From a virus (Duplodnaviria > Caudoviricetes): a stretch of DNA of 64,000 nucleotides. The position numbers and the translations under genes were made by a program. Every line of letters starts with the position of its first letter. Within the stretch, counting starts at the first letter, position 1. This document shows, in pieces, positions 1 to 64,000 of this stretch. The DNA lies in the IMG/VR virus record IMGVR_UViG_3300031555_010858, positions 64,001-128,000 of that record; one strand, 5' to 3'. The notes beneath the pieces are model-generated. The model made no database searches, was not told the DNA's origin, and worked only from the letters and a program-made list of their open reading frames with translations.

Positions 1-3000
1 CTTTTATATCTTCTATAACACCTGAATATTTAGATTTTATTTTTTCTTTACCACTCATTATAATTTCTTCCTTGAATTCATCACCAACATTAAATAATAA
101 TTGGTTGATTACATCTTCACTGAATGACTTCTCAAATCTTATTAGTTCGTCTCCATTTTGAACCTTATCACCTATTTTAACCATATAGTCAACAGTTGTG
201 TTAGGTCCAAGTACCGCTTGTTTTTGCATAACTACTTCAGTAGCCATTTCTCTAGAAAGTTTTTTACTTATATAAGAACTATCTTCATAAGTTAATGAAG
301 AAGATAATAATGCAACTTTTTGTAATGAACCAACATTAAATCTATTACCAAACGCTGAGTTCTCACTAAAGAATTTATCTTCATATGCTAATATATCATT
401 CTTTTTAAATTTATCACCTTTCTTAACATTGACAGCCATATGTTTAGATATATTAAATCCACCAGCACCATTCTTAGCTATACGGTTTATATCTATAGCA
501 TCATGTTCCCCATTTTTATATTCAACTATTAATAAACCTAATTTTTCATCATATTCTTTTACTTCACCATTGTCTTTAGCAACAAATACCCAGTCTTTAG
601 TACAATGATAAGGCATAACTCTTTCTGCACCATTTGATACTAAAACTGGAGAAGATTTAGCAACAGCAACACAGTGAGTTGATTGTCTACATGACATTGT
701 AGTTCTAACACTGTCATCCCCAGATGCACAACCTGGAGTTAATAGCTCAGCAACACCGAATAAGTTTGCGTCATTATATTCTGTAACTTTACCTTGTAAA
801 GCTTTATTGTCTATAAATCCACGAGGATCTGTTATAGGTGGTTCTAATGTAAGGAATCTATTAACACCAACGTTAGCATCAGGAGAAGAAGATAATGTGA
901 ATACACCAGCCATACCAGGATGGTAAGATCTTTGTTCTTCTGTATAAGCTTGTGCTAAGTTACATCCACTAGGACCTTTTCTTAAGCATTTTCTTAAGTT
1001 TTGTTGTTCATATATAGGATTAAGTTCCGAATAATCTTCTACTGTTTGTTGTTTCATTATATCTTTGATTATAGCTCCACGTTCTATACTTATCTTAGTA
1101 GGGTTATTAAAGTTTGCAGTTTCTTTATATTTTTCATAAGCACTTGCAACGTTTTTATAAACTATAGCATTTACAACTTCAGCACATCTTATTCTAGATA
1201 CAGTTATTTCATGTGTATATTGATTATCTGCTAATAACTCATTTCCATATAATACCATACCAGTTAAATCTGTTGGTAAATTTAATCTCTTTAACACATC
1301 CAATGTCATTGGATCTATAAAGTTATCTTGGAAGTTATCAAATGCATTTGCTATATTTCTTCTACCAAACATAGTTTCAAACATTGATTGATAAACAAAC
1401 TTATCATTTAAATCACTGTAATTATAATTTTTAGTTGGTATATCTATAAACCCATTCATTAATAATGATGTTGCTATAGGTTTATTTGTATATATTAAAT
1501 AACCATCTTGGAATTGTATACAGTTTTCATCAGGTGCTAATCTTGGTCTAGTATCTGAGAAATAGTGTTTTATGTCCGCTCTTTTTAAGAATCCATCTAT
1601 ACCTTCAAAGTAACATAATAATAAAACTATTGGTACTTGTTTACTCATTATAGTTGCTCTACTGTACATATATTTTTTACCAGCAGATTGTTCTCCAACT
1701 TTAGCACTTAATGCTGGAGATAATGATAATATGAATTCAACTAATGTTTTTCCTGTTGATTGAGTTTTACCTTGAGCGTTTATAATAACAACATTGTCAG
1801 ATTTTAAATCTATACAATAATATTCATTACCTTTAATTCCTAAAGGAAGTAATTCAACATCTAATCTTCCTTCTAAACCTTTTATGTTTCTATCTAATAA
1901 TATATGTCTTATTTCCTTTTGGTCGAATATTATTCTAGTACCGTTTATATTAACTTCTTTAAATAATTTAGATAAATCGTCATAATCTATAGTTGTAACA
2001 AAACCTTCATTCTCAGAGTCGAATTTACCACGTTGAACTCTAATACCTTTTATTTCTTCTGATAAAGCTTTTTTAAGTTTTTCATTAGTTTGAGAAACTT
2101 TTTCTCCGTAACGTCTTATGAATATCTTGTTATAATTACTAACTAATTGAACTGTATCAGGATCAACTTTAACTATCGGTAAAAGTAGTTGTTGATTATT
2201 TATATATTTTCTATTACCTCCTAAATATAGATATCTACCTTCTATTATTTTAGGAACGTCAAATACTACTTTATGTCTAACCCTTAATTCGTCTTCAAGT
2301 TCAATAGTCCACGTTTCTTTATAGTTTGATATATCAGAAGTATCTTCTACAGATATATTTCTTACAAATACTTTTATAGATTTATTATTCATATCAGTAA
2401 ACATTGAAACCATGTCTTTTTCCATAAGTTGTTCAACGTATGCTTTATCTATATTTGGGTATCTTATATCAGTAACATTTTTATTTATAGTATCCACGTG
2501 ACTTGATACATCATTAACTGGAACTTCTACTTCTTCTGATTTCATATTTAATATTTCTTCAAGAGTCTTTCCTCTTACAGCGATTTCTAACTGTTTTTCT
2601 CTAAGTAATTCATCACGTTTGTTTGATGCAGCAGTTTTAGCTATATTTTTATTATTAGCCATAACTATTTCTTTCATAAGTTTTTCGTCTTTTTCTATTT
2701 CTTTCTTAACATCATTTTCATCCATTTCTTGGTTTTTATCTAAAACTTTTTCAACTTCAGCTTCTATTTTATTTTTAACATCTTCAGGAACACCTGCATC
2801 ACCAGTAGCACCAAAAACATATTTATCTATTAAGGATTTACTTATATCAGCTTTATTTTGTGCTAATATAGAATCTATTTCAGCAGATACACTTCCTTCT
2901 TCAGGATCTTCTCTATTCAGCATTTTAAATAATTCTTTTCTGTATAATGCTGCAATATTAGCTTTATTTGCATCAGTATTCATAGTTCTCTTACACTCAG

Positions 3001-3661
3001 CAGGGTTAACTCTTAATGTCCAACCTGTTTTAGAAGTTATTAAAAAATCTATATCACCTAATTTAAAAAATTCTTCGGGTTCTCTTTTCATTAAGATATA
3101 TAAATAAGTCATAGGGTTTACAGCTTCTCCCCTATTGTTTAAATCATTAACTAAATCATTACTAAACTCTTCAACGTTCATTATCATTGATTTCATAGGA
3201 TATTTATCTAATGGTAATTCACCTATATATCGCATGATAAATTCCCAATACTCTTTAGGTTTAACTATTCTTGTTATCATAGATGAGTTAGTACTAAATG
3301 CTGTATTTGCATACGAAAGTTCAAAGAATACGTTAAATCCCATATTAAGTTTACCTTCATTTATACCATTTAAATAAGGTAATTCTGCACGTATTTGATC
3401 ATAGTAAGCTTGACGTCCTTGTAATCTATTTTCTCTAACTAACTTACTTCTTATCTTGATTTGTTCTAATCTTTTAGCATAACACATAGTAACCACGTTA
3501 TTATATTCTAGATTAATAGTACCTAATTTAAGTTTTAAGTTTTTAGTATCCATTGTATTCATTATAACTAATGAACCATATCTTTTATTCTTTTGGTCAT
3601 ATTGTATAACAGGTCTTAATCTAGTTCTTTTTAATAATGGTAATTTATTACTAGTAATCAT
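1..3661 (-). CDS. Multisubunit RNA polymerase beta-like subunit, N-terminal/middle piece, probably virion RNAP; truncated at window edge and absent from ORF track
   Basis: Manual translation from ATG at 3661 (MITSNKLPLLKR..., RBS GAAAGGGTGA) stays open to base 1. Beta motifs: YLGGNRK, SSSPDANVG (cf. TPEGxNIG), DDSVRTTMSCRQ (cf. DDANRALMGANMQRQ), TYEDS (cf. NFEDS). Preceded by a late-type promoter. Confidence 0.85.
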   Translation of the reverse strand, partial: MITSNKLPLLKRTRLRPVIQYDQKNKRYGSLVIMNTMDTKNLKLKLGTINLEYNNVVTMCYAKRLEQIKIRSKLVRENRLQGRQAYYDQIRAELPYLNGINEGKLNMGFNVFFELSYANTAFSTNSSMITRIVKPKEYWEFIMRYIGELPLDKYPMKSMIMNVEEFSNDLVNDLNNRGEAVNPMTYLYILMKREPEEFFKLGDIDFLITSKTGWTLRVNPAECKRTMNTDANKANIAALYRKELFKMLNREDPEEGSVSAEIDSILAQNKADISKSLIDKYVFGATGDAGVPEDVKNKIEAEVEKVLDKNQEMDENDVKKEIEKDEKLMKEIVMANNKNIAKTAASNKRDELLREKQLEIAVRGKTLEEILNMKSEEVEVPVNDVSSHVDTINKNVTDIRYPNIDKAYVEQLMEKDMVSMFTDMNNKSIKVFVRNISVEDTSDISNYKETWTIELEDELRVRHKVVFDVPKIIEGRYLYLGGNRKYINNQQLLLPIVKVDPDTVQLVSNYNKIFIRRYGEKVSQTNEKLKKALSEEIKGIRVQRGKFDSENEGFVTTIDYDDLSKLFKEVNINGTRIIFDQKEIRHILLDRNIKGLEGRLDVELLPLGIKGNEYYCIDLKSDNVVIINAQGKTQSTGKTLVEFILSLSPALSAKVGEQSAGKKYMYSRATIMSKQVPIVLLLCYFEGIDGFLKRADIKHYFSDTRPRLAPDENCIQFQDGYLIYTNKPIATSLLMNGFIDIPTKNYNYSDLNDKFVYQSMFETMFGRRNIANAFDNFQDNFIDPMTLDVLKRLNLPTDLTGMVLYGNELLADNQYTHEITVSRIRCAEVVNAIVYKNVASAYEKYKETANFNNPTKISIERGAIIKDIMKQQTVEDYSELNPIYEQQNLRKCLRKGPSGCNLAQAYTEEQRSYHPGMAGVFTLSSSPDANVGVNRFLTLEPPITDPRGFIDNKALQGKVTEYNDANLFGVAELLTPGCASGDDSVRTTMSCRQSTHCVAVAKSSPVLVSNGAERVMPYHCTKDWVFVAKDNGEVKEYDEKLGLLIVEYKNGEHDAIDINRIAKNGAGGFNISKHMAVNVKKGDKFKKNDILAYEDKFFSENSAFGNRFNVGSLQKVALLSSSLTYEDSSYISKKLSREMATEVVMQKQAVLGPNTTVDYMVKIGDKVQNGDELIRFEKSFSEDVINQLLFNVGDEFKEEIIMSGKEKIKSKYSGVIEDIK

Positions 3662-3698
3662 TAAATCTCACCCTTTCGTTATTTACTCTTTATTCACT

Positions 3699-3710
3699 TA
3701 CAAAATTGTT
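3699..3710 (-). promoter_or_regulatory. Putative late promoter AACA-N6-TA for the beta-like gene
   Basis: Minus strand reads AACA-ATTTTG-TA, the same as the site at 13010-13021; matches the AR9 late consensus. Confidence 0.65.
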
Positions 3711-3733
3711 TTTGCCTTGAAAAATCGACGGTT

Positions 3734-3844
3734 AAAACCCCTATGCCAATCATAGGCATAGGGTATATGTCAAAACAATAACAATAAGAGGTAAGATGTT
3801 TATGTTTCAAGTAATATGATGATTCCGATACCATCATTTTACTT
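3734..3844 (-). ncRNA. Candidate ~110-nt small RNA with an anti-RBS segment
   Basis: Late-type promoter at 3844-3855(-). 5' hairpin ATGATGGT/ATCATCAT has a G:U pair only on the minus strand. GC-rich terminator CCCTATGCC/GGCATAGGG plus U-tract at 3734-3763. No RBS-led ORF on this strand. Confidence 0.55.
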
Positions 3845-4017
3845 ACTAATTTGTTATACTAAATTAAATTTTATAAAAACCTTATTATAATTTATCAACA
3901 TACCAACAACTTCTTAATGCGATAGCAGCATTAAGAATAAAACGAACCTCCTTAAGAGGTGAGTGAAGAAGTTGTTAAAATAAAAATATGGTTGGGAAGT
4001 TACGTTTATTTTTGCTG

Positions 4018-4056
4018 TGTAAAAAGGTTAAATTTCAATTATATATTATAAAAGTG
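4018..4056 (+). promoter_or_regulatory. Putative early promoter TGTAA-N19-TATATTAT-AAAAGTG
   Basis: One of six copies with identical spacing; the core resembles the phiKZ early TATATTAC motif. Confidence 0.75.
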
Positions 4057-4094
4057 AATATTTCATTAATGATTTAAATCATTAATGAAATATT
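4057..4094. repeat. Perfect 38-bp palindrome
   Basis: AATATTTCATTAATGATTT|AAATCATTAATGAAATATT, immediately after the early promoter. Confidence 0.95.
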
Positions 4095-4134
4095 AATTAA
4101 GCAATAACAATAAATATATATTAATAGGAGGTAA

Positions 4135-6195
4135 ATGTCTATGAATAATAATTTTAATTTTGATTTAAATAAATATATTGAATTTGAAAATCAAATTTTA
4201 AATGAAGTAGAAGAAATTTATGGTGGAGATAAAATATTCGATTTAAACAAAATCATATCCGATTATGATGAGTTTAAAACAATGTACGGACATATATATT
4301 ATATATTAGAAGAAGGATTTGAGATAGAAGCTATAAGAAAATTTCCAGTAAAAGTAACATTTGATAAAAACAATGAACATTATGTTGAAATGGAAATTAG
4401 ACATTTATTAATAAATATGATATTCTTAAGAGCATTTGTAGAATTAGAAGTTGAAGTAGAATTAGATATAACATATTTATTTGATGCTAGAAAGATTTCT
4501 AATAAGTATATCAAACAGTATATAGATGAAAAAATAATAATTCCATTTAAAGATCAATTTACAGAAACTGAAGAAGGTTTTATGGAATTGAATATAGTAT
4601 TACATGATATAATCTACAGATTAAACAAGATACCAAAAGATTTTAATAGTCTTATGGGAATAACAATAAATCTTGAGAATAGTTTTATAAAAGTTGCAAA
4701 AGAAAATAAAAGATTTAATGAATTAATAAGAACTAAGATACCAGAAGATATGCAACCAAAAGATATAGAAAATCATCTTAATAAATTAATGAAAGAAGAA
4801 GTTGAGATATTAAAAGAAACTCCAAACTGTTTCCAACCAATGTTAATAGCAGGTGGAGCAATTAAAGAAGAACAACTTAGAGAGTTCTCAATTAACGGAG
4901 GATTAAAATCAGACCTATTAGGTAACACAATTCCAATACCTATCAATAGTAACTTAATAGTTGGAGGTTTTAGTAACATAACAAACTATTTTATAGATGC
5001 TGGAGCTTCAAGAAAATCATTAATAGCTAATAAAGAGAAAATGGGTAGTTCAGGACATATGGCGTTATTAATGAAATTATCTTGTGTTGGAACTTATATC
5101 AGTGAAACAGAAGATTGTCATACACCACATACAGTTAAATTAACAATTAATGATAGTAAATTCTTAGAAATGTGTGTTGGAAGATATTATAGATTACCAG
5201 GTATGAGAGAGTTTAAATTATTAAAGAAATCTGATACACATTTAATAGGAAGAACTATATTAGTTAGAGACCCAGGTAAATGTGGATGTAAAGATGGAGT
5301 ATGTAAAACATGTTATGGAGCTTTATCTAAAGTTAATAAAGGAATGGATGTTGGTATATTTGCAGCAACGATTATATCAAGACCATTATCACAAAATATA
5401 TTATCAACAAAACATCTTAACACAACTAATAGTTGTCTTATAGAGTTTAATGATGCATTTGATAAATCATTTAAACTTGAAGCAAACCAAGTTAAAATGT
5501 TAAGTGATAATGAAACTGATGTTGATTTAAGTCAATATGAAATGGTATTTGATAATATAATACAAATTGATGAATTATTAGACAATGCAGATTTTAATAA
5601 ATTTGTACAATTTGTTAAAGTGAGAAACATTAAGAATCATGATGAATATTATGAGATAGTTGAAAACGATGGAAAAGAATTATTTATACATCCAGATTTA
5701 GATGCTATAATTAAGAAAACAGAATCTGATGAAGATGGAGTTATATTAATACCGTTTAGCAGATTATCTGAAGAAACATTATTCACAATAAACATAGAGA
5801 ACAACGAATTAACTAAACCATTAAAAGAAATGGATAAACTTCTAAGTGGATCTTATTTCAAAGGAATGAATCCAACATTAGATATGATGGAACAAAGATT
5901 TATAGAATTATTAATAGAATCTAAAATCAGTGTATTATCAATACATGCAGCAACAATATTAAGATCATTTGTTAGAGATGCTAATAATTATTTAGAAAGA
6001 CCTAATTTCAATAAATTATTTGTAGATTATGTTGTATTAGGTATGCACGCATCATTAGCAGATAATCCATCTATAACAAATAGTTTAGCATACGATTATC
6101 TAAAATCTCAACTATATACACATACAACATTTAAGAAGCATAAACATTCACCATTAGATTTAATGTTTATGAAATCTCTAGCTGATGTAGAATAG
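4135..6195 (+). CDS. RNA polymerase beta'-like subunit, C-terminal piece, probably non-virion RNAP; likely start 4141
   Basis: Bridge-helix region (YFIDAGASRKSL...SSGH), EDCHT, Zn-site C..C...CKTCYG, trigger-loop VGIFAATIISRPLSQNILSTKH (cf. [22 protein letters not shown]). No DxDGD. Early promoter upstream. Confidence 0.85.
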   Translation: MSMNNNFNFDLNKYIEFENQILNEVEEIYGGDKIFDLNKIISDYDEFKTMYGHIYYILEEGFEIEAIRKFPVKVTFDKNNEHYVEMEIRHLLINMIFLRAFVELEVEVELDITYLFDARKISNKYIKQYIDEKIIIPFKDQFTETEEGFMELNIVLHDIIYRLNKIPKDFNSLMGITINLENSFIKVAKENKRFNELIRTKIPEDMQPKDIENHLNKLMKEEVEILKETPNCFQPMLIAGGAIKEEQLREFSINGGLKSDLLGNTIPIPINSNLIVGGFSNITNYFIDAGASRKSLIANKEKMGSSGHMALLMKLSCVGTYISETEDCHTPHTVKLTINDSKFLEMCVGRYYRLPGMREFKLLKKSDTHLIGRTILVRDPGKCGCKDGVCKTCYGALSKVNKGMDVGIFAATIISRPLSQNILSTKHLNTTNSCLIEFNDAFDKSFKLEANQVKMLSDNETDVDLSQYEMVFDNIIQIDELLDNADFNKFVQFVKVRNIKNHDEYYEIVENDGKELFIHPDLDAIIKKTESDEDGVILIPFSRLSEETLFTINIENNELTKPLKEMDKLLSGSYFKGMNPTLDMMEQRFIELLIESKISVLSIHAATILRSFVRDANNYLERPNFNKLFVDYVVLGMHASLADNPSITNSLAYDYLKSQLYTHTTFKKHKHSPLDLMFMKSLADVE

Positions 6196-6205
6196 GAGAT
6201 AAATT

Positions 6206-6481
6206 ATGGACGAAAGAAACAAGGAAATGCTAGAATTTATGGTAACAGTGTTATTAGCTGATTACGATATGATGGGATTAATTGAAGAAAAGAACAGACC
6301 GTATGATGAATATGGTCCTGAAGCTAGAACTATAGTAAGGTATTTAGAACAACAAGATTACGAAGTTAAATTAGATATATTAGCACAAAAGATACATTAT
6401 ATATTCGAAATCTGGTTTAATAAAGCACCTAATATAGTTCCCTGTATATTAATTGCAAGAGAAATAAAATTAATGTTATAG
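6206..6481 (+). CDS. Small helical protein, DUF1871/YugE-like
   Basis: RBS AGGAG; motif DMMGL...DEYGPEARTI resembles the DP.G...DEY..E pattern. Confidence 0.5.
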   Translation: MDERNKEMLEFMVTVLLADYDMMGLIEEKNRPYDEYGPEARTIVRYLEQQDYEVKLDILAQKIHYIFEIWFNKAPNIVPCILIAREIKLML

Positions 6482-6486
6482 TATTT

Positions 6487-6526
6487 AATATAAGGTATTA
6501 CAATAGTGTAATACCTTATATTTTTT
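6487..6526 (+). terminator. Intrinsic terminator
   Basis: AATATAAGGTATTACA/TGTAATACCTTATATT stem plus T-run. Confidence 0.75.
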
Positions 6527-6541
6527 AAAGGAGTTGGTAAG

Positions 6542-6886
6542 ATGAAAGATAATCTTATTGATTTTGAAGCTAAACGAGATAAAAAACTAAAAGAACAATT
6601 AGCAGATGAAATGCGAAAATTTAAGGAAGAAGAACTTAATAAGAATACAGAGTTATTTAAAGAAATAACTGGTAAGAATATGTTATTCTTAACTCCTGAA
6701 GAAATGGACGCTTATAATGAAGTAGGTGTAGTTTGCAGATTCGATGTAAAAGACACGTATAGTATGTGCATAGCTGTATTTAGAGATCAGTTGTACGTAT
6801 TAAATTATATAGGTGGTAAATTTGAATATATAGGAAAACTTGAAGATGTAATAGGAGATGGAATATTTGGAAAAGAAGGGAGATAG
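6542..6886 (+). CDS. Hypothetical protein
   Basis: 114-aa ORF with RBS AAGGAG. Confidence 0.75.
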   Translation: MKDNLIDFEAKRDKKLKEQLADEMRKFKEEELNKNTELFKEITGKNMLFLTPEEMDAYNEVGVVCRFDVKDTYSMCIAVFRDQLYVLNYIGGKFEYIGKLEDVIGDGIFGKEGR

Positions 6887-6888
6887 AT

Positions 6889-8322
6889 ATGGCTAGTAAG
6901 ATAGTTTTATATAATACAAGAATAGATATACATGATTATAAAATAGGTGATTGTGAAGAATTAGAAAATAGTTTATGTGTATGGAATCAAGTATATTTTA
7001 GAATGGAACCTAGGGGTTTACAATATAATGAAGAAAAAGAGATATTATCAGTACCAAGGGGTATAGATATCGATTTCCTAGAAAAGAAACTAAAATGTCC
7101 AGTACATGTTGACAAAAATTACAATAAATACGAAAAGATAAATCTTAAGTTAAAAATGGAACCTAGAGACGATATTCAAATTAAGTCTCTAGCATTTTTA
7201 ACGGGAAATGGTAAATTTAAATATACTAAAGATTATTCACAGTTATCATTAAATTTAGATACAGGCGATGGTAAAACGTATTGTGTTATAGCATCACTTT
7301 GTATGCTCCAAACAAAAGCAATTATAATAACACATACAGAAAATATAAAAGATCAGTGGAAGAAATCTTTAATAAAGTTTACGAATATAGACCCGAGAAG
7401 AATTTGTGATTTATCAGGTACGAAAAAAATGGATGATATGTTTGATGAAGATTCTAAAGGATATGATATGTATTTAGTGAATCATGGTACAATACAAGCA
7501 TATGCTAAGAAGTATGGATGGGATTCATTAAATAGATTCTTTGAAATAATAAATGTTGGTATAAAGGTATTTGATGAAGCACATTTACATTTTAAATCGA
7601 TTATGAATGTAGATTTAAATACGAATGTATATAAAACATTTTATTTAACTGCTACATTTGAAAGAACTGATATAGGTGAGGATAGAGTATTCCATTTATG
7701 TTTTAAAAATATAGCTAAATATGGTTATGAAACAAGAGGAGAGAAAAGAAAACATATTAAATACGTTGCAGTTTTATTTAATAGCAAACCAACATTAGAA
7801 GATCAGATGTCAATAAAAACTAAAATGGGATTCAATAGACATGCGTATATGGATTACCAATTGAATAATGGGATGATATTTGAAGTCGTTAAATATGTCA
7901 TGGATACCTTTGGTAAATTAGAAGGTAAAGCATTAGTATTAAGTTCTAAGATAGAAAGTGCCGATATTCTTAAGGATAAAATAGTTGAATGGTATCCTAG
8001 TAAAGATGTTGGAATATATCATTCTAAAATATCTAAAGCTGATAAAGAAGGAGTAAAAACATGGGATATAATAAGTTCAACTCCACAGAGTTGTGGTACA
8101 GGATTTGATGTTCCTGGTTTAAGATATAACATAATGTTAGAACCTTATAATGCTACAATAACAGCAAATCAAGTATGTGGTAGATTAAGAGAAATACCTG
8201 AACAATATACGTACCACATAGAACTTATAGATATAGGGTTTCCTAAAGTAAAAGATATGTATAAGAAGAGATTAAAAGTATTTAAAGAAAAATGTTATAG
8301 TATAAGTGAGGTTGATTATTAA
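6889..8322 (+). CDS. Superfamily 2 DExH helicase (UvsW-like)
   Basis: Walker A DTGDGKT, DEAH, TAT motif III, GTGFDVP, QVCGRLR motif VI. Confidence 0.88.
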   Translation: MASKIVLYNTRIDIHDYKIGDCEELENSLCVWNQVYFRMEPRGLQYNEEKEILSVPRGIDIDFLEKKLKCPVHVDKNYNKYEKINLKLKMEPRDDIQIKSLAFLTGNGKFKYTKDYSQLSLNLDTGDGKTYCVIASLCMLQTKAIIITHTENIKDQWKKSLIKFTNIDPRRICDLSGTKKMDDMFDEDSKGYDMYLVNHGTIQAYAKKYGWDSLNRFFEIINVGIKVFDEAHLHFKSIMNVDLNTNVYKTFYLTATFERTDIGEDRVFHLCFKNIAKYGYETRGEKRKHIKYVAVLFNSKPTLEDQMSIKTKMGFNRHAYMDYQLNNGMIFEVVKYVMDTFGKLEGKALVLSSKIESADILKDKIVEWYPSKDVGIYHSKISKADKEGVKTWDIISSTPQSCGTGFDVPGLRYNIMLEPYNATITANQVCGRLREIPEQYTYHIELIDIGFPKVKDMYKKRLKVFKEKCYSISEVDY

Positions 8323-8441
8323 TGCAAGAAATTTTAGAATTTGGATTATTTATATTAGTAATATTTTCACCTATAATTATTTTATGGTTAATGAATGAGA
8401 TATCTAATATAATAGCATGTAAAATAACTAAGAAAAAATAG
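8322..8441 (+). CDS. Small membrane peptide (39 aa, not in ORF track)
   Basis: MQEILEFGLFILVIFSPIIILWLMNEISNIIACKITKKK; TAATG coupling to the helicase stop, RBS GAGG. Confidence 0.55.
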   Translation: MQEILEFGLFILVIFSPIIILWLMNEISNIIACKITKKK

Positions 8442-8487
8442 TAACAAATTATAATAAAAAAAAATATACTAAAATGAGGTGTGAAAA

Positions 8488-8955
8488 ATGAATGATTATT
8501 TTAGATATTTACAAGAACAACAAACACGAAATAATGTTAGACGAGCAAATAAAGGTTTAATTTTCCTATCAGAAACTAATATGCATGGTAAAACGTTAAT
8601 ACCAAGAATACCAAGAAACTTTTTAACAGATAATGGGTTTGAAGATAATAAAACGAAAAGAGTGTGTTTTGCACAATCTATTGATAAATGTTTATTAGGA
8701 TTATCTATGAATTGTAAAGGGAAAATATTTTACGTTCATACACCAGTAGGGCAATTTAATGTTATTCATCCAACTAAAGCACAAGTTCCTGATGTTCATA
8801 TTACAGGAGAAACGTGGGTATGCGAGCCTGTTAAAATAGAATGTCTTGGAAAAATAAAAGTTATAGATGATGATGGATTACCTGGTCGTAAATATACGTA
8901 TGGTAATGGAATTGAAGCTGAATTATATGGATGGAAGTGGAAATATATTGTATAA
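8488..8955 (+). CDS. Hypothetical phage protein, possibly ADP-ribosyltransferase-like fold
   Basis: RBS GAGGTG; motifs LIPRIP, RVCFAQSIDKCL, TGETWV. The fold call is tentative. Confidence 0.6.
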   Translation: MNDYFRYLQEQQTRNNVRRANKGLIFLSETNMHGKTLIPRIPRNFLTDNGFEDNKTKRVCFAQSIDKCLLGLSMNCKGKIFYVHTPVGQFNVIHPTKAQVPDVHITGETWVCEPVKIECLGKIKVIDDDGLPGRKYTYGNGIEAELYGWKWKYIV

Positions 8956-8990
8956 AATACTAGGATTGATTCCTAGTATTTTATTTTTTT
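8954..8990 (+). terminator. Intrinsic terminator
   Basis: AAAATACTAGGA/TCCTAGTATTTT plus T-run. Confidence 0.75.
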
Positions 8991-9031
8991 ATCTACAATT
9001 ATGTAATTAAATTTTTAGGAGGTAAGATAAT

Positions 9032-11155
9032 ATGGAAGAAGCTAAGAAATCATTTATTAGCATAATTAATAGTTTTTTATATAAACCTTTAACACGAAAA
9101 GAATTTGTAGCTCAATTAAAGATTGAAAATGTTGAAGAGTTTTATAAAATGTTAGATGAACTTGAAAAAGACATGTATTTTATAGAAACTAAAAAAGGGA
9201 GAATAATCCCTCCATCTCAAGTTGGTCTTTTTGTAGGTAAGTTTATATCTCATAGAAAGGGATTTGGTTTTATAGAATCTGATAATGAAAATGAGCGTGA
9301 TTTATATATACAATCTAAAGATGTTAATGGAGCAGTTCATGGCGATAGAGTAGTTGCAGAAATAACTAAAGAAGCTTCAGGGTATAAAAGAGCAGAAGGT
9401 AAAGTTGTTCAGATAATAAAAAGAAATGTTACACAAATAGTTGGGGTATTTAAACCTCATGAACATTTCGCTTTCGTAGTTCCTAAAAGAACTGAATTTA
9501 AATCAGATATTTATATACAAGAGAAATATTTTAATGGTGCCGAAGAAGACGATATGGTATTAGTAGAAATAACTAAATGGGAAGTTGATAACAAAAAACC
9601 TGAAGGTAAAATAATAGAAGTATTAGGAAATAAAAACAATAGAGGAATTGAAATAGAATCTATTATAAGAGAACATGGATTACCTTTAGAGTTTGAACAA
9701 AAAGTATTAGATAATGCAAATCATGTAGCAGTTCCTATACCTGAAGAAGAATATGAAAGAAGAAGAGATTTAAGAGATAAACATATATTTACAATGGATG
9801 GAGCTGACGCAAAAGATTTAGACGATGCTATACAAGTAGAAATGTTAGATAACGGTAACTATTTATTAGGAGTTCATATAGCAGATGTTACACATTATGT
9901 TAAAGAAAAGTCTAACTTAGATAAAGAGGCTTTAAAAAGAGCAACATCTGTTTATCTTGTAGATAAAGTAATCCCTATGTTACCTAAACAATTATCAAAT
10001 GGTGTTTGTAGTTTAAATCCTGATGAGGATAAATTAACTTTATCTGTATTTATGGAAATAACTGGGAAAGGAGAAGTTGTTAATTCTAGTATAGAAGAAA
10101 CTGTAATCAAATCTAAAGCTAGAATGGTTTATACAGACGTTTCAGATATATTAGAAAATAACGATAGAGAATTAAAGATTAAATATGCTGATTTAGTAGA
10201 TGATTTTAGATTAGCAGAAAAACTTGCTAGAATTCTTATGAAGAAAAGAGAGAAGAGAGGTGCTCTGGATTTTAACTTCCCAGAACCTTATATACATTTA
10301 GATGAAAATGGGATACCTTATGATATAGAACCTTATGAAAGAAGAATTGCTAATAAAATAATAGAAGAGTTCATGCTTGTAACTAACGAAACAGTTGCTG
10401 AATATTTTTATTGGTTAGGCATGCCTTTTGTTTATAGAATACATGAAACACCTAGTTCAAGTAAAGTTGAAGCTTTAAATAAATTTATACACAACTATAA
10501 TTTATTGATAAAAGGTGATACGGAAGAAGTTCATCCAAAAGCAATCCAAAAAATATTAAAATCTATAGAAGGGAAGAAAGAAGAAAGGGCTATAAGTTCT
10601 TTAGTATTAAGATCTTTAAAACAAGCTAAATATTCTCCTGATTGTAGTGGTCATTTTGGATTAGCTGCTAAGTTTTATTGTCATTTTACATCACCTATAA
10701 GAAGATATCCAGATTTACAAATCCATAGAATAATAAAAGAATTTATTAATGGTGGTATAAGTAAAGGAAGACAAAATAAATTAGATGCTATAGTTTTAAA
10801 AGCTTCAGAACAATCTTCTGAGATGGAAAGAAAAGCAGAAGTCGCTGAAAGAGATATTGATAAATATTACAAATGTTTATATATGGAAAATAAAATTGGT
10901 CAAGAATTTAAAGGATTTATCTCAAGTGTAACACATTACGGATTTTATGTAGAACTTCCAGATACAGTAGAAGGATTAGTTCCTATAGAAACATTAAAAG
11001 ATGACTATTATGAATATAATGAAAATACACATGAATTAATAGGTCAAGGACATAGTGATGAAATGCACATAATAGCGTTCAGAGTTGGGGATGAGGTAAC
11101 AGTTAAACTAACAAATGTTAATGTTGAAGCAAGAGAAATTACATTCGAATTATAA
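9032..11155 (+). CDS. rnr: Ribonuclease R (RNB family 3'-5' exoribonuclease)
   Basis: N-terminal HTH, cold-shock domains (KGFGFI, AVHGDRV), catalytic DGADAKDLDDAI, HFTSPIRRYPDL, C-terminal S1 domain. Confidence 0.95.
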   Translation: MEEAKKSFISIINSFLYKPLTRKEFVAQLKIENVEEFYKMLDELEKDMYFIETKKGRIIPPSQVGLFVGKFISHRKGFGFIESDNENERDLYIQSKDVNGAVHGDRVVAEITKEASGYKRAEGKVVQIIKRNVTQIVGVFKPHEHFAFVVPKRTEFKSDIYIQEKYFNGAEEDDMVLVEITKWEVDNKKPEGKIIEVLGNKNNRGIEIESIIREHGLPLEFEQKVLDNANHVAVPIPEEEYERRRDLRDKHIFTMDGADAKDLDDAIQVEMLDNGNYLLGVHIADVTHYVKEKSNLDKEALKRATSVYLVDKVIPMLPKQLSNGVCSLNPDEDKLTLSVFMEITGKGEVVNSSIEETVIKSKARMVYTDVSDILENNDRELKIKYADLVDDFRLAEKLARILMKKREKRGALDFNFPEPYIHLDENGIPYDIEPYERRIANKIIEEFMLVTNETVAEYFYWLGMPFVYRIHETPSSSKVEALNKFIHNYNLLIKGDTEEVHPKAIQKILKSIEGKKEERAISSLVLRSLKQAKYSPDCSGHFGLAAKFYCHFTSPIRRYPDLQIHRIIKEFINGGISKGRQNKLDAIVLKASEQSSEMERKAEVAERDIDKYYKCLYMENKIGQEFKGFISSVTHYGFYVELPDTVEGLVPIETLKDDYYEYNENTHELIGQGHSDEMHIIAFRVGDEVTVKLTNVNVEAREITFEL

Positions 11156-11171
11156 AAAGGAGTTGGTAATA

Positions 11172-11645
11172 ATGGGTTATAGATTGGAAATAACAAACAC
11201 AAAAAGTAAAAAAGATGATGACAAAATTAATAACTTAACAGTAAAAGAACTAATAGCTGGTGTAGATGTTATGTCTGAACAGTTAAACTTAATATTAGAA
11301 GAAGTTAAAAAAAGAGACAACTTAGTTATAGAACTTGAGAATGATAAACTAGCTTTAAATGATATAATAGCAAAACTTACAGAAGATATGCAAGGTTATA
11401 TTAATGAGCTTGCTGTGAAAGAAGAAAATATAAATGAGTTGAATAATGTTATAAAAGAACAACAAAATAGAATAGAAGAAAGAGATAATAAAATAAAAAG
11501 ATTGGAATCTGAAGCACAAGAAAGATATGAAGATAATTGTAAATTGAAAGATAAACTTATTGATGTAGTAAATGAGAAGAATGATTTATTAAGAAAAATA
11601 AATAGTATATGTGGTATAATAAGAGAAGATGGAGATGATGAATAA
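11172..11645 (+). CDS. Coiled-coil protein
   Basis: Start moved to ATG 11172 (RBS AAGGAG); long heptad-rich sequence. Confidence 0.7.
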   Translation: MGYRLEITNTKSKKDDDKINNLTVKELIAGVDVMSEQLNLILEEVKKRDNLVIELENDKLALNDIIAKLTEDMQGYINELAVKEENINELNNVIKEQQNRIEERDNKIKRLESEAQERYEDNCKLKDKLIDVVNEKNDLLRKINSICGIIREDGDDE

Positions 11646-12469
11646 TGAATATATTAGGAAAAGCAACAGCAACATATGCACAAGCAGAAGCATGGGTTAA
11701 ATCAATAAAAACAGCAAATAAATTATTATTACAAAACTTACCAATAATATGGAAAGCTGCAGAAGGTAATGGAATAAATCCTGTTGTTATGTTAGCACAA
11801 GTTTGTTGTGAGACAGGATATTTTAATTTTGGTGGAGTATTAAATGCTTCATTCCATAACACGTGTGGATTAAAAACTACAAAAGGTGGAGGAGATTATG
11901 AAGCTAACGCACATATGAGATTTAAATCATGGGCTGATGGAATTCAAGCCCATGCTGATCATCTTGGATTATATGCAGGAGCTAAGAATTGTCCTAAGTA
12001 TTCACCTGAAACTAAAAATTATCCAAATGATAAATACAAAGCCAATGGTACAACATTAGATCCAAGACATTTTACCTATTTATATGGTAAGTGTCCTACA
12101 GTAGAAGGCTTATCTGGAACATGGGCTACGGATAAAAAATATGCAGTAACTTTAAAATCTATAATTGCTAAAATAGAAGCAACTCCAGCACCAGTTGTTG
12201 AAGTAACTAAACCGAAAGAACCTGTAGATCCACATAAAAATGCCGATGGTAAGTTTAAAAATGGAACTTATAATAAAAAAGCAGTTATAACTGCATCAGC
12301 ATTAAATGTTAGAGCAGGAAGACCTGGAACTGCAGAATATAAAAAAATCCTTGGTCAATATAAAAAAGGAGAAGTTGTTACAGTTAAATATTGTCTTAAC
12401 AATTGGTTTGGTGTTATATATAAAGGAAAACAAGCATTTATTTGTGGTGATTATATAAAATTATATTAA
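11645..12469 (+). CDS. Peptidoglycan hydrolase: glucosaminidase (GH73-like) plus SH3b domain
   Basis: AQVCCETGY, NTCGLK, WATDKKYA; C-terminal ALNVRAG...GEVVTV...W...FICGDY SH3b. Confidence 0.85.
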   Translation: MNILGKATATYAQAEAWVKSIKTANKLLLQNLPIIWKAAEGNGINPVVMLAQVCCETGYFNFGGVLNASFHNTCGLKTTKGGGDYEANAHMRFKSWADGIQAHADHLGLYAGAKNCPKYSPETKNYPNDKYKANGTTLDPRHFTYLYGKCPTVEGLSGTWATDKKYAVTLKSIIAKIEATPAPVVEVTKPKEPVDPHKNADGKFKNGTYNKKAVITASALNVRAGRPGTAEYKKILGQYKKGEVVTVKYCLNNWFGVIYKGKQAFICGDYIKLY

Positions 12470-12484
12470 TACTAACAATATAGT

Positions 12485-12612
12485 AAGTTAGGCATACAAG
12501 TCTATGCCACAGAGATCTGTCCTCGAGTTGACGAAGATAGAAATTTATAACCATGGTTGATGATTGTAGTATACTTCGTTTAAGTACGGGGTATACTCCA
12601 ATCTTTATATTT
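12485..12612 (+). ncRNA. Candidate ~125-nt structured RNA
   Basis: Late-type promoter at 12474-12485; GC-richer than flanks. Hairpins GGCATA/TATGCC and GATTG-AGTATAC.../...GTATACT-CAATC followed by a T-rich run. The next gene has its own promoter. Confidence 0.5.
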
Positions 12613-12669
12613 ATCATTAGAAACAATCTTATAATGAATATCAATAATAAAAAATTGGAGGTTTTATAT

Positions 12670-12960
12670 ATGGGATTATTTTTTAAAAAGAAAAAAGAAG
12701 TAGAACCTGAATTAGAACCAATGAAAATTTTATCGGTGGAAGAATTATTTGCTAATATTGATATGCTTAAAGAACAATTTTTAGCAGTTAAAGATGATGT
12801 AGAAGCAAGAGATGAAAAAATAGCAGAATTAGAAAAAGCTTTAGAACAAGAAAGAGTAGCTAAAGATAATAAAGACAAAGAGATTGTGCAATTACAAAAC
12901 AGAGTTGCACAATTAGAAGAATTATTAGGAGAAATAGATAAATTAATAGATAAAAAATAA
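12670..12960 (+). CDS. Small coiled-coil protein (MGLFFKKKK N-terminus)
   Basis: Start moved to ATG 12670 (RBS GGAGG); promoter at 12622-12633; terminator at 12963-13000. Confidence 0.75.
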   Translation: MGLFFKKKKEVEPELEPMKILSVEELFANIDMLKEQFLAVKDDVEARDEKIAELEKALEQERVAKDNKDKEIVQLQNRVAQLEELLGEIDKLIDKK

Positions 12961-13063
12961 TTGTATTAGATAAGCCATTGGCTTATCTAATACTTGTTTT
13001 CATCACAGAAACAATTTTGTAATGAATAAATATAATTTATTTTTAAAAGGAGTTGAAAAATAA

Positions 13064-16000
13064 ATGTCTGAGAATAATAAAAAGAATAAATTAATCTCTG
13101 ATAAAAATAATACCTATTTTACAGAGAATAGAATAATGAGAGGTAGTTCTATTCCAACTGAAGGTACTTATTTAACTGGGGATATGATTATTAATGACAG
13201 TGCTACTTCTGTAGATGAACCTATATGGATTTGTAATGAAGGTGGTACACCAGGTGTATGGAGTTCAGTAAGTAGTACAAGTACAACTATAGTTCCAAAT
13301 TATAGAGATATGCTTAAAAGTAAAGCTAATGTTGGATCTATATTTTATATAATTTCAGATGAGTCTGATGACGACAATCCAGGATTTTATATAGTAACTT
13401 CTGTTAAAGAAGATGAAAATGGTAAAAAAGTACCAGCAACTTGGGATAAAATAAATAAAAAAGAATCATCAATACCAACTTTATCATATGATGCTAGTAT
13501 GCCAGAGGGTACTAAAATATATTTAAAAGACGATGAAGAATTAATTATAAAATTTAACTTTATGAGTAATACATATGGTGATGGTAAGTATCGTGTGTAT
13601 AGAGATGGTTCTTTAGTAAAAGCATGGAATGGAGCTAAAGGTTCTGTTATAGCTAACTTAGGTAGAATAACTACTGATGGTTCATATACTATAACAGTAA
13701 CTGCTACTGATTATTTAACTATACCTGCTCCAGAAACATTAACATTTAAAGTTATAGTCGGAGGATTAAAATTAACAAGTACATTTGAAGAAACCTTATT
13801 AACTGCTATTTATGAAGAAGGTGATTCTGTAGAATTCCCATATATAGCTTCATTAGCAGATGCTAGTGCTAATATGAAATTAAACATAGGAATCGTAAAT
13901 GTTGAAACTGGTGAAACTGTAGCAGAAACTACAGAAGTGTTAGAAGGAACATATATGGAATCTGTATGGACTTCAACTGGAATACCTAAACGTGGATTAT
14001 ATAGATTACATGCTCAAGCATATACAGGTGAAAGTGTAAATGATACTACTGAAGGTGTGTTTACATCTAATAAACTAGAATATGTATTTAGAGTTCTTGA
14101 AGAAAATGAAATAGCTATCATAGATGAAGCTAAAGACCAACAAGTTGATACTAATATGTATTTCTCTATTCCTTTTAGGGTTATATCTAAAATAGCAGAT
14201 TACTTTGTAATGACAGGTGAACTTTATAAAGATAACTTAGGATCATGGGAATTAGTTGCTAAAACTGCCGATGCAGGAATTTCTTCTAGGGTTAATATAA
14301 CTAACTATTGGTCAGTAGGTAAATTAGAAGAAGGTACTTATAGATATATTTTAAAAGCATATACTGTCGATAGACTTGTTGAAACAAAAGAACCAGCTAT
14401 AAAAGTTATGACAGTAGTTACATCAACATATCAAAAAGTTCCTTATATAGATAACCCTAACTTAATCGCATATTTCGATGCTAATGCAAAAAGAAATAAT
14501 GACGGTTCTCCAGATGTATGGCAAAACTCTTCTAGACATACAGGGGATAAATATAGAATATTACTTCATGGATTAAACTATTCATCTAATGGATGGAAAC
14601 ATATTGATGAAACATTAACTGATGAAGATGACGGAGAAATGATGCTTAAATTTACAGGTGAGTCATATGGGGAACTGGTTCAAATGGTAAATGGGGAACC
14701 ACGTCCTTATAGTCCATTCTCAATATTTAGTATGGGTGGTCAACAAGGATTTACACTTGAAACAGCTATACGTACTAGAAATATAGGGGAATTAAATGCT
14801 AGAGTCATGACATGTATGAAAGCAGACTCTATAGGCGACCCAGGTGTTGCTATATCATATGATACTATGGCTATAGGATCTAACTTACAAGTAAACAAAT
14901 TACAATTCGTGGAAGATGAATGGGTTCATATAACATTAGTAGTAGATAATAATGTCAGAACATTCGATCATGTCGGGCAAGCCATGATAGAAGATGCTAA
15001 CCCTACAAAAACACTTCGTGTATATATAAACGGTGTTCTTTGTTCTTGTACTACATTATCGGAAAAAGATGAATTCTTAGATGGTTCAAAACAAGCTTAT
15101 CCATTGATTCTTAATGCTTGTAGAATGATTAATGCTGCTGGCGAAATATCATTTGAGAACTTTGGGGAATGTGAAATAAAATTCATACGTATTTATAATA
15201 GTTTCTTAAAATCTTCTGAAGTATTACAAAACTACATATCTCATATATATGATAGTGAAGAACAACAGAAAAAAAATGATAAAAATAACTTAGAAATTGC
15301 ATCTTTACCTACAATAGTATTTAAAAGAAAAGGTGGAGAAGAATTTAAAGGAAACGCTAAATTTGCTACATTACACTCAATTAAAGATAAAAAAGAATCT
15401 AAAAAGACATTTGTTGACTGTGTAATGGAATATGATGATGGTGAAGGTAATATTATAGTTTTTGATAATGTTGACGTATATTTACAAGGTACATCTTCAC
15501 TACAATATCCTGTTAAAAACTATAAAATAAAAACATGGGTAGATCAAGAAAAAACATCTAAATTTAAATTTGCTCCTCCTAACGCACCTGATTGGGTAGA
15601 AGATAGCTGCTATACATTGAAATGTGACTATATGGAGCAATCACATAAAAATAATACACCTACTGCAAGATTCTATAATCAAGTTATAGACGAATTAGGT
15701 GGTATGTCTCCAGCTAAAAAAGACGGGTATCATGATGCTATAGATGGTTTCCCTTGTATAGTTTATTATAATGAAGGTGAAGCTAGTAGTGAAAACGTTT
15801 TAGTTGGATCATTTATGTTTAATATAGATAAAGAGGGTAAAGAATTAGGATTTGAATGTGATTTATATGATGACCACGGTGATGTTATAGGTTCTGGTAA
15901 AGATAGTTGTATTTCTTACGAAGCAACTGCCAATGCAAATGATACAGCAGGATGTTTCTATAAACTAGAAGATTCTATAAAAAACGTTTATAAATATTAT

Positions 16001-19000
16001 TTAGATGACTCTTATGAAGAATATCTTAAAGAATACGGTCTTACTCCAGAAAAATGTACAATGGATCAATTTAAAGCAGGTATAGCTGATGGAACTATAA
16101 GTTATTTGACATTCGAAGAATTCGTTGCAGATTATGATGAGATAGATTATATAATGGATGACTTTGAAGCTAGATATACATTTAACGAAGACGATGAAAA
16201 AGCTACTTATAGACCAATGGTTGACTTGGTTAATTGGGTAAGTGATTCTATAAAAGCTGGAACATTCAAAAAAGATTTTGAAGCTCATTTAGATTTAACT
16301 TACACATTAGCATATTATTTACAAATGCAAATGTTCACACAAGTCGACAACTGTGGTAAAAACTCAATGTGGGATACATGGGATGGAGTTAAATTCTATC
16401 CAAGACCATATGACATGGATACACAGATGGGACTTTCAAATACAGGTACAGAAATAATACGTGTTGACGCAGAAATATTAGACGATATGTCACCTACCAA
16501 CGCAGAAGGTACGTTTGCAGGTTCTAGTCATATTGATGAAACAACAGATTTACGTTACATGAACTATAATACTACATCAAGTAAACTTTGGAATGCTTTC
16601 GCTGAAGAGTTTAAAGATGAAATTAAAAAAGCATATAATCAATTAAGAAGTAGTGGAGTGTATTCTTATGAGAATATAACTAGATCTATATGGGCGGATA
16701 CAGATGATGTAATAGGAGAAATTTATTTTAATAAAGATGCCGCTTCTAAATATTTATCTCAAGTTACAGAAAAAGACTCTACTTATTTACAAATGCTTCA
16801 TGGTAACAGAGCACAAAAATATAAAAAATTCTTAAAAGAAAGATTGATATTCTTAGATACTATATTTGATTATAAAGAATCAGGTTCGTTAAATACTGAA
16901 ATAGGATTACGTTCAGATGCTGCATATGGTCAAGGTGAAGGTACTACAGTACGTTGTTATTTAGGTATAAGTACATATTCACCACAATATGTAACAGTAA
17001 GTATCGGTTCTGGTGCCGATGGTAAAGTTACTGCTTATGTTGGTCCTGAATCTAGATATAAAGACCCTGATACAGGAATAGAACATGAAGGAACACTATT
17101 CTCATTCCCAATAAGAGGTGTAAATAAAGAGATGGCTATAACTGGAGCAGGTAATATTAAGCGTATAAACAGATTACAATCATTGAACTTAACTGAAGCC
17201 AGAATAGAACATGCAACTAAAATACTTGAATTAGACTTCTCATATTCTAACCGTATGAATGGTCTTAAAGTAGGTAATAATATATACTTAAGAAATCTTA
17301 ACTGTACTAACTCTTATTTATTAGGTACAGCTACTGAATCTCAATCATTAGACCTAAGTAACTGTAAAAACTTAAAAACTGTTGATATAGCTTATACTGC
17401 ATTTACAGGTATAGTATTCCCTAGAGATACAGTGCTTAATAGTATAAACTTAACAGGAAGCAGTATTAAAAATATTTCAATAGATGGGGCAGAGTTCTTA
17501 GACGATATAAGAATTACTGGTTGTGATAATATAAATAAATTCGAATTAAACAGATGTAATAGAATTGAAACTGTTGATGTTGCTGGTTCAACAATACAAA
17601 ATTTCACAGTAACTAACTGTACAAAAGTTAAAGATGTTAATTTATCAGAATGTAAGTCTATAGCAGGTTTTGATGTTACTAATAGTTATAATATAGAGAC
17701 TTTAAATATGAAAGGTAATACTAGTCCAGTTATGAGGGACTTAAAACTGTATTCAATGTACAACTTGAAGAAACTTATAGTTTCACAAACAACATCAGCA
17801 CATACTATAAGATTACCTAAATATTTAAATGAAATAGAAGCAATTAAAGCAGCTAATGGTGAGTCTGCTTTACCATGGGATACGTTAGAACATCTAGACT
17901 TATCAAACTCAAGTGTAACAAAGATACAATACGGTTCTGAAGATGTTAAAGATGAAGTTATTGATATGATTCAATTAACTAATCTATCATTCTTATCATT
18001 TGATAGTGCAACATCATTAACAGAAATAAGAGATATACAATTTACAGGAAACTTACAAAGATTATTCTATGCATGTAAGAATTTAACTAAAATATCAGGA
18101 GAATTAACAAACGCAAATAATTCAATTTCAAATTTATTTGCAAGTTGTTATTTATTATCAGATATAGATGGACTTGATTTTAACTTTGTAGGAGTTACTA
18201 ATGCGTCTTATATGTTCGATAGATGTTTTAGAGCAAAAACACCTATGATTAAAAAATTATTAGATGCTTGTGGTGGAACGTTAACAGACATTACAGGAAT
18301 GTGTCATATGTATAGTGAAGACCAACTAGTTGGTATACTAGGTACTTCCGAAGATACTACAACTGAAATACCTGCTGATTTATTTAGTGAAAACCGTAAT
18401 TTACAAAATGCTTATCATGCATTTGATATTACAGGATATACTTCTGTACATGGAGATTTATTCAATCCTTGTGCAGACACAATAAATAATTTATCTTATA
18501 CATTTAGTAGAATGCCTAACTTAACTACAGTAGGACCAAATTTACTACATAATAAACCTAAATTAAACACAGTTTCATCTATATTTGCAAGTTCACATAA
18601 ATTAACACATTATATAGATGAATATCCTAATATATTTATAGGAAGTCCAAATATAACTTCTACATTTGCAATGTTTAGTGGTTGTTATACATTAGCATCT
18701 GGAGAAGAAGGACTAGGAGAAATGATGTATCCATTGGTTAATTTAACTAACTGTGCTTACATGTTCTTCGATTGTTATCAAAACTTAACATGTGAAATAC
18801 CTAATGGATTCTTATCTAAAAATACTAAATTGACTAAGATGAATGGTATGTTCCAAAGATGTAGAAAAATACCAACAGTACCAGAAAGTTTATTTAGAGT
18901 TAATATAGGGGATACTAATAAATTACCTAACTTAACTAAAGCTGTTGGTGTATTTGCTGAATGTAACGCTATGGAAGGTATAGTAAGTTCTAGATTCTTC

Positions 19001-20641
19001 TTAGGTGCTGAAAACTTAGTTAACCTTGGTATGAATACAGAAGATAACCAACCTTGGTCAACTGCTAGGTATCCAAATGAAGGTTTCTTCCAAGCTACTA
19101 GTATAACAGGTTATCATGAAACATTCTTAAATACTGTACCTAAAGTACAAATAGTAGCAGGAATGTTTAGAAACTGTAAATCATTAGTGGACTGTCACTA
19201 CTATGAAGGATCTAACGTATTAACACGTGGAAATAGTGTTTGTGAAGATTTATTTATAAATAACAAACTTATTTATGATATGGGTTGTTTCTTTGAAGGA
19301 TGTAGTAAAATTGAAGGACATATTCCTAAAGGTTTATTTAAAAATTCAGCTCAGTTATTACAAACTGTTTCATATATGTTTAGTGGTTGTGCTGCTCTTT
19401 CAGGAGTTAATATAGATGTTAGAAATGGTGAAGACCCACAAACTGGTATAAGTAATGAATGGTTTAAAAATTGTGGAAGTTTAACATCGGTTTCAGCATT
19501 TATAAATGGTTGTGAAACTTTCACTGGTACTATACCAGAAGATTTATTTGTAGATTGTGTTAACTTACAACAAGCACAATACTTCATGCAAAATTGTAAA
19601 ATGGTTTCTGGAGGAATACCATTATTATTATTCGATACTTGTAGAAAAACATTAACTAATACAACAGGTATGTTTGCTGGTTGTGAATCTATCGATGAAG
19701 AATTACCAACTGGTGAATATGAAACTGTGCAAGGTATAACATCATATAAACTAGTAACAGCGGATACTGAAGGTGCGTTACGTGTTGTAGAATTTATGAA
19801 CGATCCATTTACAGAAGTTGCTTATTCGGACGTTGTTAACTTATCTCCTAACTTAGCTACTATAATTAATGCTAGTGGTAACTATTATGTTATAGCTGAA
19901 ATAGGTGATGCTATAAAAGTTAATCAATTAGGATTATTGGCGGAATGTTTAGAACTTACTAGTATTTCTAACATGTTTAATAAATGTATAAAAATGCCAG
20001 GTGGAATACCACATGACTTATTATTTACAGAAAATCAATCTCGTAAATATACTAAACTTACAAATATTTCAGGATTATTTAAAGATTGTCAAGCTATAAA
20101 TAAAGGTTATATTGAAGAGGAGACAGGTATAACTTATATTTGTAATCCTGTATTATTTGAAAAATGTACAGCACTAACAGATTGTAGTTCTGTATTTAAT
20201 AGAATGTATAAAGTTCCTACTAACTGTCAAGTACATCCTAGAACATTTGATAAACAAGCTAAAGTTACTACTGTTTATGAATTATTTATGGGTACACCAG
20301 TTACAGGTGCTGTATCTCCATTATTATTTGGAAACTCAATAAACACTATTACAGATGCAAGAAAAATGTTCGCATTTACTAATATGACGAGTGTTGGAGC
20401 GACATTCTTAAATGGTGGAGGTCAAAATAAAAAATTAAGAATGGTTTATGGTATATTCTATAGATGTGCTAATCTTGAAGGTACATCTCCTGAATTCTGG
20501 AACGGAGCTAAATTTACAGCATTACAAGGAGATCAAAATGGTTTCTGGGGTGCATTACATCAATGTACTAAAGTAACTAACTATAATGCAGCTAAAGCTG
20601 TATCTGAAGATTGGATTAAACAACAACAAATTTACTTATAG
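13064..20641 (+). CDS. Giant putative virion/tail protein: LamG-like, CotH-type kinase and LRR/BspA-like repeats
   Basis: Tail-type N-terminal motif (PTEGTYLTGD...WICNEGGTPGVW); LamG-like EWVHITLV...VYINGV; CotH-like QGTSSLQYPVKNY, TLKCDY, DNCGKN, PRPYDMDT; C-terminal LRR and MFxxC repeats. Late promoter at 13010-13021. Confidence 0.75.
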   Translation: MSENNKKNKLISDKNNTYFTENRIMRGSSIPTEGTYLTGDMIINDSATSVDEPIWICNEGGTPGVWSSVSSTSTTIVPNYRDMLKSKANVGSIFYIISDESDDDNPGFYIVTSVKEDENGKKVPATWDKINKKESSIPTLSYDASMPEGTKIYLKDDEELIIKFNFMSNTYGDGKYRVYRDGSLVKAWNGAKGSVIANLGRITTDGSYTITVTATDYLTIPAPETLTFKVIVGGLKLTSTFEETLLTAIYEEGDSVEFPYIASLADASANMKLNIGIVNVETGETVAETTEVLEGTYMESVWTSTGIPKRGLYRLHAQAYTGESVNDTTEGVFTSNKLEYVFRVLEENEIAIIDEAKDQQVDTNMYFSIPFRVISKIADYFVMTGELYKDNLGSWELVAKTADAGISSRVNITNYWSVGKLEEGTYRYILKAYTVDRLVETKEPAIKVMTVVTSTYQKVPYIDNPNLIAYFDANAKRNNDGSPDVWQNSSRHTGDKYRILLHGLNYSSNGWKHIDETLTDEDDGEMMLKFTGESYGELVQMVNGEPRPYSPFSIFSMGGQQGFTLETAIRTRNIGELNARVMTCMKADSIGDPGVAISYDTMAIGSNLQVNKLQFVEDEWVHITLVVDNNVRTFDHVGQAMIEDANPTKTLRVYINGVLCSCTTLSEKDEFLDGSKQAYPLILNACRMINAAGEISFENFGECEIKFIRIYNSFLKSSEVLQNYISHIYDSEEQQKKNDKNNLEIASLPTIVFKRKGGEEFKGNAKFATLHSIKDKKESKKTFVDCVMEYDDGEGNIIVFDNVDVYLQGTSSLQYPVKNYKIKTWVDQEKTSKFKFAPPNAPDWVEDSCYTLKCDYMEQSHKNNTPTARFYNQVIDELGGMSPAKKDGYHDAIDGFPCIVYYNEGEASSENVLVGSFMFNIDKEGKELGFECDLYDDHGDVIGSGKDSCISYEATANANDTAGCFYKLEDSIKNVYKYYLDDSYEEYLKEYGLTPEKCTMDQFKAGIADGTISYLTFEEFVADYDEIDYIMDDFEARYTFNEDDEKATYRPMVDLVNWVSDSIKAGTFKKDFEAHLDLTYTLAYYLQMQMFTQVDNCGKNSMWDTWDGVKFYPRPYDMDTQMGLSNTGTEIIRVDAEILDDMSPTNAEGTFAGSSHIDETTDLRYMNYNTTSSKLWNAFAEEFKDEIKKAYNQLRSSGVYSYENITRSIWADTDDVIGEIYFNKDAASKYLSQVTEKDSTYLQMLHGNRAQKYKKFLKERLIFLDTIFDYKESGSLNTEIGLRSDAAYGQGEGTTVRCYLGISTYSPQYVTVSIGSGADGKVTAYVGPESRYKDPDTGIEHEGTLFSFPIRGVNKEMAITGAGNIKRINRLQSLNLTEARIEHATKILELDFSYSNRMNGLKVGNNIYLRNLNCTNSYLLGTATESQSLDLSNCKNLKTVDIAYTAFTGIVFPRDTVLNSINLTGSSIKNISIDGAEFLDDIRITGCDNINKFELNRCNRIETVDVAGSTIQNFTVTNCTKVKDVNLSECKSIAGFDVTNSYNIETLNMKGNTSPVMRDLKLYSMYNLKKLIVSQTTSAHTIRLPKYLNEIEAIKAANGESALPWDTLEHLDLSNSSVTKIQYGSEDVKDEVIDMIQLTNLSFLSFDSATSLTEIRDIQFTGNLQRLFYACKNLTKISGELTNANNSISNLFASCYLLSDIDGLDFNFVGVTNASYMFDRCFRAKTPMIKKLLDACGGTLTDITGMCHMYSEDQLVGILGTSEDTTTEIPADLFSENRNLQNAYHAFDITGYTSVHGDLFNPCADTINNLSYTFSRMPNLTTVGPNLLHNKPKLNTVSSIFASSHKLTHYIDEYPNIFIGSPNITSTFAMFSGCYTLASGEEGLGEMMYPLVNLTNCAYMFFDCYQNLTCEIPNGFLSKNTKLTKMNGMFQRCRKIPTVPESLFRVNIGDTNKLPNLTKAVGVFAECNAMEGIVSSRFFLGAENLVNLGMNTEDNQPWSTARYPNEGFFQATSITGYHETFLNTVPKVQIVAGMFRNCKSLVDCHYYEGSNVLTRGNSVCEDLFINNKLIYDMGCFFEGCSKIEGHIPKGLFKNSAQLLQTVSYMFSGCAALSGVNIDVRNGEDPQTGISNEWFKNCGSLTSVSAFINGCETFTGTIPEDLFVDCVNLQQAQYFMQNCKMVSGGIPLLLFDTCRKTLTNTTGMFAGCESIDEELPTGEYETVQGITSYKLVTADTEGALRVVEFMNDPFTEVAYSDVVNLSPNLATIINASGNYYVIAEIGDAIKVNQLGLLAECLELTSISNMFNKCIKMPGGIPHDLLFTENQSRKYTKLTNISGLFKDCQAINKGYIEEETGITYICNPVLFEKCTALTDCSSVFNRMYKVPTNCQVHPRTFDKQAKVTTVYELFMGTPVTGAVSPLLFGNSINTITDARKMFAFTNMTSVGATFLNGGGQNKKLRMVYGIFYRCANLEGTSPEFWNGAKFTALQGDQNGFWGALHQCTKVTNYNAAKAVSEDWIKQQQIYL

Positions 20642-20648
20642 AATTTTT

Positions 20649-20687
20649 AAAATACATAGAGGACTTTTCCTCTATGTATTTTCTTTT
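20649..20687 (+). terminator. Intrinsic terminator
   Basis: AAAATACATAGAGGA/TCCTCTATGTATTTT plus T-run. Confidence 0.8.
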
Positions 20688-20688
20688 A

Positions 20689-20727
20689 TGTAAAACATGT
20701 ATTTTTCAATTATATATTATATCGAGG
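20689..20727 (+). promoter_or_regulatory. Putative early promoter
   Basis: TGTAA-AACATGTATT-TTTCAATTATATATTAT, same spacing as the other copies. Confidence 0.7.
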
Positions 20728-20755
20728 AATACAAGAAAATAAGGAGGTTGGTAAT

Positions 20756-20992
20756 ATGAAAAAATCTACATTAATAACAATTGCTGATATAGTAAATAAC
20801 ATTGATAACTCTGCAAGAGATTTATATGAAATGTTGGATTTATTAAACGTAACAGAAAATGAGAAAGAAAGAATAACTGATGCAATTATGATTACAGCAG
20901 AAAAAATAGCACAATTAAGACGTGCTAAAATAAGTGAATTAGATGAGTTTGTAGATGTTAATTATATAGAAACACATATTAATAGATATTAG
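20756..20992 (+). CDS. Hypothetical early protein
   Basis: RBS AAGGAGG, 78 aa. Confidence 0.75.
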   Translation: MKKSTLITIADIVNNIDNSARDLYEMLDLLNVTENEKERITDAIMITAEKIAQLRRAKISELDEFVDVNYIETHINRY

Positions 20993-20998
20993 GAGGTA

Positions 20999-21520
20999 AT
21001 GTATATGGAACAAGAATATTGTATAATATATGGATATAACAATGTTGATCCTGGTCCATTTATAATTGGTGTAACTAAAGATCAAAATATGATAAATGGA
21101 TTTAGAGAAGAACATTACCATTTCTGTAAGGGTGGAGAAATAATGGTTGACAGCTTTTATGATAATTTAGCAAGTGATTATGAAATACAATATTTGGCAG
21201 GACATTATCTAACTCCTATGATGATAACAAAATTTATGGAATATCTAACATCACAATATAATCAATTATTTATGTATTTTGATAATATTGAAAGAGATTT
21301 AGATAATCTGAGATTTAGTGAATATGAATATGAAATATTAGATGATGGGTTTGGTTTATTAAGAGAACATTTAGGGGAATTAATGTATACAGTAAATACA
21401 TTAAATATATATGGTGAAGCGGACGTAATAGAAGATTCGGTTTATGGTGCAATATTAAACATACCATTATGTTTAGAAAGATTCTTAGCATCATATCAAC
21501 CAGAAGCAGGATTATATTAA
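20999..21520 (+). CDS. Hypothetical early protein (likely start 21005)
   Basis: RBS AGGAGG; followed by a terminator hairpin at 21521-21550. Confidence 0.75.
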   Translation: MYMEQEYCIIYGYNNVDPGPFIIGVTKDQNMINGFREEHYHFCKGGEIMVDSFYDNLASDYEIQYLAGHYLTPMMITKFMEYLTSQYNQLFMYFDNIERDLDNLRFSEYEYEILDDGFGLLREHLGELMYTVNTLNIYGEADVIEDSVYGAILNIPLCLERFLASYQPEAGLY

Positions 21521-21583
21521 GGATATAACCTTCAGGTTATATCTTTTTTTCTTATCTACAATTTTATAAAGGAGAGTGATACA

Positions 21584-22279
21584 ATGAGATTGGTACCAAA
21601 ACAAATAGAAAGTTATAAGAATGATAGACTTATAGAGGAAGTTGATATTTCTAAGATCCCTGATGTTGATATGATATATAATATAGCTTCTGAGAAAGAT
21701 AAGATTAAAACTGTTAAGACATGTGAAAGAATGATACGTTCTAGTTTAGAGTATAAAGATTACATTAAGTTTCTTAAAGATTATATTGATATGACTAAAT
21801 GTAGTTTCTTTGGAAATTCTAAGATGGATCATTATAGTAAGTTTAAAGTAGAAATTCATCATTCGCCATTTACATTATATGATATAACTATGACGGTTCT
21901 TCTTAAACACATGGATTATTATGGGGAAATTAATCTATTTGAAATATGTGAAGAAGTTATGAAATTACATTATCAATGTAGAGTTGGGTTAATACCTTTA
22001 TCAACAACAGTTCATAAGTTAGTACATGAGGGAATGTTATTTATACCTGTTCAAAATGTTAGAGGAGATTGGTTATTATTCTATAAAGAATATGAACCTT
22101 ATATGCCTCAAGATATGAAAGACAAGTTAAAGAATATAGTAAAATTCTCTAAAGAATGTCAAGATTATTCTCTATTGGAAACTAAATATACATATATTGA
22201 TGTAGATGGTTTCAGACCTTTATCTTTAATAGGACAGGAAGAATTTATGAAGAAGATTGTTACAGATCCAAAAAAATAA
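21584..22279 (+). CDS. HNH-like/His-rich jumbo-phage protein, paralog of 33419-34093
   Basis: RSSLEYKDYIKFLK...C...VEIHHSPFTLYDI...PLSTTVHKLVH; promoter TACA-N6-TA at 21557. Confidence 0.6.
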   Translation: MRLVPKQIESYKNDRLIEEVDISKIPDVDMIYNIASEKDKIKTVKTCERMIRSSLEYKDYIKFLKDYIDMTKCSFFGNSKMDHYSKFKVEIHHSPFTLYDITMTVLLKHMDYYGEINLFEICEEVMKLHYQCRVGLIPLSTTVHKLVHEGMLFIPVQNVRGDWLLFYKEYEPYMPQDMKDKLKNIVKFSKECQDYSLLETKYTYIDVDGFRPLSLIGQEEFMKKIVTDPKK

Positions 22280-22322
22280 GAAAAATAAAACAAATATTTA
22301 AAACAAGGAAGGAGTGTAAAAG

Positions 22323-22649
22323 ATGGAAAACGAAATAAGATATTATCCGTATAATATGATAGGTGAACTAGTGAACGCTGATACTGAAAGTGTAACCAAT
22401 ATGTTAAAATCTATGGGTATATTGGCAATAGAAGAAAATCCTAATACTACTGTTAAATTAGGAAAACTCTGTGTTAATATAAAATTTAGAGCTAGGGAAA
22501 GAGAATTATACGCATTATATTTTAGGGAGAGATTTATTTTTAAACGTGGTAGACAACATTTCATTTTTGAAATAACTGATGAGTTCGTTGAATTTGTTAA
22601 AGATAAAATCGAGAAAGAGGGGTGCTTATATAATGTACAATTTAAATAA
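22323..22649 (+). CDS. Hypothetical protein, possibly DNA-binding
   Basis: RBS AAGGAG; late-type promoter at 22289-22300. Confidence 0.7.
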   Translation: MENEIRYYPYNMIGELVNADTESVTNMLKSMGILAIEENPNTTVKLGKLCVNIKFRARERELYALYFRERFIFKRGRQHFIFEITDEFVEFVKDKIEKEGCLYNVQFK

Positions 22650-23133
22650 TAAATACTGTACATTGGAAATTCTATTAAATGAACTTTATTGTTTATTTGA
22701 AGTAGATTCTCCTGTGTTTATCGATGACCTTGGCTATAAATGGTATGAATTAGTTAACGTTCTTAGGATATTACAAATAGATGAAGAAGAGTATATAAAT
22801 GGATGTTATCTAATGACTATTGAGGATGACACTTTTATATCAGAAGAGGGTATAAATATATTACTGTTAGATTATGACAATGAATATAGAGATGAAATAA
22901 TGAACTATTTAACACTAGATGTTATGCCAGATATTAAATCAGATTTAATGTACTTAGGTTATGACCTAATAGAAAGTGTTAAAAATATTTCATTAAAAAC
23001 GATGAGTGAAAATAATAATGAATTTAATGCAGCTGCAAAAATGAATAATTATGTTTCGAAAAAAACACATAGAATTTCAAAAAGAGACGATATGAGAAAT
23101 GAAACTAAAAATAAAAAGAGACATAAACGTTAA
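22633..23133 (+). CDS. Bro-N-like protein (divergent)
   Basis: Start moved to 22633 (RBS GAGGGG); W.ELVNVLRIL and FISEEGINILL resemble Bro-N motifs. Confidence 0.45.
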   Translation: MYNLNNKYCTLEILLNELYCLFEVDSPVFIDDLGYKWYELVNVLRILQIDEEEYINGCYLMTIEDDTFISEEGINILLLDYDNEYRDEIMNYLTLDVMPDIKSDLMYLGYDLIESVKNISLKTMSENNNEFNAAAKMNNYVSKKTHRISKRDDMRNETKNKKRHKR

Positions 23134-23162
23134 TGAAATTTTATCCAACATAACAATTATGT

Positions 23163-23438
23163 AGGGAGAAGAATAAAAGTGGAGGGTACGGGAGTATGTG
23201 TATATACTACATTATATATATGCTCGCTAGATTGCATCTCGCCACCGAGGCTTAGTAGGTTTATTCTCAACTAATCACACTTTTGGCTAATAGTGTGGTG
23301 TACCGTATACTGATGTAGGAGTGAGCGGTATTTGTTAATAGTGTTACTTATCAATAGTGGATAAGGTAAGATAGCATTATTAACTAAATAAAATATGTGT
23401 ATATAGTGAATTCATATCACTATATACACATATTTTTT
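23163..23438 (+). ncRNA. Candidate ~275-nt multi-stem structured RNA
   Basis: Late-type promoter at 23152-23163. At least five stems, several with plus-strand G:U pairs. 20-bp terminator stem at 23390-23436. No ORF. Confidence 0.65.
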
Positions 23439-23552
23439 CCGTACTGTTTAATTAAATAAAAAATATATTTTATCAAATTTTATTGGAGGTAAAATTCTAA
23501 TGATCCCAGAGAGATCTTAGAGTAGTCCTATGACTACTTATAGATATGTTTG

Positions 23553-23591
23553 TGTAAATTGGTGTTATTTTGATTATATATTATAATAGTG
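23553..23591 (+). promoter_or_regulatory. Putative early promoter
   Basis: TGTAA-ATTGGTGTTA-TTTTGATTATATATTAT-AATAGTG. Confidence 0.7.
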
Positions 23592-23615
23592 AATAAATAT
23601 AAGGAGGTATTTAAT

Positions 23616-24179
23616 ATGAATAATTCTATTTATGTTGTAACTGATGGCAGTTCTATAAGTGCTAATAATTCTAAAGGATTTGATGCAGCTGCTGCATATG
23701 TTATATATGTAAATGGTAAAATAGTTCATAAAGAATCTATCTTGTTAAGAAACCATACGAATAATTATGCTGAAATGTACGCTATATATAAAGGAACTAA
23801 ATATGTATTAGAAAACATGGTTGAGATACATGATTGCAATAATGTCGTAATTATAACTGATTCACAATTATGCGAAAAATCGTTAAATGAATGGATGAAA
23901 GGTTGGTTAAAGAAAGCAACTGACGAAACTCTTATGAGTACAACAGGAGAAGTAAAGAACCAAGAATTAATTAAATCTGCATATATAAATATATTATCAT
24001 TACAATTGTTTATTCCAGTTTATATATGCCATATTAATTCACATAATAACGAAAGTAAAATACTTCATATGCATAAGAAATTCATAGACAAATATTTTGA
24101 TATAGATTTAGAAACATTTAAAATGATATTCGAAGGTAATCAAATAGTTGATAAAATGGCTTATGAAAAATTAAATTAG
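23616..24179 (+). CDS. rnhA: Ribonuclease HI
   Basis: Catalytic motifs TDGS, TNNYAEM, ITDSQ, HINSH, GNQIVDKMA; start moved to 23616 by RBS. Confidence 0.88.
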   Translation: MNNSIYVVTDGSSISANNSKGFDAAAAYVIYVNGKIVHKESILLRNHTNNYAEMYAIYKGTKYVLENMVEIHDCNNVVIITDSQLCEKSLNEWMKGWLKKATDETLMSTTGEVKNQELIKSAYINILSLQLFIPVYICHINSHNNESKILHMHKKFIDKYFDIDLETFKMIFEGNQIVDKMAYEKLN

Positions 24180-24220
24180 ATATAACAAAAATATATGAAT
24201 AAAAAATAGGAGGTAGATTT

Positions 24221-24970
24221 ATGAGAAAATCAGTAGATCATTTAGGAGAAGAGTCTTTTAATAAGAAGGGAACTGTCATGAAAATAATAGAATATATTAA
24301 TAATAGAAAAGTGTTAGTTGAATTTCAAGATGAATACAAATATCAAACTTATACAAATTATCAAGCATTTATAAAAGGAGAAGTTAAAAATGTTTATGAC
24401 AAATCTGTATATGGAGTAGGGTATATAGGTGAAGGACAGTATTCACATAAAACCCATCCTCATAGTTATAATGTATGGAAACATATGATAGCTCGTTGTT
24501 ATGATAAAGTAACTGCAACATCAAATCCTTCATATATCAATTGTTATGTATCTGATGATTGGCTTTGTTTTCAAAATTTCGCAAGTTGGTTCGATGAAAA
24601 TTATTATGAAATACCAGGCGAAATTATGCATTTGGATAAAGATATTTTAATTAAAGGTAATTTACAATATTCATCTGAAACGTGTACATTCGTACCACAA
24701 AGGATAAATAGTTTATTTACAAAAAATGATATGCGTCGAGGTAATTTACCTATCGGTTGTTATTATCATGGTAAAAGTATATATGTATCATGTAATACAC
24801 TCGATGGTAGAGTCCAATTAGGTAGATATGATACGACAATAAAAGCTTTTGAGGCTTATAAAATGTTTAAAGAAAAATATATTCAAAAAGTTGCAGATGA
24901 ATATAGAGATATTATACCAAACAATCTTTATGAGGCTATGTATAATTATAAAGTTGAAATTAATGATTAG
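24221..24970 (+). CDS. Free-standing HNH-type homing endonuclease
   Basis: VYGVGYIG, WKHMIARCY, W..FQNFASW, LDKDIL..GN..YSSETC.FVP..IN, AP2-like C-terminus (LGRYDT...AF.AY). Confidence 0.8.
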   Translation: MRKSVDHLGEESFNKKGTVMKIIEYINNRKVLVEFQDEYKYQTYTNYQAFIKGEVKNVYDKSVYGVGYIGEGQYSHKTHPHSYNVWKHMIARCYDKVTATSNPSYINCYVSDDWLCFQNFASWFDENYYEIPGEIMHLDKDILIKGNLQYSSETCTFVPQRINSLFTKNDMRRGNLPIGCYYHGKSIYVSCNTLDGRVQLGRYDTTIKAFEAYKMFKEKYIQKVADEYRDIIPNNLYEAMYNYKVEIND

Positions 24971-24983
24971 GAGGTAATAAAAT

Positions 24984-26195
24984 ATGAATAGAAGAATTAA
25001 TGTTAACGATTATTATATGAACATTTGTGTTCAAGTTAGTTTAAGAAGTACATGTATGAGAAGAAAAGTTGGTGCAGTTATAGTTAAAGATAATAGAATT
25101 TTATCAACAGGATATAATGGAGCTCCTAGTGGGCTTCCTAATTGTATAGATAATTGTAATAGATGTTATAGAAGTGCACATAACATACCATCAGGACAAA
25201 TGCTTGATATGTGTTATGCTGTACACGCTGAACAGAATGCAATAATGAACGCATTAAAAACGGGAGAGGATTTAAGAGGAGCTGTTCTATATGTAAACAC
25301 GTATCCTTGTGTTACATGTTTTAAATTAACAGTTCAATCAGGAATTAAAGAAATATATTATATTGACGAATATGAAAACGAGTTTACAAAACAAATGGCT
25401 AAAGAAGCAGGTGTTAAATTAGTTAAATTAGACGGTTCTATATACAGAACTCCAGTAGGTTCGAGTGCTATATCAGATGATGATATGGATGCTATAGATC
25501 CGTTAGTAGCACAAATTTATAAATACACACCTGGAACAGAACAGTTTAAAATAAACAGAGATTTAGTATTTAGACAAAATGGATTATATGAAAGATATGA
25601 TGAAATGATATATTATACAGATTTCAAATTACCTTGTGAAATTCTTCCAGTAACAGATAAATTATACACACGAATAAACTTATTTAAAGCTAATAGAAAT
25701 ACGCTAGAATATAATGGAGATGATGTAAAACAGTTAGTAATCGGAGCTGTTGTATATGATGTTCATAAAAATGAATTAATAGTTTTAAAATGTAAGGGAG
25801 AGAGATTCAAAGGTAAATTTACAATGATCCAAGGACATATGGCTGTAGATAAAAGAGATACATCTAGATCAAGATTAAAAACGATAATGAATAGAAATTT
25901 AAAGAAAGAAGTAACTGAAGAGTTAACATTAAAAGTTGAAGATATAATAGAAATAGAACCTATGTATTTAATTCAATCTAACGATAATAAAGTTAGTTCT
26001 GAACATATGGGTGTTATATCTTTAATAAAAATAGATACAAGTATGTTAGAATATAAAATAGAAAGTGGTGAACCTGAAAAACACGATATTGCTCATTTAA
26101 CAAAATATGATTTAGGAAATATGGAATTAATGGGTAGATATGATACATGGTTAAAGAAAGTTATAATAAAAATGAAAGAAGATGGTAAAATGTAA
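24984..26195 (+). CDS. dCMP deaminase fused to a C-terminal Nudix-like domain
   Basis: STC.RRKVGA, TGYNG, HAEQNA, PCVTC; C-terminal QGHM...RNLKKEVTEEL Nudix-box-like motif and SEHMG. Confidence 0.82.
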   Translation: MNRRINVNDYYMNICVQVSLRSTCMRRKVGAVIVKDNRILSTGYNGAPSGLPNCIDNCNRCYRSAHNIPSGQMLDMCYAVHAEQNAIMNALKTGEDLRGAVLYVNTYPCVTCFKLTVQSGIKEIYYIDEYENEFTKQMAKEAGVKLVKLDGSIYRTPVGSSAISDDDMDAIDPLVAQIYKYTPGTEQFKINRDLVFRQNGLYERYDEMIYYTDFKLPCEILPVTDKLYTRINLFKANRNTLEYNGDDVKQLVIGAVVYDVHKNELIVLKCKGERFKGKFTMIQGHMAVDKRDTSRSRLKTIMNRNLKKEVTEELTLKVEDIIEIEPMYLIQSNDNKVSSEHMGVISLIKIDTSMLEYKIESGEPEKHDIAHLTKYDLGNMELMGRYDTWLKKVIIKMKEDGKM

Positions 26196-26251
26196 AACTT
26201 AATAAATATGAAGAGGATTGTATGATCCTTTTCATATTTTTTTTACCCTGC

Positions 26252-26290
26252 TGTAAAAAGGTATAATTTCAATTATATATTATAAAAGTG
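26252..26290 (+). promoter_or_regulatory. Putative early promoter
   Basis: TGTAA-AAAGGTATAA-TTTCAATTATATATTAT-AAAAGTG. Confidence 0.75.
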
Positions 26291-26323
26291 ATTAATAAAA
26301 TAAAAATAAATAGGAGGTAACTT

Positions 26324-28240
26324 ATGGCTAAGAAAATTGATGAAAGTAAATCAGTAAATTATATTGTAGAAAGAGTAAGAACACCAATGAGTAGAGAAAA
26401 GTTAAATGAGATATATAATGAATTCAAATCTGATGATGATTATCTTAACTATCATATGGATATAATAGAAGATACACATCCGAAGTTTAAAGTAACAATA
26501 ATAAACGATGAGAGAAAATGTCCAATAAAGAATTCAGAAGAAGATAATTCATATGGATTTATGGAAACAGATGTAGCAATGGATTTTATAGAAGAATGTA
26601 TCAATAGTAATAGAGTTAGTAGTAAACCTAAAGCTGTTATGCAAAACGGTTTTAGTAAGAAAGCAGTTGATAGATATAATGAAATAGTTTCTAAAGAGGA
26701 AGAAGAATCTGAGGCGATAGCACAGTTCACGAAACCAACATTTGATGAAGTAATGAATAATATATATGTTAATACGTATAATGGTTCAACATATAAAATG
26801 AATGAAGCTGATATTCCAGATGATCTTAGAGAAGATGTTGGTGTAATAATTCCAGGATTAATAGAAACTAAAGAAGAATATTTTGAGTTTGTTAAAAGAT
26901 TAAAAGATAAAGGTAAAGGAGGTTTAGGGAGATCTATATATGAACGTTATGAAGATTATGAAGAAGCAAAGGATTTAATAGAAACTTATAAACAAGCATT
27001 ATTCGATAAGTATGGAAGTAAAGAAGATTATTTCTATGCAAAAGAATTGGGTGGTATATTTGGAGCTTATGAATATTATCCAACAGTTAAACCTAGATTC
27101 AAGAAAAATGCTAGAAATATAAAATTAGATAAAGGTATAAATCTAAATGCATTAGCATTGGTTAAAGATATGGGTAAACGTATAAGAGAAGAATTTGAAG
27201 ATGAAATAGAAGAAATAGAAGTAGATGGATTAGATTATAAAATATATGATAACACACCACCTAAGTTTAAAGACCTACCTGAAGATCTTAAAATGTTATA
27301 TAAAACAGATCAATATAACATTAATGGATTTACACAAATCAACAATTTCAAATCTATAAAAGCTTACGCAGAAGAATTAATCAGATCAGGAGACCCAGAT
27401 AAACAACTTGAAGGTTATTTAATACAAGAAAGTTTAGATAGTGATAAGATGTTATCAACACAACATTATTATGAATCAGATTTCTATAATGTAAGTGATC
27501 TTGATGATTTATCATTAAATGCAGTAGTAGGACAACTTGAATATGATAAATTGATGTATGAAAATGATTACGATAGAACAATAGCAGAAGCAAAATTAAT
27601 TAATAATGAATATACAAAAGAAGGTTATAAAAAGTTCTTAGAAGAACAATTGATCGCAATAAACGGATATGATTTAAGTAATACCGTGGATAAAACAAAA
27701 GTTACAGAATTAACTAAATATGCAGTAGAATATACATTCAGTAAAGAATATCAAGAAGATCAAAAACGTAAATCTAATATGAGTCAAGTTGCAAGTTCAG
27801 TATATGAAACAAAAGGTTCAGCAACATTTGGAGAATCAGTTAAAGCAGAAGTTAGAAGTGGTGAAAGTAACGTTTCAGCTTATGTTAGAAAATTAGGACA
27901 AAGAGCTAAAGGTAAATTAACAGAGTTGACAAAAGACGCAGATAATGTTAATAAATCAACAATGACAAGAGATGAAGCAACTGGATATAATGAAATAGAT
28001 ACAAGAGTGCATGGATTCTATTTAGAACCAAAACCATCACAATTATTAAACTATATGAAAAATAATGATGAGTTAGCTAATAAAGTATACGAATTAACAT
28101 CTGAGAAAGACGGTAATAATATGTTTAGTGAAAGAACTAATATAGATGATTTCGTAGATGCAGCATTAGATGAAAGTAAACCAATGTTTGATGCAACATT
28201 ATTAGAAAAATCAATGAAAAATGAAAGAAAGGATGTGTAA
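26324..28240 (+). CDS. Large acidic early protein of unknown function
   Basis: 638-aa ORF, RBS AGGAGG, no recognisable motif. Confidence 0.8.
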   Translation: MAKKIDESKSVNYIVERVRTPMSREKLNEIYNEFKSDDDYLNYHMDIIEDTHPKFKVTIINDERKCPIKNSEEDNSYGFMETDVAMDFIEECINSNRVSSKPKAVMQNGFSKKAVDRYNEIVSKEEEESEAIAQFTKPTFDEVMNNIYVNTYNGSTYKMNEADIPDDLREDVGVIIPGLIETKEEYFEFVKRLKDKGKGGLGRSIYERYEDYEEAKDLIETYKQALFDKYGSKEDYFYAKELGGIFGAYEYYPTVKPRFKKNARNIKLDKGINLNALALVKDMGKRIREEFEDEIEEIEVDGLDYKIYDNTPPKFKDLPEDLKMLYKTDQYNINGFTQINNFKSIKAYAEELIRSGDPDKQLEGYLIQESLDSDKMLSTQHYYESDFYNVSDLDDLSLNAVVGQLEYDKLMYENDYDRTIAEAKLINNEYTKEGYKKFLEEQLIAINGYDLSNTVDKTKVTELTKYAVEYTFSKEYQEDQKRKSNMSQVASSVYETKGSATFGESVKAEVRSGESNVSAYVRKLGQRAKGKLTELTKDADNVNKSTMTRDEATGYNEIDTRVHGFYLEPKPSQLLNYMKNNDELANKVYELTSEKDGNNMFSERTNIDDFVDAALDESKPMFDATLLEKSMKNERKDV

Positions 28241-28245
28241 TTTAT

Positions 28246-31161
28246 ATGAAAACAAAATTAGTAAAAGTTGATGAGGTTAAAATTCAAAGTTTAATTAAGA
28301 AAAATTTCTCAGAGGAATTTATGAGAAAAATTTATGATGTTTATTCAAATGATTGTATAAGTATAGTAGAAAAGACAATCATATTTGATGAATTATTTAC
28401 AAAAGAGTTTGGTCACAGAAAAGATTATAGAAGAATTGGTGAGGGGACAAACAGATTCGTTTGTCTTCTTGACAATCATATTATAAAAGTAGCATATAAT
28501 TATCTAGCTTATATAGATAATATGAACGAATTGGCACAAGCTAAATATAAAAGTAAATATTTAGCACAAGCATATGAAACAAATGGTATTATCTTAGTAA
28601 GTGAATATGTTACAGTTATGGATCAGGAAGATTTCATTGATTATAACTCAACGCTTAAGAAGATATTAGACACATTATCAATAGAACTAGGTGATAATAA
28701 TAACATAGTTAAGAATTATATCTTAGGTGATATGGGTACAAGTAATAAGAATTATGGTAACTGGGGAAGAAGAATGAATGGTGATATAGTTGTATTAGAT
28801 TATGGATATCTTTATGAATTAACTAATGAAGCTTGGAAGAAAATTGCTAGATGTCCTGTATGTGGAAGTTCATTAGAATATGAATCAGGATATTCACAAT
28901 TGGTATGTACAAAAACAGATTGTCATACAGAAGTTAAGTATACAACATTAAGAAATGCATTTGGTTATGCAAATATAATAGATAACATAGTTGATAATCT
29001 TCATGATGATAGATATATTAAGTTTGATGCTAACGGTGAAATAATGGTAGATGTAATAGACAAAATAGTTATAGAAGAAGCACCTAAAGAAGAATTTAAA
29101 ATGCCAGAAGATATAAAAGAAAGAATTGATAGAACTATGGATCAATTTAATATGCTAACAGATTTAGTTAAAAGTCCTTATGGTATAACTTTAGATAATT
29201 ATTATGATCTTAAAGAAGAAATTATATCTAGAAAAGAAGAATATGATGAGGTGTTATATCCATTCTTATTAGTAGCATTAGAGTTAACAATGCAAAATGT
29301 AGATGCTTATATAAAAGATTTTGAAAAGTTTTCTAAAGCTAGATATGATAAGTTATTTAATGAATTAAAGAAAGAATTTGATAAAGAACAAGAAGCTGAA
29401 GAGGAATTAGAAGATCTTCCAGATAGTTATGAAGATGAAGAATATATAGTTAAAGGTTATGAATCAGAATTAAAGATAATAGATAGAGTAGCTGAAGATG
29501 AAAATAATAAAGTTATATCAACATCTTTAGATGATTTCTTTACAGCAGATTTCCAAAACAGCTTTGGAACTACATTTGATGCAGAAAGTGATTTTATGAA
29601 TCAAGTTGAAAGTATGGGTGATGAACTTTCAATGGATGATTTAGTAAAATTATTTGAAATTAATGAAAGAATGGAAGCTGAAGAAAAAATAAAAGCTAAA
29701 GAAGAACAAGAGAAACAAGAAAAATTAGATAAAGATTATAAAGTTTATAGTGCAGAAAAAGATTTACGCCAAGCTTACGATGATTTAGAAGATGCATTAA
29801 CAACTGTAATAAAATTAAGATATAAAGAAGCTGGATGTTTAGAAGAAGATGAATCTGATTATACAACAGGAGATATTTATACAACTTATCTAAATGGTGA
29901 GTTTATAGATTTAGATTATAGTCCAAGAGTAAATGCTAAGAATATTTTAGGAGGATGGAAACCAAACGATTTCGCATTCCCATTATACAGACATATGTTA
30001 ATCAAATTTGATTATGACATGGATAAGATAGAATCAGAATTCCAAGCAGTTTATAGAATAGACGAAGAAGTTGAAGTTCCAGAAGATTTATATGATGTTA
30101 TAACAAACAGAAATATGGTAGTTGGACAAATTATGAATAGATTTGAAGATAGTATGAAACCACCTAGACATAATTTAATAATGAACATTGGAGGAGAATT
30201 AAAGAAATATTATGAAATGTTAGACAAGTATTATGAAGTAGTTCAACCATCTAAAAATAGTGTAGATATAAACCATCCTGATTATTATTTAAATATAGCT
30301 GAAGATAGTGATCAAATGGTTAAAATGTTAAGAGAAGCTAAAATGGAATTAAGAGATGAATTATTAAATGAGGGATATAGATTAGAAGGTTTATTGGATG
30401 ATCATAAGATAGTATATTATTATGATATGGAAGCTGTAATGTCTCCAACAGAACTTAATATATTAGATATAATAACTAATACAGATTTCACAAATATAAC
30501 AAATGTAAAAGAACATATATTAAACGAATATTATCTTCAATATAGAAATGTATTACCTGATAGTGTATTCGACGTATTTAAATATGGTGGAAGTTTAGCT
30601 AAAGAAGTTGGTTGTGTAACTCATCCTAGAATAGTAAGACCAAGAATAAAAGCTAAGTTAGTTGATATAGATTCTAATGAAGATACATTTAAACCAGAAA
30701 TGTTCAATAAGAAAGAATATGTGTTAATAAACATAGAGTTAAGATACGATGCAATATTTGATACAGAAATACCTGATGAAATAACTAAGAAAAGTGAACT
30801 TAAACGTAATTTACAAAGAAGAAACTTAAATTTCACAGAAAAAGTCATGAAGGATTATGCAATTAAAAGAAGTAACGATATAATGAGATATGCATTGACA
30901 GAAAAGGAAATAGAAATTATAAACGAATATGAAGATATGTTATCTATAGCAACAATTAAAGATGTGGATAAGTTAGTTAAGAAGGCGATAGTTGATATGT
31001 TAAATGAAAAACATAACATGTGTGGTGAAACTAAAATCTTAATGAATGATTTAGCAGAAACAAATTTAACAGATGCTTATGCTAATAGAGTAATGAAGAT
31101 AAATATATTAGAGTTAAGTGGAGCAACTACAAGATTAGATTTCCTTACACATGTAGAATAA
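28246..31161 (+). CDS. Ser/Thr-kinase-like domain plus Zn ribbon plus long acidic C-terminal region
   Basis: G-loop IGEGTNR, IIKVA, NMNE (alphaC), SEYV hinge, GDMG...NYGNWG, VLDYG; then CPVC...CTKTDC. Confidence 0.75.
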   Translation: MKTKLVKVDEVKIQSLIKKNFSEEFMRKIYDVYSNDCISIVEKTIIFDELFTKEFGHRKDYRRIGEGTNRFVCLLDNHIIKVAYNYLAYIDNMNELAQAKYKSKYLAQAYETNGIILVSEYVTVMDQEDFIDYNSTLKKILDTLSIELGDNNNIVKNYILGDMGTSNKNYGNWGRRMNGDIVVLDYGYLYELTNEAWKKIARCPVCGSSLEYESGYSQLVCTKTDCHTEVKYTTLRNAFGYANIIDNIVDNLHDDRYIKFDANGEIMVDVIDKIVIEEAPKEEFKMPEDIKERIDRTMDQFNMLTDLVKSPYGITLDNYYDLKEEIISRKEEYDEVLYPFLLVALELTMQNVDAYIKDFEKFSKARYDKLFNELKKEFDKEQEAEEELEDLPDSYEDEEYIVKGYESELKIIDRVAEDENNKVISTSLDDFFTADFQNSFGTTFDAESDFMNQVESMGDELSMDDLVKLFEINERMEAEEKIKAKEEQEKQEKLDKDYKVYSAEKDLRQAYDDLEDALTTVIKLRYKEAGCLEEDESDYTTGDIYTTYLNGEFIDLDYSPRVNAKNILGGWKPNDFAFPLYRHMLIKFDYDMDKIESEFQAVYRIDEEVEVPEDLYDVITNRNMVVGQIMNRFEDSMKPPRHNLIMNIGGELKKYYEMLDKYYEVVQPSKNSVDINHPDYYLNIAEDSDQMVKMLREAKMELRDELLNEGYRLEGLLDDHKIVYYYDMEAVMSPTELNILDIITNTDFTNITNVKEHILNEYYLQYRNVLPDSVFDVFKYGGSLAKEVGCVTHPRIVRPRIKAKLVDIDSNEDTFKPEMFNKKEYVLINIELRYDAIFDTEIPDEITKKSELKRNLQRRNLNFTEKVMKDYAIKRSNDIMRYALTEKEIEIINEYEDMLSIATIKDVDKLVKKAIVDMLNEKHNMCGETKILMNDLAETNLTDAYANRVMKINILELSGATTRLDFLTHVE

Positions 31162-31171
31162 TATCTACATG

Positions 31172-31210
31172 TGTAATAGGTAAATATTTTAATTATATAT
31201 AATAAAAGTG
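31172..31210 (+). promoter_or_regulatory. Putative early promoter overlapping the upstream terminator-like hairpin
   Basis: TGTAA-TAGGTAAATA-TTTTAATTATATATAAT-AAAAGTG. Confidence 0.65.
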
Positions 31211-31234
31211 AATATAATATTAGGAGGTAACTGT

Positions 31235-32062
31235 ATGAGTACATGTATAGCTATATTTGAAAATGAATTAGAAAGAGTTGTAGAGGAATTAGATAATACA
31301 AAATTTAAATATAAGTTCTTATTCGATTCAGATGAAAAATATAAAACTATAGAGAGATATAATTTAGATGTGTTACAAGACGCATTATTATTTTCAGGAT
31401 TAGGTAATAAGATAAATTCTAATAGATATAAAAAACCAGGTCCAGAAATGGAAAAAGCTTGGAGTGAATTTGTACATGACGTATTCAGTGAAGGTAGACA
31501 AATAGCTATAGTTAATGATTTTATAGATTATCCCGATTTAGTTATAGTATTTCCAACAATATTCCAAGATACAACACAGAGAGTTAATACAGTAACATTA
31601 ACCGATGATATATTAGATTATATAGTCAAAACATTTATAAAACAATTCTCACAAGAAGAAGGGATGACGATAATAAGATGGGATGAATATGGTTTAAATA
31701 TTAACGAATTAGAACCAGAATTTAATAGAAAAATGTTTATATCAAAACAAAGACAGATAAAAGCGAATGCAAGAGCAGAACATAAGATTGAAGCATTAAG
31801 AGTATTTAGAGAAGCATTTAAGTTTAGAATGATAACTTATTATACAAAACTAAGAGAATTTGGAATGGATGATATAATGAGAAAGTTAGATGAATTAGGA
31901 TTCTTAGATGAAAGATTTGATTCAGAAGTTTATATATATGAAGAAGAAGCAAGACGATTATTAGCAAAAAGATTATGTGCAATGTCATATAAAGCAGATA
32001 TAAAAATATTAATTGACGAAGGTATATTAAAAGAATCTGATGTACCATATATGAAAATATAA
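31235..32062 (+). CDS. Hypothetical early protein
   Basis: Start moved to 31235 (RBS AGGAGG). Confidence 0.75.
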   Translation: MSTCIAIFENELERVVEELDNTKFKYKFLFDSDEKYKTIERYNLDVLQDALLFSGLGNKINSNRYKKPGPEMEKAWSEFVHDVFSEGRQIAIVNDFIDYPDLVIVFPTIFQDTTQRVNTVTLTDDILDYIVKTFIKQFSQEEGMTIIRWDEYGLNINELEPEFNRKMFISKQRQIKANARAEHKIEALRVFREAFKFRMITYYTKLREFGMDDIMRKLDELGFLDERFDSEVYIYEEEARRLLAKRLCAMSYKADIKILIDEGILKESDVPYMKI

Positions 32063-32128
32063 GAGCGTTTGACTCTTATATTTTTTTATCGTTTATTAAA
32101 CAATTAATAAAAAGGGAGGTGAATATTA

Positions 32129-32896
32129 TTGTCTAAAAACATTTGGGAGAGACATAATTTTACTAATCATGACATAGGACAAATTATAAATGGTGAAATA
32201 ATAGAATACGATATACGAGCAGCAGGATTAAATTTAGCTAAAGAGTTTGGTTATATAGATAAAAGGATCATAGAGAAATTAGAGCAAATGGACAAAAGGG
32301 ACCGTAATATTCACATGGGTCTACTTAAGAAAAAAGATGAACAAATAAGTAAGAAGGAAAATGAAGCCTTCATAGAAGCTCGTAAATTGTTTATTGTTAC
32401 GAACAAATTGAATGTGGAGGATATTGTGGCTATAAAGAAAGATGCCATTTTCGTTTCTAGAAGATGTAATATCAGGAAATTCGGTAATATTGAATTTATA
32501 CCTAAAAATATTTATACCAGTTATATGGAATTGAATAAATTGGAGTTTTATTATAACTCCAATCAATTAGATATAAAGGGAATTGGTGATGCTGTGTACG
32601 ATCAGCATAGACATCACATGATCGAATTCTTTAAAACATATTTTTCATTGATGGAGATTAATAATAAATCCAAATTGATTGATTATGTAACTAATTTTGT
32701 GTATTGCTATAAATCAAGATTATTAGATTTAGGATATTATAGAGAAATGAATGTGCAGTCTACGTACAGGCTTAACATTATCGTTGAAAATAGAGTATAC
32801 GGTCTCGATAACATAGACAGTTCGGGCTTCGATTCGATAGACATTTCATATAATTATTTTAAATATTTAGTACCTATATGTACTAGTTTAATTTAA
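32129..32896 (+). CDS. Minimal family-B-DNA-polymerase palm-like protein
   Basis: TTG start with RBS GGGAGGTG; motif-A-like IIEYDIRAAG and motif-C-like IVAIKKDAIFV, LDIKGI; no exonuclease domain. Confidence 0.55.
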   Translation: MSKNIWERHNFTNHDIGQIINGEIIEYDIRAAGLNLAKEFGYIDKRIIEKLEQMDKRDRNIHMGLLKKKDEQISKKENEAFIEARKLFIVTNKLNVEDIVAIKKDAIFVSRRCNIRKFGNIEFIPKNIYTSYMELNKLEFYYNSNQLDIKGIGDAVYDQHRHHMIEFFKTYFSLMEINNKSKLIDYVTNFVYCYKSRLLDLGYYREMNVQSTYRLNIIVENRVYGLDNIDSSGFDSIDISYNYFKYLVPICTSLI

Positions 32897-32963
32897 ACAG
32901 GGTAAAACCCCAATAGAAGATACCATACTAGTCAGGTATCCTATATTGTTAACATATATGAAT

Positions 32964-33002
32964 AAAGATAGATGATAACCTAAGGTTATCATCTATCTTT
33001 TT
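32964..33002. terminator. Bidirectional terminator between convergent genes
   Basis: 17-bp perfect stem AAAGATAGATGATAACC/GGTTATCATCTATCTTT. Confidence 0.75.
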
Positions 33003-33400
33003 ATCATTTTACTTTCCATGTAATTGTATAAATATATTTGTATCATCTCAGATACTGCTTTTATTGTAGTTTCATCATCTTTATAATAGTATTTTAATTC
33101 TTCCAATACATCTGGTGATAATGCATTTATAGTTTCTTCTAATAAGTAATTCCATTCAAATTCAAACTTAGGTATTCCTATTTCTTTTATTTTAAAATGA
33201 AACTGAACTCTATAAGCCCATTTTCTTTCTAATATATTAAACACTATACCCATTAATTCTTCTTCAGTACGGATTTTTTTATTTTTATTTTTATCAGCTA
33301 CAATTTTTTTATTATTTATATCATAGTAAGCGTATACAGCTATACCTGATGTTAAACCAAGTATAGATAATAACAATAATATTGATAAAAAAGTAATCAT
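32993..33400 (-). CDS. Membrane-anchored hypothetical protein
   Basis: N-terminal hydrophobic helix; RBS GGAGGT. Confidence 0.75.
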   Translation of the reverse strand: MITFLSILLLLSILGLTSGIAVYAYYDINNKKIVADKNKNKKIRTEEELMGIVFNILERKWAYRVQFHFKIKEIGIPKFEFEWNYLLEETINALSPDVLEELKYYYKDDETTIKAVSEMIQIYLYNYMESKMIKR

Positions 33401-33418
33401 AGTTTTACCTCCATTTAA

Positions 33419-34093
33419 TTAAAATTCGTCATCAAATTCAAAATGTTCTGTTTTCCATCTAGTAATAATGACTTTAAGATTATCAAAATCATTACTATCG
33501 TATTTCTCAGATTTCTCAATATAGTCCAATATTTTATATACTTGTGTACTATCCATTCCTTCCCAGTATATTTCTAGGAAACTATATAAATCCCCAAAAC
33601 CTTGTTTGTAATTTAGAAATATTTTGTTATCGTGAACTAATTGATGTACGGTTTCACATAACATTACAGTTTGAACCCTGTGTTTAAAATGTTCTTCGAT
33701 TACTTTATTAGCTACACTAAATGTAGTTACTTTCATACCCTTAATTAACATATAATTCAATATAATGGAAGTAACATCGAATAATGTTAATATAGGACCA
33801 TGATGCATTTCTATTAAGTCTTTCACACCAGTTTCTTCGTCTTCGGAAATATTACCTTTAACTTGACAGAAACATAAACCTAAATCAACTTTTAAATGAG
33901 CTATATATCTTGAATAGTATTTAGACGTTCTAACCATTCTTTCAACAGCATTTACGAATGCTACCTCATTTTCTATACTAAACATATAATCTGGATCTTT
34001 ATAGAATGGTATTTCGTAAAAACTATCTTCTGAATCTATAGTTGGATTTTGATTTGGTTTATTGACTTCAATTCCTGGTATTTTATTAGCCAT
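33419..34093 (-). CDS. HNH-like/His-rich protein, paralog of 21584-22279
   Basis: RTSKYYSRYIAHLK...CQV...IEMHHGPILTLFDV...MLCETVHQLVH. Confidence 0.6.
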   Translation of the reverse strand: MANKIPGIEVNKPNQNPTIDSEDSFYEIPFYKDPDYMFSIENEVAFVNAVERMVRTSKYYSRYIAHLKVDLGLCFCQVKGNISEDEETGVKDLIEMHHGPILTLFDVTSIILNYMLIKGMKVTTFSVANKVIEEHFKHRVQTVMLCETVHQLVHDNKIFLNYKQGFGDLYSFLEIYWEGMDSTQVYKILDYIEKSEKYDSNDFDNLKVIITRWKTEHFEFDDEF

Positions 34094-34125
34094 TATTTCA
34101 CTTCCTTTCCAAAAACTAGCTTTTG

Positions 34126-34147
34126 TACAATTACTTAAGTGATTGTT
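34126..34147. promoter_or_regulatory. Overlapping divergent late promoters sharing one TA
   Basis: Plus strand TACA-ATTACT-TA and minus strand AACA-ATCACT-TA both end on the TA at 34136-34137. Confidence 0.65.
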
Positions 34148-34179
34148 TAGAACTATAAAAAATGAAGGAGATGTGATGA

Positions 34180-37100
34180 ATGAACGATAAATCTCAAGTC
34201 GAATATATGCTTGATGACATACAAACTATTATAAATAACTTAGTTATAAAGTTATCGCATAAAGCAGAAGAATATGAAACTGTAGATACTAAACGTGATG
34301 CAGATCGATATATTGCAGCGTATTTAGAACGTGATACGTTTAATTCATATAGAGAATATCCTATAGATGTATTGGTTAGTGCTGGGATTACACAAGCTAG
34401 TGAATTTATGATTTATGCTGCTGATAAGAATAAAATACCACGTAATAAAAGGAAAGCTGTTCTTAAATCTATGAGGGAAACTGTAATAAATGAATATGTT
34501 GAAGGTAATAATTATTATAGAGAACTTATCGGTTTACCTCCAATTGAAGAAGGTGAATCAGATTATCTTTATCTAACTGATGATGAAAGATACTATTATA
34601 AAATAGATGAAGATAGACCAATTCATGAATATCCTAAGGAAATTCAAATTAAATTGGAACGTTCTGTTATAAAAAGAATGATTGAAGAATATCCTGAAAA
34701 AGAATATTTAAAACATTTAGGGAGTAAGACAGTTAATCTTGTTAGAGCTAGACAGGCTAAAAATTATGAAATAATATTCTCAGATGTTATATTAGATAAT
34801 GTATTCTTAAGAGCATTCTTTGAAACGTATGATTTTTGTAGGGAATATTTTATGTCAATGGTATATAATAAAGCGTTTAAGGTTAGGTATAATCTTTATG
34901 ATAATTTCATAGGTATGCATATAATGATAATGACTATACAAAGATTAATAGTTGACACACTTAAAATGGGTATAGAAAGAGATTATTATGACTTAGTATC
35001 AGTTCAAAAATTATTTAATGTGTATGGAATACCATTTTATGATGATTTACCATTAGATTATCAAAGAATGATTGTAAAAAATGTTAATAGATTACTAAGA
35101 TTAAAATCTACCGATAAAGTATTATATGATGTTGCTAATACATTATTCTATGAACGTGTTCATATAAATAAATTCTATTTAGTTAGAGAACGAAAGTATG
35201 ATGAAGAGGGTGAACCTATTACAGCATATAAATATATGGCTGTAGATGACGACCATGTTAAAACTTACTTTAAAGATATTAATAACAATAAAGTCTACTA
35301 TCTTTCTGTAAACGATAAGCAACGATTATGTAGTATTGAATCAACTATATATACTAGTACTATAGACGAGTATTATTTAAAAGATAGAGTTGGAAATAAA
35401 TATAAAATATTTATTAAGGATGGAGTATTGCATAGTGAGAAAATCGAAGATAAAAAAGAACGATTATATCGTGATGATTTTTTAATTTATGATAGACAAA
35501 ACCAAATATTCAGAATATCTATAGATATTAATGGGCATGTAAATACTTCAGTTTACCCACTTCCAGATGAAATAGATTATTCAAAAGTTAACAGAAAACG
35601 TATTATTTTAAAAAGTTCTAATAAGCGTAATTATTTATTATGTATAAAAGGTGATAAATTAGCTTCAGTAGAAGCTATTGATCATACAGTGTATGCACCA
35701 AAAAATTTATACATAAAAGATGATGATACTGATGATACTTATAGAATATTTATGAAGGATGATAGACTATGTGCTGAATTAGCAACTGAAGCTGCAAATT
35801 ATTTATATGATACAATATATTTATTTAATGAAGATGGTAGAAGATTTAAATTGCATATTGATAAAAATAAACTAAAAACAGACCCATATGCTTTTAATAT
35901 AATTGAAGTTTATGATTATGAAAAAATGTTTGATGTTTATTTCCAATCAACAGATATACTTGAACGTAACGTTATAAGTGCATTAGAAACTAAATATAAT
36001 AGATATCATTATGATGAAGTTGTAACTGACGATGTGTATTGGTGGGAAACAGAAGAACTTAAAAAAGAGCTTTATGAGAGAGATTATAACTTTATTGATA
36101 CTAAATATATAGGAATAAATATAATGCAAAATGTAACTAAAATGCTATATGAGACAACCTATTTCTTGAATTTATTAGTTGACCATAAAGATAACACAAC
36201 TGCTTTAGATGAAAGGATTTTAAATAAAGATGCTATGAAAATTGGTACGGATTATTTATATCTTAACTTAGATAGATTTTCTTCAGTACCAGTTTCAATA
36301 TTCGATTCAGTTATAATATTATGTGCTTTATTATCTAAAAAGAATGGTATGAAAGGTAATATTATAGCAAATAACCCTTCAAAGATATTAGCTGTACAAG
36401 GATTTAATTTTGACTTAAATTTTGATTTGATTCGAGAAAACATTTTAAAATATAAAAGAATTTTTAAAAATCCAGAGATAGTTAAATATTTAGATTTATT
36501 AGATATAAGAACGGTTGAAGATATAGATACACTATATACTAATTTTAGAAACTTTGCTGAATTCTGTGAGGATGTTTTAGCTAATACTACAGATATAAAT
36601 GAATACCGTGCTTATAGAGAACTATATAATGTATTCACTGTAAGAAATGAAACATGTGAAGCGTTTAGAAAATATGATGGTACTGTAGCTACAACATATT
36701 TGGATTATCTTTATGATAAACTACCTAATATAGCTTCATTCATAGACGAATTACATAAAGATAAAACGGGTATATACATTGAACATGTATTAGGTAAATT
36801 AAATGAACTTATACCAAAATTAGAATATATAACATCATTAAATGGTACAAATAATAATATAGTTAATGCTTTAATAGGATTAATAAATTTCTTTAAATCG
36901 TATACTGTTGATTTAAGAAATTTAAATGTATTATACATATTCGACAATAAAGCAACTAACAAAATATTCATGATAGATGACCCTAAATTATTTAATATAT
37001 TATTCCCTGAAACACCTGCTTTATTATATAGTGATACACTGACATATTCAACTTATACTGATAAATATGATAACTTGATAATAGTTGATAAAACTAGAAT

Positions 37101-37797
37101 GAGTAATAGAATAATACCTAAAGATTATGTTGATTATGATGAAGATTACATGTTATCTATCGGATTACACCATGAAGAATCGTTAGAATTAGATTATAAA
37201 GATACTGTACATGGATCTAAAGAAATAGTTGATAATGATGAATTAGTAATAAAAGAACTAGATCATTATAAAGGAGTTATATATCATAAATTCAATCCAG
37301 AAATGTTTGATAAAATCGAACAAATAAGAATAGGACTGAATAAAGAAGATAATTTTGATTTCCTATACAATGATCATATGACGTTTATAGATATATTATA
37401 TATTTTAGATAAAATGAAATTAAAAGATTTAAGAATGATATTTGATTGCATATATAACAATGAAATATACAAAACAGAAGACAAACTTCAATCATTTATG
37501 ATAGCCTTAGAAGAGTATGATAAACTAGATTTAGAATATAATGATAACATACAAATTATTAACAAACATAAAAATGATGACAATTTTGTTCCTATAATTA
37601 AGTATTTAGTATTCCCTAAATATAATCAAAATGAAGTCTATAAATTAAAACATGAGTATTCATATGATTCTTTACTTGAAAAAGAAGATGAACTTGATTG
37701 GGAGTATAATGACGTAGTTCGCTTATTGGATGCTAAATGTAGTAGTAATGGGGCAATAACAATAATAGATAGTGTAAAAATTATCCATGAAGATTAA
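34180..37797 (+). CDS. Large virion structural protein (baseplate-wedge-like) with an internal repeat insert
   Basis: 1205 aa; motifs EGNNYYRELIGLP, L.LKSTDKV, FFKSYTV; late promoter. The structural role is inferred. Confidence 0.55.
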   Translation: MNDKSQVEYMLDDIQTIINNLVIKLSHKAEEYETVDTKRDADRYIAAYLERDTFNSYREYPIDVLVSAGITQASEFMIYAADKNKIPRNKRKAVLKSMRETVINEYVEGNNYYRELIGLPPIEEGESDYLYLTDDERYYYKIDEDRPIHEYPKEIQIKLERSVIKRMIEEYPEKEYLKHLGSKTVNLVRARQAKNYEIIFSDVILDNVFLRAFFETYDFCREYFMSMVYNKAFKVRYNLYDNFIGMHIMIMTIQRLIVDTLKMGIERDYYDLVSVQKLFNVYGIPFYDDLPLDYQRMIVKNVNRLLRLKSTDKVLYDVANTLFYERVHINKFYLVRERKYDEEGEPITAYKYMAVDDDHVKTYFKDINNNKVYYLSVNDKQRLCSIESTIYTSTIDEYYLKDRVGNKYKIFIKDGVLHSEKIEDKKERLYRDDFLIYDRQNQIFRISIDINGHVNTSVYPLPDEIDYSKVNRKRIILKSSNKRNYLLCIKGDKLASVEAIDHTVYAPKNLYIKDDDTDDTYRIFMKDDRLCAELATEAANYLYDTIYLFNEDGRRFKLHIDKNKLKTDPYAFNIIEVYDYEKMFDVYFQSTDILERNVISALETKYNRYHYDEVVTDDVYWWETEELKKELYERDYNFIDTKYIGINIMQNVTKMLYETTYFLNLLVDHKDNTTALDERILNKDAMKIGTDYLYLNLDRFSSVPVSIFDSVIILCALLSKKNGMKGNIIANNPSKILAVQGFNFDLNFDLIRENILKYKRIFKNPEIVKYLDLLDIRTVEDIDTLYTNFRNFAEFCEDVLANTTDINEYRAYRELYNVFTVRNETCEAFRKYDGTVATTYLDYLYDKLPNIASFIDELHKDKTGIYIEHVLGKLNELIPKLEYITSLNGTNNNIVNALIGLINFFKSYTVDLRNLNVLYIFDNKATNKIFMIDDPKLFNILFPETPALLYSDTLTYSTYTDKYDNLIIVDKTRMSNRIIPKDYVDYDEDYMLSIGLHHEESLELDYKDTVHGSKEIVDNDELVIKELDHYKGVIYHKFNPEMFDKIEQIRIGLNKEDNFDFLYNDHMTFIDILYILDKMKLKDLRMIFDCIYNNEIYKTEDKLQSFMIALEEYDKLDLEYNDNIQIINKHKNDDNFVPIIKYLVFPKYNQNEVYKLKHEYSYDSLLEKEDELDWEYNDVVRLLDAKCSSNGAITIIDSVKIIHED

Positions 37798-37861
37798 TAC
37801 ACACTGAAACATTAATATAAGATTGATTTTTAGTGAATTTAGTAGAAAGGATGGTAATGAA

Positions 37862-38731
37862 ATGAGTAAAGACGTTATAAATTTAAATGATAAAATAAAT
37901 TCAAATGATTCTATAGCTGGTTCTCCTGCTAAGAAAATAGAGCCTTTACGAGTTGAAAGTACACAAGGTAAGGTGTTAAGAACAAAAATAACTGGATTAG
38001 ATACTCTAACAGGTGAAAAATTATTTGAAGAAGAAAACCAAATAGTATTAGGTGGAGCTTTATTCATATTAGAAAAAGTGTTTAATGCTAAAGCACCTAT
38101 AGAGGTTCAATATTTAAATGATATAATGGGTATTTGTGTTAATGCACCAATTGAAGAAAGATATCCAAAAGAAACAGCAGTTTGCTTATTCGGTGTAGGA
38201 ACTGGTGGTTGCGGTGATGCATCAAGAGCTGTTGAAGATGTTAAATATTATGAAAGAGAAATATTTAACATGATACCATTTAGAATAACTGATGAAGAAT
38301 TTACAGGTTCTAATAAAGAGAGATATTGGTTTAAACGTCATGAAGTAGATGGAAAAATATCTTATTTCTTAAAATCTTTTGAACATGAACCAGAAATAAA
38401 AGTTCTTTGGAAAGACGGAGAAGAAGGAGAAGATGGTTCAGAAGTTGCTACTGGTGTTCATAATACAGATAGAACTGAGCCGATAGAAACGTTCGTTGAA
38501 ATGATATTAAAAGTAAATAAAAAAGATTGTAGAGAATTCTTTGAAATAAATGGGGATATAGAAGCCGCAAGAATAAATTCAATAGGGTTATTTACAGGAA
38601 TATTATCAACTAATGAATATGGAGAAGCTGATTATAAACAAGTAAAATTATTCTCTAAATTAAATATACCAAATGAAATGTTAGTTTTATCAAAAGATAT
38701 AACTATAGTATATAGAATTTATACATCTTAG
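37862..38731 (+). CDS. Putative virion/baseplate protein
   Basis: ENQIVLGGA, CLFGVGTGG, INSIGLFTG, LFSKLNIPNE, IVYRIY C-terminus; promoter at 37808-37819. Confidence 0.5.
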   Translation: MSKDVINLNDKINSNDSIAGSPAKKIEPLRVESTQGKVLRTKITGLDTLTGEKLFEEENQIVLGGALFILEKVFNAKAPIEVQYLNDIMGICVNAPIEERYPKETAVCLFGVGTGGCGDASRAVEDVKYYEREIFNMIPFRITDEEFTGSNKERYWFKRHEVDGKISYFLKSFEHEPEIKVLWKDGEEGEDGSEVATGVHNTDRTEPIETFVEMILKVNKKDCREFFEINGDIEAARINSIGLFTGILSTNEYGEADYKQVKLFSKLNIPNEMLVLSKDITIVYRIYTS

Positions 38732-38791
38732 AATATATTAAGGGATATCGTATGATATCCCTACTTATTTTTTATGAAAGGATATGATAGT

Positions 38792-40003
38792 ATGGCTAGA
38801 ATTAGTGAAGAAGATAAACAATATTTATTATCATTAAAACCTGAGGATATTACATATACACTAGGTATGCAATTATTTGCAGATCATGTTGAGAATAGAG
38901 ATGGAAAATTAGTTGAAGTTAAATCTAGATTTGAACCTACTGATGTATTCTTACTTAAAGCTGGAGAATATATGAATAAAACCGATATGGGTACTACTGT
39001 AGGATCGTTTATATTTAATAAGTTTATTATAGAACCAAGATTTGCTGAGCATATAGGGTATGTAAATAATGTAATAGATGCTGATGGATTAAAAGATTTA
39101 GAAAGTCAATTAGCACAATTATTATTAGAAGATAAAATAAACACTACTGATTTTGCTGATTATTTTGATAGAATACAATGGCTAGGAATGCAATTCCATG
39201 AACCATTAGCTGCATCATTTACTATGAGAGGATTAAAACCAGTACCTAAAGTTATTAAACGTAGAGAAGAATTAATAAAAGAAAATGCTGAAGCTTTAGA
39301 AAAAGGTGATATAATGGTAATGTCAGCTATAGAAAAAGAATTAGTTGAATTAGCTAAAGCTGAAGTAAGTGATGACCCATCTATGGACTTATATTATTCT
39401 GGTGCAAGGGGTTCTATACCAAATAACTATAAACAGCTGAGTATAGTTAAAGGACCAGTTTATAATAAAACTATAGGTAAATATCAATTCATTCAAAGAA
39501 GTTTCTTTGAGGGATTACGTAAAGAAGATATAGCTGCAGCAGGTACAAACGTTATAAATGCACAATATCCTAAATCATGTGGTACAGCAGTATCAGGATA
39601 TAAGGCTAAACAAATATCAAGTTTAGGTCAAGCAGTTGTGTTAAGAAAAGATGTACCTGATTGTGGTACTAAAGGATATATAGAATTAGTTATACCACCA
39701 TCATTAAAATCAAAATTTTTATATAGATATATAATTGAGAATGGTAAACTAGTTTTATTAGATGAAAATAATATAGGTAAATATGCTGGTAAGAAAGTTA
39801 AGCTTAGATCAATAATGTATTGTGGATGTGACTCAGGAGCTTGTTTAACATGTGTAGGAAGACTATTTGAAAAACTTCAAATAGATGCAATAGGATTAAC
39901 TACGTCTACATTAACTGGAGCATTACTTAACCTTAAAATGAAAGCAATGCATGACACATCAGTAAAAGTTAATGAAATAGATTTAGATGATATGACATTC
40001 TAA
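38792..40003 (+). CDS. Second RNA polymerase beta'-like C-terminal piece, probably virion RNAP
   Basis: SGARGS, SFFEGL, TAVSGY.AK, DCGT, KLRS.MYC...CLTCVG, MKAMHD (trigger loop); located among late genes. Confidence 0.85.
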   Translation: MARISEEDKQYLLSLKPEDITYTLGMQLFADHVENRDGKLVEVKSRFEPTDVFLLKAGEYMNKTDMGTTVGSFIFNKFIIEPRFAEHIGYVNNVIDADGLKDLESQLAQLLLEDKINTTDFADYFDRIQWLGMQFHEPLAASFTMRGLKPVPKVIKRREELIKENAEALEKGDIMVMSAIEKELVELAKAEVSDDPSMDLYYSGARGSIPNNYKQLSIVKGPVYNKTIGKYQFIQRSFFEGLRKEDIAAAGTNVINAQYPKSCGTAVSGYKAKQISSLGQAVVLRKDVPDCGTKGYIELVIPPSLKSKFLYRYIIENGKLVLLDENNIGKYAGKKVKLRSIMYCGCDSGACLTCVGRLFEKLQIDAIGLTTSTLTGALLNLKMKAMHDTSVKVNEIDLDDMTF

Positions 40004-40008
40004 AATTT

Positions 40009-40049
40009 AATAATACTGAATACAATTAGGTATTCAGTATTATTTTTTT
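40009..40049 (+). terminator. Intrinsic terminator
   Basis: AATAATACTGAATAC/GTATTCAGTATTATT plus T-run. Confidence 0.8.
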
Positions 40050-40055
40050 CAATAC

Positions 40056-40094
40056 TGTAAAAAGATTAAATTTCGATTATATATTATAAAAGTG
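40056..40094 (+). promoter_or_regulatory. Putative early promoter
   Basis: TGTAA-AAAGATTAAA-TTTCGATTATATATTAT-AAAAGTG. Confidence 0.75.
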
Positions 40095-40126
40095 TAATAC
40101 AAAAATATTATTTAGGGGTTGATATT

Positions 40127-40474
40127 ATGATATTAAATAATAAAATATTAAAAGCAATGGAAACTAATAAAGCAACTAATATTGAAAGATTTGATAAAAT
40201 GGCATTAGAAATGTTACACGATTCAGTTAGAACTGAAGAATTAACTTTATTAGAATTTACAACATTAGCAGATATTTATAAAGTTCCTTATACGTTTATA
40301 GTTGATACAGGTGTATATTTATACGTGTATTATGATAATAGTTCAATAATATGGAATGATTTAAGTGAACTTTATCATAAATTAACATTTAGAAAATTAT
40401 CTACAGCTAGATTAACATTTACAGAATTACAAGCAAAATTTAATGAGATAGGTGCTACAATAAAAGTAGAATAA
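40127..40474 (+). CDS. Hypothetical early protein
   Basis: 115-aa ORF after the early promoter. Confidence 0.7.
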   Translation: MILNNKILKAMETNKATNIERFDKMALEMLHDSVRTEELTLLEFTTLADIYKVPYTFIVDTGVYLYVYYDNSSIIWNDLSELYHKLTFRKLSTARLTFTELQAKFNEIGATIKVE

Positions 40475-40528
40475 AAATTAATTTATAAACTAACAAATAA
40501 TATAGAATATAAAAATAGGAGGTTATTT

Positions 40529-40741
40529 ATGAATAATATAAATGTTAGAAATTTCTATGAAAATGGAGAATTTACAATAGATGTACAATATAAAGCAATT
40601 CCAGGATGTACAGTTATGTGTATAGAAAATGGAGTATGGTATAAATTTAAAGTTGATTCAGTTGAAGAATTGGGCAATGAAAAATATAGAGTAACAACAT
40701 CAAGTTTGATTGGAATAGATGATAAATTAATAATCAACTAA
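40529..40741 (+). CDS. Hypothetical protein
   Basis: 70 aa, RBS AGGAGG. Confidence 0.7.
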   Translation: MNNINVRNFYENGEFTIDVQYKAIPGCTVMCIENGVWYKFKVDSVEELGNEKYRVTTSSLIGIDDKLIIN

Positions 40742-40879
40742 AGTGTAAAACGTAATATTTGATCACTATATTATTACTATGTAATAATATAGTTGTAGAG
40801 TTTGAGTTTGAAGAATTTTTGCCATTATTATGTTCCTATGAATATAATAATGGCATTTAATTTAAAGGAGGAATGAATT

Positions 40880-41194
40880 ATGAAAAAGAATCAATTATTT
40901 GTAATATTTGGTGGTAAGGTAGAAGAAGATGACAATTATAATGTAACTTATCTAGAATATTTTAGAGAACCAAGATATTATAAGAACAAAGAAAAGGCAG
41001 AAGATTATGTTGAGTTATTGATAGACGATTATATGAAAATGAAATCATATAGTCAAAATTATGAAATAATAGAAGCGTATAAAGATGAAAATACAGGATT
41101 AGAAAAATATATAACAGATATAAGAGACAAGAATGATTATACAGTATTTAGAATAGAAATGATAGTGTTAGATTTAAATAAAGTTATAATGTAA
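40880..41194 (+). CDS. Hypothetical protein
   Basis: 104 aa, RBS AAGGAGG. Confidence 0.7.
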   Translation: MKKNQLFVIFGGKVEEDDNYNVTYLEYFREPRYYKNKEKAEDYVELLIDDYMKMKSYSQNYEIIEAYKDENTGLEKYITDIRDKNDYTVFRIEMIVLDLNKVIM

Positions 41195-41212
41195 ATAAAA
41201 AAATAGGAGGTA

Positions 41213-42673
41213 ATGTGTATGATAATAGAAAGAAATAATGGAATTGAAAAGAATGGATTTATGTTACAAATTGCTGATATAGATAAAGAAGCAGAATTAG
41301 ATTTAAAAGCAGGAAAAGCATTCGTTGTATATGAACCGATAAAAGATAAAAAGACAACAGATGGTAGTTATAATAAAGGAGGAATCCGTTCGGATTTCTT
41401 CTATAGTGAAATGTCAAGTGAAAATGCATTCAAAGAAAGATATAGTTGTGAATGTGGCTATCTTGAAGGTAAATCACATGAATCATCTATATGTCCTTAT
41501 TGTAGAACAAATGTTAGATTGGTTGATATAGATTTAGAAAAGTTTGCTTATATTAAAATTAAAGATTATCATATAATTCATCCAGCATTATATTTATATC
41601 TTAATAATATAATGGGTGAAAAGAATAAGCAATCTATATTAGAGAATATTATACAACCACCTAAGTTTATAGATACGGATGCATTCGGTAATCCATTATT
41701 GGATGATGAAGTTGAAATTGATAAAGATCAACCATTTAAGAATATAGGTATGTTAGAATTCCAAAGAAGATTTGATGAAATATTAGATTATTATGCTGAA
41801 AAGAATAAGAGAAATTCAAATATGGAAGGAAATGTTGCATTTGTAAAAGCAAACAAAGATAAATTATTCTTCCAATATATTCCAGTGTTTAGTTCAGCAT
41901 TAAGATTTGCAATGGTACAAAATGAAATTAACTTTGTAAATGGAACTGATAAAATATATAATATGATATTCAGTTCTGTATCTAGAATGAATAATTCAAA
42001 TGATACATTATCAGTAGATAAGAAATTACCTTATATACAAAAGAAAGTAAATGAATTATATGAAAAGATGTTTAGTTTAATCAATAAGAAAGATGGGTTT
42101 ATAAAATCAGGTGTATTAGCAGGAAGAATGAACTATACATCAAGAAACGTTATAATATCAAATCCAAACTTAGCAGCAGATGAAATTATATTATCTTATA
42201 TATCATTCTTAGAAATGTATAAGTTTGAGATAATACAAAAATTAGCAACAACACAAAACATTACAGAAAGTCAAGCATACAGTGAATGGTATATGGGTTG
42301 TATCAACTTTAGTGAAAAGATATACAAAATTATAAAATTAATGATATCACAAGATTTAACATATTGCTTAATCAACCGTGCACCAACTATAGATTGGGGT
42401 AGTATATTACAGGTTAAGATAGTTGATGTTACAAAGAAAGTTGATGATTATACAATGGGTATTTCATTAATGATATTAGCAGGTCTTAACGCAGATTTTG
42501 ATGGCGACAACTTAACAATAACTAAGCTATCTGCTAAAGATCAAATTAAAGCTACAAGAAAATATAATCCTAAATTACATTCAATGATATCTCATAATGA
42601 CGGATTATTAAGTGGTAATATGATGCCTATAAAAGATTTAGCTATAGGTTTAAGTCATTTCTGTAGAGTATAA
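41213..42673 (+). CDS. RNA polymerase beta'-like N-terminal piece with the catalytic site, probably non-virion RNAP; likely start 41219
   Basis: Zn finger CECG...CPYC, KKDGFIK..VLAGRMNYTSRNVI, INRAPTI, catalytic NADFDGD. Confidence 0.92.
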   Translation: MCMIIERNNGIEKNGFMLQIADIDKEAELDLKAGKAFVVYEPIKDKKTTDGSYNKGGIRSDFFYSEMSSENAFKERYSCECGYLEGKSHESSICPYCRTNVRLVDIDLEKFAYIKIKDYHIIHPALYLYLNNIMGEKNKQSILENIIQPPKFIDTDAFGNPLLDDEVEIDKDQPFKNIGMLEFQRRFDEILDYYAEKNKRNSNMEGNVAFVKANKDKLFFQYIPVFSSALRFAMVQNEINFVNGTDKIYNMIFSSVSRMNNSNDTLSVDKKLPYIQKKVNELYEKMFSLINKKDGFIKSGVLAGRMNYTSRNVIISNPNLAADEIILSYISFLEMYKFEIIQKLATTQNITESQAYSEWYMGCINFSEKIYKIIKLMISQDLTYCLINRAPTIDWGSILQVKIVDVTKKVDDYTMGISLMILAGLNADFDGDNLTITKLSAKDQIKATRKYNPKLHSMISHNDGLLSGNMMPIKDLAIGLSHFCRV

Positions 42674-42752
42674 AAAAATAAAGAGGGAAACCTCTTTATT
42701 TTTTATTACTGATACAAATTATTAATATATTTTTTTATTGGAGGTTGGTAAT

Positions 42753-43112
42753 ATGATTTCTAGTTTAGTTATGAAAGACAAAAATTTAAACATAGAATTT
42801 ATTAAAGTAGAAGTAGATTTATCAACGGGGAAAATGAGAATGTTTATATCTGAGTATGAAATAAATGGACCAGAAAAAGAACATGTTTTAAATAAACATA
42901 GGGTTTATCTTCCATGTAAAATAAACTTAGATCCATCAGCATCATTAGTAGCTACTTTATGTGTACCGATATTTTGGGATGATGAAGCTATTGAAAATTA
43001 CGTTCAAGCAATGATGGACGAATTATTCTTATATAATAATCATATACCAGGTTGTAAACTTTCTATTACCGATATAGAAAAAACTTTTATGTTAGAAATG
43101 ATATTATTATAA
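42753..43112 (+). CDS. Hypothetical protein
   Basis: Start moved to 42753 (RBS GGAGG); promoter TACA-N6-TA at 42713. Confidence 0.7.
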   Translation: MISSLVMKDKNLNIEFIKVEVDLSTGKMRMFISEYEINGPEKEHVLNKHRVYLPCKINLDPSASLVATLCVPIFWDDEAIENYVQAMMDELFLYNNHIPGCKLSITDIEKTFMLEMILL

Positions 43113-43125
43113 AGGGGGTATAATA

Positions 43126-43740
43126 ATGTTCGAAAGTTTCAATAAAGAAATCATTAATAAAAAACTTAGTATTGAATGGTTCTATGATATAGATTCAAAT
43201 CAATATAGGGTAGTGTCTAAAGTGTATAATAGAGAAATTTATAATAAGATATTGGATAAAAAACATTATGAAATTTATCACAATTATATTAATGAAAGAA
43301 TAAAATATTTAATTAATGAAGGTATATTAAATAAAGAATATGACATGATTTTATTAGATAATACTATGTATAGAGTAATTGATGGTACATCACATTTTAT
43401 GACACTTTTACGAGCATTGATACCTGCAGGTGAGTGTGAGTACTGGGTCTTACAGGATTATTTATTCGATTTAGTATTAGATTCAACATTACGAACAGGT
43501 GAAGTTTTTGATAAACATGATTTAGTATATCATAATGGAGTATTCTATAATCAAGGTATGCAATTATGTAGTGTATACGATTTTGCTTTAGAAGGTATTG
43601 AATTTGAACCTTATGATTTATTAAATGGGATAAATGAAGAGCAATTAGATTTTATATTTATGAAAATATTTGAAATCCTAGATTGCAATTATATAACACA
43701 TTATGTAACAGACAAAGTTAGAGTTAAAATAGATAGATGA
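43126..43740 (+). CDS. Hypothetical protein
   Basis: 204-aa ORF, RBS AAGGGG. Confidence 0.7.
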   Translation: MFESFNKEIINKKLSIEWFYDIDSNQYRVVSKVYNREIYNKILDKKHYEIYHNYINERIKYLINEGILNKEYDMILLDNTMYRVIDGTSHFMTLLRALIPAGECEYWVLQDYLFDLVLDSTLRTGEVFDKHDLVYHNGVFYNQGMQLCSVYDFALEGIEFEPYDLLNGINEEQLDFIFMKIFEILDCNYITHYVTDKVRVKIDR

Positions 43741-43808
43741 TCATTCATCTATCTATTTTTTCTTATCGAAACAATGAGATAATGAATAAACAAGAAGGAG
43801 GTTAACAA

Positions 43809-45080
43809 ATGAGATATTCAATGGCAGCAGCTAGTATGGCACACACTTATGGAAACATAGCAACATTTGCTAATTCATGGTTATTAAGTCTATTTCCACC
43901 AAATTATTTTAAAACTAACTACATAAATTCTACTATCGCTTATAAAGATTTTGCAACTTATAATAACAATAGAAAAGAATTTATTAAAAAACAAAAACCA
44001 ATGATATTATTAAGACCGAGAATAGAAATAGATACTTTAGATGAACTTCCTATAAATCAAACATACTTAGCTCAAAGAATTTATGATATAAATAATGATG
44101 ATATAGAAACTGGTAACTTACAAAATTTCTTTTTTGATAGAGATAATAAAAGACAAATCCAATTTCTTTTAAATGCTTTACGAATAAATTTTGATGTTAC
44201 TATTGCTGTAGAAACACAAATGGAACAAATAAATTTAGTACATTATTTCAAAAATAGAGTTAGACAGAACTGGGAAATGACTACAGTTGTAGGATTAGAA
44301 AGTTTTATATCCAGGGATATAATGTATTTATTAGCAAAAGATGCTGGATTTGAAGATGTGTTTACTACAAGTGAAGAAAATAGAATAGGTGAATTTTTAT
44401 CATATGTAAATAATAATAGTATGTACCCAGTTACTATCAAATATAAAAATGCTTCAGGTAGACATGAATTTTTTAGATACCATCATTCACATGTTAATAT
44501 GGCTATTACAAATTTATCTATAGACGATCCTACTAAAAAAGGATTTGTTTCCGATGAATGTTTAATAAACTTTACACTAAGATGTGATTTCAATACTGCA
44601 GGTTTATATGTTTACCTATCTAATAATGATACCGTATTCGAAGAATTTGAACGAGAAGGTATAAGTGAAGGGGCGTTAGAACAAACTAAACTGATAAATG
44701 TAACAACTCCTCAAAAGATTTATAGTAGAACACTGCCTAATGGTTGGCAAATATTCACTACTCCTGCATTCGATATAGATACAAATGAACGACCATATCC
44801 ATTAGATTTTTCAGTATTATTAAACACAAGTCTAATGGAAGCTATAAAGTATCATAATAAACATGGTATCCCATTAACAACATTCATGGATATTGAAGTA
44901 TTGAAGAATAATCGAACAATGGAAATTGAAAGAAAAGAATATGAAATAGATTGGGATAATTTAACTTTATTAGTTTATAACTGTAATAAAAATCAAGAAT
45001 ATAGATTTATATTATCTGTAAATACAGTTTATCTTAACGATTTACTTGCCGATATAGTTAACTTTAGAGATGAGAAATGA
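43809..45080 (+). CDS. Putative virion structural protein
   Basis: 423 aa, late promoter at 43770-43781, RBS AAGGAGG; function inferred from context only. Confidence 0.5.
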   Translation: MRYSMAAASMAHTYGNIATFANSWLLSLFPPNYFKTNYINSTIAYKDFATYNNNRKEFIKKQKPMILLRPRIEIDTLDELPINQTYLAQRIYDINNDDIETGNLQNFFFDRDNKRQIQFLLNALRINFDVTIAVETQMEQINLVHYFKNRVRQNWEMTTVVGLESFISRDIMYLLAKDAGFEDVFTTSEENRIGEFLSYVNNNSMYPVTIKYKNASGRHEFFRYHHSHVNMAITNLSIDDPTKKGFVSDECLINFTLRCDFNTAGLYVYLSNNDTVFEEFEREGISEGALEQTKLINVTTPQKIYSRTLPNGWQIFTTPAFDIDTNERPYPLDFSVLLNTSLMEAIKYHNKHGIPLTTFMDIEVLKNNRTMEIERKEYEIDWDNLTLLVYNCNKNQEYRFILSVNTVYLNDLLADIVNFRDEK

Positions 45081-45137
45081 TACCGAAACAATCACTTAAT
45101 AGATGAAGAAACTAAATTATAAAGGAGGTGTTTTCTT

Positions 45138-45929
45138 TTGAGTATAAGATATATACAAACAAACTATGGGAAATTGGATTGTTATAATGTATTAAGATTC
45201 CTTTTAGATTTAACTGTAGTTAATTTAGAAGACGTTTTGCCTTACGAAGAGGGTAAATCGTATGTAAAAGGAGATTTTATATATTTAAAAGAAAATGGTA
45301 TTCATAAAATATATCGTTGTAAGGTGGATAAGTCATCTGTTCCATTTAATCCTGATGAATGGGAACATGCAATGGATACGTATGATGCTGAAATAAAAAA
45401 TGTTTGTAACTTTGAAATAAAAGAAGAAATAATTATCGTTGATAAAGATAATATCGATAATCTAATAATACCAGGGTATAAACCAGGTTCGTCTGTAACT
45501 ATATATAATGGAAATGAAGTATATATAGAAGGTAAAGACTTTATTGTAGATGAAAACGGTAAAATAATATTTTTCCCACATGTTAAAATTGAAATTGGGG
45601 ACAGACTTATTATAGAAATAAAAGAATCTAAAGGATTACCAGATAGATTAATCTTATTAAGCAGTAACATGTTAAATTACGAAATAGGTGTAATTGGAGA
45701 AGATATGTTTGTTATTGAAACAGATCTTAAACATTCTAAACCAGAAGTATTCATTAAAGATAGTGTTACTGGAGAAAATTATAGATTATTCATGTTAGAT
45801 GATGATTTATATTACGAATTAACAAGTATTTATACTGTACAAACAGAAATAAAAGTTCTTGATGAAGAAGATAATGAATATGTTATAGAAATGGTAGATG
45901 GGGAATTAATGTTCTCAATTAAAGAATAG
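45138..45929 (+). CDS. Putative virion protein with a CBM5/12-like motif and C-terminal beta repeats
   Basis: YEEGKSYVKGD....IYRC...FNPDEW; promoter at 45087-45098. Confidence 0.55.
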   Translation: MSIRYIQTNYGKLDCYNVLRFLLDLTVVNLEDVLPYEEGKSYVKGDFIYLKENGIHKIYRCKVDKSSVPFNPDEWEHAMDTYDAEIKNVCNFEIKEEIIIVDKDNIDNLIIPGYKPGSSVTIYNGNEVYIEGKDFIVDENGKIIFFPHVKIEIGDRLIIEIKESKGLPDRLILLSSNMLNYEIGVIGEDMFVIETDLKHSKPEVFIKDSVTGENYRLFMLDDDLYYELTSIYTVQTEIKVLDEEDNEYVIEMVDGELMFSIKE

Positions 45930-45943
45930 AAAGGGTGATAATT

Positions 45944-46471
45944 TTGAGTATCAATTATTTTAAAGAGAATCTTAAAAAGTTTGATCATGATAACTTAATA
46001 GCTTTTTTATTTGATATAGTTCTACGTGTAAATATTGATGAAGTAGAAGATTATGATGATACTAAAGTATATCATTTAAATCAAAAGGTTTATTATAAAG
46101 ATATTAAAGACAAACATCATATTTACAAATGTATGGTAGAAGATTCTACTGCTGGAGAATTTAAACCAGATGAATGGATAGATTTAATTCAAAGTTTTAG
46201 AAAACCTATAGTATCTGATGAAACTGTAGTTGCGAGTTTAGACGTAAGACAAGAAGTATTAGAATCTACTGTAGCAAATCAAAGAGAATTTGAATTAAAA
46301 ACATATGGCGTTGGAGAGGGAGCTTATAATATAATTATATTCCATTCAGAATTAGGAAGATTGGCTCAAACAGATTATAGTATTTCTGGACAACATGTAG
46401 TTTTAAAACCAGAATTTGCTGTAAAAAATATAGGAGGAAGACTTGTAGTTGATTTATATGGTAAAATGTAA
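45944..46471 (+). CDS. Paralog of the preceding gene's N-terminal region
   Basis: MSINYF vs MSIRYI, FLFDI vs FLLDL, YDDTKVYHLNQ...IYKC...FKPDEW; TTG start inferred. Confidence 0.55.
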   Translation: MSINYFKENLKKFDHDNLIAFLFDIVLRVNIDEVEDYDDTKVYHLNQKVYYKDIKDKHHIYKCMVEDSTAGEFKPDEWIDLIQSFRKPIVSDETVVASLDVRQEVLESTVANQREFELKTYGVGEGAYNIIIFHSELGRLAQTDYSISGQHVVLKPEFAVKNIGGRLVVDLYGKM

Positions 46472-46561
46472 TTTTAGTTAGTAGGATTTATTCCTACTAA
46501 CTTTTTATTTCACTAATAACAAATAAGTAGATAAAAAAATAATAAATAAGGAGATTGATAA

Positions 46562-46720
46562 ATGTTATTTACACTGATTAAAATTTTATGTATAATAGCA
46601 GGATTATGTTTAAGTACAGAATTTACGTATAAAGGGTTAAAGAAACATGACATAAACTTATTTTATGAAGGTGTTGTAATATTATTAGTTACAGGTTTAT
46701 TATCATTAATTATATTTTAA
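46562..46720 (+). CDS. Small two-helix membrane protein (52 aa, not in ORF track)
   Basis: RBS AAGGAG; MLFTLIKILCIIAGLCLS...VVILLVTGLLSLIIF; promoter at 46518-46529. Confidence 0.65.
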   Translation: MLFTLIKILCIIAGLCLSTEFTYKGLKKHDINLFYEGVVILLVTGLLSLIIF

Positions 46721-46734
46721 GGGAGGATGCTAAA

Positions 46735-47028
46735 ATGAAAATGACATTGGAGAGATACGTACAATTATTAAATACCAAAATGAATTTAAAAACAGAAGCT
46801 GAAAAATTAGGATTTAAAAAAATTAATGATGTTTTATATACTAGAGAAAAAGATGGTGCTTATATAAAATTTGATGATGAAGAAATTGATGTTTGGATTG
46901 AAAATGTGCCAAGAAAAAGAGTTTCACAATATTATAATATGATACGAACTGAAATCGATAAAGGATTTTATACAGAAAAAACATATTTACAATATACGTT
47001 AGATAATATAAAACATGGGAAGTGGTAA
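46735..47028 (+). CDS. Hypothetical protein
   Basis: 97 aa, RBS GGGAGG. Confidence 0.7.
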   Translation: MKMTLERYVQLLNTKMNLKTEAEKLGFKKINDVLYTREKDGAYIKFDDEEIDVWIENVPRKRVSQYYNMIRTEIDKGFYTEKTYLQYTLDNIKHGKW

Positions 47029-47029
47029 A

Positions 47030-47137
47030 ATGCAAGAAGCGATAGTTTGTGTAGTGTTAATAGGTTCATTAGTTTTAAGTTCATATTTATTAGAAAAAAT
47101 TTCTAATTATGTAAGTAAAAAGAATGATAAAAAATAA
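47030..47137 (+). CDS. Small membrane peptide (35 aa, not in ORF track)
   Basis: MQEAIVCVVLIGSLVLSSYLLEKISNYVSKKNDKK, filling the gap between two genes. Confidence 0.5.
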   Translation: MQEAIVCVVLIGSLVLSSYLLEKISNYVSKKNDKK

Positions 47138-47160
47138 TTAAATTATTAGGAGGTAATAAT

Positions 47161-47991
47161 ATGAATAAAGCAGATGTAGCTTATAAAAAAATTTTAACTG
47201 AAGTAATTGAAAATGGTATTATAGATAAGGACCCAAGACCTTATTGGTTAGAAGAAGATGGAACTCATACACCAGCTCATAGTATATTTACAACTCAGTA
47301 TGTTGAGACATTTGATATATCTAAAGGAGAATTCCCAATAACAACAATTAAACCAACTGCTTGGAAAACTGGAATTAGAGAGATGTTATGGATTTATCAA
47401 GAAGCATCTAATGATTTAAAAGTTGCGAGAGAAAAGTTTGGTATAATGTGGTGGGATAGTTGGGATATAGGTGACGGAACAATTGGTTCAACATATGGAG
47501 CAATAGTTAAGAAATATGATTTAATGGGAACATTATTAAAAGGAATTCAAGAGAATCCTTATGGTAGAAGACATATAATGAGCTTATGGCAAGAAGAAGA
47601 ACTAAGAGGAGTTATAGGATTACCTCCTTGTGCTTTCCAAACGTTATGGACGGTAAGAGGTGAATTCTTAGATTGTACATTAGTTCAAAGAGCACAAGAT
47701 ATATTAGGAGCAAATAATATAAATAATGTTCAGTATGTAGCTTTAATGATGATGGTTGCTAAGCATTGTGGATTAAAACCAGGTAAGTTTACGCATTTCA
47801 TTCAAAATGTGCATATATATGATAGACATATGCCAATAGCAGCTGAAATATTAAATAGACCTGTTAGTGAAAAACAACCTAAATTAATATTTGAACCTAA
47901 ATCAAATAATTTTTATGATTTTACAATAGATGATTTTAAAGTAGTTGATTATGAACCACAAGCTAAAATATTTATACCAATAGCTATATAG
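47161..47991 (+). CDS. thyA: Thymidylate synthase
   Basis: EMLWI, GSTYG, RRHIMSLW, catalytic LPPCAF, QRAQD, NNVQY, HIYDRH. Confidence 0.93.
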   Translation: MNKADVAYKKILTEVIENGIIDKDPRPYWLEEDGTHTPAHSIFTTQYVETFDISKGEFPITTIKPTAWKTGIREMLWIYQEASNDLKVAREKFGIMWWDSWDIGDGTIGSTYGAIVKKYDLMGTLLKGIQENPYGRRHIMSLWQEEELRGVIGLPPCAFQTLWTVRGEFLDCTLVQRAQDILGANNINNVQYVALMMMVAKHCGLKPGKFTHFIQNVHIYDRHMPIAAEILNRPVSEKQPKLIFEPKSNNFYDFTIDDFKVVDYEPQAKIFIPIAI

Positions 47992-48003
47992 GAGGACATA
48001 TAA

Positions 48004-48510
48004 ATGATTAAAATGATTTTTTGTTCTGATATTATGGGTGCTATAGGATTTAATAATGATTTATTATATAATATAAAAGAAGATATGAAATTTTTTAAAG
48101 GTATGACGATGTATCACAAAGTTGTAATGGGATATAATACATGGGTTTCTTTACCAAAGAAACCCCTTCCTAATAGAGTTAATTATATCTTATGTGATGG
48201 CGAATGTGATATTGAAGAAACTGAAAATGTTAAAGTTTTAAGTAATTTAGAACAAGTAATCGAACTTGGAAAGAATGATGATATATTTATAATCGGTGGG
48301 GCTCAGTTATATAATTCCATAATCGATAGTGGAATGTTAGATGAAGCTTATGTAACAATGGTTATAGATAAACATTATTCTGCTGATAGATACGTTCATA
48401 TATTTAAATTAGCTGAAGTTTTACCTAAAAGAGAATATATTAGAACGATTAAATTTAAACATTATAATAGCATTATATTGGATGCACATATTTATAAATA
48501 TTCAAAATAA
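48004..48510 (+). CDS. folA: Dihydrofolate reductase
   Basis: AIGFNNDL, EDMKFFK, VVMGYNTW.SLPKKPLPNRVN, FIIGGAQLY; adjacent to thyA. Confidence 0.92.
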   Translation: MIKMIFCSDIMGAIGFNNDLLYNIKEDMKFFKGMTMYHKVVMGYNTWVSLPKKPLPNRVNYILCDGECDIEETENVKVLSNLEQVIELGKNDDIFIIGGAQLYNSIIDSGMLDEAYVTMVIDKHYSADRYVHIFKLAEVLPKREYIRTIKFKHYNSIILDAHIYKYSK

Positions 48511-48549
48511 AATATATACGTATAGGAATTATCCTATACGTATATATTT
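48510..48549. terminator. Bidirectional terminator at the strand switch
   Basis: AAATATATACGTATAGGA/TCCTATACGTATATATTT. Confidence 0.8.
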
Positions 48550-48880
48550 ATTCTTTTTTCTCAGGTTCTTTAGGTTGTTCTTCAACCTTTTCATGTTCAT
48601 CACAATCATCAAATATACATTTTAAACATAACACATGATTACTATCATTTATACCAGGGCTACTAGTATCTACAACAGTATTAAATAATGATACAGCAAC
48701 TATGCTTAAGCAATATGGATTGCTTACAGCAGAAACTATAACTTGGAAAAATGTTCCCCATGTAGTAACATCAGACCAGTTGATTCCTAAATATGCTAAA
48801 ACTGGTACAAATACAGATAATATTAATTGAATATAAAACATAGGATTTTGTTTTCTTATAGTCCAGTTTATTTTTGGCAT
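48548..48880 (-). CDS. Holin, phiLC3-like family
   Basis: KINWTIRKQNPMF, two hydrophobic helices, VVDTSSPGINDS (cf. DPTT.G..DS); promoter at 48913-48924(-). Confidence 0.8.
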   Translation of the reverse strand: MPKINWTIRKQNPMFYIQLILSVFVPVLAYLGINWSDVTTWGTFFQVIVSAVSNPYCLSIVAVSLFNTVVDTSSPGINDSNHVLCLKCIFDDCDEHEKVEEQPKEPEKKE

Positions 48881-48973
48881 TTATACATCTACCACCTTTT
48901 TATTATATTTATTATATCATTGTTTTGATGACAAAAAAGTAGATAGAGAATATTCTCTATCTACTTAATTTTA

Positions 48974-51676
48974 TTATTCAGCATCTAATCCAGCTATTAT
49001 TGCATCTATTTCATCATCAGTAACAAAAGGTATTTCTTGTTCTCTTATTACTAAAACATCGTCTCCTTGTATTCCACCTAAAGCTATTCTTAACATACCA
49101 TCTTCAGTTATTTCAGCTACTAATGATTGTATAACAGCAGCCATTTCACCTTTTATAGTAGCATGTAAGTCAGCATCAGCTTGAGCAAAGTCAGCTCTTA
49201 TATCAGCTTCTTCAGCTTTAGCTCTATCAGCTTCAACTTTTATAGCAGCATTTCTGTCTTCAACTTCTTTAGCTATAGCATCAGATAATTCTCCTCTTAT
49301 AGCAGCTTCTTGACCTTCAGCTCTTTGTTGTTCAGCTAGAACAGCAGCTCCTCTATCTTCTACTTCTTTGTTTATAGCAGCAAGTAATTCTCCTTCTTTA
49401 CCTTCTGCTCTTCCTTTTTCAGCTTCTACTAAACCAACTATACGTTTTTCTTCAGCGTCAGCTCTTTGTGCTTCAGCATCAACTTTACCTTCTATTCTAG
49501 CTTCTTCAGCAACTCTTAAAGCAGATTCAGCAGCTATATCATCAGCTATTTTTTTGTTAACTCTAGCAGCTTCATCTTCCATAGCTTTATTTATAGCTTG
49601 ATGAGCTTGTTCTGCAGCTTCGTTCATAGCTTGATGTTGTTCTGCCATTTCTCCTCTTATTTCAGCAGCTTCATCTTCTAAAGCTTTTTCTATTCTAGCT
49701 TCTTCAGCAACTCTTAAAGCAGATTCAGCAGCTATATCATCAGCTATTTTTTGGTTAACTCTTTGTGCTTCAGCAGCCATTTCTTGTCTTATAGCAGCTT
49801 CCACACCTTCAGCTCTACCTTTTTCAACTTTTATTTGGTTAGCTAAAGTACCTTCTTGTTCAGCATCTTTTTGTTTAGCTAATTCATCAGCAACAACTTT
49901 AACATCATCATCTATTTCTTTTTGTAAGTCAGCTTTTAAGTTGTTCATTGCTGTATTATGTTCTTCTACATATGCATCGTAAATACCTTTATTATCATTT
50001 ATAGCTTTTGCTAATTCATTTAAAGTATTCATTGCATCTGGAGCAGAGTCAACTAAATCAGCTATTTTTTGTTCTGCATGAGCTTTAGCATCTGCTAATA
50101 CTTGAGCATCTGCAGCTGCAAAGTCTTCTCTTATTTTAGCTTCTTCAGCTTTCATTTCAACTATATCATCTTCATTAGCTTTAACTCTAGCTTCTAAAGC
50201 TTCAGCATCTGCATTTATAGCATCTACTGCATCTTTTATTTGTTTCTTAACAGAACCTTCAACATCAACAGCTCCGTCTAATCTAGCTACATCTTCTTCT
50301 AAAGCTTCTGCTCTTCCTTCTAAAGCTAAAGCTCTACCTTCAACTAAGTCAACTTCAGATTGAGCTTGATCAGCAGCAGCTTGAGCAGCTTCTATAGCAG
50401 CTTGTTTAACTGGAGCATCGTCTTCTAAAGCTTTTATTCTTCTATCTTGTTCTGCATCTACACCTGGTTGTGCAGCAACGTGAGCTTCAAGAGGTTTAAC
50501 TCTTTCATCTAATGCTTTGTCTGCATCTTCTCTTAATTTAGCTTCAGCAGCAACGTCAGCATCTATTTCACCTTGTAATTCTTGTTTTAAAGCAGCTAAA
50601 TCTTTTCCAACTTGTTCAGCAGCTGCTTCCATTTCTTGATCATGTTTATCAGATAAATCTTGAACTGCTTTACCTCTATCTTCAACTTCTTTAGCTAAAT
50701 CTTGAGTTAATTTTAATTCAGCAGCTCTAGCAGCTTCTGCTTCAGCTTCTACTAAACCAACTATACGTTTTTCTTCAGCGTCAGCTCTTTGTGCTTCAGC
50801 ATCAACTTTTCCTTCTATTCTTTGTTCTTCAGCAACTCTTAAAGCAGATTCAGCAGCTATATCGTCAGCTATTTTTTTATCTACTCTTTGAGCTTCAACA
50901 CCCATTTCTTGTCTTATAGCAGCTTCTTGTCCTTCAGCTCTTTCTTTTTCTCCAGCTACAGCATTTTGCATAGCTTGGTTCATTTCTTGATGAGCTTGAG
51001 CCATAGCTTGGTTCATAGCTTTATGAGCATCTTCTATTTCTTTTCTTAATCCAGATGCTTCTTTACCTTCTACACCTTCACCAGCTTCAACAGTGTAATT
51101 ACCTAATTCAGCAGCCATTTCTCCTCTTATTTCAGCAGCTTCATCAGCTAATTCTTGTCTTATAGCAGCTTCTTGTCCTTCAGCTCTACCTTTTTCATCA
51201 AGTATATCTTGTTCTAATTCTGCTTTAGCATTGTCTAAAGCTAAATGTAATCCAGTAGCAGGTTCTTCACCTTCAACAGGTTTTCCTACTAATCCTTGTA
51301 ATCCATCTATATCAGATTCATTTTGAGCTATTCTAGCTTCTATTTCTCCACCTTGAGCTAAATCTTCTTCAACAGCTTTTAATCTGTCATCTACATCTTG
51401 GATAGCACCATCGAACGATTCATCGAAATCAGCTTGGTTAAATCCAAATTCTTTCCATACTAATTGCCCTTCTTCTTCACCTTTTACTAATTGGTAAGTC
51501 ATGTTAGCTTCTGCAACATAAACTAACATCCCTTCGTATGCTCTGTTATTTGTTACATGAGCATCCCTTTCTGCTATCGTATTAACAGCAACCCTCGCAT
51601 CAAGAGGTTTTTGGGCTCCAAGGTCAAAACCAGCGGCAACCCCTATACCTTTACCGAATTGATTATCTAAAGCCAT
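48974..51676 (-). CDS. Long coiled-coil fibre protein with internal duplications
   Basis: A/E-rich heptads; repeated KKIADDIAAESALRVAEE; SAPDAMNTLNELAKAI fibre motif; N-terminal PLDAR module. Confidence 0.7.
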   Translation of the reverse strand: MALDNQFGKGIGVAAGFDLGAQKPLDARVAVNTIAERDAHVTNNRAYEGMLVYVAEANMTYQLVKGEEEGQLVWKEFGFNQADFDESFDGAIQDVDDRLKAVEEDLAQGGEIEARIAQNESDIDGLQGLVGKPVEGEEPATGLHLALDNAKAELEQDILDEKGRAEGQEAAIRQELADEAAEIRGEMAAELGNYTVEAGEGVEGKEASGLRKEIEDAHKAMNQAMAQAHQEMNQAMQNAVAGEKERAEGQEAAIRQEMGVEAQRVDKKIADDIAAESALRVAEEQRIEGKVDAEAQRADAEEKRIVGLVEAEAEAARAAELKLTQDLAKEVEDRGKAVQDLSDKHDQEMEAAAEQVGKDLAALKQELQGEIDADVAAEAKLREDADKALDERVKPLEAHVAAQPGVDAEQDRRIKALEDDAPVKQAAIEAAQAAADQAQSEVDLVEGRALALEGRAEALEEDVARLDGAVDVEGSVKKQIKDAVDAINADAEALEARVKANEDDIVEMKAEEAKIREDFAAADAQVLADAKAHAEQKIADLVDSAPDAMNTLNELAKAINDNKGIYDAYVEEHNTAMNNLKADLQKEIDDDVKVVADELAKQKDAEQEGTLANQIKVEKGRAEGVEAAIRQEMAAEAQRVNQKIADDIAAESALRVAEEARIEKALEDEAAEIRGEMAEQHQAMNEAAEQAHQAINKAMEDEAARVNKKIADDIAAESALRVAEEARIEGKVDAEAQRADAEEKRIVGLVEAEKGRAEGKEGELLAAINKEVEDRGAAVLAEQQRAEGQEAAIRGELSDAIAKEVEDRNAAIKVEADRAKAEEADIRADFAQADADLHATIKGEMAAVIQSLVAEITEDGMLRIALGGIQGDDVLVIREQEIPFVTDDEIDAIIAGLDAE

Positions 51677-51710
51677 CTTTTTTCACTCCTTTACCTATTT
51701 ATTATTTATA

Positions 51711-52622
51711 TTAATATTTGAATGTATATTTAAATCCAGAACCAGTGAATGCTCCACTTACGTATACGTAGTAAGCAACATCTTTACCATCTAATCCATT
51801 TACAGTTACTTCATGTCTTGTAAATGCAGCTATATTTTCGAACGCATTAGGGTCTAATGCAGATTTTAATACACCATGTGCTTTAGGGAAAGCTATTACT
51901 GCACATTGGTTATTTGTAGTATATGAATAAGCTTTTTGTCCTTTACCAGAAACATCTTTAGTTAATCCTTCAACTAAAGCTTCATCTACAGCAGCTCCTG
52001 CTTCACATACTCCATAGTAATAAGGATAAACGAAAGAGAATGCTCCAGTTGAACCTTCAACAGATGCACCAGTTTCATCGTATGCCTTAACTTTTAATTG
52101 AACGTTAACAGAATTAACAGCAACACTTAATCCAGAGAAAGTGAAAGTACCACCATTAGCAACTTCGTCACCTTCTTTAACAGCTAATACATTTGTTCCT
52201 TGTAATAATTCTACTTTAGTTATTTTTTTAGATTTTTTAGTAACTGTAGCTTGAACTGCAGTTATAGTTTGGTTATTACCATGTTCGAAAGTACCACCAT
52301 TAGGTGTTCCTTTAACATTAGATATAGTTTGTTTTACATAAGGGAATAATAACATGTCAAGTATTTCAGTAACAGATTTTCCATCTAAACTTGTACCTGC
52401 AGCTATTCCTCCTAAAGCATTAACAGTAGTTATACCGTTTTCGAATGTTACAGCTTCGTCTATAGCAGCTTCTCTATCTTCTACTTCTTGTGCTATAGCA
52501 GCTTCTCTATCTTCTACTTCTTGTGCGATAGCTTCTGCGTTAGCTGCGTCTCCTGCTTTTGATCTATCATCAAGAGCTTTAGCTAATTTCGCAAGTCTAT
52601 CTTTATCTACTAATTTAGACAT
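51711..52622 (-). CDS. Putative fibre-associated virion protein (Ig-like C-terminus)
   Basis: AIAQEVEDREA repeats, EILDMLLFPY, YPYYYG; promoter at 52697-52708(-). Confidence 0.6.
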   Translation of the reverse strand: MSKLVDKDRLAKLAKALDDRSKAGDAANAEAIAQEVEDREAAIAQEVEDREAAIDEAVTFENGITTVNALGGIAAGTSLDGKSVTEILDMLLFPYVKQTISNVKGTPNGGTFEHGNNQTITAVQATVTKKSKKITKVELLQGTNVLAVKEGDEVANGGTFTFSGLSVAVNSVNVQLKVKAYDETGASVEGSTGAFSFVYPYYYGVCEAGAAVDEALVEGLTKDVSGKGQKAYSYTTNNQCAVIAFPKAHGVLKSALDPNAFENIAAFTRHEVTVNGLDGKDVAYYVYVSGAFTGSGFKYTFKY

Positions 52623-52719
52623 TTATAATACACTCCTTTTTTAATTAGATTTTTATTAATAAGTTGGGCTTATAAAAATAAGCCCAAATTTACCTTTACT
52701 GTATTGTTCTTATAAGACA

Positions 52720-53439
52720 TTAAATATCTAAAGAGTTGATTATATTATCTATATCACTATCATTAGTTATAGGTATAACAGATAATTCATCATCCTCTAA
52801 TGATTTTAATATTAATTCATTTTCTTCTATCACCAATTCATCTGCTATTTTAGGTACATTTACAAGTTGATCCCAATCTTTTGGTTGTTTTATATCATCA
52901 AGAATATGATCTATTGCTTCACCTATACTGTTTAATTGTTTAAAATCTCTATTAGCGTAAGAAACATCATATGCTCCAACTTCCACAGTAAGTGAATCTA
53001 TAGATACTGGTTTAACTTCAGGAACTCCTTCTGTATTTATTACTACTGAAAGTAATTTATCTTTATCTGCTGGATCTAATTGTAATAGCTTATCTTGAAG
53101 TTTACCTTCCAACATAGCTTTGATACCCTCTATGATAGTTTCTTCACCCATCAATTGTTGAGTTTCTTCCCACTCTTCTTTATTAGCAGTACCATTAGTA
53201 TCCATAAGAACACTATTAACTTTTGTTATCATATTTATAACTGCTTCATTTAATACGTCAACTTCAGCAGCCAATTTATTTATAGCATTGACTATTTTAG
53301 TATCATTACCTTTAAAGTATTCAGGATTCAATCCTTTATTTAATGCTGGAATTGATTTAAATATCATTTCAGCATTTTCTGCTGTTTTAGTAGTCAATAC
53401 GTTAATTTGTTGAAGTATAGCTTCTTCGGAAAGTGCCAT
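52720..53439 (-). CDS. Putative fibre-associated protein
   Basis: TKIVNAINKL fibre motif, WDQLVNVP, C-terminal ITNDSDIDNII. Confidence 0.55.
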   Translation of the reverse strand: MALSEEAILQQINVLTTKTAENAEMIFKSIPALNKGLNPEYFKGNDTKIVNAINKLAAEVDVLNEAVINMITKVNSVLMDTNGTANKEEWEETQQLMGEETIIEGIKAMLEGKLQDKLLQLDPADKDKLLSVVINTEGVPEVKPVSIDSLTVEVGAYDVSYANRDFKQLNSIGEAIDHILDDIKQPKDWDQLVNVPKIADELVIEENELILKSLEDDELSVIPITNDSDIDNIINSLDI

Positions 53440-53476
53440 TCAATTTCACCTCTTTCTTATGTGATTTTAATTTATA

Positions 53477-56400
53477 TTAATGCTTAACTTTTAAAATTAC
53501 AAATACCATATTAGATGTTGACATTCCATTTAATATTATTTGTTCTCCATCAAAAGTCCAAGTCCAGTTTGCTTTAGGTACAGCATCCCAGTTTTCTAAA
53601 CCTTCTCCTTTTACTTGTACTAAACTTCCATCATATGGTATTAATGCATCATATCTGTTTAAAGCCTTGTGGTCTTCAACTAATCTTAAAGCATAAAGTC
53701 TGTAGTTATCTTTTTCTATGAATTGAGTCCACCAAGCCTCATATTCTGCATTAGTAATATTACCGTTGTTATATTCTTCTTCAACGAAATCCATTTCTTC
53801 AAAAAGTTTAGGAGCCGTTTCACGATCGAATACATACATTCCAGGAACAGATTGTTTTATTTCATGTATCCATTCATAGTCTATACCATATTTCATATCT
53901 CGTAATTCTTGTTTAGCCATTGCTAATTCCTCCTTAAGAGCTTGAATTTGTTTTATAAGGTCACTATCATCAATAGTTTCGTCTACTTTTTCAAGCATTT
54001 GAATATTTCCGATAACAACGTTAGTTTTAGCTATAATACCATGAACATCAACATCTCCATCAACACCGTTATTTGTACCTTTATTGAATCTGTTAATAGT
54101 ACCTCCATTTAATACTACTTCACAATCTTCTATAATACCGTTAACCGATTTATCTTCAGTTTCTCCTCCACAGTAGAATCCTTGTACTAAACCGTCATTT
54201 AATATAATTTTAGCATTATTTACTATACCTCTGTTTGTAGTTTGAACACAAGTATATTTTCCTCCGTTTATTTCTACTACTGCATTTCTAGAACATCCAT
54301 TAGAACCTCCAGCAGTCAACCAACCTACTTCACAATTAATTAATTTTATATTAATTGTATCAGCAATACCGAATCCTTGAGAACCACCGAATAATAATGA
54401 ACAACCAGTCATATTTTCAGCTTTTATTATAACATCGTGAACTACATTCACTCTAGCTGGTTTTCCATTTACTGACGCACCACACCAACCAGCACCGATT
54501 ATTTGTTTCATAACACAATCTTTAATATCTATTTCAGCATTTCCAACTATACCTTCAAAGTAGCTACCACCACAAATACCTTTGATATTAACTCCTCTAG
54601 CAACCACTTTAGTAGCTGGTAAACTTCTCTTAATATTAACATTATTTGGTCCGTATCCTCCGAATACCATTAATTTACCAGCATCTGCTGCAGGTACATT
54701 TATATACTCTAATCGTTCATTCCACATATAACTACAGATTATTTCATCTTCAGGTAATTCCGCACTATATTTATGGTCTTTATTTACATTAACGTACATA
54801 GGTATACCACATGCAAATAAGAATTTACTAGTTGGATATGCATCTATATCCATTAAGTAAGGTTTTTCTTCATCTATTAAAGCTCTTAATTCCGAATCAT
54901 CATAGCTTATTTGTTCTATATCTTCTTTAGTGAAATAGTCTACACCTTTAACAGGAGTATATCCAGCTTCACCTTGAGGTCCAACTTCTCCTTGTATACC
55001 CTGTTCACCTTGAGGTCCAACTTCACCTTGTGGTCCTTGTGGTCCAACAGGTCCTTGTTCACCTTGAGGTCCTTGAAGACCTTGTTCACCTTGATCTCCT
55101 TTAGGTCCTTGTGGTCCTACTATTTTACCAAGATCAACAAATGAATCCGTTCCATTAAATACTATTAAATGACCATTATCTTCTATAACATAACAATCTC
55201 CTGCTTGTTCACCAACTATATCTTTTATATCTGCTTCAGTAGGTATAACACCTATTATATGTATAGAAGTACCATCAGCACCTCTTTCACCTTGTGGTCC
55301 TTGAGGTCCTTGTTCACCTTGTGGTCCAACTTCTCCTTGAGGTCCTTGTGGTCCAGCAGGTCCTTGTTCTCCTCTTTCACCTTGTGGTCCTTGAGGTCCA
55401 ACTTCACCTTGTGGTCCTTGTTCTCCTCTTTCACCTTGTGGTCCTTGAGGTCCAACTTCTCCTTGATCTCCTTTTTCACCTTGAAGTCCTTGTTCTCCTC
55501 TTTCACCTTGTGGTCCTTGAGGTCCAACTTCTCCTTGATCTCCTTTTTCACCTTTTAAAGAAGCTACGAAATCTTCTACAGTTCCAGCTTCATTTCCTTC
55601 TAAAGTTTTCCAAGCCATATAAGCAGAGTGTCCTTGTGGTCCTTGTGGTCCTTGAGGTCCAACTTCTCCTTGTGGTCCTTGTTTTCCTTCTGGTCCTCTT
55701 TCACCTTGAGGTCCTTGTATACCTTGTTCACCTTGTGGTCCTATAGGTCCTTGTGGTCCAGTTTCTCCCATAGGTCCTTGTTCACCTTGTAAACCTTGAG
55801 GTCCTTGTGGTCCTATTTCACCTTGGATACCTTGAGGTCCTTGTGGTCCTTTTTCACCTTGGTCACCTTTATCTCCTTTTTCACCTTTAGGTCCTTGTTC
55901 ACCTTGTGGTCCTTGGTCTCCTTTTTCACCTGGTAATCCTTGTGGTCCTTGAACACCTTGTTCACCTTTTTCTCCAGGTATACCTTGTTCTCCTCTTTCA
56001 CCTTGAGGTCCTTGTTCTCCTTTTAAAGAAGCTATAAAATCTTCTACAGTTCCAGCTTCATTTCCTTCTAAAGTTTTCCAAGCCATATAAGCAGAGTGAC
56101 CTCTTTCACCTTGTGGTCCAACAGGTCCTTGTGGTCCCATAGGTCCTTCTGGTCCAGCAGGTCCTATTTCACCTTGTGGTCCTTGAACACCTTGTTCACC
56201 TTTTTCTCCCATAGGTCCTTGTATACCTTGAGGTCCTCTCATTGATTCTATAAATTCTTCTACAGTACCTTCTTCATTTCCTTCTATAGTTCTCCAAGCT
56301 TGATATGCAGAGAATCCTCTTTCACCTTGTATACCTTGAGGTCCTTGAGGTCCAACTGCTCCTTGAGGTCCTTGAGGTCCAGCAGGTCCTCTCATTGATT

Positions 56401-57682
56401 CCATATATTCTTCTACAGTTTTATTAGCATTTCCTTCTAATGTTTTCCATGCTTGATATGCAGAGAATCCTTGAGGTCCTTGTGGTCCCTGAGGTCCTTG
56501 TTCCCCTTGTGGACCTTGGTCTCCTTTTGGTCCTTTTATTTCACCAGCATCAACAAATTTATTTGGTTCAACGCAAACGTATAAGTGTCCGTTTGCTTTT
56601 ATGATGTAACCGTTACCAACTTCTTCATCAGCAAGGTTATCTAAATCACTAACAGCATCTAATACACCAACTATTTTAACAGAAGTACCATCAGCACCTC
56701 TTTCACCTTTTTCTCCTCTAGGTCCTTGTATACCTTGAGGTCCTTGTGGTCCCACTTCACCTTGTATACCTTGTACACCCTGAGGTCCTTGAGGTCCTAT
56801 TGGTCCAACTTCTCCTTGGTCCCCTTTTTCTCCTCTTACACCTTGTATACCTTGAGGTCCTTGAGGTCCCATAGGTCCTATTAGACCTTGTTCACCTTGA
56901 GGTCCTTGATCTCCTTTAGGTCCTCTTTCACCTTGAGGTCCTTGAAGACCTTGAGGTCCTTGTTCACCTTTAGGTCCAACTTCCCCTTGAGGTCCTTGTA
57001 TACCTTGGATACCTTGATCTCCTTTAGGTCCAACTGGTCCTTGAGGTCCTTCTGGTCCTTGTATACCTTGAGGTCCCATAGGTCCTATTGGTCCTTGAAG
57101 ACCTTGTTCACCTTCTGGTCCTGCTTTACCTTGAGGTCCTTGTGGTCCCATTTCACCTTGAGGTCCTTGTATACCTTGTTCACCTTGGTCCCCTTTATCA
57201 CCTTTTAAACCTTGAGGTCCTTCTGGTCCCATAGGTCCTTGTTCTCCTCTTGGTCCTTGTGGTCCAACAGGTCCGACTAAACCTTGTTCACCTTTAGGTC
57301 CTTGTATACCTTGTTCACCTTGTGGTCCAACTGGTCCCATAGGTCCTTGAGGTCCAACTAAGCCATCTAACCAATCTAATTCATTACCTTCATAACCATT
57401 TTCAACTGCTATATCAAATGCAGATTTTCCCATGGCTATTTCAGCATATTTATCTATTAACATTCCTTCTACTTTTATACCATTTATGACTTTTGATTTT
57501 AAAGAGTTTACTACATAGAATTTCTGTTCATCTTTAACATAGAACATCATACCGACATATGGTAATTCAATCGTTTCAACATCTGCGATTGTATCTATTC
57601 TTGATCTTGCGTCTATAGGTGTATCTTTACCAGAAGGCATTAAAGATCCACCGATTACGACGTTATTTCTTTTATCAGCCAT
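53477..57682 (-). CDS. Collagen-like triple-helix fibre protein
   Basis: Several long G-X-Y tracts (GPQGEQG) interrupted by [11 protein letters not shown] modules; C-terminal beta-helix-like GG repeats. Confidence 0.9.
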
Positions 57683-57738
57683 GATTAATTTACACTCTCC
57701 TTTATTATTGAATATTTAATTTACAACATCACTTACAT

Positions 57739-57783
57739 AAAAAATCAAATACATAAGAGATGTTGTAATCTCTTATGTATTTG
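57739..57783 (-). terminator. Intrinsic terminator of the DUF285 gene
   Basis: 15-bp stem CAAATACATAAGAGA/TCTCTTATGTATTTG with a minus-strand U-tract. Confidence 0.75.
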
Positions 57784-57795
57784 TTTTTGTTAATT

Positions 57796-60700
57796 CTAAA
57801 GGAATCTTTCTCCTATATGAACATGTTTAACTCTTATATTATTTCCTAATCCTAAAGATTGGAATAATTCATCAGGTAAATGAATAGCTTTGATATTACC
57901 ACCACGAATAACAATTTTTATGTTTCTAGCATCAGCAGTAGTTTTATCTAATGAAGCATGTTCTTTAGTATTATGTAATGCATAGAACTTAATACTATCT
58001 TTATTTGTTCTATTAGGTACTTTTGATAATAATAAGTTGATAACATCTGCACTACAATTATTAACATTAACTAAAGATAATTTATCAGCTCCGCCAAACA
58101 TATGTTCAATTGTTAAGTTTGGATTTATGTTACAGTTTGAAATATTTAATGTTTCTAATGCTTCACAATTCATAAATAAAGCACTTACGTTAGTAGCCTT
58201 ACTAAAATCCCAATTACTTAAATCCAATTCTTTGAAAGGACTTCCACCAAATAATCCATACATTGCAGTAACATTACTTGTATTCCAATTAGTAACATCT
58301 ACTGATTCTAGTACTTTATTATTATAGAATACAAATGTCATGTCAGTAACATTATCAGTTTTAAAATGTCCAACTTCTAAATGTTTTAATGACTTACAAG
58401 AATAGAATGCACAATATAAAGTTATAACATTAGAAGTATCCCAATTTCTAGTATTAATTCTAGTAACATTTTCAGCTTTAGCAAATATATTATTCATACT
58501 TGATATATTTTCTTTGATATCTACATATAAAACATCTAATAATGATAAAATACCACTTTCTGTAAACGCACTACTTGAATCACCAAATACTATTCTCGTA
58601 GGTCTCTTATCAGATTTATATTTTAATGTTCTAACTACTCTACCATCAGCTTTCACATCATCAATAACTTCATAGTTTGATTGTGGATAACTTGGTGTTA
58701 TAGGTAAGAAGTTTTCATATACATTACTATCAAAGATGTATTTAACCATTATAGGCTCATAGCTTAAATTCCAGTTTTTAGCTTGTAATGTTTCTGTATC
58801 TAATAATGCTGGGTCTATATCATAGTAAGCAAGAGTACCAGCTTCTTTACCTGTTCTGTTAGGTAAATGTGGAATTATTGAATTAGTTGTATTTAGGTCA
58901 TTTGATGTTATTTTAATTAATTCAGGAGTATTTGTTAATATATAACTCATATTAGTTACATTACTAGTATCAAAATTACTTATATCTAATGAAGTTAATA
59001 ATTTACAATTCTCAAACATAGCATGCATAGTATTTACATTACTAGTATCAAAATTACTTACATCTAATGAAGTTAAATTATTACAACCATGGAACATAGC
59101 TTCCATACCAGTTACATTACTAGTGTCGAAATTACTTACATCTAATGAAGTTAATGAATTACAGTTTATAAACATACCGTTCATAGCAGTTACTTTACTA
59201 GTATCCCATTTACTTACATCTGATGAAGTTAAACTAGTACATTGTTCAAATGTCCAATCCATTTTAGTTACATTGCTAGTATCAAAATTACTTACATCTA
59301 ATGAAGTTAAACTATGGCATTTAAAGAACATTGCTGTCATAGTAGTTACTTTACTAGTATTAAAATTAGTAGTATTTATATATTTCAAATTAATACAACC
59401 AGCAAACATATAATCATTGTTTGTTATATAGTTGGTATCCATATCACATAATTCAATTAAGCAAGTATATCTAGGATAAAGTGTATTATCCCATCTACCA
59501 AATCTAACTATAGTAGGCATAGTGCCATCAACATCTTCTATATTTCTTGTTATTACACCCTTACTATCATTTGTATCCACAACAACATATTTATCCACAC
59601 CAAAGTCATAATTGAATATAGGTATTAAGTCCTCATAGATATTACTGTCGTATTTATAAGAAGCAATTAAGTATCCAAGGTGCCAGTTTTTACCAGCCAA
59701 TAAAGCAACTGTTTCTGCAGACACTTGGTCTTTATTAGGCATTATTATACGTCCAGTAGTAGTCGAACTTCTATCTGGAAGATATTGAACTAATTTATCT
59801 AATGTGTCTATTTCATTCATATAAATTCTTTCTGCTTTTTCTGTTTTTGTAAAGAAATTTTCTATTGCACAATCATCATGTATAACAATATTATTTAAGT
59901 TTATAGTAGTAGCATTGTCTAAACGAGCTAACATCCATTCAGCTCTAATAACATTACTCATATCAAAATTACTGATATCTAATGAAGTTAAAGAATAACA
60001 ATCTCCAAACATACTAACCATATTATTTACTTTGCTAGTATTCCATTTACTTAAATCCAATGAACTTAATTTTCTACAATGTCTAAATACAGATTCCATA
60101 TGAGTTACATTACTAGTATCCCAATTACTTACATCTAATCCATCTAGTTCATAGCAATAATGGAATAATGCAAGCATATTAGTTACATTACTAGTATTCC
60201 ATTTACTTACATCTAGTGTTTGTAACACATTACAATTTTCAAACATCTTAGTCATATCAGTTACTTTACTAGTATCAAAATTACTTACATCTAATGAAGT
60301 TAATGATTGACAATCTTTGAACATATATCCCATACTAGTTACGTTTCTAGTATCAAAATTACTTACATCTAATGAAGTTATTAAATAACAACTAGCAAAC
60401 ATACCTTCCATGTATTGTACGTTAGTAGTAATAAAGTTTTCTATTCCTACTATTTCAGTTAATTTTTGACAGTTAGTAAACATATAACCCATATTTTTTA
60501 CATTACTAGTATTAAAATTACTTACATCTAATGAAGTTAAATTAAAACATCTATCAAACATACTTTTAGTTGATGATACGTTAGATGTGTTCCATGTTTC
60601 TAATCCTGTTATATTTGTTACAGCCATCATATCATAGAATGTCCATTGTAAACTAAATACATTTCTAATATCAAAATTACTAACATCTAGTGAAGTTAAT

Positions 60701-63700
60701 GATTTAGCTGACGCAAATGCTGATTCTATACCAATTCCCACTAGAGGTACTGTAGGATATTTTGTTATATTCATTGATGTTATATTTGTACAGTATCTTA
60801 TTAAGCCTGTTATTTTTTCATAATAAGATAAATCCAATTCTATAATATTTAATAGTGAAGAACATTGTTTCTTTTCATATTCTGTTGGGTCACTTCCGTT
60901 TGGTCCAAATCTAATTGCATTGGCAGTTCCTGATAAATCCCCTTCTATACAATAAATAGTTCTAGTTACTATTTCATTAGCAGGTATAGTTGTTTGCTCT
61001 TCAGCAACTCCTATATATTTAACAGTTACACTATCAGTATCTAAATACTCGTCTTCTATAAAATAGTTTGTAAGTTCTTTATCTGGTCTGTTTATTACTG
61101 GAAGCATACTACCCCATATACTCTTAGCAAATTTATATTTAGTTAAAACTTTTAATCCTTCGCTTACACTTACAATAGACCAGTTTTTAGCAGCTAATGT
61201 ACTTATAGCTATTTCAGTAAATTCTGATAAAGCTATTTTAGTATAAATTTTACCTGGGTCATTAGCAGGTCTTGTTGGAAGATGGTCTATTATCTTAATA
61301 ATATTATTTTTGTTTTCACATTTAACGAATTTAAGATTTTTTTGATTTACTAAGAAGTCAGTACCTAAATTTGTATTCATATCGTAAGATGGTAAGTTTA
61401 ATCTAACTAATGATGGACTAGTAGTATTAGTAGTTCTAAACATACCGTCGAAGTTAGCAGTTACATTACTCCAGTTAAAATTAGCTAAGTTTAGAGTAAG
61501 ACAATTAAGATTGTTAAACATATAATCCATATTAGTTACTTTGCTTACATCCCATCCACTTACATCTAATTTAGTCATTTTATAACAGTTAGAGAACATA
61601 TTATTCATATCAGTTACATTACGTGTATCCCAACCACTTACGTCTTGTATTTCTAAGTTATTACACATATTAAACATCCAAGCCATATTATTTACTTTAC
61701 TAGTAGTCCATTTTTTTATATTACCTATAGTTGTTAAACTTGTGCAGTTGCTGAACATAGCATGCGTATCTTCAACTTTATCAGTATTCCATCCACTTAA
61801 ATCTAAATTTGTTAGACTCGAACAATCAGAGAATAATAATCTCATATTAGTTACATTTGCAGTGTTCCAGTTACCTACATTCACTGATTTTAACTTACCG
61901 TCTTGATTAAATATTCCATGCATATCTTGTACGTTTGTAGTATTCCAATTTTCAAGTCCTACGATTTCAGTTAATGCGTAACAATAACAGAATATTCCTC
62001 TTAGTGAAGTTACGTTACTAGTATCCCATCCACTTACATCTATTTTTTCTATTGAATTACATTCAGCAAATATATCTTTAGCAAATTCTGGAACTATGAA
62101 ATGATTTATATTTACTTTAGTTAAGTTTTTACATCTTCTAAACATACAAGCCGCAATAGTAAGGTTTCTAGTACACATGTCAAGAACTGACAATAAGGAC
62201 ATACTTCTTTCAGTTGTATCACCTTCTATACCATCACCTTCTACACCAAATCTTATCATAGTTGGTAATTTTCCATTTACAGACTCAATAGTTCTATTTA
62301 CTATTTTATATCTTACGTCAAATTCTCGGTTATTAGTTAAACTTCTTCCGAAAGTCATATATTTAGCATTGCTTGGTGATACTATAGTTTTAGGATAAGT
62401 ATCGCCTTCACTATTGCATGCATCGCTAATATAGTTTTTATTTTCATCAAAGAACATAACGTTTATAGGAGATTTTAATATATATAATATGTTAGGTATA
62501 CAATTTATAAGATTAGTACATTTATAGCCTTCACGATAATAACTATTAGTAGGCTGTGTATATGACCAATCAATGTTATCTTTAAATTCAATATCAAGTA
62601 CATGGTCATGAACTTCATCTATAACAGTATAATCATCTTCAGTGAATTCTATATTGAACTCAGGTAATAAGTTTTCATATCTGTTAGCGTCAAATGTATA
62701 ATTAACTATAGTGTCGCATATTATCCAGTTTTTAGCTGTTAATGCATTTACCGTTTCTTCAGGTATTAAAGCACGTATTGAAGTCATTAATTTACCACTT
62801 GTAGTAGCAGATCTATCTGGTAAATTTGGTAATACTAGATCCAATGTTTCTACTTTATTTACATAAAGTTTATTTAACGTGTTAAGTTTGTTACTAAAGA
62901 ATTCTGTAATATTTGCATTTGTAAAATCAACATTGTTTAAGTTTAGTGTTTCTATACTTTCAAGTTCACAAATAAATTTATCAGCAACTCTTAATTTACT
63001 AGTATCAAAATTACTTACATCTAGTGATTTTAATGATCTACAACGTTGGAACATATAATTCATATCTTCAACGTTTCTAGTATCCCAATTACTTACATTT
63101 ATAGATTGTAATCCCCAGCAATTATAGAACATATATTTCATATCCCATACCTTACTAGTATCAAAATTACTTACATCTAATCCATTATCTACACTTGTAT
63201 TAGCAAACATACCTTGCATAGAAGTTACATTACTAGTATTCCAATTACTTACATCAGTTATTATATTATCACATTGACCGAATACCCAGTTCATATCAAC
63301 TACATTACTAGTATCCCATTTAGATACATCTATATGATATAACTTTTTACATGTGTTGAATATTCCAGCTATATATTTAACATTTTTAGTATTCCATTTA
63401 CTTACATCAATTACAGATAAGTTTTGACAATAAGCAAATGTATAGTGTAATCTATTTACATTACTAACATCCCAATTACTTACATTTAATGAAGATAATC
63501 TATCACAATGTTGGAACATTGTTTTCATATCCCATACCTTACTAGTATTCCAGTTTCCTAAATCTCCAACTGAAGTTAAATTAACACAATTGTCAAATAA
63601 AGATTCCATACTAGTTACATTTCTAGTGTCCCAGTTACTTAGATCTAGTGTTGTTAATTGTTGACAGTAAGCGAACATACGACTCATATCAGTAGCTTTA

Positions 63701-64000
63701 CTAGTATTCCAATTATTTACATTTAACGCATAAACTTTTTGGTTATATAAGAACATGTTTGACATCCTAGTTACGTTACTAGTATCCCAATTTTCTAATC
63801 CTTTTATTTCTGTTATAGCATGGCATGCATCGAAAAGTTGATGCATATCAGTTACTTTACTAGTATTCCATCCACTTACATCTACTGCAGTTAATGCGTG
63901 ACAACCAGCAAATATCGTAACAAACGATGAGACTTTATCAGTTTTTATTCCAGTTACATCTACAGCTTTTAATTTAAAGCAACAGTTGAACATACCCATC
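57796..64000 (-). CDS. Giant DUF285/BspA-like LRR adhesin or receptor-binding protein, probably 5'-truncated
   Basis: Dozens of ~26-aa repeats (LDVSNWDTSNVTxMxxMFxxC) in several arrays; the ORF reaches the window edge. Confidence 0.88.
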   Translation of the reverse strand, partial: MGMFNCCFKLKAVDVTGIKTDKVSSFVTIFAGCHALTAVDVSGWNTSKVTDMHQLFDACHAITEIKGLENWDTSNVTRMSNMFLYNQKVYALNVNNWNTSKATDMSRMFAYCQQLTTLDLSNWDTRNVTSMESLFDNCVNLTSVGDLGNWNTSKVWDMKTMFQHCDRLSSLNVSNWDVSNVNRLHYTFAYCQNLSVIDVSKWNTKNVKYIAGIFNTCKKLYHIDVSKWDTSNVVDMNWVFGQCDNIITDVSNWNTSNVTSMQGMFANTSVDNGLDVSNFDTSKVWDMKYMFYNCWGLQSINVSNWDTRNVEDMNYMFQRCRSLKSLDVSNFDTSKLRVADKFICELESIETLNLNNVDFTNANITEFFSNKLNTLNKLYVNKVETLDLVLPNLPDRSATTSGKLMTSIRALIPEETVNALTAKNWIICDTIVNYTFDANRYENLLPEFNIEFTEDDYTVIDEVHDHVLDIEFKDNIDWSYTQPTNSYYREGYKCTNLINCIPNILYILKSPINVMFFDENKNYISDACNSEGDTYPKTIVSPSNAKYMTFGRSLTNNREFDVRYKIVNRTIESVNGKLPTMIRFGVEGDGIEGDTTERSMSLLSVLDMCTRNLTIAACMFRRCKNLTKVNINHFIVPEFAKDIFAECNSIEKIDVSGWDTSNVTSLRGIFCYCYALTEIVGLENWNTTNVQDMHGIFNQDGKLKSVNVGNWNTANVTNMRLLFSDCSSLTNLDLSGWNTDKVEDTHAMFSNCTSLTTIGNIKKWTTSKVNNMAWMFNMCNNLEIQDVSGWDTRNVTDMNNMFSNCYKMTKLDVSGWDVSKVTNMDYMFNNLNCLTLNLANFNWSNVTANFDGMFRTTNTTSPSLVRLNLPSYDMNTNLGTDFLVNQKNLKFVKCENKNNIIKIIDHLPTRPANDPGKIYTKIALSEFTEIAISTLAAKNWSIVSVSEGLKVLTKYKFAKSIWGSMLPVINRPDKELTNYFIEDEYLDTDSVTVKYIGVAEEQTTIPANEIVTRTIYCIEGDLSGTANAIRFGPNGSDPTEYEKKQCSSLLNIIELDLSYYEKITGLIRYCTNITSMNITKYPTVPLVGIGIESAFASAKSLTSLDVSNFDIRNVFSLQWTFYDMMAVTNITGLETWNTSNVSSTKSMFDRCFNLTSLDVSNFNTSNVKNMGYMFTNCQKLTEIVGIENFITTNVQYMEGMFASCYLITSLDVSNFDTRNVTSMGYMFKDCQSLTSLDVSNFDTSKVTDMTKMFENCNVLQTLDVSKWNTSNVTNMLALFHYCYELDGLDVSNWDTSNVTHMESVFRHCRKLSSLDLSKWNTSKVNNMVSMFGDCYSLTSLDISNFDMSNVIRAEWMLARLDNATTINLNNIVIHDDCAIENFFTKTEKAERIYMNEIDTLDKLVQYLPDRSSTTTGRIIMPNKDQVSAETVALLAGKNWHLGYLIASYKYDSNIYEDLIPIFNYDFGVDKYVVVDTNDSKGVITRNIEDVDGTMPTIVRFGRWDNTLYPRYTCLIELCDMDTNYITNNDYMFAGCINLKYINTTNFNTSKVTTMTAMFFKCHSLTSLDVSNFDTSNVTKMDWTFEQCTSLTSSDVSKWDTSKVTAMNGMFINCNSLTSLDVSNFDTSNVTGMEAMFHGCNNLTSLDVSNFDTSNVNTMHAMFENCKLLTSLDISNFDTSNVTNMSYILTNTPELIKITSNDLNTTNSIIPHLPNRTGKEAGTLAYYDIDPALLDTETLQAKNWNLSYEPIMVKYIFDSNVYENFLPITPSYPQSNYEVIDDVKADGRVVRTLKYKSDKRPTRIVFGDSSSAFTESGILSLLDVLYVDIKENISSMNNIFAKAENVTRINTRNWDTSNVITLYCAFYSCKSLKHLEVGHFKTDNVTDMTFVFYNNKVLESVDVTNWNTSNVTAMYGLFGGSPFKELDLSNWDFSKATNVSALFMNCEALETLNISNCNINPNLTIEHMFGGADKLSLVNVNNCSADVINLLLSKVPNRTNKDSIKFYALHNTKEHASLDKTTADARNIKIVIRGGNIKAIHLPDELFQSLGLGNNIRVKHVHIGERFL
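58959..59365. repeat. 78-bp tandem coding repeats (DUF285 units)
   Basis: Near-invariant TTACTAGTATCAAAATTACTTACATCTAATGAAGTTAA recurring every 78 bp; similar arrays near 60220-60545 and 62995-63900. Confidence 0.85.

Follow-up and report, generated by a model that had tools for sequence, protein, structure and literature searches.

RsaE/RoxS, RNAIII of S. aureus and FsrA are trans-acting small RNAs (sRNAs) of Firmicutes, which bind Shine-Dalgarno (SD) sites by C-rich seeds. Among phage RNAs, sar of P22 is a genuine cis-antisense RNA that is perfectly complementary to its target, whereas the target of c4 lies in the operon of c4 itself. In phage T4, early messages that have served their purpose are selectively inactivated by a protein, the endoribonuclease RegB, at GGAG-containing ribosome sites. 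To our knowledge, nearly all regulatory small RNAs described for phages come from temperate phages or prophages, and we know of no sRNA of the kind described below in the transcript maps of AR9, in which antisense and internal late promoters were reported.

A 2025 review of phage-derived sRNAs mentions the c4 RNA of P1/P7; the terms jumbo, lytic phage, virulent phage, phiKZ and early genes are absent from its text (PMC12197685). The early promoters of AR9 have the form AAATATATATTAT-N6-G, and its late promoters, which were defined experimentally, the form AACA-N6-TA/G with the final base as start site (PMC5312081). The genome described here shares with the two-multisubunit-RNA polymerase (RNAP) scheme of AR9/PBS1 the early and the late promoter grammar, both of which are readable in it. 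The RNAP pieces in the analysed DNA are ~28% identical to their counterparts in Bacillus phage AR9/PBS1 and in Staphylococcus jumbo phages.

We analysed a window of 64,000 nucleotides, which comprises bases 64001-128000 of a 202.6-kb virus contig with 27% G+C; near-identical DNA occurs in metagenomes of animal faeces and of the bovine gut. The unit that is the subject of this report is located between two divergent genes, in a spacer of 473 bp (Table 1). The product of the minus-strand neighbour matches phrog_3148 'RNA polymerase beta subunit' (E=3e-143); in Staphylococcus jumbo phages, its homologues carry the annotation viral (virion) RNAP beta. The plus-strand neighbour is the C-terminal piece of a beta' subunit (beta' C; phrog_3015) with homologues annotated as non-virion. 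Searches of GenBank phages gave no near DNA match to the locus and no match to the N-terminal 400 aa of virion beta. The beta genes of the non-virion RNAP (nvRNAP) were not found in the window's contig by Pfam and phmmer searches; as judged by tblastn with AR9 g089 and g105, they are missing from the window's genome (G000) and from the related genome G001, which are 81-82% complete, and present in G004.

The unit resembles the Firmicute sRNAs with C-rich seeds in its predicted size (~100 nt), its own promoter, its exposed C/U-rich motif, which has hairpins on either side and complements GGAGG-type ribosome sites, and its many predicted targets. As in the multi-seed sRNAs of that group, several C-rich motifs lie between or within the hairpins in some of the lineages that carry it. 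Unlike the Firmicute sRNAs, it has UUACCUC as its seed rather than CCCC or UCCC, has neither a sequence nor an Rfam match, is part of the genome of a lytic-type jumbo phage, lies behind a late promoter of a phage polymerase instead of a host sigma-factor promoter, and has the phage's own early genes as predicted targets. What it would share with P22 sar and P1/P7 c4 is a small phage RNA, encoded in or next to the region under control, that pairs over a ribosome site and thereby silences a gene at a given time, but there is no gene opposite the unit, pairing with the neighbour's site is weak, and the many candidate targets lie 0.3 to 37 kb away. The likeness to T4 RegB is functional only: the proposed outcome, inactivation of early messages, is alike, whereas the unit would be an RNA occluder and there is no homology. 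What appears to be new here is an anti-SD RNA unit in a jumbo phage behind a late phage-polymerase promoter; sRNAs that occlude ribosome sites are of a known kind.

The unit spans 3855..3732 on the minus strand and consists of the promoter P1, a 5' stem-loop, an unpaired core, a 3' hairpin and a short U tail. An earlier note on this DNA had described it as a late sRNA complementary to the ribosome sites of both nvRNAP beta' genes, and every coordinate and complementarity listed there is present in the sequence. The proposed 5' hairpin and unpaired core were also borne out by folding: the 5' stem comprises 14 bp, and the core UUACCUCUUAUU is unpaired both in the minimum free energy (MFE) structure and in the ensemble, with flanks that pair weakly. 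About 45 unpaired or weakly paired bases between the two hairpins hold AACAUCUUACCUCU and UUAUUGUUUU. Folding energy z-scores ranged from -3.4 to -4.2 in four homologues, of which the clade B one was folded from a slightly misplaced start.

Table 1. Features of the locus and predicted target sites (positions in the window)
Feature	Position	Strand	Sequence or remark
Virion RNAP beta subunit gene	2..3661	-	1380 aa, continues beyond the window start; ATG at 3661
SD of virion beta gene	3667-3677	-	GAAAGGGTGAG
Late promoter P2 of virion beta gene	3699..3710	-	AACAATTTTGTA; predicted start 3699, 38 nt before ATG
Tail GUUUUAA, possible RNA 3' end	3732..3738	-	U-rich, non-canonical
3' hairpin	3739..3763	-	9-bp stem; CCCUAUGCC / UAUGAUU / GGCAUAGGG
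U-rich module	3772..3781	-	UUAUUGUUUU; kept within the window's clade (alignments)
Conserved core	3787..3800	-	AACAUCUUACCUCU; includes anti-SD UUACCUC (3788-3794)
5' stem-loop	3809..3844 (+1..+36)	-	14 bp, one mismatch; loop AUCGGA holds CGGAAA-like motif
Late promoter P1	3844..3855	-	AACAAATTAGTA; matches AR9 late consensus; predicted start A3844
Early promoter of beta' C	4018-4058	+	one of 7 extended early motifs
nvRNAP beta' C piece: leader, SD, start	4099..4144	+	best predicted trans target in the window's genome
RNase R gene ribosome site	9017..9034	+	AGGAGGTAAGAT at 9017-9028; candidate target
638-aa early gene ribosome site	26309..26326	+	exact AATAGGAGGTAA; fifth of 72 triplets; candidate target
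beta' N ribosome site	41202..41221	+	best conserved predicted target; first of 72 ortholog triplets

The terminator that had been placed at 3734-3763 was upheld as a hairpin, whose 9-bp stem covaries among relatives, but not as a strong terminator: only four U follow the GC-containing stem, and a consensus terminator scan made no call. A further run of five U is found at 3720-3724 of the minus strand. Hairpin tails vary among relatives (that of L069 is U-rich) and several are poor U tracts, so that in these, as in the window, read-through into the beta gene is possible. In a cmscan of 3300-4500 with E up to 10, no Rfam family was detected; there were only meaningless sub-threshold matches, the best on the same strand being snoU83D (17.7 bits vs a cut-off of 55). 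In four sequencing runs, strain variants touch the unit only once, by the uninformative 3830 A>C, which lies at the top of the 5' stem. The listed holders of the window's DNA included no RNA runs. From run X20, guessed to be RNA, only low-depth Logan contigs were obtained; one of these ended at 3763, and neither the ends nor the strand of a transcript can be read from them.

An extended early motif, TGTAAAAAGG-N10-TTCAATTATATATTATAA-N4-TG, occurs in 7 copies genome-wide, all on the plus strand. One copy precedes beta' C, the N-terminal beta' piece (beta' N) sits within an early operon, and the 638-aa gene is the first gene after an early promoter. The late pattern AACA-N6-TA is found 75 times in intergenic DNA (7% of the genome), and most copies lie 25-50 nt before the start of a gene on the same strand. 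P1 is an outlier to this spacing, at 183 nt before the beta ATG. It follows the AR9 rule, in line with the late-type promoter that the earlier note had placed at 3844-3855, and every one of the 13 unit-bearing lineages has AACA-N6-TA in the corresponding place. P2 is kept in each of the 16 lineages, also in the three from which the unit is missing. From the match to the AR9 consensus we predict that P1 is used by the nvRNAP late in infection.

The virion beta protein has 141 homologues in public assemblies. We compared the regions upstream of its gene in 16 lineages, with 12 further contigs fetched, and found the unit in 13 of them, down to 39% identity of the neighbouring protein. It is found ahead of the beta orthologues of G001 (62% N-terminal identity), where a second unit stands in tandem, and of G005 (70%), and clade B (G004 and G002; 35-37% identity) has a diverged version. 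With one mismatch allowed, a search for the window's core finds nothing in G002-G004, as the core of their units has diverged. L026, L071 and L072, otherwise close lineages, possess P2 and lack the unit; G006, from a more distant clade (38% identity), has P2 only, and Staphylococcus phage Madawaska has no comparable unit ahead of its virion beta gene.

Conservation of the core in relatives had been named in the earlier note as a check of its proposal. In the window's clade, AACAUCUUACCUCU is identical in 7 lineages, and the 13 unit-bearing lineages share an unchanged UUACCUC, the sole element that is invariant in all of them. Near the 5' end, (A/U)CGGAAA is found in most of these lineages (G001 is without it), and its position differs: close relatives have CGGAAA in the 5' hairpin loop, distant lineages have the motif at +4..+10. 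A 5' hairpin is predicted in the five closest relatives as well; that of G001 (8 bp, from +1) was paired by hand and is neither the MFE nor the centroid structure. Additional C-rich motifs occur in predicted hairpin loops of L067 (CACCUCCC) and of L068 and L073 (AUCUCCC), and AUCUCCC is also carried by L069. Searches of IMG/VR for the exact core 16-mer returned the known relatives and chance matches only, the latter being mostly reverse complements of genuine gene starts in other phages. An exact search for the L068-type core returned nothing.

The 3' hairpin is a perfect stem of 9-22 bp across the unit lineages (L062 has one mismatch) with the loop UAUGAUU or a near variant, and this loop consensus is retained down to 44% protein identity. 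In an alignment of 11 lineages, 97.5% of the cells were paired and 11 of 11 pairs had changed on both sides, a count that may be slightly inflated since the window's stem is off by one column. None of 500 shuffles was as good, and slid controls were 26-47% paired. Covariation with perfect pairing indicates selection on the folded strand rather than a protein-binding palindrome. No open reading frame is conserved across lineages: as translated by eye, those of the plus strand have 7, 29 and 3 aa, and those of the minus strand 47 vs 10 aa. Short unrelated reading frames together with conserved structure show the unit to be a non-coding, structured and selected element, and its conservation in 13 independent lineages places it far beyond chance. 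We conclude that the unit is a family that is well defined by 13 lineages, three conserved motifs and a covarying hairpin.

In the window, the target 12-mer AATAGGAGGTAA occurs exactly three times, at 4123, 26309 and 41202 (0 expected). CAATAACAATAA is found at 4102-4113 and, as the core's own complement, at 3776-3787; the UUAUUGUUUU module and its adjoining bases make up a second pairing block of 14 bp with 4100-4113. When both strands of the whole genome were scanned, the beta' C leader gave the best non-self duplex (-28.0 kcal/mol). The predicted pairing is bipartite, 14 + 12 + 4 (+ 4) bp, and covers the SD and both candidate ATGs. The actual starts of the beta' C and beta' N genes are probably 4141 and 41219, six bases past the ATGs of the earlier note; SD spacing and the alignment with L001 favour these positions. 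The tail of the duplex scan was dense, with the next sites at -25.8 and -25.0, and the core pairs better with a site in another phage (-32.8 kcal/mol) than anywhere in its own genome.

What the 12 nt match is the consensus ribosome site of the phage. In the window's genome, 29 of 159 genes carry the motif GGAGGUAA and complementarity to it is therefore generic, as the caveat of the earlier note, that anti-SD matches are partly generic, had anticipated. The RNase R site was generically sticky, since 14 of 109 control antisense sequences had it among their best three sites, and so was the beta' N site in controls. The plus strand at 3776-3806 resembles the beta' C leader at 4102-4143 minus 14 bases, which suggests that the core originated by duplication of a target fragment. 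Two further candidate functions were rejected. Pairing of the core with AAGAGGUGAG at 3955-3964 is not conserved in G001, and a promoter decoy, in which UUAUUGUUUU as the complement of the late consensus AAAACAAT mimics the template strand for the nvRNAP, is at odds with the absence of this module from clade B.

G001 (202.8 kb) and G004 (266 kb, complete) were assembled in full from IMG/VR. Genes were called by a simple home-made ORF-plus-SD rule, the sites of each genome were ranked against its own core, and 72 reciprocal-best ortholog triplets from G000, G001 and G004 formed the comparison set. Combined rank 1 was taken by beta' N (ranks 8, 5 and 3 of 159, 242 and 280 sites, respectively), followed by beta' C (1, 21 and 68), a virion protein (31, 1 and 61), a 500-aa early gene (4, 22 and 59) and the 638-aa early gene (32, 15 and 26). 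The 500-aa gene, annotated after the ranking, matches phrog_25005 'RNA polymerase' (E=2e-17); as a gp226-like gene, it is probably the counterpart of the fifth nvRNAP subunit of AR9. Since neither of the two incomplete contigs has the nvRNAP beta genes, three nvRNAP subunits could be compared, and these took ranks 1, 2 and 4. None of 69 pseudo-sRNA controls, the antisense of each gene's own ribosome site, had at least two of the three in its top 4. The real best combined score, however, was reached by 45% of the controls with two genomes and by 19% with three, and its magnitude is thus ordinary. As to the expectation that the predicted targets should score better than random ribosome sites, the identity of the top genes speaks for it and the magnitude of the score against it.

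With the flanks shuffled and UUACCUCU kept, the beta' C score was reached in 0 of 100 and the beta' N score in 5 of 100 cases, the beta' C result being driven by the window's genome (per-genome fractions 0.02, 0.06 and 0.30). Likewise, beta' C came first only in the genome in which the idea arose (21/242 in G001 and 68/280 in G004), and beyond the window's clade only beta' N stands out. In G004, the sites of all five nvRNAP subunits are in the top quartile (ranks 3, 27, 58, 59 and 68 of 280), and the beta' N site can be paired by eye over 15 contiguous base pairs. The feedback on the late polymerase that had been proposed from the window thus keeps the top duplex of beta' C and the three subunit ranks in its favour, but it is weakened by the lower placing of beta' C elsewhere and by the stickiness of generic sites. 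Taken together, these computed rankings are suggestive, rather than conclusive, of nvRNAP subunits as preferred targets.

At the level of gene classes, 34 of 122 early-operon genes (28%) have GAGGTAA in their ribosome site vs 70 of 559 others (12.5%), an enrichment with an odds ratio of 2.7 (Fisher p=5e-5). In each of the three genomes, early-operon genes had the lower predicted energies (p=0.03, 0.007 and 0.005). In these comparisons, the early class was defined by the strict extended motif; the looser early pattern was too permissive and gave no signal. The target statistics are to be read with their weaknesses in mind, namely rough gene and operon calls, related genomes with non-independent orthologous sites, low-complexity A/U pairing and some post-hoc choices. 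We regard a pairing preference for early messages as having moderate support. The idea that a late RNA blocks early genes agrees with the late promoter P1, the early targets and the GAGGUAA enrichment, but the absolute energies are ordinary. A class-level anti-ribosome-site role is plausible on these data, and within it a switch dedicated to feedback on the polymerase would be a reasonable, if unproven, narrower hypothesis.

We propose that the unit is the gene of a small non-coding RNA with anti-SD action on early ribosome sites, a reading that we hold tentatively, at a little under an even chance. The non-virion (late) RNAP would fire P1 late in infection and produce an RNA of ~105-115 nt, with its end probably at or just past the 3' hairpin. 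The 5' stem-loop, which begins at the first base, would stabilize or protect this RNA. The invariant, unpaired UUACCUC, the exact complement of GAGGUAA, would be exposed between the two hairpins, and some lineages would expose the extra C-rich loops (CACCUCCC, AUCUCCC). This seed could then pair with GAGGUAA ribosome sites and with flanking bases of the A-rich leader and the start codon. Such pairing would hinder initiation, and early messages would be translated less after the onset of late transcription. Beta' N, beta' C and the gp226-like gene are the best conserved candidate targets, through which the RNA would exert negative feedback on its own polymerase. The computed basis of this mechanism consists of the anatomy, conservation, covariation and complementarity statistics; from these we infer a transcript, its 3' end, its pairing in trans and, as the consequence of pairing, repression of translation.

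The main rival reading is a cis-acting long leader: the P1 transcript would read through the hairpin into the virion beta gene, its core would fold onto the ribosome site of beta, and the long isoform would be silent or regulated while the P2 isoform is translatable. In a variant, the short RNA would act on the P2 mRNA of its neighbour, like phage P1 c4 RNA in its own operon. The unit always adjoins the virion beta gene, full-leader MFE structures of the window, G001 and L041 have the core paired with the SD and start codon of beta, and the hairpin tails of several lineages are those of weak terminators. However, the duplex with this own site amounts to only -19 kcal/mol, ranks 40/159, 174/242 and 225/280, and is no better than in flank-shuffled controls (fractions 0.19, 0.5 and 0.62). 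The beta SD (GAAAGGGUG; GAAAGGAG in clade B) is not complementary to the invariant UUACC. The unit has its own promoter, P1, and the downstream gene a separate one, P2. As P2 is kept without the unit, as L062 has between unit and P2 an extra 19-bp hairpin flanked by A and U runs, resembling a canonical terminator, and as the tail of the L069 hairpin is rich in U, the unit is better described as a separable small RNA gene than as a mere 5' UTR. An attenuator or riboswitch fits poorly with a conserved P2 downstream of the hairpin, and the folds contained no conserved case of alternative terminator/antiterminator pairing; a cis-antisense RNA of the P22 sar type is not matched by an opposite strand with unconserved ORFs of 3, 7 and 29 codons. 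We consider the leader reading unlikely.

The structured RNA might instead serve as a platform or decoy for a phage or host protein, bound via CGGAAA and the UAUGAUU loop, with UUACCUC as part of the protein site or as a mimic of the 16S rRNA 3' end. Plain terminator loops are not normally conserved, and anti-SD pairing explains neither CGGAAA nor the UAUGAUU loop, which is kept though the stem changes completely. On this reading the early-operon enrichment of targets would be a coincidence, and the anti-SD is the one element invariant in 13 of 13 lineages; the C-rich loops added in some lineages fit seeds that bind SD sites. A protein platform is in our view improbable as the main function. 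Less probable still is that no RNA function exists and the block is a DNA-level feature of the divergent control region, consisting of a vestigial plus-strand ribosome site and start copied from the beta' leader and of promoter-associated repeats, with a hairpin that insulates divergent transcription. The resemblance of plus strand 3776-3806 to the beta' C leader would fit such a relic, as would the finding that chance matches to the 16-mer are mostly reverse complements of genuine gene starts. The plus-strand ORFs, on the other hand, have 7, 29 and 3 codons and are mutually unrelated, the 3' stem covaries with perfect pairing in 11 lineages, P1 lies at a fixed distance from the 5' motifs, and the block persists to 39% identity of the neighbouring protein. 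We therefore judge the DNA-level explanation very unlikely.

The observation of the earlier note is real and better supported than that note could know, while its interpretation is partly supported. As a gene of a small anti-SD RNA, the unit leaves the conserved UAUGAUU loop and CGGAAA outside its model, and these may be protein-binding elements. The units could be entered as an RNA family of their own. They mark the junction between genes of two polymerases, and their only invariant element is an anti-ribosome-site sequence. A late anti-SD RNA that serves a family of two-polymerase gut jumbo phages as a temporal switch, with feedback on the nvRNAP and shut-off of early translation, is the wider claim, and it remains doubtful to us. 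If true, it would provide a concrete mechanism for the early-to-late switch and for polymerase homeostasis in two-polymerase jumbo phages, and it would be an RNA counterpart of T4 RegB.

The two genes encoding the pieces of the non-virion RNA polymerase beta' subunit each have two candidate start codons (see table). Because AGGAGGTAA stands a mere 2-3 nt upstream of the first ATG and the alignment with the L001 orthologue begins at the second, the latter is, judged from sequence, probably the true start of both genes.

Upstream of the beta' C gene in the related lineages L001-L008, and adjoining the predicted sRNA unit in most lineages, is an element present in three copies in the genome. It is closed by an inverted repeat, CAACAACTTCTT...AAGAAGTTGTT, which covaries among relatives (CTCC/GGAG in L002, CTTAT/ATAAG in L007), and it contains one match to the AR9-type late promoter motif AACA-N6-TA as well as hairpins. 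An extended early promoter, TGTAAAAAGG-N10-TTCAATTATATATTATAA-N4-TG, was found at seven sites in the genome, all on the plus strand. Contigs in metagenome assemblies break at both ends of the copy at 4018-4058, as expected of a repeat.

Phages of the G001 type carry an additional tandem unit with the late motif AACAATTTAATA and the hairpin AUCUAC-AUCCAUC-GUAGAU. It also has a C-rich stretch, GUACCCCUUUU, unlike that of the first unit, and a further hairpin with the UAUGAUU loop of the sRNA unit. The tandem unit may be a paralogous sRNA with a different seed. Some lineages have a second anti-SD-like motif, namely L067 (~815-850), with equivalents in L068, L073 and L069. That of L067, CACCUCCC, is identical to the 16S rRNA tail and is located in the predicted loop of the 5' hairpin; AUCUCCC, found in L068, L073 and also L069, occupies that predicted loop in the first two. 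In a single lineage (L062), a long hairpin that looks like a bidirectional terminator precedes P2, the late promoter of the virion polymerase beta gene.

Coordinates of features in the window, the genome and related phages
Feature	Position	Strand	Remark
beta' C candidate ATGs	4135 / 4141		
beta' N candidate ATGs	41213 / 41219		
Three-copy element, window copy	3862-3990	+	
Three-copy element, other copies	genome ~22.4 kb; ~173.3 kb	+; -	
Extended early promoter, copy before beta' C	4018-4058	+	motif match
Second tandem unit	L011 2640-2800; also L066		upstream of P1 (late promoter of the sRNA unit)
Long hairpin, A/U-flanked	L062 880-940		19 bp, loop AUAU; between sRNA unit and P2
500-aa early gene	genome 4698-6200 (outside window); L075 99-1601		phrog_25005 match

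Homologues of g089 and g105, the non-virion beta subunits of AR9, were detected in neither of the whole contigs G000 (this phage) and G001; the relative G004 has both. Since G000 and G001 are 81-82% complete, their non-virion beta genes probably lie in the missing part of the genome. The 464-position profile phrog_25005, annotated 'RNA polymerase', matched a 500-aa early gene (E=2e-17). The gene's product is probably the promoter-specificity (fifth) subunit of the non-virion enzyme, the likely counterpart of gp226 in AR9.

Follow-up and report, generated by a model that had tools for sequence, protein, structure and literature searches.

A family of structured RNAs with two predicted, co-evolving loop-loop pairings in jumbo phages related to AR9

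Jumbo phages of the AR9 and phiKZ type run their own transcription programme, and to our knowledge almost nothing is known about the noncoding RNAs (ncRNAs) within it. The pRNA of the phi29 type is a stand-alone structured phage RNA that is defined by the complementarity of two hairpin loops, which was found by covariation, and it acts via its shape and its protein contacts, not via antisense pairing. These pRNAs are 120-174 nt long, occur in small podoviruses and are expressed early, and they assemble into a prohead-bound ring through loop pairing from one molecule to the next. In the phage and prophage RNAs ROOL and GOLLD, loop-loop covariation was first read as tertiary and proved to be intermolecular, bridging molecules in cages; many GOLLD members are longer than 800 nt, and GOLLD expression goes up during phage lysis (PMC12286853). 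In AR9, differential RNA-seq (dRNA-seq) defined late promoters as AACA-(6N)-TA/G, in which the final base is the start site, and early promoters as AAATATATATTAT-(6N)-G (PMC5312081). One mapped primary late 5′ end of AR9, at position 207979, lies in a 560-nt gap after gp241 (Table S3, PMC5312081).

We analysed a 64,000-nt stretch of DNA (the window) taken from a 202.6-kb virus record of IMG/VR that has a G+C content of ~27% and in which it spans bases 64001-128000. Its segment 23163-23438 is a real structured RNA that represents a new family in AR9-like jumbo phages and has a well-supported fold. Like the phi29 pRNA, it is a phage-encoded, free-standing structured RNA with loop-loop complementarity, but it has another secondary structure and two separate loop pairs; a phi29-type pRNA was rejected because the Rfam pRNA model, which was among the 4227 models searched, did not match. 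It resembles ROOL and GOLLD as a phage-associated ncRNA with many covarying helices and kissing loops. ROOL and GOLLD are, however, far larger, are frequently found close to tRNA genes and assemble into cages made of RNA alone, whereas the present RNA has ~275 nt, no tRNA gene lies in its window, and the ROOL and GOLLD models of Rfam do not match it. The lysine, purine and cobalamin riboswitches are similar in that a junction fold locked by loop-loop contacts is followed by an intrinsic terminator; in contrast to them, the present RNA has no antiterminator and no family match, is preceded by its own phage late-type promoter motif and would not lie in an mRNA leader.

The first-pass annotation of this DNA had recognised no RNA class in the segment, and a search of the whole window with Rfam 15 (4227 models) agreed with it, giving 0 matches at gathering score. 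With the threshold relaxed to E<=10 on 23000-23700, only chance-level hairpins of microRNA and pestivirus type were returned, the best of them scoring 33.7 bits against a gathering score of 90. ARAGORN found 0 tRNA or tmRNA genes in the window. A group I intron was considered and rejected because no intron model matched even at E<=10 and because the RNA sits between two complete genes in all loci, with its own late-type promoter motif before it.

The RNA lies in a 483-nt gap between a 166-aa ORF (22633-23133) and the RNase H gene that had already been proposed downstream of it (ATG at 23617; Pfam RNase_H, 2e-13). The proposed upstream neighbours fared differently. Neither the HNH-like nor the Bro-N-like assignment found a Pfam match even at E<=5, PHROGs gave only phrog_12252, a family without known function, for the 231-aa protein (21584-22279), and the supposed single gene at 22323-23133 turned out to be two overlapping ORFs of 108 and 166 aa that lie directly upstream of the RNA. 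The sole HNH endonuclease is located downstream of RNase H (24221-24970) and is missing from many related loci. The 231-aa protein shares 41% identity with gp241 of Bacillus phage AR9 and PBS1 and 33-35% with proteins of jumbo phages of Staphylococcus, e.g. S6. Together with an RNA polymerase beta′-like fragment that is also encoded in the window, this identifies the phage as an uncultured relative of the AR9-type jumbo phages, which carry their own multisubunit RNA polymerases. It additionally encodes an RNase R-like exonuclease (RNB domain, 1.8e-115).

A motif test located the AR9-type late promoter consensus at 23152-23163, where the sequence AACAATTATGTA consists of AACA (23152-23155), six bases, T23162 and A23163, the last of which is the predicted transcription start (+1). 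The AACA-N6-TA promoter of the first-pass annotation thus stands as a motif with a predicted start: together with the UAGGGAG that follows it at the predicted start of the transcript, it is near-invariant in 22 of 23 homologs while its flanks vary, and the one exception, the relative L031, reads TACA. Because the bare motif carries too little information for an enrichment to be expected, and none was seen for AACA-N6-TR in the window (131 found versus 147 expected), the late-promoter call rests on positional conservation and on the analogy to AR9. We also considered a T7-like repeated promoter starting at TAGGGAG and rejected it, as the 5′ motif does not recur in the window.

At the 3′ end, a stable hairpin stands directly before a U-tract (T-run at 23433-23438), from which intrinsic termination is predicted, in agreement with the 20-bp terminator described earlier. 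A terminator scan called this hairpin on the minus strand only; the plus-strand call was missed because part of the T-run was counted into the stem. The hairpin is maintained by covariation in all homologs: 14 of its 20 pairs change on both sides, 97.9% of the cells are paired (19 homologs), and the base of the stem covaries as well. Its apex, GUGAAKUCAUAUCAC, is kept in most lineages, with stem variants in L003/L028, L031, L033/L034 and L052. A pairing of the terminator loop with UAUGACU of a downstream hairpin was rejected because changes at a variable loop base (G, U or A) have no compensating partner.

Between these two ends, the plus strand folds with a minimum free energy of -93.6 kcal/mol (z = -7.2), which none of 200 shuffled sequences equalled, whereas the minus-strand fold is much weaker (z = -3.85). 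The fold scores, the covariation described below and an independent structure prediction bear out the earlier proposal of a structured plus-strand RNA of ~275 nt. No conserved ORF was found inside the RNA, and one homolog is without any ORF of >=20 codons. The coordinates of all features are compiled in Table 1.

Table 1. Features of the RNA locus in the window, with the evidence for each.
Feature	Position	Strand	Basis
Late-type promoter motif AACA-N6-TA	23152..23163	+	AR9 late consensus, positional conservation
Whole predicted ncRNA unit, ~276 nt	23163..23438	+	Fold z, covariance-model matches, no conserved ORF, no Rfam, tRNA or tmRNA match
5′ three-way-junction domain	23168..23268	+	P1 encloses hairpins P2 and P3
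P1 closing stem, GAAGAATAAA / TTTATTCTC	23168-23177 with 23260-23268	+	Covariation
P2 hairpin, 13 bp	23192-23204 with 23213-23225	+	All 13 pairs change on both sides
P3 hairpin, CUCG/CGAG	23238..23249	+	4/4 pairs change on both sides, 93.4% of cells paired
P4 hairpin, ATCACACT / AGTGTGGT	23274-23281 with 23292-23299	+	6/8 pairs change on both sides
P5 hairpin, outer and inner stem	23300-23311 with 23320-23331	+	7/11 pairs change on both sides
P6 long hairpin, 19 bp	23334-23352 with 23365-23384	+	14/19 pairs change on both sides
K1 predicted loop-loop pairing, 6 bp	23207-23212 (P2 loop) with 23313-23318 (P5 loop)	+	Covariation
K2 predicted loop-loop pairing	23242-23245 (P3 loop) with 23357-23360 (P6 loop)	+	Covariation
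Intrinsic-terminator-like 20-bp hairpin and U-tract	23390..23438	+	23390-23409 with 23417-23436
Context block, ~110 nt, noncoding	23439..23549	+	Highly conserved, genome-unique; not shown to be part of the RNA
RNase H early promoter: core TATATATTAT, six bases, G23591	23550..23591	+	AR9 early consensus match

To compare the RNA between phages, we collected copies from the contigs of relatives of the 166-aa protein, of which a large protein collection holds 95, and from one DNA-pattern scan of metagenome contigs; the matches of a first DNA search pattern were mostly chance, and that pattern was rejected. IMG/VR holds only two relatives, which are near-identical. This resulted in 23 distinct copies, so that the phage shares the gene with at least 22 relatives. 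All copies come from metagenomic contigs of related jumbo phages and are syntenic, with the 166-aa gene on one side and RNase H on the other; the adjoining protein in these loci is 50-83% identical to that of the window. A covariance model built from 15 copies matches all 23 full-length with E-values of 1e-17 to 1e-74 and finds one copy in the window's own genome, so the ncRNA gene is single-copy. Searches of AR9, S6, BpSp and ten GTDB pattern matches with the model gave nothing convincing, and blastn of 22300-24300 against 50,697 phage records gave no match.

The comparison showed that every helix is kept by compensatory changes. Because MAFFT, applied to the whole RNA or to sub-regions, misplaces the P2 loop in the L022 group, the main count was restricted to 19 sequences, and a script covered the full set of 23. 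This alignment was fitted to the covariance model, which inflates the counts somewhat, and it draws on a single phage clade, so that independent events are modest in number. Within it, double-sided changes are seen at 70 of 97 pairs. Of all cells, 91.8% are paired; shuffled controls gave 73.1%, with 0 of 500 as high as the real alignment, and slid partners gave 30-50%. RNAalifold, which makes its own structure prediction, arrived at these helices too; of its 72 pairs, 54 are compensatory, and the covariation term amounts to -14.7 kcal/mol. G·U pairs account for 223 of 1761 cells (12.7%), and reading the minus strand lowers the pairing from 91.8% to 79.1%; we therefore conclude, as had been argued before from the G:U pairs of the single sequence, that selection acts on the plus-strand RNA.

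In the resulting layout, which was also obtained in constrained folds of 14 lineages, P1 closes a three-way junction with P2 and P3, followed by P4, P5, P6 and the terminator hairpin. The closing stem, the 13-bp helix and the further stems of the first-pass annotation are recovered here, its TACCG/CGGTA stem lying within P5. One of its stems had to be replaced: the 5′ GUGG of a GTGG (23179-23182)/CCAC (23242-23245) stem is present in only 6 of 23 homologs, and the CCAC instead pairs, with covariation, with an invariant GUGG in the P6 loop (23357-23360). In P1, 9 of 11 pairs change on both sides and 88.9% of the cells are paired. The P2 loop (23205-23212) carries CUACAU (K1a, 23207-23212) and shows the motif CU[A/G]CA[U/A] in 23 of 23 homologs, and the P3 loop consists of CCAC (K2a, 23242-23245), with P3 being lengthened to 5 bp by RNAalifold. 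We also considered CCGUAC, located after the U-tract, as a partner of GUACGG in the 5′ junction; this pairing was rejected, CCGUAC being near-constant while the junction varies.

P4 is a variable arm with insertions of ~60 to 150 nt in L003, L028, L029, L030, L033, L034 and L052, as a solvent-facing arm would tolerate. The inner stem of P5 covaries too, and its loop presents AUGUAG (K1b, 23313-23318), whereas the P6 loop of 11-12 nt is of the AAUGUGGAUAA type and carries GUGG (K2b, 23357-23360). Within P6, the segment GUGU/GCAU is near-invariant: one G·U and one U-A pair are found in 19 of 19 sequences, and the remaining two pairs are G-C in 18 (G·U in 1) and U·G in 17 (A-U in 2) of the same 19. 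Lineage-specific extras include an additional hairpin before the terminator in L029 and L030 and an insertion in P6 of L039. With ~275 nt, two kissing loops and an expandable arm, the RNA adds a new family for databases and for structural work.

Our main new result is that two predicted long-range loop-loop pairings, K1 and K2, co-evolve. Both would anchor the 5′ domain on the 3′ hairpins. In K1, the partner of the P2 loop is the motif [A/U/G]UG[U/C]AG in the P5 loop; the two are complementary in 23 of 23 homologs, which use the three variants CUACAU/AUGUAG, CUGCAU/GUGCAG and CUGCAA/UUGCAG; its pairing is 100%, compared to 14-51% with the partner slid. Among 19 sequences, the third pair of K1 is A-U in 14 and G-C in the other 5; parsimony, applied to a tree of the neighbouring protein, requires no fewer than 4 switches between these states. 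K2 is 4 bp long in the window and 5 bp in most relatives, and it is 98.2% paired versus 19-39% when slid. It occurs as CCACA/UGUGG, CCACG/CGUGG and CCACG/UGUGG, and as CCAUAC/GUAUGG in L031. Its fifth pair is mostly A-U, is G-C in two separate clades (L024/L025/L039 and L035/L036) and G·U in L022, and is mismatched in L052 and in the window. Because K1 and K2 are near-duplicates (CUACA/UGUAG and CCACA/UGUGG), so that a wobble cross-pairing of K1a with K2b is possible in 93.6% of the cells, the assignment of the partners rests on Watson-Crick covariation.

Taken together, the locus is probably a free-standing gene for a structured ncRNA of an undescribed family in the AR9/PBS1-like clade, which would be expressed late and would act in trans via its shape. 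According to this model, the phage non-virion RNA polymerase would transcribe the RNA late in infection from AACA-N6-TA and stop at the hairpin and U-tract. The RNA would then serve by its three-dimensional shape during the late phase, either by binding protein or as the scaffold of a particle. We favour action in trans by shape because nearly all of the conserved loop sequence is used internally, which leaves little room for antisense action, and because no switchable antiterminator was found. In either form, the RNA is a candidate RNA-protein or RNA-only particle late in giant-phage infection.

The likeliest partners would be the 108-aa and 166-aa proteins that are encoded directly upstream. 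Neither protein matched any of 50,697 phage records, the start of the 108-aa gene is preceded in most lineages by a late-type (A/T)ACAA-N-TA motif at a distance of 34-43 nt, and no terminator-like site turned up downstream of 21546 in a scan of 20600-23200, hence none between the 166-aa gene and the RNA; because of these three observations, the two genes and the RNA look like one clade-specific late module or transcription unit. They lend circumstantial support to the possible ribonucleoprotein-partner or decoy role suggested in the first-pass annotation. The structure model of the 108-aa protein (pLDDT 94) has no significant match in a Foldseek search of the PDB; VIA-align gave weak similarity (Z <= 4.7) to MerR-, Xis- and RTP-type winged-helix proteins that bind DNA, a likeness that speaks for DNA binding as much as for RNA binding. 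The model of the 166-aa protein (pLDDT 72) has a basic C-terminal tail and no match in a Foldseek search of the PDB.

A variant with the loop pairs formed between molecules would make the RNA self-assembling, as a dimer, ring or cage that would be similar to the phi29 pRNA or to the ROOL and GOLLD nanocages and may function in late virion assembly or enclose something. Taken by itself, the sequence is compatible with K1 and K2 forming either in cis or in trans. The near-duplication of the two pairings, with its potential for wobble cross-pairing, would suit such an assembly, and so would the predicted late promoter; in addition, the kissing loops of ROOL and GOLLD have proved to be intermolecular (PMC12286853). 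These arguments are drawn from sequence and analogy, however, and the RNA is much smaller than ROOL and GOLLD at ~275 nt. The intramolecular form is also topologically simple, since P2 and P3 belong to the same junction and P5 and P6 are adjacent. Phages of the AR9-like kind package their DNA by terminase, and we know of no RNA component of DNA packaging in them, which further counts against self-assembly. We assign a small chance to intermolecular pairing, and the same small chance to its fuller form, a new self-assembling phage RNA particle: a homo-oligomeric ring or small cage that, perhaps with the two small upstream proteins as partners, would work while virions are assembled late in infection.

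Because a complex fold, an intrinsic terminator and same-strand genes follow each other in the layout of a transcription-terminating riboswitch, we also considered a cis-acting leader in which a large aptamer and the terminator gate read-through into the 110-nt block and the RNase H operon. The ~110 nt past the terminator are highly conserved, and their two hairpins covary too. Besides these hairpins, the block contains CCGTAC, an orphan ribosome-site-like GGAGGTAAAAT and AAATATATTTTAT, which is one mismatch away from the AR9 early-promoter core; it recurs nowhere else in the window, and its short ORF is not conserved among the aligned homologs. A riboswitch-like reading is nevertheless unlikely. 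A search for an antiterminator was negative: across 16 lineages, the duplex energy between the 70 nt preceding the terminator and the 5′ arm of its stem was no better than for shuffles (mean z = -0.1). The linker that joins P6 to the terminator is variable in length and sequence, and 150 nt downstream lies a canonical early promoter that belongs to RNase H itself. At its base, the terminator stem varies freely without a third partner, and no riboswitch family matches. The early-promoter core of RNase H is situated at 23575-23584, directly before the gene, and the extended early motif of ~40 nt occurs in eight places of the 202-kb genome including the RNase H copy; a ninth match to the 11-nt core is without the flanks of the extended motif.

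We regard it as equally doubtful that the structure is a 3′-UTR or terminator module of the 108-aa/166-aa late operon, which would protect against exonucleases or mark a processing site, with the promoter motif being incidental. The scan of 20600-23200 would be consistent with read-through from the 166-aa gene into the RNA, and the RNase R-like exonuclease of the phage could make protective 3′ structures useful. An incidental motif is difficult to reconcile with the near-invariance of AACA-N6-TA and UAGGGAG across the lineages, and two covarying tertiary contacts together with a conserved three-way junction far exceed the needs of a protective hairpin. If the RNA were merely a stabilising 3′ structure, its interest would drop to that of an unusually ornate terminator region. 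A DNA-level element (a replication origin, cruciforms or protein-binding palindromes) with the RNA structure as a by-product of inverted repeats is very improbable: the terminator apex is a near-perfect, sequence-conserved palindrome that scores on both strands, the adjoining noncoding block is highly conserved and AT-rich, and the 108-aa neighbour has its weak likeness to DNA binders, but the 12.7% of G·U pairs would turn into A·C in a cruciform arm or on the opposite strand, pairing falls to 79% on the minus strand, the minus-strand fold is much weaker, and loop-loop covariation has no DNA-level rationale.

A comparable late RNA in the corresponding neighbourhood is the AR9 transcript that starts at 207979. 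It lies beside gp241, the homolog of the 231-aa gene, and near RNase H, and its promoter also reads AACA-N6-TA. The region folds strongly (z = -6.4), and adjacent loops are complementary over 7 nt (CUUUCAC and GUGAGAG); these complementary loops are neighbours, whereas the loop partners of the present RNA are distant. The covariance model scored 12 bits on the region, in the 3′ half and with filters off, and a search of the whole AR9 genome found nothing. With no homology detectable by this comparison, the 207979 transcript is best described as an analogue and not as a family member. The gap on the gp241 side is absent in the related phages BpSp and S6. As a syntenic, mapped late transcript, the AR9 RNA may offer a route into the tractable Bacillus subtilis system. 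The start at 207979 is listed under 'tRNA' by the authors of the AR9 study (PMC5312081), and a tRNA-Asn gene of AR9 is located ~925 nt downstream of it.

The RNA terminator is directly followed by a non-coding block whose conservation exceeds that of the flanking proteins. A 32-nt stretch of this block is identical in the related metagenomic locus L003, even though the RNase H of that locus is just 53% identical, and this stretch and two short motifs of the block occur nowhere else in the phage's own genome. The block includes CCGTAC and can form two hairpins, the second of which covaries; the first is missing through deletion from the related loci L017 and L024. Within the same block, AAATATATTTTAT agrees with the AR9 early-promoter core at 12 of 13 positions, with T instead of G where the start is expected, and GGAGGTAAAAT resembles a ribosome-binding site but is an orphan, the short ORF that belongs to it showing no conservation. 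We also observed that GGAGGUAA in the block is the complement of UUACCUC.

An extended early-promoter consensus of approximately 40 nt, TGTAAAAAGGT..TTTCRATTATATATTATAAAAGTGA, which agrees with the early motif of AR9 and lengthens it, was found at eight plus-strand sites across the 202-kb genome. The 11-nt core matches at a ninth site, window position 4293, which lacks the flanks. In the related loci L026 and L027, a block of approximately 100 nt, GTACATAGACGTAGGAGACTAAACTA ... CCCTCAGGAGGAGGTAG, is tandemly duplicated in the interval that separates the early promoter from the gene after it (at about 3400-3840 and 3400-3940, respectively); in L027, the duplicated region contains a run of N.

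For late transcription, the 231-aa gene located 3′ of two strong terminator-like hairpins bears the late-type motif TACAATTTTATA, suggesting that late promoters of this clade accept either T or G as their first base. In AR9 (L062, NC_031039.1), the 560-nt gap 3′ of gp241 is structured (z = −6.4) and contains an AACA-N6-TA promoter with its start at 207979, which appears among the primary late 5′ ends, labelled 'tRNA', in Table S3 of PMC5312081. Despite this label, the tRNA-Asn of AR9 lies approximately 925 nt downstream. Two adjacent hairpins in the gap carry the loops CUUUCAC and GUGAGAG, which share 7 nt of complementarity. The gap is possibly the site of an unannotated late non-coding RNA.

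Upstream of the structured RNA, the first-pass annotation had placed a single gene at 22323-23133, which we found to be two overlapping ORFs instead. The overlapping arrangement is kept as a pair in all related loci, whereas nothing in cultured phages matches the pair. For the 108-aa protein, the AlphaFold model is very confident (pLDDT 94) and bears no more than a weak resemblance to winged-helix proteins.

Coordinates of the features (window positions unless stated)
Feature	Position	Strand	Remarks
Exoribonuclease, RNase R/RNase II type, phage-encoded	9032-11155		RNB domain, 1.8e-115
Terminator-like hairpin, T-run	20649-20682		upstream gene cluster
Terminator-like hairpin, T-run	21519-21546		upstream gene cluster
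108-aa ORF	22323-22649		overlaps 166-aa ORF
166-aa ORF	22633-23133		+1 frame relative to 108-aa ORF
Conserved non-coding block	23439-23549		~110 nt
HNH endonuclease	24221-24970		phrog_953, 2.3e-54; between RNase H and dCMP deaminase
Extended early-promoter consensus	4015-4059	+	
Extended early-promoter consensus	20686-20730	+	
Extended early-promoter consensus	23550-23594	+	
Extended early-promoter consensus	26249-26293	+	
Extended early-promoter consensus	40053-40097	+	
Extended early-promoter consensus	three further sites	+	same genome
AR9 structured gap	L062 4703-5262		record positions 207909-208468

The HNH endonuclease is likely to be a mobile homing endonuclease: a gene of 250-251 aa, matched by size and position, occupies its site in only some relatives, such as L019 and L023, and the site is empty of such a gene in L021, L024 and L033. 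Elsewhere in the window, the exoribonuclease also has cold-shock, OB and S1 domains.
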